Origin: a virus | Taxonomy: Duplodnaviria; Heunggongvirae; Uroviricota; Caudoviricetes | Length of the DNA: 8,605 nt | Direction: 5' to 3' (one strand) | Virus record (IMG/VR): IMGVR_UViG_2737471841_000007 | Coordinates: 1-8,605 of that record | Part shown: positions 1 through 8,605 of the stretch, in pieces | How the letters are laid out: each line of letters starts with the position of its first letter | Numbering within the stretch: the stretch's first letter is position 1 | Program-made: the position numbers and the translations under genes | The notes under the pieces: generated by a model | What the model saw: the letters and a program-made list of their open reading frames with translations, nothing else | Databases searched by the model: none | Told to the model about the DNA's origin: nothing

Positions 1-2010
1 TTACCAGTTTGTACTTATAAATAATCCATATATAATCCGTCTATAATTATCCAGTGCATCACTTGGATCTACTGATAGTGCGAATACGGCGCAATCACCT
101 ATACCATCATAGCTATTGGTCATGAGGCCTGAAAACCTAAATGAAGACCCGGCAGTTACTTCTGTAGTATATCTAAGGGCTTCTGTATAACCACCATCTG
201 TAGTTGAGTACACTTCAAATGATGCTGGTTTTAGTAAGGGATTCCCATAATTCTCAAATACTGCGAATCCAGTGAAATATTTTAATAAACTTTTAGTTGT
301 AACAAGTCTGCTAAATGTCTTATTAAAACCTATTCCAGATGTGTCGACTCCAGGTAGTGTTGTTCTCAGTGGGGTTTCTGACGACCCGGTCATTAATCTT
401 ACAGGAGCTGCGCCTCCACCAAGCCAATTATCAATTGTATTAAGGGGATCTTTATATGTTTGTATAGCATTTAAGCACCCTAAAGGGTATTGAACCCGTC
501 CTGGATATCCTCCAACCCCTCCAAATAGAATAGGCTCGGTTCTATAGATTTCACCTTTATCAGCATGATTTACAAGTTCTTTTACTAAGGTTTGGTACTT
601 TACTTCTTTTGCGAGCGTAGTGGTGAAGCCATTGTCCCAGCAGAATGCTGCGAAATCTCCATTGCCTGTTTTTCCGAAAACTCGGGCGGCAGATACAATC
701 TGATCAACATCAAAACAATATGACCCATTTATACCCTCCACTGGATTTGTTTCGAATTGAGAAAAAGTTTGCACGACAGGAATGATTCGCGCAGAACCAG
801 TTACCATCATGCATCCACCAATATCAGTCCTCATTTTACCAAGATCTTTATCAACCCTCTCTTGAAGAGAGCCTGATGAATAGTACATGCTGTAGCTATT
901 GACAAGAAAAACGTCATAATTCCTTGAGAATTTATATTCCCAAGGAGTATTGACCCACATGTAATCTACTGAAAAAAGCTTTTTACTCGTAAGTTCTCTC
1001 AGTGTTGCAATCATTTGGTCCTGATCGGCAACGCTGATTCCTCTACTGGCTGGTTCGTCAACTACGCTATATCCAATGCAGTTTGAAAAACTGTCACACC
1101 GACCAACAATCTCTGCAACAGTTCCTTGACCATGACTAGATTCAATATTTGTATTAATAACCACGTTCAATCCAGCAGATAGGCAATTATTGAGAAGCTT
1201 GGGCATGGTTCCGTCCATGTCGACAGTACCATTATTATCAAAATAGCAGTAATGAATAACGGTATTAAACCCCAAGGACTTTATTCTCAACATTTCACAA
1301 AAATCGTATGCTGTCCCTACGTATATGCCTCGGAAAAAAGCATTATCAGGCTTAGCATAATTTGAGGTAACAACAGCATTTGGTATGCTTATTCTTTGCA
1401 GATCTAAAGTTAGTTCTCCAACATATCTTTGCCCTTTAGTATTTATGATTTTAGTAACTTTATACTTCTTACCCTTGATCCCTATGATTTCTTTGCCAGT
1501 ATCAAATGCAGCCTGAATGGCGTCTGACCAATCATCATCAACAACAAGATTTGCATAATCTTCGATGTAAGCATATACATCACTACGCTTATTAAGGTTG
1601 TCTATATCAGTCTGCTTTGCGGCCCCATTTACTAAATCCACACCACCAGGTGCAGCAAGCTCCTGTCTTAACTGATCAGGATCGTACTTCAGCACATTAG
1701 GAAAATAGAATTGCTGAGAACCATACGCATCATAAACAGCCATAGAATGGCCTTGCACGGTAACGAATTTGGCAATCTGTCCGTTATATACCGGATAACC
1801 AGCAGCGTTAATGATGATTGGTTGAGAAACAGGAACGTGAGAGCCGTCTTCGTTCTCCACATAAACCTGAATCTGGTTTTCAGGATTTACCGGGTCAGTG
1901 TCAATTTTACCTATATAAATTTTACCATTGGCTACGGCTTTAAAAGAACGTGCCATAGTGAAGAGTTGCGAAGGCATTGATACGATCACATTGGCTGTAA
2001 TGTCTGTCAT
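1..2010 (-). CDS. Tailspike protein: P22 gp9-type N-terminal particle-binding domain fused to an unrelated receptor-binding (possibly enzymatic) domain
   Basis: 669-aa ORF, ATG at 2008..2010 with GGAG about 10 nt upstream on the minus strand, stop TAA at 1..3. The first ~115 residues ([42 protein letters not shown]...[15 protein letters not shown]....NVLKYDPDQ) match the P22 tailspike head-binding domain as I recall it. The rest does not resemble the P22 beta-helix sequence. It is the last gene after mnt, as in P22-like late operons. Confidence 0.85.
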
Positions 2011-2145
2011 TTAATTTGCTCCAGATACAAGGAATCACCGCAGCATGGCTACGGTTGGCATTTGTTACATACCGAAACGGTACTATTGTTGATTTGTACA
2101 GTAGGTTTTACGATGCCATTCCACCCAATTGGTGAGGCATCAAGG
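2011..2145. promoter_or_regulatory. Divergent control region between tailspike and mnt, with a candidate operator palindrome
   Basis: 135-bp gap between divergent start codons. It holds the inverted repeat TACCG-aaa-CGGTA (2069..2081), the near-repeats TTGTTACA (2062..2069) and TTTGTACA (2093..2100), and the RBS GGTGAGG (2131..2137) 8 nt before the mnt ATG. I could not find a sigma70 -35/-10 pair with canonical 17-bp spacing by eye, so promoter positions are unassigned. Confidence 0.35.
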
Positions 2146-2406
2146 ATGTACAGTAAATACGACGAGGCGCAGTTTCACTTGAGACTTCCGCATGAACTTC
2201 ACGCGAAAATTAAACAGCGCGCGAAGATGAATAACAGGTCGCTGAACTCAGAGATAATTGCAGCGATTGAAGAATCATTGGCTAAACAAAGCTCTGCATC
2301 AGTTTACATTGACGATGCAGAGCGTATGGCAGAACAACAATCTGATATGGTTAAGAAAATTGTCTTTGATACGCTCAAGAAGCTATATAAAAAAGACAGC
2401 AGATAA
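2146..2406 (+). CDS. mnt: Mnt-like ribbon-helix-helix repressor (Arc/MetJ superfamily)
   Basis: 86 aa from ATG 2146 (MYSKYDEAQFHLRLPHELHAKIKQRAKMNNRSLNSEIIAAIEESLAKQ...DDAERMAEQQSDMVKKIVFDTLKKLYKKDSR). It aligns along its length with P22 Mnt as I recall it (..FNFRMP.EVREKLKFRAEANGRSMNSELLQIVQDALSK...NDAERLADEQSELVKKMVFDTLKDLYKK). The ORF-track start at 2062 is a TTG with no RBS, whereas ATG 2146 has one. The gene is opposite in orientation to the late operon, as in P22 immI. Confidence 0.85.
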   Translation: MYSKYDEAQFHLRLPHELHAKIKQRAKMNNRSLNSEIIAAIEESLAKQSSASVYIDDAERMAEQQSDMVKKIVFDTLKKLYKKDSR

Positions 2407-2495
2407 CCATCCGTTACGGAGGATTTATGCACAGAGATATGCTGAATATTGCGTTCTACATATTTGGTTTTTGCACGTTCCTGGTGTTTGCGAAG

Positions 2496-4775
2496 CTATT
2501 CTGACAGCGCATCAGACTTAGACCCCTGAGTCAGAGCGTTAATGGCCTTTTGTGCCTGCTGCATGGCTTTCTCGAACACTGTTGATCCGCGTGGGGTGTT
2601 TGCCATTCGGAGCATTGCATTTCTGAATGGCTCGCTCTCATAGGCGCGAGTAAGAAGTCCATAGCTTACTGCTGCGCCAGTTGTTGCAGGGTTCATTGCC
2701 GTCCCATACCCAATAATGAACGGGATGGTTTGCTGCCCTGTTGGTGTTGTTACTGCTGCTTTTGCAGCCTGCTGCGTGGATTGCAGGTAGTTTTTCAATC
2801 CTTTCAGATAAGCGGCTTCCTGACCTTTAAATGTGATGCCAGTCTGGTTTTGCAGGATATTAAGCTGCCGAAGGAACTGGTCAGGGGATCCGCCAGATTT
2901 CTCCATCGCCTTTCCAATGATGCCATTGCGCATTTGCTCCCTGCCAACACGACCAACTGAGTTATACAGCGTCTTAATTTCAGATTTGTTCTTGCTGAAT
3001 AGCATGTTGTTGACAACTTCCGGCGTCAGATCGCCTTTCATGAGAACATTCTTCAGCCTGGTATTCTTTAGTTTCGCTGCTTCGTCAGCATAGACGGCAT
3101 TGGCCTGCTGATATTTACGGAGAGTATCGTTGCCAAGATTCTGACCAATGGCGCCATTGATATCGTCGGTCATTGCCTTGTAAACGCGCTGAATGGCAGC
3201 ATCGGAACGGTTTGGTAACACTGGTCGTTCCCCCTTCACGTCCATTCTGAACTGGCTGCGCAGATCGCTTAATTGCTTCAAATCCAGATTTACCGGACCA
3301 TCAGGACCAGCATTGCGAATAAGCTCATCACGATAGGATTGAAGTTTTGAAATCGTCTCGTTATCAGCGACCTTACCAAGCTTCTGCAGGTTAGATATCT
3401 CAGTATCAATCTGCTGAATTGCTCGCACAGGCTGAATGTTTACTCCAGCCATAGCATTCTGAACCTGCTCCAGTCGATTACCGGCAGCACGACGAATTCC
3501 TGATGTTTTCGCTTTAAGGCTGTCAATAACAACTGCCGGATCGTACTCGCCGAATTTATCAGCAAATCTCTGCACCAACTGGCTTCTCGCTTCCTGTTGC
3601 GTTGCTCTCATTCCGCTTGTGCCAGCCAGAGGGATATTTTCTGCTGTAGTCTGCGCCATTTTCCCGACGCGGGAAGTAGGCTGTAACAGGTCTGTGGTGT
3701 GCAGAGGCACTCCTTCACGCTCTGCAAATCTGATAGCTTGCTGCGCTTCTGGTGCAATAGCACCACGAACGCCACGATAAGCAGCGCCTAATCCACGTCC
3801 GGCAGCGTTAATAGCGCCGCCAGCCAGAACGCCAACGCCTAAATCGGTAGCGAGTGCTTCCGCATCATCTTTCGCACTATTTGCAGCAAGTGACCCGACT
3901 GCGTTTTCAGCGAGAAGGCGAGTTGCACCCTGAGCGATTCTACCAGCGAGTGTTGGTGCCTGTGTTGCCGCTCTCTCAATGCCAGCAGGAGTGAGGTAAG
4001 GCAATGCCTCAGCAAATACCCTGCCCTCTGTAGTTTGTGGAGTCAGCGCGCCTTGCTGAAGGCCAAAGTCCTGCTCTAATCCCTGCGTTGTTACTCGTGG
4101 CGCTGGGTGATATGTCCCATCGCCAATTCCGAGTTTACCGCCAGCCCATGCCGCCGCGCTTGTTACAGCATCGGCAACTGATGCAGGTATGTTTGCCACG
4201 TTCACGCCAGCCTGCACCAGTCCGCGACCAGTTTCAGCCGCGGCATTGCCAAGGTCGGAAATGAAACCTCCTTGCTGCTGTGGCGCTGCCTGTGTACTTT
4301 GCTGTACAGGCTGTTGTGTAGCTTGATTCTTCCTAGGGAGGTATTCATCAGCTTGCTGGTTGTGCAGACTCTCCGCATATGCAGTGGCATCGTCAGGATT
4401 GTCGAACATACCAAGATGCTTTCCCGTCCTCATGAAGTTATCAATAGCTTCATCATCAGACATAATGCGACCATCATCACTAACGGTAGGAATCAGCACC
4501 TCTCTACCATCTATATTGGTAGACATGCTCCGCACAGTGCTAATGCTGCCATCAGAGTTTTTAACAACAGGCCGATTGTGAATGTCAATATTACCCTTCT
4601 CTAGCAGACCTCTAGGGTAAGCAGAGTAAAACGCTTGTTTTGCCTGCTCTGCATTTTCTCCGGCTTGCGGGGCAACGACTTCATTGAAGTATTGCTCCTG
4701 AGCCTGCGCTTTTTGTTCTGGTGCTAACGCCTGATACTGTGGAGAGGCGATAACATCTTTCCATGCTTTAGCCAT
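2496..4775 (-). CDS. Putative virion ejection / DNA-transfer protein (P22 gp16-position homolog), intact
   Basis: 759-aa ORF with ATG at 4773..4775, GGGGTGA 5 nt upstream, and start overlapping the upstream stop (TAATG) which suggests translational coupling. It is Ala/Gln/Gly-rich and low-complexity, typical of podovirus ejection proteins, and is the last late gene before mnt and tailspike. Function is assigned by position and composition only; no motif was recognised. Confidence 0.5.
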   Translation of the reverse strand: MAKAWKDVIASPQYQALAPEQKAQAQEQYFNEVVAPQAGENAEQAKQAFYSAYPRGLLEKGNIDIHNRPVVKNSDGSISTVRSMSTNIDGREVLIPTVSDDGRIMSDDEAIDNFMRTGKHLGMFDNPDDATAYAESLHNQQADEYLPRKNQATQQPVQQSTQAAPQQQGGFISDLGNAAAETGRGLVQAGVNVANIPASVADAVTSAAAWAGGKLGIGDGTYHPAPRVTTQGLEQDFGLQQGALTPQTTEGRVFAEALPYLTPAGIERAATQAPTLAGRIAQGATRLLAENAVGSLAANSAKDDAEALATDLGVGVLAGGAINAAGRGLGAAYRGVRGAIAPEAQQAIRFAEREGVPLHTTDLLQPTSRVGKMAQTTAENIPLAGTSGMRATQQEARSQLVQRFADKFGEYDPAVVIDSLKAKTSGIRRAAGNRLEQVQNAMAGVNIQPVRAIQQIDTEISNLQKLGKVADNETISKLQSYRDELIRNAGPDGPVNLDLKQLSDLRSQFRMDVKGERPVLPNRSDAAIQRVYKAMTDDINGAIGQNLGNDTLRKYQQANAVYADEAAKLKNTRLKNVLMKGDLTPEVVNNMLFSKNKSEIKTLYNSVGRVGREQMRNGIIGKAMEKSGGSPDQFLRQLNILQNQTGITFKGQEAAYLKGLKNYLQSTQQAAKAAVTTPTGQQTIPFIIGYGTAMNPATTGAAVSYGLLTRAYESEPFRNAMLRMANTPRGSTVFEKAMQQAQKAINALTQGSKSDALSE

Positions 4776-5398
4776 TAATCACCCCATAGTGAAGAAAAGT
4801 TACTGCCAGTAGTAGATTGTTGCCCTGGCATATTCTGCACCGGCTCCTGATAATCAAACTGTTTTTTAACAGTGCTCAACTTGCTTTCAAGCTGATTTCT
4901 AATCTTTCCGATAGAGTCACGAAAAGCCTTTTCACTCATTTTTGGGCTTAGGGCACCAACCGCATCGGATAATTTTTTACCCTCAGCATCTGAAAGAGCG
5001 CCCATACCCTTCAGGGACTGCACCATAGGGAGGAAAGTTTGAGCTTTAAAGGTGTCGAGCCTTGCTTCAAAGTTAGCCGCATCAGAGCCAGGAACTGTCG
5101 GAAACGCTGAGCGAATTCCTACTGCTTTTGAAAGGCCGGGGCTTTGCTCTATCTCGTTGAGAGAATCAAGCGCGGTGCTGAACGTATCAACTGCACCCTG
5201 AGCGGCGGCCTGCCTGTCAGCGCGGGCTATGTCAGCCTTTTGCCGAACATCTGCCTGTTTCTGCTTTAACTCTTCAAGCTTTAACTGATTGCTTTCTCTG
5301 GCTATCTGTCTGTCCAGAGCCTTTTCTTGTAATTCTGCTCTTTGTATTTCGCGGGAAAGCGCAGCATTCTGTGCGCTGATGTTCTGTCCACGTACAGG
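4775..5398 (-). pseudogene. 3' remnant of an ejection-protein-like gene (gp20-position), no start codon; left side of a deletion junction
   Basis: The reading frame that ends at TAA 4775..4777 stays open upstream for about 207 codons, to an in-frame TGA at 5399..5401. It contains no ATG, GTG or TTG before the ATG at 5026 (the 83-aa track ORF). The product (..[57 protein letters not shown]..) is Ala/Gln-rich and looks coiled-coil-like. It is coupled to the downstream 759-aa gene. Confidence 0.55.
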
Positions 5399-5490
5399 TC
5401 ATTTGTCGCCTCGGTTCTGGCTTCATCGCTCGCCATCCAGTCCGCGTCAAACTTACACAGAATGGAATTGAGTCTGTTTTCGTCGGCCAT
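5302..5490 (-). pseudogene. Portal protein gene remnant: about 33 conserved N-terminal codons, then out-of-frame sequence and a stop
   Basis: ATG at 5488..5490 sits directly after the large-terminase stop (5491..5493), with GGAG 7 nt upstream. [33 protein letters not shown] matches the P22 portal N-terminus as I recall it ([34 protein letters not shown]). After that the ORF reads [29 protein letters not shown] and stops at 62 aa, where a portal should run about 700 aa. The downstream remnant is in a different frame. Confidence 0.7.
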
Positions 5491-6990
5491 TTAAGTTCTC
5501 CGTGCGATGGGCCTGATTGGGGCTGGTATCTTTTTCTCTTTTGGTTTTTTGATGTCGCGCATCATTTTGGCGAAGCGGCGCATCATGTATGCATAGCGAA
5601 CGGCTGAGAGAACGTCGTCGTTAAGCTTGACGATCTTCCCGTTTTCATCACGGTGATAGAGGCGAAACTCCTCAAAGAATGGCTCACAGGTGTTGAATAC
5701 TTTGAAGCGACCATCGAGCATCATGTCGCGCAATTCAGTGATGCCAGGCTCAACAGCATTACCGCCATCAGGCCATGTCGCATGCTCCTGCAACATCATA
5801 AATCCAGCGTCTGCATACTGCCCTTTGAGCTGCTCACCACCGCCCTTCTCGTGCTGGTTTCCGTCATGAGGCCATGCGGTTGGCACTTTATGCGCCCATG
5901 ATTTAACAGCTCCCCATGCCTGAACCGCTGTTTTTTCTTTCGCCTTCCACACGCGTGAAACGTAGATTGTGTCTGCGTCCTTATCCCACCAAAGCTGAAC
6001 CTGAGCCTGTGGGTGATCCCATCCGAAATCCATCCCGCCAATCACGTAGAAGTGATCAGGACACTCGAACGGCTGACACTTAATAGTCTCTTCCGGTATC
6101 TGGAAGATTCGACCACTACCCATCGTAGGAATACCGCGAGCACGCGCCTCTCTCTCATGCTCAGGATAGGATGCGATGATTTGCTCTTTCTGCTCGTCGG
6201 TGTAGTGCTCAGCGTCATAGATGGTCATGTTGACCACTTTCTGCGACTTGCTGGGATTCTTCAGGAACTTGGTAACAACGTCAGACATCCCCATCAGCGG
6301 GGTAAACGTCAGAATTGAGAATTGCCCGTATTTGTTGGTACGGGTAAGACCTTCGCCATAAATGCTGTATGGTGGCTCTTCGTCAAACCACACGCCGTGG
6401 ATTGTGTCACCCTGCCAGCGAGCGCGGCCTTGCGAGTATGGCTTGAAGTAGCAGATTGAAATGCCATCTTCAACGCCATCAGCCGTGTGATGCTTAACCA
6501 GAAGGTGATCAACAAGGTTCGGAAAGAAAGGAGACTTCTTCCAGCTAATAATGTCTTCTTTCGGTATGGAACCGTAGCCAGGCTCATCATTCTCTTCGAT
6601 ACGACCGCACAGGATGCGTTGAGTCGTTTTGGTTACAGTCTCGTTTGTCTCGCCACCAATCCAAAAGACAACGGGCTCATAGAAACGCTTACCTTTCCAC
6701 TCCCCACCATATTTACCATCAGCCGGATAGCCTTTTGTTCCCGGATAACGCCCGGTAAGGTGAAACGCGACTTCAGCAGCCCCAGTAAATGACTTACCAA
6801 GCTGGTTACCAGCCATAAAACAGCGCTCTGGATAGTCATGCCCGGCGTCGATGAACTCACGCTGTTTGCTGTATGGCGTAAATTCATATAGCAGGTGTGT
6901 GTTCCGGTAGTTCTCTTCTTCTTCGAGTAGCTCGAGCAACTCGATTTGCTCTTCGTCGCTCAGGTTATCAAGAATCGCGTCCAGTTCCAC
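5491..6990 (-). CDS. Terminase large subunit (P22 gp2-like)
   Basis: 499-aa ORF with Walker A P-loop AGNQLGKSF near the N-terminus and acidic residues in the C-terminal half consistent with a nuclease domain. Start is GTG at 6988..6990 with AAGGAG 11 nt upstream. It overlaps the small-terminase 3' end by 23 nt. Length and N-terminal sequence match P22 gp2 as I recall it. Confidence 0.9.
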
Positions 6991-7462
6991 GGTTGAATAG
7001 CTCCTTGATACGAGAGCGCCGCTTATCGCGATCTCCCTTATCAGGTGTCACGTCTTCAACTTGCGACTGCTCTTTGAGGCCCAAATCACGGGCGATGATG
7101 TTAGCGTTGAGAAGGTCAGCGGCTGCGCCAGAGAATTTCTGGTCGTAGATGATGTCTTCCGCTCGTGATGTGACGTCAGAAAAACCTTCCATTGACCGGA
7201 AGGTTCCCCATGTTTGTCTGGTGATATCAAGGAAGGTACACAATCCTGAAATAGTCATGGCTCGCATCTTAGGGACATTAGCCTTAATTATTTCTCCCTG
7301 ATATGAAAATACCTTACCCTCCCATAGCGGGTTATCATCAGCCCACTCGAAGTATTCACAACAAGCAGCCCACAGCGCCTCAGGCGATTCGAATTTAGGA
7401 TTTCGCCCATGACTACTGCGGGCCTCCCAAAATCGGTTGCCCTTTGGTGCTGCCATATTCAT
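6968..7462 (-). CDS. Terminase small subunit (P22 gp3-like); true start probably the second ATG at 7454..7456 (162 aa)
   Basis: The product (M)[37 protein letters not shown]...[60 protein letters not shown] matches my recollection of P22 gp3 at both ends. The middle (residues about 40-100) diverges. GTGAG lies 6 nt before the second ATG. Confidence 0.9.
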
Positions 7463-7491
7463 CTCACTTAGTTGTTATTTCAGGCTGAGCA

Positions 7492-7734
7492 TCATGCTCC
7501 GGTAGTGAACAGGTCTAACGCTTCCTTCGATTTACGCACCGCTTCAAATGTGCGGATCGTGATATCTGAATTAGCGCCGCCTGACTGGAAGTGAATTTTG
7601 AATAGCTCAAGCTTCAGTTCGTCAGTGCCAATGAATTGAAATGCTTCTTCTGCGGCTGCGTTCTGGTTCATTACCAGTTTGTAAATCTCTAGCTGGAATT
7701 TCTGTTCTTCAGTCATGGGAATAATCTCTGCCAT
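7492..7734 (-). CDS. Small conserved hypothetical protein in the position of P22 ORF80, just upstream of terS
   Basis: 80-aa ORF with ATG at 7732..7734 and GGAG 6 nt upstream. Same strand and position (between rha and terS) as ORF80 in P22-like phages. No motif recognised. Confidence 0.65.
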   Translation of the reverse strand: MAEIIPMTEEQKFQLEIYKLVMNQNAAAEEAFQFIGTDELKLELFKIHFQSGGANSDITIRTFEAVRKSKEALDLFTTGA

Positions 7735-7755
7735 TGTTGGCTCCGTTTATCCGTT

Positions 7756-7781
7756 AAAAGGGATATCAGTTAAGTTATCCC
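7756..7781 (-). terminator. Weak candidate intrinsic terminator (hairpin plus T-run) just upstream of ORF80
   Basis: On the minus strand: GGGATA-acttaactga-TATCCC followed by TTTT (6-bp stem, 10-nt loop). The stem is short and only half GC, so this is speculative. Confidence 0.2.
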
Positions 7782-8086
7782 GTGTAGGGTATAAGCCATT
7801 ATCGAGACCACTCATTGAATGGCCTCTGCAATAACCGATGTCTTTCCATCAGTCCGCCACCACAAAGAATCTTTTTTGCCATAAGGCAGGAGGTTCATCT
7901 TTCAGTGGCTGCCAGTGTTATTTCCCCACTTACTGGCTTGGGTTGCTTCGTGGTACTGCCGTAACTGGTGGTGCACAGATTTAGTTAAATCTGTTCTCGC
8001 CTGAACTATCTTTTACATACCCGGATTGTGGGGATGTAAATCACGGTTTCATTATCAAGCCCACCCGTAGATGGGCTTTGGAATGG

Positions 8087-8605
8087 TCACTTTGGCAGCC
8101 CGGGGATCGATATTTGCGCCTGCTGCTCAAGCCTTTCGATTCTTGCTATGAGTTGCGGTTTTTTGATCCTGCCCCAGCGGTTCAGCAAGCGTCCTGACAT
8201 ACTGGCAACATCCTTTTCCTTCATGAACTCCAGCATTAACTCGTTGTGCTCTCTTTGGTATGAGTGAGCCATCTCCATCAGCCTGTCACGCATCCAATTA
8301 AATGCTTTGATAAACGCCTCTTTGATGGCGGCAGCTTTTTTGCCGGTAAACGACATGATGATGTACATCGCGCCGTCTTTGGAAATTTCATATTCAACAT
8401 ACTGATTACCCTTGTGTTCATAGGTAACCCGCGAAAAGTTGCTGGTTAGAAATTCATCCGAACAGTCTAGCTTTTCGATTTTCTGAATGATGTGGTGATG
8501 CTGCTTGTCGAAGTAAGCTGCTACCTTGCGGGAGGTTGTGATCACGCGATCACCAGAAACAACCACCATGTCCCGGAAATCGAGATTAGCCAATTGATGA
8601 TTCAT
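8087..8605 (-). CDS. rha: Rha-family phage regulatory protein
   Basis: 172-aa ORF, ATG at the window edge (8603..8605), stop TGA at 8087..8089. The N-terminal segment ..VVVSGDRVITTSRKVAAYFDKQHHHIIQKIEKL.. fits the Rha-domain pattern (V.T.SR.VAE.FGK.H..V.R.I..L). Position upstream of ORF80 and terS matches P22 orf201/rha. Because the start coincides with the window end, no RBS is visible. Confidence 0.7.
   Translation of the reverse strand: MNHQLANLDFRDMVVVSGDRVITTSRKVAAYFDKQHHHIIQKIEKLDCSDEFLTSNFSRVTYEHKGNQYVEYEISKDGAMYIIMSFTGKKAAAIKEAFIKAFNWMRDRLMEMAHSYQREHNELMLEFMKEKDVASMSGRLLNRWGRIKKPQLIARIERLEQQAQISIPGLPK

What the first reader, a model, noticed from the sequence alone, without database searches (positions are those of the whole stretch)
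1..1680. Mosaic tailspike: conserved P22-type N-terminal domain joined to an AT-richer, unrelated receptor-binding module with possible glycosidase-like motifs
Residues 1 to about 115 (coordinates about 1665..2010) match the P22 gp9 head-binding domain. Beyond that the protein shows no resemblance to the P22 beta-helix sequence as I recall it, and by eye the DNA from about 1 to 1650 is clearly more AT-rich than the rest of the window, which suggests a horizontally acquired module. Segments such as ..[10 protein letters not shown].. and ..IGYSVVDEP.. loosely recall TIM-barrel glycoside hydrolase motifs (GH5-type NEP acid/base), which would be unusual for a P22-like tailspike, but this is a weak impression only.
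Basis: partly seen in the sequence, partly recalled or inferred. Interest (0 to 1): 0.5.

Follow-up and report, generated by a model that had tools for sequence, protein, structure and literature searches.

The report
P22-type tailspike with TIM-barrel glycosidase
This prophage tailspike keeps the standard P22 head-attachment domain, but its receptor-binding part is predicted to be a TIM-barrel glycosidase rather than the usual beta-helix, is found only in E. coli O4 strains, and belongs to a rare spike family described so far only in Acinetobacter phages.

The parts
1..2010 (-). Tailspike coding sequence, 669 aa, with the TAA stop at nt 1-3.
   Evidence: The ORF list. Stop codon and ribosome site checked. 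Identical protein found on other E. coli contigs.
1672..2010 (-). P22/Sf6-type head-binding (tail-hub attachment) domain, aa 1-113.
   Evidence: Pfam PF09008, E 1.8e-66, positions 1-113 of 113. Sf6 gp14 and P22 gp9 structures match aa 1-118 only. DNA similarity to P22-like phages ends at nt 1663-1673.
1576..1671 (-). Linker, aa 114-145 ([20 protein letters not shown]...). It is shared by relatives that carry other N-terminal adaptors. The model has low confidence here, with one helix.
   Evidence: pLDDT 41-69 for fragment residues 1-30. The consensus [20 protein letters not shown] is kept across 60 homologues with different N-termini.
1360..1575 (-). Small cap domain, aa 146-217 ([14 protein letters not shown] ... 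TKGQ). It is homologous to the N-terminal cap of pectate-lyase-3-type beta-helix proteins. A second recombination junction lies at its TKGQ motif, at nt 1430.
   Evidence: Translation. PF12708 profile positions about 1-80 match just before the barrel in 16 of 74 distant relatives. The tailspike of O4 strain 160-11H1 is near-identical up to about aa 175 and shares TKGQ, then drops to about 35-40% identity. The DNA match ends at nt 1430.
556..1338 (-). (beta/alpha)8 barrel, aa 225-485: the predicted catalytic domain.
1051..1059 (-). D318-E319-P320 at the end of barrel strand 4. E319 is the predicted general acid/base; D318 replaces the Asn of the GH-A 'NEP' motif.
   Evidence: Translation. Aligned to N412-E413-P414 of E. 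coli GUS. D in 81 of 82, E in 82 of 82 and P in 82 of 82 distant relatives. Kept in APK26 gp48.
892..894 (-). Y373 at the end of barrel strand 6, a predicted active-site tyrosine.
   Evidence: Translation. Aligned to GUS Y468. Conserved in 81 of 82 relatives.
766..786 (-). Barrel strand 7 (aa 409-415, IIPVVQT). The position where clan GH-A enzymes carry the nucleophile Glu is Gln here, and Gly, Pro, Ser or Ala in nearly all relatives.
   Evidence: Strand assignment from the model. Residue counts at fragment position 299: Q/S/A/G in 60 close relatives; G in 61, P in 13 and E in only 2 of 82 distant relatives.
4..540 (-). C-terminal beta-sandwich, aa 491-669, ending in an invariant Trp. It probably binds carbohydrate and/or holds the trimer together.
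   Evidence: All-beta secondary structure for fragment residues 376-554. Foldseek matches to GH5+CBM enzymes, reelin repeats and the lambda tail-tip protein. W669 is invariant, including in the Acinetobacter phages.

Best explanation
The gene encodes a trimeric tailspike of a P22-like (Lederbergvirus-type) prophage.

The N-terminal 113 residues dock the spike onto the tail hub, as in P22 and Sf6. The usual beta-helix is replaced by a swapped-in cassette of three parts:
- a short cap domain left over from a beta-helix ancestor;
- a (beta/alpha)8 barrel distantly related to clan GH-A glycosidases;
- a C-terminal beta-sandwich.

The barrel is an endoglycosidase that binds and cuts a surface polysaccharide of the host, most likely the E. 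coli O4 O-antigen, so that the virion can reach the outer membrane.

E319, in the invariant D318-E319-P320 motif at the end of strand 4, acts as the general acid/base. Y373 on strand 6 lines the active site. The family lacks the strand-7 nucleophile of clan GH-A. The second catalytic function must therefore come from elsewhere. My preferred guess is the substrate's own 2-acetamido group, oriented by D318, as in GH18, GH20 and GH123. That would mean cleavage at a beta-linked HexNAc such as the GlcNAc that joins O4 repeats.

Shown: the domain architecture, predicted fold, motif conservation, mosaicism, homology to a proven glycosidase, and the O4 association. Inferred: the enzyme activity of this protein, the O4 substrate, and the catalytic mechanism.
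For: Fold.
- AF2 model: pLDDT 91.5, pTM 0.89, all five models at 89.8 or above.
- Foldseek gives the same classes.

Sequence evidence independent of the model.
- The barrel profile hits E. coli GUS (GH2) at E 1.2e-4. DEP aligns on NEP, and YD...Y aligns on FD...NRY.
- One distant member hits Pfam Glyco_hydro_2_C at E 1.1e-4.

Conservation.
- D318, E319, P320, D366 and Y373 are kept in 81-82 of 82 relatives at 13-27% identity.
- No conserved carboxylate sits at the end of strand 7.

Link to a proven enzyme.
- Acinetobacter phage tailspikes Aci07, Bestia, IME284, APK26 and AB3P2 match by tblastn (E 1e-34 to 7e-8).
- The Aci07 model matches over the full length (TM 0.81).
- APK26 gp48 keeps DEP, the Tyr, and Gly at the strand-7 end. 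The literature reports it as a glycosidase that hydrolyses K26 capsule (PMC11126041). It has been modelled as a TIM barrel (PMC11823257).

Receptor.
- All 17 complete E. coli genomes with any match to nt 1-1680 are among the 36 of 5426 that carry the O4 wzx-wzy cluster.
- In strain CUPF06 the prophage lies 1.44 Mb from that cluster.
- Two further diverged barrel alleles are each found only in an O4 genome.
- O-antigen conversion genes sit directly downstream of each allele: Wzy-like, gtrAB plus a third gene, or OafA-like.

Cassette mobility.
- The module is joined to four or more adaptor types.
Against: - No experiment exists on this protein. The fold is a prediction and I could not inspect its coordinates, so clustering of the conserved residues is inferred only from their positions at strand ends.
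- The protein passes no curated GH family threshold.
- The O4 link is confounded. Sixteen of the 17 genomes with a match carry it at the sbcB-dacD locus, about 30 kb from the O-antigen cluster, and many are probably clonal. Only one genome gives unlinked cases.
- The O-type of the window's own strain is unknown.
- Every copy seen in complete genomes sits in a defective prophage, and so does the window copy, so infectivity has never been observed.
- The substrate-assisted step rests on a motif analogy. Distant relatives infect an E. coli O153 host, whose O-antigen as I recall it has only alpha-linked GlcNAc. That would not suit this mechanism family-wide.
- I could not read which linkage APK26 gp48 cuts.
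Confidence: 0.7

Rival explanations
1. The barrel is a glycosidase that does not use substrate assistance. E319 is the acid/base, and another carboxylate serves as nucleophile or general base. Candidates are D349 on strand 5, D459 on strand 8 and D236 after strand 1. The enzyme cuts a Rha, Glc or FucNAc linkage.
For: D349 is Asp or Glu in 61 of 82 relatives and D459 in 57 of 82. All three are invariant or nearly so in the close family. Relatives occur in phages of hosts with quite different polysaccharides: Acinetobacter K26, E. coli O153, Pectobacterium and Vibrio.
Against: None of these carboxylates is conserved across the whole family, whereas D318, E319 and Y373 are. An Asp replacing the GH-A Asn next to the acid/base is the pattern of enzymes that work on 2-acetamido sugars. 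That last point is from general knowledge of GH18, GH20 and GH123 and was not tested here.
Confidence: 0.3
2. The receptor is not the O4 O-antigen but another surface glycan such as a group 2 capsule, colanic acid or ECA. On this view the O4 association reflects physical linkage and clonal descent.
For: Most copies lie about 30 kb from the O-antigen cluster at sbcB-dacD. Twelve copies share the same IS-truncated form, which suggests one clone. The characterised relatives degrade capsules, not O-antigens (PMC11126041).
Against: In CUPF06 two different barrel-type tailspikes sit 1.44 Mb and 0.37 Mb from the O4 cluster. The window prophage itself is at the ybhB-bioA site, not at sbcB-dacD. Known P22-like tailspikes target O-antigen (or K1 capsule in CUS-3); this is from general knowledge. 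O-antigen conversion genes follow every allele.
Confidence: 0.2
3. The module only binds its receptor and has lost catalysis, making it a lectin-like spike.
For: The canonical GH-A nucleophile is missing. No activity data exist for this protein.
Against: The same nucleophile-less arrangement occurs in APK26 gp48, which does hydrolyse its capsule (PMC11126041). DEP and the Tyr are kept down to 13% identity, which argues for selection on an active site.
Confidence: 0.08
4. It is a standard right-handed beta-helix tailspike, too diverged for sequence searches to recognise.
For: The cap domain (aa 146-217) is homologous to the N-terminal cap of pectate-lyase-3 beta-helix proteins.
Confidence: 0.01
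5. It is a polysaccharide lyase, as the homologue in phage PE3-1 is annotated.
For: The GenBank product name 'lyase' on PE3-1 gp18.
Against: The fold and motif are those of hydrolases. The characterised relative acts by hydrolysis (PMC11126041). The O4 gene cluster encodes Rha and FucNAc pathways and no uronic-acid step.
Confidence: 0.02

Closest known systems
P22 gp9, Sf6 gp14 and HK620 tailspikes (Lederbergvirus)
   Same: Same head-binding domain: about 90% identical to Sf6 gp14 over aa 1-118. Same gene position after mnt/arc. Same junction at the ...YDPDQ... end of the domain. Presumably the same role as a trimeric spike that destroys its receptor.
   Different: The receptor-binding part is a predicted (beta/alpha)8 barrel plus a beta-sandwich instead of a right-handed beta-helix. 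There is no sequence similarity after aa 118.
TIM-barrel ('transglycosidase domain') tailspikes of Acinetobacter phages: APK26 gp48, Aci07 gp45, Bestia gp53, AB3P2 (PMC11823257, PMC11126041)
   Same: Homologous over cap, barrel and C-terminal domain: 23-28% identity, tblastn E down to 1e-34, model TM 0.81. They share DEP, the D...Y motif, Gly at the strand-7 end and the C-terminal Trp. APK26 gp48 is a proven glycosidase.
   Different: Different N-terminal adaptors (T7-like or myovirus-type) and a different host genus. Their target is capsule rather than, probably, O-antigen. They come from lytic phages rather than a temperate P22-like prophage.
Clan GH-A glycoside hydrolases: GH2 beta-glucuronidase, GH5 mannanases, GH42 and GH164
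   Different: Asp replaces the Asn before the acid/base. No nucleophile Glu on strand 7. No Pfam GH model is passed. The barrel is embedded in a virion spike.
CUS-3 and K1F-type endosialidase spikes (general knowledge)
   Same: A precedent for a P22-type head-binding domain or other adaptor carrying a catalytic module that is not a beta-helix.
   Different: Those modules are beta-propeller sialidases, unrelated in fold and sequence to this barrel. I did not test this comparison here.
GH18, GH20 and GH123 substrate-assisted hexosaminidases (general knowledge)
   Same: TIM barrels with adjacent Asp and Glu at the end of strand 4, a Tyr on a later strand, and no enzyme nucleophile. This matches the D318-E319/Y373 pattern seen here.

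Membership tests
P22-type tailspike head-binding domain (Pfam PF09008) | Full-length match to the Head_binding profile above the gathering score. | tested here: met
   221.9 bits against a cut-off of 24; profile positions 1-113 of 113. Sf6 and P22 structures match aa 1-118.
P22/Sf6/HK620 beta-helix receptor-binding domain | Right-handed parallel beta-helix after the head-binding domain. | tested here: not met
Clan GH-A glycoside hydrolases | (beta/alpha)8 barrel fold. | tested here: met
Clan GH-A glycoside hydrolases | Acid/base Glu in an Asn-Glu-Pro motif at the end of strand 4. | tested here: inconclusive
   Glu and Pro are present and invariant, and they align with GUS E413-P414. The Asn is replaced by an invariant Asp.
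Clan GH-A glycoside hydrolases | Nucleophile Glu at the end of strand 7. | tested here: not met
   The equivalent position is Q, S, A or G in 60 close relatives. In 82 distant relatives it is G (61) or P (13), with E in only 2.
Curated GH families GH2, GH5 and GH42 (Pfam models) | Score above the family's gathering threshold. | tested here: not met
   No Pfam hit for the window protein even at E up to 1. Only a partial profile hit to GUS covering strands 4-6, and one distant member at E 1.1e-4 to PF02836.
TIM-barrel tailspike depolymerases (the APK26 gp48 / Aci07 group) | Detectable homology across the barrel, with the same order of cap, barrel and C-terminal sandwich. | tested here: met
   tblastn E 1e-34 to 7e-8. 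BFVD Foldseek E 3e-46 with TM 0.81 to the Aci07 model. Shared motifs in alignment A6.
TIM-barrel tailspike depolymerases (the APK26 gp48 / Aci07 group) | Hydrolytic depolymerisation of the host polysaccharide. | not testable with these tools
   Reported for APK26 gp48 only (Kasimova 2021, cited in PMC11126041). No data for this protein.
Substrate-assisted hexosaminidases (GH18/GH20/GH123-like mechanism) | An Asp-Glu pair on strand 4, a supporting Tyr and no enzyme nucleophile. | tested here: met
   D318-E319 and Y373 are conserved and the strand-7 carboxylate is absent. This is a pattern match, not family membership.
Substrate-assisted hexosaminidases (GH18/GH20/GH123-like mechanism) | The substrate bond is a beta-linked 2-acetamido sugar, and the reaction passes through an oxazoline intermediate. 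| not testable with these tools
   The O4 repeat has beta-GlcNAc at its reducing end according to my recollection of the published structure. The gene cluster content is consistent with Rha and FucNAc. No biochemical data.

The most novel reading that the evidence does not exclude
These barrel-type spikes may form an unclassified glycoside hydrolase family. It would descend from clan GH-A, have lost the strand-7 nucleophile, and have turned the NEP motif into DEP so that it cleaves beta-HexNAc linkages between polysaccharide repeats by substrate-assisted catalysis. In E. coli the family would have split into at least three O4-specific alleles. Each would be paired with a different prophage O-antigen conversion gene (Wzy-like polymerase, Gtr glucosylation or OafA-like acetylation), recording an arms race over a single serogroup.
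Probability: 0.25. Interest if true: 0.65.

Novelty: new member of a known kind. Interest (0 to 1): 0.42.

Why it matters
P22-family tailspikes are the textbook beta-helix spikes. A member that carries a TIM barrel on the same head-binding domain shows that the adaptor accepts a quite different fold. It also raises the question of how a barrel enzyme is built into a trimeric spike. No experimental structure of a barrel-type spike turned up in the PDB searches I ran.

The missing nucleophile makes the chemistry worth testing.

O4 is a clinically important extraintestinal E. coli serogroup. An O4-specific depolymerase could be used for typing, for glycan preparation or as an anti-virulence reagent.

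The pairing of the spike with a prophage Wzy-like polymerase suggests how a lysogen could protect its own O-antigen from the spike. That idea is testable.

Tried and rejected
Searches that found nothing or could not run:
- Pfam, PHROGs and NCBIfam scans of aa 116-669 found nothing, even at lax thresholds.
- A single-sequence PDB search found nothing beyond aa 118.
- The afdb50 fold library was not available.
- Full-text searches for TIM-barrel tailspikes returned only unrelated papers. The relevant Acinetobacter papers surfaced through capsule-tailspike searches made after the tblastn hits.

Literature I could not reach:
- The paper giving the linkage cut by APK26 gp48 (Kasimova 2021) is not held. 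The K26 structure is only in figures. The substrate-assisted idea could therefore not be checked against it.
- The O4 repeat structure could not be retrieved from the held reviews. It is quoted from memory.

Ideas rejected:
- Beta-helix fold.
- Lyase.
- Placing the module boundary by GC content. There is no step at the domain junction.

Checked without result:
- The Wzy-like neighbour has no Pfam or NCBIfam hit. Its identity rests on source names and on homologues annotated as O-antigen polymerases.
Full report
**What is in the sequence.** The window carries one long ORF on the minus strand from nt 2010 to nt 4. Its TAA stop is at nt 1-3, and a GGAG ribosome site lies 8 nt upstream of the ATG. 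It encodes 669 aa.
- Residues 1-113 match the Pfam Head_binding profile end to end (E 1.8e-66).
- They also match the solved N-terminal domains of Sf6 gp14 (about 90% identity over 118 aa) and P22 gp9.
- After residue 118 nothing in the PDB matches by sequence.
- Pfam, PHROGs and NCBIfam are silent for residues 116-669.
- At the DNA level, similarity to Sf6, HK620-like and other P22-like phages stops at nt 1663-1673.

**Composition.** Nt 1-1665 have 39.3% GC and the rest of the window 48.7%. No other stretch of 1665 nt in the window falls below 46.7%.
- The head-binding part (41.4%) and the neighbouring mnt gene (40.6%) are also low, so the AT-rich block runs to about nt 2450.
- There is no step at the domain junction. 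Only third-position GC drops within the gene, from 0.38 to 0.30.
- On the contig that holds the window, the gene just beyond the window end is lower still, at 35%.

Composition marks a tailspike and conversion-gene region. It does not mark the module boundary.

**Fold of the C-terminal 554 residues.** I aligned 60 homologues (31-96% identity) and predicted the structure. The mean pLDDT is 91.5 and pTM is 0.89, and all five models score 89.8 or above. The layout in full-length numbering is:
- a poorly ordered linker, aa 116-145;
- a small alpha/beta domain, aa 146-217;
- eight alternating strand-helix units, aa 225-485;
- an all-beta domain, aa 491-669.

**Evidence independent of the model.** A profile built from the barrel region alone (19 sequences) hits E. 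coli beta-glucuronidase, a GH2 enzyme, at E 1.2e-4.
- The family motif GYSVyDEP lies on GUS VMWSIANEP. E319 therefore corresponds to the GUS acid/base E413, and D318 to the Asn before it.
- The family motif YDvvlvdsY lies on GUS FDVLCLNRY, so Y373 corresponds to GUS Y468.
- One distant family member also hits Pfam Glyco_hydro_2_C at E 1.1e-4.

The guess of a GH-A type acid/base motif is borne out.

**What is unusual in the active site.** A profile search of 1.84 billion cluster representatives found only 268 relatives at E up to 0.001. I aligned 81 of the more distant ones, at 13-27% identity, with the window protein.
- D318 is kept in 81 of 82 sequences, E319 and P320 in 82 of 82, D366 in 82 of 82, and Y373 in 81 of 82.
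- At the end of strand 7, where clan GH-A enzymes carry the nucleophile Glu, the window protein has Gln. Close relatives have Q, S, A or G. Distant ones have Gly or Pro in 74 of 82 and Glu in only 2.
- No other carboxylate is conserved family-wide. D349 is Asp or Glu in 61 of 82, and D459 in 57 of 82.

The protein therefore fails one defining feature of clan GH-A and should not be filed in GH2 or GH5. An Asp-Glu pair on strand 4, a Tyr on a later strand and no enzyme nucleophile is the pattern of substrate-assisted hexosaminidases (GH18, GH20, GH123). That comparison comes from general knowledge and I have not tested it. I give it about one chance in three.

**Relatives with known function.** A tblastn search of 50,697 phage genomes found 13 records:
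- Dickeya phage Monomax (37% identity) and Escherichia virus TH27 (35%);
- Acinetobacter phages Bestia, IME284 and Aci07 (26-28%);
- the E. coli O153 phages PE3-1 and JSS1 (26%);
- Acinetobacter phages APK26 and AB3P2 (23-24%);
- a Vibrio phage.

The predicted structure of the Aci07 spike superposes over the full length (TM 0.81, E 3e-46). A 2025 survey modelled exactly these four Acinetobacter spikes (Aci07, Bestia, AB3P2, APK26) as TIM barrels. They were 4 of the 313 tail fibre and spike proteins examined (PMC11823257). APK26 gp48 is reported to hydrolyse K26 capsule into repeat-unit oligomers (PMC11126041). In my alignment APK26 gp48 keeps DEP, the D...Y motif, Gly at the strand-7 end and the C-terminal Trp. 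The nucleophile-less arrangement is therefore compatible with real glycosidase activity. I could not read which linkage it cuts.

**Mosaic structure.** The C-terminal module is attached in other genomes to the P22 head-binding domain, to the TSP1/gp66 N-terminal domain (PF18668), to the T7 fibre N-terminus (PF03906), to PF27114, or to unannotated N-termini. It occurs in Escherichia, Enterobacter and Pantoea. One example is the tail fibre of a contractile-tail prophage of Enterobacter asburiae.

There are two nested junctions.
- The first is at nt 1663-1673, the end of the head-binding domain.
- The second is at nt 1430. The tailspike of E. coli strain 160-11H1 is near-identical to the window protein through the head-binding domain, the linker and most of the cap domain (to about aa 175). 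It then falls to about 35-40% identity. The DNA match ends at nt 1430, at the shared TKGQ motif (aa 191-194).

The small domain before the barrel (aa 146-217, [14 protein letters not shown]...) is homologous to the first 60-80 residues of the pectate-lyase-3 profile PF12708, in 16 of 74 distant relatives. It looks like a beta-helix cap left in front of a barrel.

**Likely receptor.** Among 5426 complete E. coli genomes, 17 have any match to nt 1-1680. Three carry the intact gene, twelve carry a copy cut at nt 1461 by an ISSen4 element, and two match only near the junction. The O4 wzx-wzy segment occurs in 36 genomes, and all 17 are among them.
- Taken at face value the hypergeometric probability is about 1e-39. 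The cases are not independent, however. Sixteen of the 17 copies sit at the sbcB-dacD locus, about 30 kb from the O-antigen cluster, and many strains are probably clonal.
- The better evidence is strain CUPF06. There the window-type prophage lies at ybhB-bioA, 1.44 Mb from the O4 cluster. A second, 44%-identical barrel allele lies 0.37 Mb from the cluster and is found in no other complete genome.
- The 160-11H1 allele is also unique to an O4 genome.
- The window's own contig places the prophage at ybhB-bioA as well. I could not determine that strain's O-type.
- The O4 cluster encodes the dTDP-Rha and UDP-L-FucNAc pathways and three glycosyltransferases.

As I recall the published structure, the O4 repeat is Rha-Glc-FucNAc-GlcNAc, joined through beta-GlcNAc. 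That would suit the proposed chemistry, but I could not re-read it. I put O4 O-antigen as the receptor at roughly two chances in three.

**Genes that follow the spike.** Immediately after the tailspike stop, outside the window, lies a convergent 375-aa membrane-protein gene.
- UniRef names this exact protein an oligosaccharide repeat unit polymerase. Homologues at 39-44% identity are annotated as O-antigen polymerases. Pfam and NCBIfam give nothing significant.
- An 83%-identical copy follows the barrel-type tail fibre in the Enterobacter prophage.
- The other two E. coli alleles are followed by gtrA, gtrB and a third gene, or by an OafA-like acyltransferase.
- In strain LCP17S3_I1 the chromosomal O4 wzy is frameshifted while the prophage polymerase-like gene is present.

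This fits the usual logic that a temperate phage alters the O-antigen its own spike attacks. It is an inference only.

**State of the prophage.** The window is a deleted prophage. The large terminase gene (nt 5491-6990) is followed by a portal ORF that keeps only about 33 portal-like residues before the junction. That junction, at about nt 5393, fuses it to the last third of the Sf6 gp12 / P22 gp20-type ejection gene. The head, scaffold and tail-hub genes are missing. The copies in complete genomes are also in degraded prophages. The tailspike gene itself is intact and 99-100% identical across many contigs.

**Verdict.** This is a P22-type tailspike whose receptor-binding part is a predicted TIM-barrel glycosidase of a rare family. 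One distant member of that family has been characterised, and the fold has been noted for four Acinetobacter phage spikes. It is a new member of that kind, in a new phage lineage, with a probable new target.

The points that go beyond what I found in the literature are:
- the missing nucleophile with an invariant DEP motif;
- the beta-helix cap remnant;
- the O4 restriction of three diverged alleles;
- the pairing with a Wzy-like gene.

All need experiments.

Noticed in passing
window 5027-5490 (with 4775-5026): Deletion scar. The portal ORF (62 aa, nt 5302-5490, minus strand) keeps only about 33 portal-like residues. At about nt 5393 it is fused to the C-terminal third of an Sf6 gp12 / P22 gp20-type ejection gene, whose tail is the 83-aa ORF. 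The portal, scaffold, coat and tail-hub genes are missing, so the prophage is defective.
   Followed up: partly
L004 9216-10343 (just beyond window nt 1); also L003, L005, L001 11044-11988, L007 19044-19988: A convergent 375-aa polytopic membrane protein (35% GC) directly follows the tailspike. UniRef names it an oligosaccharide repeat unit polymerase, and homologues at 39-44% identity are annotated as O-antigen polymerases. An 83%-identical copy follows a 42%-identical barrel-type tail fibre in an Enterobacter asburiae contractile-tail prophage (L008 10366-11505).
   Followed up: partly
L006 12588-13774 (E. coli LCP17S3_I1): The chromosomal O4 wzy is annotated as frameshifted in a strain that carries the intact tailspike and the prophage Wzy-like gene. 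The prophage polymerase may substitute for it.
   Followed up: no
L002 12000-14609 (UPEC132 and 11 other O4 genomes): The window-type tailspike is cut at window nt 1461 by an ISSen4 insertion. It sits beside gtrA, gtrB and a 421-aa hypothetical gene at the sbcB-dacD locus, about 30 kb from the O4 cluster. This is a prophage remnant shared by human, dog and chicken extraintestinal isolates.
   Followed up: partly
window 1360-1575: The small domain before the barrel ([14 protein letters not shown]...TKGQ) is homologous to the N-terminal cap of pectate-lyase-3 beta-helix proteins: PF12708 positions 1-80 match in 16 of 74 distant relatives. The barrel seems to have replaced a beta-helix body behind a retained cap.
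   Followed up: partly
window 1430; L014 4620-6527: A second recombination junction lies inside the gene. The tailspike of O4 strain 160-11H1 is near-identical up to about aa 175 and shares the TKGQ motif (aa 191-194), where the DNA match ends. Barrel and C-terminal domain are then only about 35-40% identical. Three diverged barrel alleles exist in complete E. coli genomes, each only in O4 strains.
   Followed up: partly
window 4-6 (W669): The C-terminal tryptophan (...TNW, SNW or SDW, then stop) is invariant in all alignments, including the Acinetobacter phage spikes at 21-27% identity. Its role is unknown; it may act in trimer assembly.
   Followed up: no
window 2496-4775: The 759-aa P22 gp16-type DNA-transfer protein matches PHROG 770 over its full length. 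It also matches a 'transglycosylase' PHROG over aa 257-478, and RefSeq names its homologues lytic transglycosylase domain proteins. GC reaches 55-57% in its middle, the highest in the window.
   Followed up: no
window 2062-2406: An Mnt/Arc-type repressor gene on the plus strand, divergent from the tailspike. The mechanical ORF starts at a TTG and gives 114 aa, whereas gene callers on other contigs give 86-97 aa. It belongs to the same AT-rich block as the tailspike (40.6% GC).
   Followed up: no

Follow-up and report, generated by a model that had tools for sequence, protein, structure and literature searches.

In phage P22 the repressor Mnt is encoded in the immI region, between gene 16 and the tailspike gene 9, on the strand opposite to the late operon, and it represses the promoter Pant and thereby the antirepressor gene. 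Mnt made by a prophage acts on superinfecting P22, and Mnt and Arc are textbook models of DNA recognition by a beta-sheet. The 'ant moron' was defined by Villafane et al. in 2008; in ST64T, ST104 and Para1 it holds only mnt and one unknown gene (PMC2629481). The P22 moron may influence the level of tailspike, possibly through Mnt and Arc (PMC2629481), and a moron with mnt as its only immI gene is also known for phage L (bioRxiv 10.1101/2020.10.05.325894). Such mnt-only morons are found in L, ST64T, ST104, SE1 and ST160, with a 135-bp gap between mnt and tailspike in L and ST160. An orphan mnt is an ordinary and common layout, already published in related phages, and the novelty implied by the initial annotation was overstated. 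Why P22-like phages keep the antirepressor's repressor after the antirepressor has been lost is a question already posed for phage L; the locus described here is another well-conserved example. What it adds is clear evidence of selection on an orphan mnt and, as a modest novelty, what appears from the sequences to be a third natural class of Mnt specificity, with Gln, His and Arg as reading residues and a TACC-N5-GGTA operator.

The window, by which we mean the whole 8605-nt stretch of DNA that was analysed, represents the late region of a prophage of the P22-like (Lederbergvirus) type; its late operon runs on the minus strand, and mnt is the sole plus-strand gene of the layout (Table 1). The prophage that carries it is itself defective. 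The tailspike N-terminus is 75% identical to residues 1–117 of P22 gp9 and forms a gp9-type head-binding domain; the receptor-binding part is unrelated.

Table 1. Features of the window, in order of position
Feature	Position	Strand	Remarks
Tailspike gene, 669 aa	1–2010	−	Start at 2010; Pfam Head_binding PF09008, E 1.8e-66
Gene 9 (tailspike) leader with its RBS region, also 'boundary sequence'	2011–2056	−	Near-identical to the sequence upstream of P22 gene 9
Leader hairpin	2037–2055	−	ACCGTAGC-CAT-GCTGCGGT; inside leader; no T-run after it
Candidate Mnt operator	2068–2084		CATACCGAAACGGTACT; core TACCGAAACGGTA at 2070–2082, centre 2076
Putative mnt promoter (P22 Pmnt homologue by position)	2086–2114	+	−35 TTGTTG 2086–2091, 17-nt spacer, −10 TACGAT 2109–2114
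Pant vestige	2091–2119	−	ATGGCA (2119–2114), 17 nt, CAAATC (2096–2091); not promoter-like
Inverted repeat GATGCC ... GGCATC	2112–2141		Brackets the mnt Shine-Dalgarno GGTGAGG
mnt, 86 aa	2146–2406	+	Ribbon-helix-helix repressor with Mnt tetramerisation tail; Pfam and PDB matches
Unannotated 25-codon ORF, MHRDMLNIAFYIFGFCTFLVFAKLF	2427–2504	+	20 nt 3′ of mnt; overlaps end of gene 16 homologue
gp16-family DNA ejection protein	2496–4775	−	33% identity to P22 gp16; phrog_770, 5e-233
Portal stub fused to C-terminal half of gp20-type ejection protein	about 4778–5490	−	
Large terminase	5491–6990	−	
Small terminase (gp3 type)	6968–7462	−	
DUF2560 gene	7492–7734	−	
Rha-like gene	8087–8605	−	

The mnt product has both parts that mark the family, an Arc-like ribbon-helix-helix domain at the N-terminus (Pfam Arc PF03869, E 6.8e-15) and a coiled-coil tetramerisation domain at the C-terminus (Repressor_Mnt PF11423, E 9e-15, residues 57–82). 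It matches the solved N-terminal domain of Mnt (PDB 1MNT, E 5.1e-19, residues 6–78) and the tetramerisation peptide (1QEY, E 4.4e-8). It is 49–50% identical to P22 Mnt, ∼48% identical to that of the L-type phages and 58% to that of Gally; among relatives, the tetramerisation tail is divergent in the VSe13 and JEP4 types. The N-terminal strand is KYDEAQFHLRLP in the window and RDDPHFNFRMP in P22, so that the reading strand is QFHLR in place of HFNFR: the protein shares with the L-type phages a Gln in place of P22 His6, and differs from them by a His in place of Asn8. The start codon is ATG 2146, with a Shine-Dalgarno sequence GGTGAGG (2131–2137) 8 nt upstream. Two other starts were ruled out by this ribosome binding site and by the alignment to P22 Mnt: TTG 2062, which would open a 114-aa ORF, and the in-frame ATG 2113, used in the Sf101 annotation, which is moreover out of frame in the Serratia homologue.

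The gene is thus a full-length Mnt homologue divergent from the tailspike gene and 135 bp from it, as first annotated, and the absence of arc and ant was borne out: TBLASTN searches of the window with P22 Arc, Ant and SieA as queries found none of the three genes. For sar RNA there was no Rfam match at E up to 1 in positions 1800–2700 of the window. Compared with P22 immI, which it resembles in site and in the orientation of mnt, the window is without arc, sar, ant, sieA and orf59a, and a strong Pant is missing as well. An artefact of the window boundary does not apply, since the tailspike gene fills positions 1–2010 and arc or ant would have to fit inside 135 bp. The P22 role of repressing Pant, and thereby the antirepressor gene, has no counterpart here; homology to Mnt is not in doubt.

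As in L and ST64T, no immI gene other than mnt lies between the homologues of gene 16 and gene 9, and mnt is divergent from gene 9. Since the late genes before the moron end with the gp16-family gene, mnt and the 25-codon ORF after it make up the entire ant moron here, whereas L has an extra late-strand gene, orf62. The ORF is hydrophobic, has GGAGG 5 nt before its ATG and may share a transcript with mnt. It is intact in 72 of 72 loci, including that of Sf6, which has no mnt, and family searches with it gave no match. We considered whether the two genes could be a type II toxin-antitoxin pair. Ribbon-helix-helix antitoxins (Pfam matches to HicB and FitA-like families) resemble the cassette in fold, in being small and presumably autoregulated genes, in the promoter palindrome and in a short downstream ORF, but the Mnt-specific C-terminal tetramerisation domain is present here, and the downstream ORF occurs in Sf6 without mnt. 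The pair was rejected, there being no recognisable toxin adjoining, only this ORF of no known family.

The gap between the genes (2011–2145) is exactly 135 bp. Its tailspike-proximal part is the gene 9 leader, whose P22 counterpart, near-identical down to the presence of a hairpin, lies downstream of ant and directly upstream of gene 9; the equivalent stretch is annotated in CUS-3 as bsq1, 'boundary sequence'. The commoner relatives of the IME10 type, called class A below, have a different hairpin in place of the one at 2037–2055. The rest of the gap aligns to the mnt-tailspike region of phage L with zero net length change, and the two loci are collinear through gene 9 leader, operator and Pmnt, 135 bp in total. 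In common with the L-type morons the window also has the Pant vestige and the inverted repeat around the mnt Shine-Dalgarno; the GATGCC/GGCATC outer stem is kept in the window type, L, Gally and Serratia, with a different inner sequence. A direct repeat, TGTACAGTAGG... at 2095 and TGTACAGTAAA... at 2147, is probably a chance feature, since it is not kept in IME10-type relatives.

The initial annotation had proposed a palindrome in the gap as a Mnt operator. The proposal stands as a credible candidate on sequence grounds, though the core is at 2070–2082 and not 2069–2081. Taken alone the palindrome is within chance: in 18 of 200 shuffles the 15-mer, with up to three mismatches allowed, turned up at least once, and the 5+3+5 arrangement is absent from the general repeat-search output for the window. 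Its significance comes from position and conservation. In P22, L, Gally and the window alike, the centre of the palindrome precedes the −35 element toward mnt by 10 bp, counted to the first base of that element, which puts the window palindrome in the position of Omnt. Conservation of the mnt cassette in alignments starts exactly at the left edge of the operator, the sequence further left being mosaic. The motif ATACC-N-AAA-N-GGTAC is nearly invariant among ∼87 haplotypes and in five genera (Escherichia, Shigella, Salmonella, Citrobacter and Serratia), and is present even in divergent copies from an Escherichia sp., Salmonella phage VSe13, Citrobacter and Serratia marcescens. A search of genome contigs with a five-sequence alignment found three loci (Escherichia sp., the Citrobacter pseudogene and Serratia), which informed on conservation but were too few for statistics. 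By their upstream sequences, the 80 closest IMG/VR relatives divide into two classes, wholly different left of the operator and partly different in the promoter spacer; the motif is kept in both. Class A (IME10 and Sf101), to which most of the phages and E. coli loci of this allele family belong, has a 121-bp spacer and the imperfect palindrome TACCGAAATGGTA.

Reading strand and operator covary across three classes: P22; L and Gally; and the window. P22 has strand HFNFR, palindrome AGGTCCACCGTGGACCT (GGTCCAC-N-GTGGACC) and mnt promoter TTGAGA-17-TATCAT. L and Gally share the strand QFNLR, with palindrome AAGACCACGGTGGTCTT and promoter TTGTGG-17-TATGAT in L, whose operator is AAGACCAC-N-GTGGTCTT, and AGACCACTGTGGTCT and TTGAGG-17-TAAGAT in Gally. 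The window combines QFHLR with TACCGAAACGGTA, TACC-N5-GGTA, and TTGTTG-17-TACGAT. That the DNA-reading residues differ from those of P22, as the initial annotation noted, is matched by a different candidate operator. The innermost pair of the palindrome varies freely within the ∼87 haplotypes (G/C, G/T, T/T, T/C, A/T). The outer TACC/GGTA is almost fixed, as are the non-palindromic flanks CA...C, a pattern more in keeping with a protein site than with an RNA hairpin. The operator of the Citrobacter copy, where mnt is a pseudogene, has GGTA changed to AGTA. The window holds no second copy in cis, even at three mismatches. The candidate operator occurs once in each of the complete Sf101 and VSe13 genomes, and the only other TACC-N5-GGTA core in either, at VSe13 31041, lacks the flanks; Mnt would therefore act at only one site in its own genome.

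Promoters were scored on both strands with a simple −35/−10 consensus matrix of base frequencies, which is not a trained predictor, calibrated on the annotated promoters of P22. The site in Pmnt position scored 8.0 in the window, 13.1 in P22, 9.3 in L and 10.5 in Gally; the window score is weak, near the 90th percentile of a background of random 170-nt segments. Its ATTG and TTACGATGC are invariant in the cross-genus alignment, and we infer from the sequence that 2086–2114 is the mnt promoter. Because the site is weak and the spacer is 15 nt in class A, the real start of mnt transcription may be elsewhere. An alternative, TTGTTA-16-TATTGT with the operator in its spacer, scored 8.25 and was rejected, as its −35 element is in the non-conserved flank and is missing in class A.

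Toward the tailspike, no sigma-70 promoter was found: the best score in the region, 3.96, is below the mean best score of 5.65 per 170-nt window segment, and IME10, L and Gally had no score above 5.7, against 15.5 for P22 Pant with the same matrix. The hexamers at the Pant position (−35 and −10) are TTGACA and TATATT in P22, TCGGCA and TATATC in L, TCGGCA and TGCATC in Gally, and ATGGCA and CAAATC in the window. The decay is progressive and contrasts with the retention of the operator and of the Pmnt hexamers. Taken with the unchanged gene 9 leader, it suggests that the tailspike is transcribed as in P22, from the late promoter and across the moron, and argues against a local promoter controlled by Mnt.

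Direct juxtaposition of mnt and tailspike is found in the cultured phages Sf101, IME10, VSe13 (135 bp), JEP4, Gally, L (135 bp) and ST160 (135 bp), and in an intact prophage of Escherichia coli M9. Operator and mnt together were found in 321 of 5426 complete E. coli genomes. These E. coli loci share with Sf101, IME10, VSe13 and JEP4 the Mnt allele family of the window (62–99% identity), the operator motif and the tailspike adjacency. Among the 80 closest IMG/VR loci the gap is 121–135 bp in 65, two end at a contig edge and 13 are others; in the 11 of these 13 that were checked, the tailspike start codon is still at 121–135 bp and an insertion follows a few codons into the tailspike gene, which in the one inspected is an HNH/AP2 homing-endonuclease gene. 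No arc or ant was found at the readable loci of the 80. The comparison with relatives thus upheld both the adjacency, kept in >140 loci and three operator classes, and the palindrome motif. Another 80 loci were sampled for their relation to Gally Mnt: every one of the 65 with a Gln-type Mnt has it as an orphan adjoining the tailspike, while all 15 with a His-type (P22-like) Mnt have ant, 11 of them also arc. Kapi1, considered as a Gln-type Mnt with arc and ant, was uninformative, since its intergenic region is 32 bp and has no L-type palindrome. One CUS-3-like contig has mnt-like genes, arc and ant upstream and in addition a window-type mnt directly at the tailspike, so the cassette acts as a single unit tied to the tailspike 5′ end.

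Pairwise comparison of 56 unique mnt alleles gave a dN/dS of about 0.11 (the pairs are not independent), and the gene is intact in nearly all of the ∼87 haplotypes, so orphan mnt is maintained by selection and is not junk. Pseudogenes are occasional (Citrobacter L094 and IMG/VR L192). We also looked for a target elsewhere. The motif CATACCNAAANGGTAC has matches in at least 120 stretches of IMG/VR; the matches listed include 39 P22-like ones with their own mnt downstream and one P22-like contig-end fragment (L186) that ends before mnt, and most of the remainder have none of the P22-like marker genes searched. Among the matches listed (119 retrieved), none was an operator outside the mnt cassette in a P22-like context. 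In five high-GC contigs the exact 16-mer occurs twice, at a distance of 515 bp, before small genes near terminase. These contigs lack homologues of Mnt, Arc and Ant and seem to belong to different hosts, and the matches were judged coincidental. A good −10 element 5–7 bp before the operator, the Pant position, was found in 70 IMG/VR matches, none of them P22-like.

We consider it probable, from the sequence evidence, that this P22-like prophage carries a minimal ant moron at the locus: a self-contained mnt cassette that does not serve the tailspike locally. The cassette would comprise the operator, its own promoter, mnt and perhaps the 25-codon ORF; it would have stayed behind, between the gene 16 homologue and the tailspike, when arc, sar, ant and Pant were lost from the moron. 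The Mnt tetramer would use its N-terminal beta-strand (Q9, H11 and R13) to bind the 17 bp centred at 2076, with a specificity that probably differs both from that of P22 (H, N, R reading GGTCCAC) and from that of L and Gally (Q, N, R reading AGACCAC). As the operator abuts the −35 element of the Pmnt equivalent, Mnt would in its own genome regulate no transcript but its own, made from the prophage. The tailspike would be reached as in P22, by antiterminated late-operon transcription that runs antisense through mnt into the gene 9 leader. Pure self-regulation leaves unexplained both the strong purifying selection on mnt and the linkage of the cassette to the tailspike in three operator classes, even beside a full mnt-arc-ant set. 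The most likely reason for selection, speculatively, would be repression in trans of a matching operator on another phage; a trans role for orphan Mnt is a conjecture.

That last idea can be held as an account of the locus in its own right, in which orphan Mnt is kept as a trans-acting immunity factor: by acting on a matching operator in superinfecting or co-resident phages it would repress their antirepressor and so protect the prophage repressor. It has the precedent of P22 immI, the purifying selection on mnt, the diversification of repressor and operator specificity into at least three classes and the expected expression of mnt from the prophage in its favour. Against it, each P22-like operator among the IMG/VR matches listed precedes its own mnt, the 70 matches with a −10 element are all unrelated to P22-like phages, and in the Gally-type sample only His-type Mnt occurs with ant; we regard it as possible but rather doubtful. 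It is unlikely that the Gln-type orphan cassettes, of L and Gally as of the window, are a selected tailspike-linked module that has evolved new specificities without an antirepressor, Mnt having a second job either in gating transcription into the tailspike or as portable immunity against a so far unrecognised operator class on other phages. Loss of function fares worse: that mnt is a remnant of a degrading immI region was one option suggested for phage L (bioRxiv 10.1101/2020.10.05.325894), and is consistent with the two pseudogenes (in Citrobacter with a mutated operator too) and with the defective state of the window prophage, but the low dN/dS, the retention of operator, promoter and ribosome binding site across five genera, the near-universal integrity of the gene and its carriage by cultured phages make it quite improbable.

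The remaining readings concern the tailspike and the palindrome. The initial annotation raised the possibility that Mnt controls a promoter feeding the tailspike; on this reading Mnt would repress a promoter within the 135 bp, a Pant now joined directly to gene 9. The operator does sit between the two genes, their adjacency holds across the three operator classes and persists with a complete immI upstream, and an influence of the P22 moron on tailspike level, possibly through Mnt and Arc, has been considered (PMC2629481). The region, however, scores below background toward the tailspike; the Pant hexamers have decayed where operator and Pmnt hexamers were kept; the leader is as in P22, where it is transcribed from upstream; and class A relatives have wholly replaced the sequence left of the operator. 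The sequence does not support the claim, and we give it little credence. Equally little attaches to the reading in which operator-bound Mnt, or convergent transcription from Pmnt, damps late read-through and so tunes the dose of tailspike. Late transcripts do cross mnt antisense and then the operator before the tailspike, to whose 5′ end the cassette is strictly linked, but antiterminated RNA polymerase usually passes small repressors, and Sf6 and HK620 make tailspike without any mnt. A similar idea was raised for P22 by Villafane et al. (PMC2629481). It is very improbable that the palindrome arose by chance, or that it forms a small RNA hairpin or terminator instead of a protein-binding site: 2070–2082 was flagged as terminator-like on the plus strand and a 5-bp stem is within chance expectation, yet its innermost pair is often broken while outer arms and flanks are fixed, there is nothing upstream on the plus strand to terminate, and the position matches Omnt exactly.

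For the study of beta-sheet DNA recognition, a Gln/His/Arg Mnt with its TACC-N5-GGTA candidate operator would offer a natural specificity variant. The comparison also allows correct annotation of a gene found in about 6% of complete E. coli genomes; in records of the Sf101, IME10, VSe13, JEP4 and E. coli type, mnt is often unannotated or mislabelled 'partition protein ATPase'.

Among 80 IMG/VR loci (L286-L365) sampled for relatives of the Mnt of phage Gally, the residue at the His6 position of Mnt followed the gene context. Within this sample, Gln at this position was always found in an orphan mnt, without arc or ant (65/65), and His6 always in an mnt beside ant (15/15, 11 of them with arc too).

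Immunity I genes and an mnt of the window's type can occur on one contig. In the CUS-3-like L152, two mnt-like genes in tandem are followed by an arc-like gene, an ant whose product is 85% identical to P22 Ant, and a 270-aa ORF, after which the window-type mnt and its operator directly adjoin an endosialidase-type tailspike gene.

Features located in the window and in related IMG/VR loci
Feature	Source	Coordinates	Strand	Content
Portal/gp20-type fusion region	window	4778-5490	-	portal stub and part of ejection protein
25-codon ORF, previously unannotated	window	2427-2504	+	translation MHRDMLNIAFYIFGFCTFLVFAKLF
Inverted repeat GATGCC...GGCATC	window	2112-2117 and 2136-2141		flanks mnt ribosome-binding site
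immI-type genes and window-type mnt	L152	7309-10761		two mnt-like genes, arc-like gene, ant, 270-aa ORF, window-type mnt
HNH/AP2-type homing-endonuclease ORF	L022	3330-3869	+	179 aa

The outer stem of the inverted repeat is common to the window-type, L, Gally and Serratia mnt cassettes, while the inner sequence varies. The repeat overlaps the putative -10 element of the mnt promoter, and in the antisense (late) transcript it would fold into a hairpin.

The 16-mer CATACCGAAACGGTAC, which resembles the operator, was found as two exact copies, 515 bp apart, in five contigs among the matches listed (L103, L110, L148, L164 and L201). These are unrelated phage contigs of higher GC, in which the copies lie right behind TATATA and ~20 nt upstream of the start codons of small genes close to a terminase. 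Here the 16-mer is probably the operator of another repressor, matching by coincidence.

On the tailspike side of mnt, the homing-endonuclease ORF of L022 is placed between a duplicated tailspike 5′ end (the start codon and a few codons, 121 bp from mnt as before) and the real tailspike start. Judged by gap size, L072, L076 and L087 resemble it, with a gap of ~728 bp equal to that of L022. In ~7 further relatives the tailspike gene is similarly broken a few codons in, insert content having been examined only in L022, and phage JEP4 has an AT-rich insert of ~190 bp at the spot matching the L022 insertion.

Downstream of mnt, the 25-codon ORF begins 20 nt past the stop codon of that gene. A GGAGG precedes the ATG of the ORF by 5 nt, and the stop codon of the gp16 homologue overlaps with the ORF. 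Its product has a hydrophobic body behind a charged head and had no match in PHROG or NCBIfam. The full length is kept in all 72 loci that carry the ORF, among them that of Sf6, a phage without mnt.

The window belongs to a defective prophage, in which portal residues 1-39 (5490-5377) are fused, in a different reading frame, to residues 218-431 of a gp20-type ejection protein (5419-4778). Missing as a result are the portal, scaffold, coat and head-completion genes, along with gp7 and half of gp20. None of the complete E. coli genomes searched spans at least 80% of the window.

The name 'partition protein ATPase' is widely given to Mnt in phage records of RefSeq and in PHROGs (Sf101 gp14, ST160, ST64T, P22 RefSeq; phrog_795). 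This identity is wrong, since Mnt is a ribbon-helix-helix repressor of 83-86 aa. In the IME10 record, mnt is left without any annotation.

Follow-up and report, generated by a model that had tools for sequence, protein, structure and literature searches.

A single deletion very probably removed the head and tail assembly block from a P22-like prophage at the lambda attachment site of Escherichia coli

The annotated genomes of two intact P22-like phages, CurroJimenez_Bas106 (PQ850599.1, hereafter Bas106) and Shigella phage Sf6 (NC_005344), carry essential virion genes from portal through gp7 between two points that lie adjacent to each other in the DNA analysed here, an 8,605-nucleotide window (IMG/VR record IMGVR_UViG_2737471841_000007, positions 1 to 8,605). 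Other P22-like prophages of E. coli have different deletions within this same head/tail assembly block. In CUPF06, a defective P22-like element located at att-lambda, a truncated terL is fused directly to a gp14-like gene, and both terL and gp16 are pseudogenes. The ETEC4068 group occupies a different site, argW/intS/torI, where K-12 has the cryptic prophage CPS-53/KpLE1. These elements have likewise lost internal parts of the block while retaining the Arc/Mnt and tailspike end, as does CUPF06, and they show several junctions, one joining terS to gp4 and another joining gp26 to gp20 at a point 37 nt downstream of the breakpoint in our window. With breakpoints that differ among the window, CUPF06 and the ETEC group, the deletions are independent events.

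The window combines an intact terminase pair and an intact distal end of the late region with fragments of two genes between them (coordinates are those of the window).

1..2010, minus strand: tailspike, 669 aa, intact (Pfam Head_binding at residues 1-113, E=1.8e-66)
2146..2406, plus strand: Mnt/Arc-family repressor gene, intact (Pfam Repressor_Mnt, Arc)
2496..4775, minus strand: gp16-type DNA transfer/ejection protein, 759 aa, intact (phrog_770, E=5e-233; Pfam Phage_P22_gp16)
4775..5026, minus strand: 83-aa ORF, the sole start-codon-bearing part of the gp20-homologue remnant, called as a gene in Logan assemblies
4775..5392, minus strand: ejection-protein gene homologous to gp20, 3' remnant only (codons 227-431 and the stop), with no start codon before ATG 5026
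5393..5394, minus strand: probable deletion junction, a 2-bp 'TA' common to both parental sites, 9000 bp absent relative to Bas106
5302..5490, minus strand: 62-aa portal stub ORF, ATG at 5490, GGAG at 5501..5498, TAG at 5304..5302 (phrog_14911 positions 1-39 only)
5491..6990, minus strand: terL, large terminase, 499 aa, intact, ending in TAA (ORF; Terminase_6N/6C)
6968..7456, minus strand: terS, P22 gp3-type small terminase, intact (phrog_606, E=7.5e-72; Pfam GP3_package), collinear with Bas106 from position 1

By BLAST the window falls into two blocks that are collinear with Bas106 and keep its order and orientation. Window 7456..5393 on the minus strand, comprising terS, terL and the first 98 nt of portal, corresponds to Bas106 1..2064 with 98.3% nucleotide identity, and window 5394..4273, also minus, comprising the 3' part of the gp20 homologue and the start of gp16, corresponds to Bas106 11063..12184 with 98.4% identity; the TerL protein is identical in the two. 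The two blocks have 2 bp in common, 'TA' at window 5394..5393, as is also evident in a three-way alignment of the junction, and databases of phage and of E. coli sequences both break the region at this same position. The join is clean, with no inserted DNA. This conforms to the sequence-only reading, which had proposed a single deletion flanked by two such blocks, a breakpoint within 5385..5401 and a loss of 9-10 kb: the blocks lie 9.0 kb apart in the intact phage and meet at 5394/5393, and the sequence between them amounts to 9000 bp in Bas106 coordinates, a size that could shift by a few bases or a small indel given that Bas106 is a stand-in for the parent and only about 98% identical. In Bas106 this interval holds another ten virion genes, complete or partial, and relative to that phage the window has lost portal from codon 34 onward, scaffold, coat, a small ORF, gp4, gp10, gp26, gp14, gp7 and codons 1-226 of gp20. 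Apart from the small ORF, the portal-to-gp7 part of the loss is as the sequence-only reading had listed it; its further estimate that most of gp20 was gone was too high, as 226 of 431 codons, about half, are missing.

The two gene fragments meet out of frame, which reduces portal to a stub of 62 aa and gp20 to a tail of 205 codons that lacks a start. The stub begins as a normal portal gene would, with its ribosome-binding motif in place, and its residues 1-33 are identical to the N-terminus of a 721-aa Bas106 protein that is a P22 gp1-type portal (PDB 3LJ5, E = 0), in agreement with the approximately 33 conserved codons seen earlier. Portal supplies positions 5490..5393 (32 codons and TA), and positions 5392..5302 are gp20-derived DNA read in another frame. 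The ORF therefore cannot be credited with a full portal fold (about 720 aa), only residues 1-33 being portal where reference portals have 721-725 aa. Intact relatives carry a full-length portal gene at this place, and no short gene takes its position. The Bas106 portal is the apt comparator here, as the Sf6 portal is divergent at its N-terminus, yields no BLASTP alignment with the stub and is accompanied by a different terminase.

On the other side of the junction the second open frame runs from a TGA at 5401..5399 through 207 codons to a stop at 4777..4775, its first ATG, GTG or TTG being that at 5026, and a TAATG overlap links this stop to the start codon of the 759-aa gp16 gene; all of this had been noted before and was reproduced. 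The 207-codon frame is 98% identical (E = 2e-146) to residues 226-431 of Sf6 gene 12 protein, the homologue of P22 gp20, and covers positions 229-435 of the 435 in phrog_2534, i.e. the C-terminal 47%. With this partial profile and no early start codon it is not a full-length member of the gp20/Sf6 gp12 family. No Shine-Dalgarno motif is present upstream of the 83-aa ORF within it, and translation of that ORF appears doubtful. A promoter and terminator scan of 4400..5700 gave counts equal to the shuffle expectation, with no site on the coding (minus) strand.

The gene following the remnant is like Sf6 gp13, the gp16 homologue (94.5% nucleotide identity), but contains a 94-aa insertion relative to it. 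Bas106-like and Sf6-like DNA alternate in this gene as a mosaic, and its C-terminal part, like the receptor-binding part of the tailspike, is unlike that of Bas106. The tailspike itself joins a P22-type head-binding domain to an unclassified C-terminal part: PDB matches are confined to the N-terminus, about residues 1-141, phrog_8280 covers residues 1-260 only, and a single-sequence AlphaFold2 model of residues 120-669 was unusable (mean pLDDT 32.8). The segment from Mnt to the tailspike is 98.8% identical to that of CUPF06.

The likeness to CUPF06 extends to the integration site. A lambda att core, GCTTTTTTATACTAA, is found in a longer contig carrying the junction (L003:10846-10860), at a distance of 90 bp from ybhB; the DNA beyond it matches E. 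coli ybhB-bioA-bioB with 99% identity. Judged from this right end, the attL/int side being outside the contigs, the element is integrated in the E. coli chromosome at att-lambda. An exact-protein look-up led to the source lineage, in which four contigs bear the junction; they come from independent assemblies (two NCBI, two Logan) produced by two pipelines, and all four match the window across it at 100% identity. Accessions for carrier isolates are the assemblies GCA_000798295.1 and GCA_003773445.1 and the read sets SRR29037622 and SRR8095932; searching the literature by assembly and run accession yielded no publication. None of 5,426 complete E. coli genomes has the junction, and an exact 26-mer scan found no match among the genome_contigs species representatives or in viral_contigs. 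These four contigs thus represent a rare lineage to which the junction is confined. Each of them ends 0.3-0.6 kb upstream of the Rha gene, so that the part seen excludes the left half of the prophage.

The deletion looks recent. Every flanking gene remains intact, and the gp20 fragment, although dead, keeps the signature of purifying selection, with 13 synonymous and 3 nonsynonymous changes relative to Bas106 (pN/pS 0.07); terL, compared in the same way, has 32 synonymous and no nonsynonymous changes. This evidence of recency, the exact breakpoint with its microhomology, the host and integration site, and the independent deletions of the block elsewhere in E. coli go beyond the sequence-only reading.

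Collinear homology to intact P22-like phages on either side of one junction leads us to conclude, with high confidence, that a P22-like lambdoid prophage of Sf6/Bas106-like type, located at E. coli att-lambda, underwent one illegitimate-recombination deletion in its late operon. The event joined portal codon 33 to codon 227 of the gp20 homologue with loss of about 9.0 kb, either in the integrated prophage or in the phage genome before lysogeny. The late transcript would then encode TerS, TerL and a 62-aa nonsense fusion peptide, followed by about 0.5 kb lacking a credible start, gp16 and the tailspike. Judged by gene content, capsids and tails could no longer be built and virion production would be lost, leaving a locked-in defective prophage. 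The process is ordinary prophage decay.

As had been noted earlier, no repeat, inverted repeat or IS element is found at the junction, and a deletion mediated by an IS or by repeats was rejected, as neither an IS nor terminal inverted or direct repeats are present and the parental sites have only TA in common. Nor is there extended or imperfect homology between the parental breakpoints, the local alignment score of 10 being comparable to the 9.5 ± 1.5 obtained with shuffled sequence. Joining may have occurred by RecA-independent end joining or by replication slippage. Alternative end joining (A-EJ) in E. coli, which depends on RecBCD and LigA, is reported to use microhomologies of 1-9 nt and to leave 1-3 nt at junctions (bioRxiv 10.1101/605246), and the window junction resembles its products in being clean, with 2 bp of microhomology and no insert. 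However, a microhomology of at least 2 bp is within chance at a random junction (P = 0.16), so that one such junction does not identify the pathway. Chi sites are absent from the window and from Bas106 1..18000, a further difference from A-EJ, and resection by RecBCD limited at Chi is likewise without support.

There is a slim chance that the element was kept for a function, either as a helper-dependent, terminase-carrying entity resembling a satellite, for which a co-resident P22-like phage would provide the capsids, or through domestication of gp16, Mnt and the tailspike by the host. The terS, terL, gp16, mnt and tailspike genes are indeed all intact, the CUPF06 and ETEC remnants likewise keep the Arc/Mnt and tailspike end, and cryptic prophages show an enrichment of tail-fibre genes (PMC7744054). 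Yet the pseudogenes terL and gp16 of CUPF06 mean that no consistent retained set contains these two genes, and recency itself accounts for the intactness of the genes retained in the window. The junction, moreover, interrupts two ORFs, joins them out of frame and leaves part of a gene behind as a dead remnant, which is the signature of an accident and not of an evolved architecture, and its limitation to the rare lineage also argues against retention. A phage satellite or PICI, a compact evolved element with an architecture of its own, was considered and rejected: what flanks the junction on either side is a truncated phage gene, the two meeting out of frame and sharing about 98% identity with an intact phage.

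Slimmer still is the chance that the junction stems not from a deletion within one prophage but from a chromosomal rearrangement that brought together two different P22-like prophages, or one prophage with the remnant of another element. E. coli genomes often have several places occupied by P22-like elements, up to four per genome, and the best database matches differ by flank, the left one matching HZ41/Dewey and the right one Sf6-like prophages. One phage, Bas106, however, matches both flanks at about 98%; the split best matches reflect ordinary lambdoid mosaicism, and the flanks share orientation and natural gene order. A deletion between separate prophages would also take out all the intervening chromosomal DNA, and the four assemblies give no sign of a rearranged locus. 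Least probable, and very unlikely on any account, is an artefact in which an assembler collapsed or skipped a morphogenesis block present in the genome: although all the available assemblies appear fragmented and of draft or short-read type (contigs of at most 36.5 kb), the junction is identical in four independent assemblies from two pipelines and the contigs continue unbroken through it into unique chromosomal DNA, while the 2 bp common to the parental sites, which align no better than shuffled sequence, leave a de Bruijn graph without a repeat of k-mer length or more to collapse on.

The locus calls for annotation as a defective prophage, in which the 62-aa ORF and the 83-aa ORF are marked as pseudogene fragments, of portal and of the gp20 homologue respectively, and not as hypothetical proteins. 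The junction provides a precise marker of its lineage and a clean example of how a deletion with minimal microhomology inactivates a prophage; beyond annotation the finding itself matters little. The CUPF06 and ETEC deletions fit published surveys in which portal and capsid genes are preferentially lost and tail-fibre genes retained. Were the helper-mobilised or host-kept reading true after all, the fact that P22-like prophages of E. coli have lost the head block repeatedly and independently would reflect selection and not neutral decay.

The genes of the window are those of the late operon of a P22-like phage, which runs from terL to the ejection-protein genes without anything between:

8087..8605, minus strand, Rha-family gene
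7492..7734, minus strand, DUF2560 gene
6968..7456, minus strand, terS
5491..6990, minus strand, terL (499 aa)
5302..5490, minus strand, 62-aa ORF
4775..5026, minus strand, 83-aa ORF
2496..4775, minus strand, gp16-type ejection protein gene (759 aa)
2146..2406, plus strand (the sole plus-strand gene listed), Mnt/Arc repressor gene
1..2010, minus strand, tailspike gene (669 aa, P22-type head-binding domain)

The layout between terL and the gp16-type gene is as the sequence-only reading had described it: the terL stop TAA (5493..5491) and a GGAG (5501..5498) are followed by ATG 5490 of the 62-aa ORF, closed by TAG 5304..5302. Past TGA 5401..5399 a second frame stays open as far as 4777..4775, where its stop overlaps the 759-aa gene's ATG (TAATG), and the ORF listing places no ATG, GTG or TTG in it ahead of 5026. 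Inspection of the sequence upstream of the 83-aa ORF found no recognisable ribosome-binding site; the gp16-type gene has its own GGGGTGA Shine-Dalgarno-like motif.

That reading had attributed the arrangement to a single deletion. In a megablast search of phages and 5,426 complete E. coli genomes, window 4600..5700 (minus strand) splits at one point, query bases 1..308 matching terL and portal and bases 307..1101 the gp20 and gp16 homologues, and no record holds at least 80% of the query in one place. Direct BLAST against the intact P22-like Escherichia phage CurroJimenez_Bas106 (PQ850599.1; Bas106) gives two collinear blocks, window 7456..5393 corresponding to Bas106 1..2064 (98.3% identity) and window 5394..4273 to 11063..12184 (98.4%), with 9000 bp missing relative to Bas106, confirming the observation and supporting its interpretation. 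By comparison with Bas106 and Shigella phage Sf6 the lost interval comprises the remainder of portal, then scaffold, coat, a small ORF and homologues of gp4, gp10, gp26, gp14 and gp7, and ends within the gp20 homologue, 226 codons from its start.

Both sides of the junction retain recognisable ancestry. The proposed portal origin of the 62-aa ORF is borne out by its first 33 residues, identical to the start of Bas106_0003, a protein that matches the P22 portal structure 3LJ5 from one end to the other (E = 0). Residue 33 (Tyr) is kept only because TA, completed by the initial base of the right block, restores a Tyr codon; the 29 residues after it come from gp20 sequence translated in the wrong frame. 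The fusion is out of frame since 98 nt of portal precede the join and the right block begins exactly on a codon boundary, 678 nt into the gp20 gene. The 207-codon frame is indeed the 3' part of an ejection-protein gene, with 98% identity to residues 226-431 of Sf6 gp12, the P22 gp20 homologue (E = 2e-146), and a phrog_2534 match confined to positions 229-435 of 435.

In the three-way junction alignment the window reads ...GACCTGTA|CGTGGACAG..., the left parent ...GACCTGTATTTTAGCC... and the right parent ...CCAGATACGTGGACAG..., so that the parental sites have only 'TA' (window 5394..5393) in common. A junction placed at random in this genome would have at least 2 bp of microhomology in 16% of cases. 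The junction is free of IS elements and of direct or inverted repeats, alignment of the 120 bp around the two parental sites scores no higher than for shuffled sequence (10 versus 9.5 ± 1.5), and neither the window nor Bas106 1..18000 contains a Chi site. Together these features mark the deletion as one of illegitimate recombination, a single event with 2-bp microhomology that removed the block between portal and the gp20 homologue. Alternative end joining in E. coli is reported to use microhomologies of 1-9 nt, with 1-3 nt observed at junctions (bioRxiv 10.1101/605246), and the 2-bp overlap is compatible with this pathway without proving it.

Exact look-up of the 62-aa protein finds it in four contigs, NCBI assemblies GCA_000798295.1 (JUDJ01000044.1) and GCA_003773445.1 (RNPZ01000038.1) and Logan assemblies of SRR29037622 and SRR8095932, which are 100% identical to the window across all common bases (8605, 7635, 8605 and 5527 bp). 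Given this agreement between separate data sets and between two assembly pipelines, and the lack of any repeat that could cause collapse, an assembly artefact is, judged on these assembled contigs, very unlikely. The junction was not found in the 5,426 complete E. coli genomes, the genome_contigs species-representative genomes or viral_contigs, and marks a rare lineage. Relative to Bas106, terL has 32 synonymous and 0 nonsynonymous changes and the gp20 remnant 13 and 3 (pN/pS 0.07; the same figures against Sf6), so the remnant was under purifying selection during almost all of its divergence time. This signature and the intact flanking genes indicate that the deletion is probably recent.

The gp16-type gene is mosaic: its 5' end resembles Bas106, and the part from about 4277 on resembles Sf6 (94.5%). 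Compared with Sf6 gp13 it has an insertion of 282 nt (94 aa) at window ~4277..4615, which Bas106 shares. Only about the first 260 of the 669 tailspike residues match a known tailspike family or solved structure, and searches of Pfam, PHROG, NCBIfam and PDB sequences gave no match to the C-terminal ~400 aa (residues ~260-669, window 1..1230). By eye, motifs there such as GFNTV and VVDEP hint at a TIM-barrel glycosidase and not at a beta-helix; the AlphaFold2 model made from the single sequence (pLDDT 32.8) was too poor for use. Gene records of the two NCBI assemblies have no entry for the 759-aa gp16-type ORF (window 2496..4775), although it is intact, and one gives the tailspike (window 1..2010) as 430 aa, not 669, despite DNA identical to the window; these may be annotation or record artefacts around the deletion.

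The tailspike is followed on its 3' side by a 374-aa ORF, the lambda att core, ybhB, bioA and bioB. In L003, the locus of one NCBI assembly, the core GCTTTTTTATACTAA is exact (L003:10846-10860) and continues into CTTGAGCG, ~1.9 kb past window position 1; the bacterial B' arm follows, with ybhB 90 bp from the core and the ybhB-bioA-bioB flank ~99% identical to E. coli chromosomes. This is thus the right end of a lambdoid prophage in E. coli att-lambda; its virion genes are P22-like, yet its site is that of lambda, and the tailspike end adjoins bio. The prophage is known from this end: all four contigs break off short of the early region, int and attL, at 0.3-0.6 kb upstream of the Rha gene (L003:1-331; L005:1-598 in another carrier), one inside an Rz lysis gene (Pfam Phage_lysis). 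The common break suggests that a repeat here also occurs in other lambdoid prophages of the same genomes. The 374-aa ORF (L003:8949-10073, minus strand), outside the window between tailspike and attR, occupies the gtr/oac lysogenic-conversion position of P22-like phages and has no match in Pfam, PHROGs or NCBIfam; its region recurs in E. coli CUPF06, whose annotation gives a hypothetical-protein gene of 945 bp there.

From its gene content, an element without portal, scaffold, coat, gp4, gp10, gp26, gp14, gp7 and gp20 would be unable to assemble or stabilise virions, and its late transcript could still give rise to TerS, TerL, the 62-aa fusion peptide, gp16 and tailspike. Helper-dependent mobilisation or domestication of the kept genes is the only reading more interesting than plain deletion decay; it is unsupported by the data and highly improbable. 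Decay has parallels. CUPF06 (NZ_CP182174.1, L007:11982-16597) carries a P22-like prophage, likewise at att-lambda, with 98.8% identity to window 2414..1 over the segment from Mnt to tailspike; its deletion, however, is separate and different, joining a truncated terL (pseudogene) directly to a gp14-like DUF2824 gene, and gp16 is a further pseudogene. A P22-like remnant with several internal junctions (L008:8034-11265) occupies the argW/intS/torI site in E. coli ETEC4068 and about 14 related porcine ETEC strains. In it, part of terS adjoins part of gp4, and part of gp26 is joined out of frame to the 3' part of gp20, the gp20 breakpoint lying 37 nt downstream of that in the window (Bas106 ~11100 versus 11063/11065). 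Published surveys find that incomplete prophages preferentially lose portal and capsid genes and are enriched in tail-fibre genes (PMC7744054). The deletion in the window is a well-resolved new case of this familiar process.

Follow-up and report, generated by a model that had tools for sequence, protein, structure and literature searches.

The window, by which we mean the whole 8,605-nt stretch of DNA that was analysed, was found to carry the following features.

1..2010, minus strand: tailspike gene, 669 aa, intact, with a P22-type Head_binding domain (Pfam) at aa 1-113
2146..2406, plus strand: mnt, encoding an Arc/Mnt-family repressor of 86 aa, intact (Pfam Arc and Repressor_Mnt; gene calls in the contig L003)
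2496..4775, minus strand: gene for an ejection (DNA transfer) protein of the gp16/Sf6 gp13 type, 759 aa, intact (PHROG 770, 'DNA transfer protein', E 5e-233)
4775..5392, minus strand: remnant of an ejection gene of the gp20/Sf6 gp12 type, C-terminal 205 codons, with no native start
4775-5026, minus strand: 83-aa ORF, the tail of the gp20-type gene read from an internal ATG
5302..5490, minus strand: 62-aa fusion ORF, a by-product of the deletion, made of 32 portal codons and 30 out-of-frame gp20-type codons
5393..5394: deletion junction, a 2-bp 'TA' common to both parents when the window was aligned jointly with L001 (portal parent) and L002 (gp20-type parent)
5395..5490, minus strand: portal remnant, codons 1-32 only, collinear with the portal start of APC_JM3.2 (L001) and of L011-L020
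5491..6990, minus strand: terL, large terminase, 499 aa, GTG start, intact (Terminase_6N and Terminase_6C)
6968..7456, minus strand: terS, small terminase, 162 aa (164 aa from an upstream ATG at 7462), intact (Pfam GP3_package)
7492..7734, minus strand: DUF2560 gene, 80 aa, equivalent to P22 ORF80, whose position it matches (Pfam DUF2560, E 2.6e-42)
8087..8605, minus strand: gene for a Rha-family regulator, 172 aa (Pfam Phage_pRha and ORF11CD3), the first minus-strand gene of the window, downstream of the lysis cassette (the Rz C-terminus lies just upstream of it in L005)

The genes followed the order of a Lederbergvirus late operon, namely terS (gp3 type), terL, portal, ejection proteins, the immI/mnt position and a tailspike with a head-binding domain. 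Membership was assigned from Pfam families (GP3_package, Terminase_6N/6C, Repressor_Mnt and Head_binding) and from PHROG 770 and 2534. Nucleotide identity to P22, Sf6, APC_JM3.2 and others ranged from 88 to 98% and, leaving aside a single gap, the window was collinear with the ordinary Lederbergvirus genomes APC_JM3.2, vB_EcoP-720R6, Sf6 and P22. When intact members were considered (P22, Sf6, APC_JM3.2, vB_EcoP-720R6 and IME10), the right arm was 96-98% and the left arm 95-96% identical. The tailspike end adjoined a cargo gene, followed by the chromosomal genes ybhB-bioA-bioB. The window very probably represents the end of the late operon in a P22-like (Lederbergvirus) prophage residing in one E. 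coli lineage. The contigs that carry the deletion junction all stop within 0.6 kb upstream of the Rha gene or earlier (just upstream of Rha or DUF2560), and the integrase, immunity, replication and antiterminator genes and most of the lysis cassette lie beyond the ends of all of them.

The gap corresponded to a deletion with its junction at 5393/5394, where BLAST against intact relatives placed a 2-bp TA overlap and where portal codon 33 is joined to approximately codon 226 of the gp20-type ejection gene. The intact prophage L015 has these two endpoints 9,512 bp apart; about 9.5 kb was thus lost. According to the gene list of L015, the genes lost were those for the portal, scaffold, coat, gp4, gp10, gp26, gp14, gp7 and half of gp20 (the N-terminal half), and it is by their absence that the window is unlike intact Lederbergvirus genomes. 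The portal remnant showed 0-2 mismatches in 96 nt relative to APC_JM3.2 and L011-L020. The gp20-type remnant matched positions 230-435 of the 435 in PHROG 2534 (E 7e-91) and was 97.8% identical to positions 6745-7509 of L002. The 62-aa fusion ORF matched no family and served as an exact-match tag for finding other junction-bearing contigs. A single illegitimate-recombination event at the 2-bp microhomology would have removed the whole ~9.5 kb, which begins at portal codon 33 and ends midway through the gp20-type gene.

With the head and tail-hub genes deleted, no procapsid or tail hub can be built, and the element is therefore defective for virion production. Since the virion module (portal, scaffold, P22-type coat and gp4/gp10/gp26) is entirely absent, we consider the element to be a defective derivative rather than a functional member of Lederbergvirus; it combines chromosomal integration with missing essential virion genes, as defective or cryptic prophages do. 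The genes terS, terL and mnt and those for the gp16-type protein and the tailspike are intact, as the deletion did not extend to them. ORFs, domains and BLAST agreed with an earlier, sequence-only reading of this DNA in that these five genes are intact and the head module is missing. That reading had described every flanking ORF as full length, which held for the five genes and did not hold for the portal and gp20-type genes, truncated at the edges of the deletion. Its term 'capsid-less' was right as to the head genes and understated the loss, as the tail hub (gp4, gp10 and gp26), gp14 and gp7 had gone as well. The interval it had flagged, 5491-7462, covers exactly terL and terS; the junction lies 97 nt to the left, outside that range.

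The junction was not present in 5,426 complete E. coli genomes, in which a 300-nt query matched one half at a time only, and exact scans with junction 24-26-mers gave zero matches in GTDB species representatives, JGI metagenomes and IMG/VR. It was found on five draft or Logan contigs (JUDJ01000044, RNPZ01000038, SRR29037622, SRR8095932 and SRR2239585), all of them 100.000% identical to the window, with identity between contigs extending over up to 12.3 kb; some of these may be one isolate sequenced twice. Two NCBI contigs (L003 and L004) also had an identical chromosomal flank of 4.7 kb, ybhB-bioA-bioB, and therefore belong to the same lineage. This flank differs by about 1.3% from that of another E. 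coli lineage, CUPF06. Flank identity in the two NCBI contigs, together with the absence of the junction from the other collections searched, may reflect vertical inheritance, and the junction was found only in one bacterial clone, the flank evidence being that of the two NCBI contigs.

Overall, we consider, with a probability of roughly 85%, that the element is an ordinary defective P22-like prophage that underwent one recent, ordinary deletion. Too little time would have passed since the deletion for point mutations to appear in the surviving genes. Taking clock rates typical of E. coli, we estimated that the lack of any SNP in 12 kb limits the separation of the isolates to about 10^2-10^3 years or less, and in about 7 kb of neutral E. 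coli coding DNA the first disrupting mutation was estimated to arise after some 10^3-10^4 years. The undeleted progenitor was not found, as exact-sequence look-ups of the 759-aa protein and of the tailspike returned only the deleted clone; 'recent' therefore rests on absent divergence and not on a dated ancestor. With this meaning, the deletion is inferred to be evolutionarily recent.

The ratio dN/dS was 0.078 for terL versus P22, 0.039 for the gp16-type gene and 0.04-0.17 for the tailspike gene. When terL was compared with ten copies encoding the exact same protein, 20-41 synonymous and 0 non-synonymous differences were counted, dN being 0 by construction in comparators picked by exact protein identity. 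Low dN/dS was rejected as evidence of maintenance: comparisons outside the junction copies measure pre-deletion history and, with no substitution since the deletion, dN/dS cannot test maintenance. The sequence-only reading had proposed this ratio as a check and, although the values were indeed far below 1, they are uninformative in that they reflect a history inside functional phages. It had also expected frameshifts to accumulate after an old deletion, a premise of little power given the estimated waiting time of 10^3-10^4 years. Recurrence of the junction across unrelated strains, which it had named as an argument for a maintained element, was not seen, the five identical contigs being the only carriers; this restriction favours simple recent decay, which it had regarded as the most economical explanation, calling helper dependence and a free-depolymerase role speculative. 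The locus provides a clean case in which intact ORFs beside a deletion say nothing on maintenance if no time has elapsed since, and in which low dN/dS versus intact relatives is likewise silent.

Among the surviving genes, terL encodes a Walker A motif, AGNQLGKS, which fits [AG]xxxxGK[ST]; TerL gave no NCBIfam match. The exact TerL protein was recorded in 11,661 index blocks and, in all ten of the places listed, it was followed by an intact 721-aa portal gene and a full head module. The TerS protein was identical in amino-acid sequence to the terS product of at least five intact prophages (L011, L013, L015, L016 and L020). Both proteins being identical to copies from intact prophages, they are neither decayed nor specialised. 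The terL type was carried by 253 complete genomes, in 199 of which a portal gene of the same type adjoined; the remaining genomes had a terL allele of about 91%, in which similarity ended at nt 1456, and a different portal type. Compared with P22 gp3, 134 of the 162 residues of TerS were identical, with a divergent central segment. A P22 pac sequence used as query had no match within 3 mismatches; when P22 gene 3 was aligned, the pac-equivalent 22-mer was identical at 15 of its 22 positions and fell in the variable central part of terS. Judging from these alignments, terS and its pac region appear to be an allele different from that of P22 and common to intact prophages. The retention of the terminase genes would be incidental, with no sign of their being kept for a purpose.

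The 759-aa gp16-type protein is unlike that of intact Lederbergvirus in having an extra ~94 aa, present as an insertion of ~94 codons in the N-terminal part (DNA 4306-4628). Sf6-type homologues covered only 85% of the protein, aa ~50-168 were matched in no phage record, and NCBIfam gave no match. An intact 759-aa ORF with the same architecture was observed in E. coli Tig228 (omega 0.039).

In the tailspike, PDB matches were limited to the N-terminal ~118 aa and the receptor-binding part matched no family, with at best 37% identity in 50,697 phage records; neither the tailspike nor the product of the 374-aa gene downstream had an NCBIfam match. Full-length copies of the 669-aa tailspike were found in LCP17S3_I1, CUPF06 and MFDS1001074. 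The host could conceivably benefit from the tailspike (as a released O-antigen or capsule depolymerase), from the ejection protein or from a surface-modification cargo gene, with terS and terL riding along in a domesticated remnant, an explanation that we consider unlikely. In its favour, the receptor-binding part was found at 99.3% identity or more in 16 of the 5,426 complete genomes, all four copies inspected were in defective prophages of differing structure, and the tailspike and downstream cargo gene differed from those of CUPF06 by 1 nt in about 3 kb, against 1.3% in the chromosomal flanks. Moreover, incomplete prophages are enriched in tail-fibre genes (PMC7744054), and the tailspike of the O104:H4 remnant is functional (PMC3303846). 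However, ascertainment was biased, as most remnants were found with a tailspike or left-arm query and so had to retain the tailspike. The tailspike N-terminus was missing from the match in 12 of the 16 genomes, and next to the truncated tailspike gene of UPEC132, the only one of these inspected, lay an IS3-family element. The receptor-binding part showed 8 synonymous and 8 non-synonymous differences in three non-independent comparisons, too few to test for selection. Located at the end of the prophage, next to conversion genes and the att site, the tailspike is spared by internal deletions through its position alone, and nothing in this explanation is specific to terS and terL, the feature originally flagged. 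The uncharacterised receptor-binding domain, whose inspected copies were all in defective prophages, may interest those who mine prophage remnants for depolymerases.

It is markedly less probable that the remnant depends on a helper, its own TerS and TerL packaging its own DNA, from a pac site inside terS, into the procapsids of a co-resident or superinfecting P22-like phage, with the remnant tailspike mounted on the particles. In its favour, a genome shorter than normal can still be packaged by the P22 headful mechanism, both terminase genes and the stretch corresponding to the P22 pac site have survived intact, and a TerL identical to that of common intact prophages would fit their portals. 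The Logan contig from SRR2239585 (L021) ends 28 nt past the junction, at a point where a k=31 graph would be expected to branch given a second portal 5' end, which would fit a possible co-resident P22-like phage in that sample. Against this, the other four of the five contigs cross the portal remnant uninterrupted, with no second similar copy in those genomes. TerS and TerL are those of ordinary intact phages, with no redirected specificity, and would be supplied in the same form by any compatible helper. The gene arrangement is simply that of a Lederbergvirus late operon, interrupted by one 2-bp junction that looks random and that left behind a nonsense fusion ORF and two truncated genes, and none of the seven other independent remnants had an intact terL. 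This explanation is thus unsupported. Were it true, which we judge very improbable, the resident pac site, TerS and TerL would, in the presence of a compatible P22-like phage, start headful packaging from the chromosome into helper procapsids and spread the remnant; the adjacent bio-uvrB region would also be spread, as in lateral transduction, because packaging would run toward the tailspike end, and helper particles could carry the unusual tailspike.

Phage satellites (SaPI/PICI, capsid-forming PICI, P4-like elements and PLE) are compact, recur across strains and, in some cases, have their own small terminase; they carry a dedicated integrase, a helper-sensing repressor, a replication module and genes for packaging redirection or capsid remodelling. 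The window element resembles SaPI/PICI, P4-like and PLE satellites in that it would need a helper for virion proteins. In contrast to them, its sequence is that of an ordinary phage late operon that has undergone one seemingly accidental deletion, and its layout is neither compact nor dedicated. Its TerS is not distinct from helper-type TerS, both terminase proteins being identical to those of intact prophages. No conserved compact element recurred in unrelated strains among the 5,426 genomes and three other collections, the junction being confined to identical contigs.

An assembly artefact, in which two contigs were mis-joined, was given a negligible probability: the sources were draft assemblies with short contigs, but several sequencing runs and at least two assembly pipelines yielded the same junction, on five contigs in all, and its parents have only 2 bp in common, far under the overlap or k-mer size of any assembler, which rules out a repeat-driven mis-join.

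The defective prophage was also compared with seven other P22-like remnants of E. coli: CUPF06 (same att site), ETEC4068, Tig228, isolate 48, MFDS1001074, LCP17S3_I1 and the UPEC132 type. Their deletion endpoints differed and none had an intact terL; among the eight, the window element alone had both terminase genes intact. Genes for packaging, replication and release are generally missing from incomplete prophages (PMC7744054). In the O104:H4 outbreak strain, a P22-like remnant has a tailspike that is functional, the complete prophage being present in the relative 55989 (PMC3303846). The window element resembled such cryptic prophages (the O104:H4 remnant and the argW KplE1/CPS-53-type remnants of ETEC4068, Tig228 and isolate 48) in its Lederbergvirus gene order, in the internal deletion of virion-assembly genes, in the intact Mnt and head-binding-domain tailspike at the prophage end, and in a deletion confined to one lineage, with relatives of the flanking genes in complete prophages. 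Unlike the argW-type remnants, it lies at ybhB-bio and has unique endpoints (one at portal codon 33, the other midway along the gp20-type gene). As one more defective P22-like prophage, mapped to the base, it matters little. Head modules were lost repeatedly and independently in the P22-like prophages of E. coli.

The window most probably carries an ordinary, evolutionarily recent deletion of the head module of a P22-like prophage in one E. coli clone, judging from the sequence comparisons. Recent decay, which the sequence-only reading had preferred, was supported, as the junction was found in what seems to be one clone and the retained genes were unchanged since the deletion. The ORFs listed in that reading were all found with open reading frames, and the range it had singled out, 5491-7462, corresponds exactly to terL and terS. 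The genes of the window are as follows; the sequence upstream of the Rha-family gene covers only the last 83 codons of Rz.

8605-8087, minus strand: Rha-family gene
7734-7492, minus strand: DUF2560 gene
7456-6968, minus strand: terS, 162 aa, GP3_package
6990-5491, minus strand: terL, 499 aa, Terminase_6N and 6C, Walker A AGNQLGKS
5490-5302, minus strand: 62-aa ORF, portal codons running out of frame
5026-4775, minus strand: 83-aa ORF, tail of the gp20-type gene, internal ATG
4775-2496, minus strand: 759-aa gp16/Sf6-gp13-type 'DNA transfer' protein, PHROG 770
2146-2406, plus strand: mnt
2010-1, minus strand: tailspike, 669 aa, P22-type head-binding domain

When compared with phage records by megablast, the window splits at 5393/5394. 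The right arm (5393-8605) matched Lederbergvirus genomes at the terminase genes and the start of the portal (for example APC_JM3.2, 96.4%), and the left arm (1663-5394) matched them at the ejection genes, mnt and the start of the tailspike (for example vB_EcoP-720R6, 95.4%; Sf6, 95.0%). In a three-way alignment, the parents had the dinucleotide TA alone in common at the join. The portal remnant comprises 32 codons, whose out-of-frame run into the gp20-type gene forms the 62-aa ORF, and only the C-terminal 205 codons of this gp20/Sf6-gp12-type ejection gene were kept (PHROG 2534, positions 230-435 of 435). In L015, an intact prophage with matches to both arms, positions 11598 and 21110 correspond to the two endpoints; the 9,512 bp between them contain portal, scaffold, coat, a small ORF, gp4, gp10, gp26, gp14, gp7 and the gp20-type gene up to codon ~225. 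The element, described from its sequence as capsid-less, thus has neither capsid nor portal, and the tail hub, where a tailspike attaches, is missing in full. The junction is real and not a misassembly, since it was present across several assemblers and runs with just a 2-bp overlap.

The junction was absent from 5,426 complete E. coli genomes searched with the whole window and with a 300-nt junction query, no place spanning more than one half, and was not found in 185,579 species-representative genomes, in JGI metagenome contigs or in IMG/VR. Looking up the exact sequence of the 62-aa fusion ORF gave four contigs, namely JUDJ01000044 (GCA_000798295.1), RNPZ01000038 (GCA_003773445.1), and Logan contigs from SRR29037622 and SRR8095932; a fifth junction-spanning contig, from SRR2239585, was reached via the 759-aa protein. 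All five, which are not necessarily separate isolates, were 100.000% identical to the window. The two NCBI contigs (L003 and L004) shared 12,334 bp without a difference, 4.7 kb of which is the ybhB-bioA-bioB part of the chromosome; identity there is informative because the flank differs by ~1.3% from that of E. coli CUPF06, and the two contigs most probably represent one lineage. Recurrence across unrelated strains, which would have argued for a maintained element, was not observed among these five identical contigs, and the junction looks restricted to an apparent single clone. The NCBI-derived gene calls of L003 and L004 omit both the 759-aa gene and the gp20 remnant, and the tailspike is called as 430 aa in L004, whereas the 759-aa and 669-aa products are called on the Logan contigs; as the DNA is 100% identical, this mismatch lies in annotation, not in sequence.

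The exact TerL protein was recorded in 11,661 index blocks; in all 10 places listed, an intact 721-aa portal came next, together with a complete head module. Relative to these ten, terL exhibited 20-41 synonymous and 0 non-synonymous differences, a dN of 0 by construction, since they were picked by protein identity; against P22, which was not picked in this way, omega was 0.078. TerS was identical in amino acids to the TerS of five intact prophages. The 759-aa protein is a natural full-length variant: a remnant in E. coli Tig228 has an intact ORF of equal length (759 aa) and architecture, against which omega was 0.039, and the tailspike was full length by comparison with 669-aa copies in three other genomes (omega 0.04-0.17). 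The dN/dS comparison proposed earlier thus gave ratios far below 1, but these reflect evolution within functional phages before the deletion and say nothing on maintenance; because the junction-bearing copies are identical at every base, they offer no change after the deletion to measure. The intact ORFs had been held against an old deletion. With an E. coli clock assumed at 10^-7 to 10^-6 substitutions per site per year and a disrupting share of mutations of at most one fifth, the first stop or frameshift in ~7.3 kb of coding DNA would be expected after 10^3-10^4 years, in order of magnitude. Given this estimated wait, the intact ORFs rule out just a very old deletion and carry little further weight.

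The 759-aa protein has ~94 more N-terminal residues than the 665-aa Sf6 gp13 type. The extra segment (window 4306-4628, aa ~50-168), which contains GNIDIHNRPVV...STVRSMS, was not covered by any phage record (best coverage 85%) and had no Pfam or NCBIfam match.

The searches also brought up seven further P22-like remnants of E. coli. Their deletions are independent and have different endpoints, and none of the seven had an intact terL.

CUPF06, same ybhB site, tailspike nearly identical: truncated terL of another (PBSX) type, joined to gp14; gp16 also truncated
ETEC4068 and relatives, argW: terS fragment joined to gp4 fragment
Tig228, argW: lysozyme, then directly gp20, gp16, mnt and tailspike
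Isolate 48, argW: terL up to codon ~34, then the gp16 C-terminus
MFDS1001074, dacD-sbcB: early genes running straight into mnt and tailspike
LCP17S3_I1, dacD-sbcB: gp16 interrupted by IS elements
UPEC132 type, dacD-sbcB: truncated tailspike, adjoining an IS3-family element

Retention of both terminase genes in the window thus appears to be an isolated case, set by the position of the left endpoint. The terL type of the window was present in 253 complete genomes, with a same-type portal adjacent in 199; the others carried a ~91%-identical allele whose similarity ends at nt 1456, where a portal of another type begins to differ rather than a deletion.

CUPF06 (L009 11500-22000, compared with L003 6523-13635) is a second lineage with a P22-like prophage at the ybhB site. 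The C-terminal part of its tailspike and the downstream cargo gene had 1 mismatch in ~3 kb relative to the window lineage, whereas its terminase is of another type and its head-module deletion (terL fragment-gp14) is independent. The argW remnant of Tig228 (L010 9213-21000) has the order intS, acyltransferase, tailspike, HNH, mnt, gp16 (759 aa), gp20, lysozyme, holin and torI, the gp20 start overlapping the lysozyme stop. That of isolate 48 (L027 1600-6845) consists of intact terS, ~34 terL codons fused to the last ~70 gp16 codons, mnt, tailspike and intS. These two compact remnants show further independent head-module losses.

The evidence for an alternative, selective retention of the tailspike in such remnants, is suggestive but biased. 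Its receptor-binding part (window 1-1650, aa ~120-669) was found at no less than 99.3% identity in 16 of the 5,426 complete E. coli genomes, and the four copies inspected all sat in defective prophages. However, the N-terminal head-binding part was absent from 12 of the 16 matches, most remnants came from searches with these very sequences, and the tailspike, next to conversion genes at the end of the prophage, has a position that internal deletions spare. Incomplete prophages lose genes for packaging, replication and release, and tail-fibre genes are enriched in them (PMC7744054), and the O104:H4 outbreak strain carries a P22-like remnant with a working tailspike, its relative 55989 having the entire prophage (PMC3303846); both reports agree with tailspike retention as well as with simple decay. 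The receptor-binding part had no Pfam or PDB match, PHROG 8280 alone entering it, to aa 260, and no phage record had this domain above 37% identity; the nearest phage relatives (26-37%) were Dickeya phage Monomax, Acinetobacter phage tailspikes and a putative capsule depolymerase.

Outside the window, between tailspike and ybhB, a 374/375-aa gene on the opposite strand (L003 8949-10073) occupies the place where P22-like phages usually have O-antigen modification genes. Pfam, PHROG and NCBIfam gave no match for it; in CUPF06 and LCP17S3_I1, a region nearly identical to it is annotated as coding for a hypothetical protein of 314 aa.

Nothing specific was found in favour of a helper-dependent element. 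Its own TerS helps a satellite only if packaging is redirected; here ordinary phages have identical TerS and TerL, and a compatible helper would supply the same proteins and recognise the same pac site. The junction, which breaks two genes and creates a nonsense fusion ORF, looks accidental. A small hint in favour of a helper, namely of another P22-like portal gene, came from the SRR2239585 contig (L021), which ends at window 5422, its last 31-mer comprising 1 gp20-side base and 30 portal bases; judging from contig ends, a k=31 graph would branch there if the run held another portal 5' end. This end does not reflect a mixture of deleted and undeleted copies, because the contig is unbroken through the gp20-type side, and the other four contigs pass straight through the portal remnant. 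The ends of the SRR8095932 contig (L006; window 1997 and 7523) are consistent with that run holding another P22-like tailspike start and another DUF2560 allele. Over its N- and C-terminal thirds, terS is nearly identical to its P22 counterpart. Aligned with the P22 gene 3 segment GAAGATTTATCTGAAGTCGTTA, the pac site of the P22 literature, the 22-mer at window 7168-7189 (minus strand, inside terS), GAAGGTTTTTCTGACGTCACAT, was identical at 15 of 22 positions; it sits in the divergent central third, and this allele is common to intact prophages.
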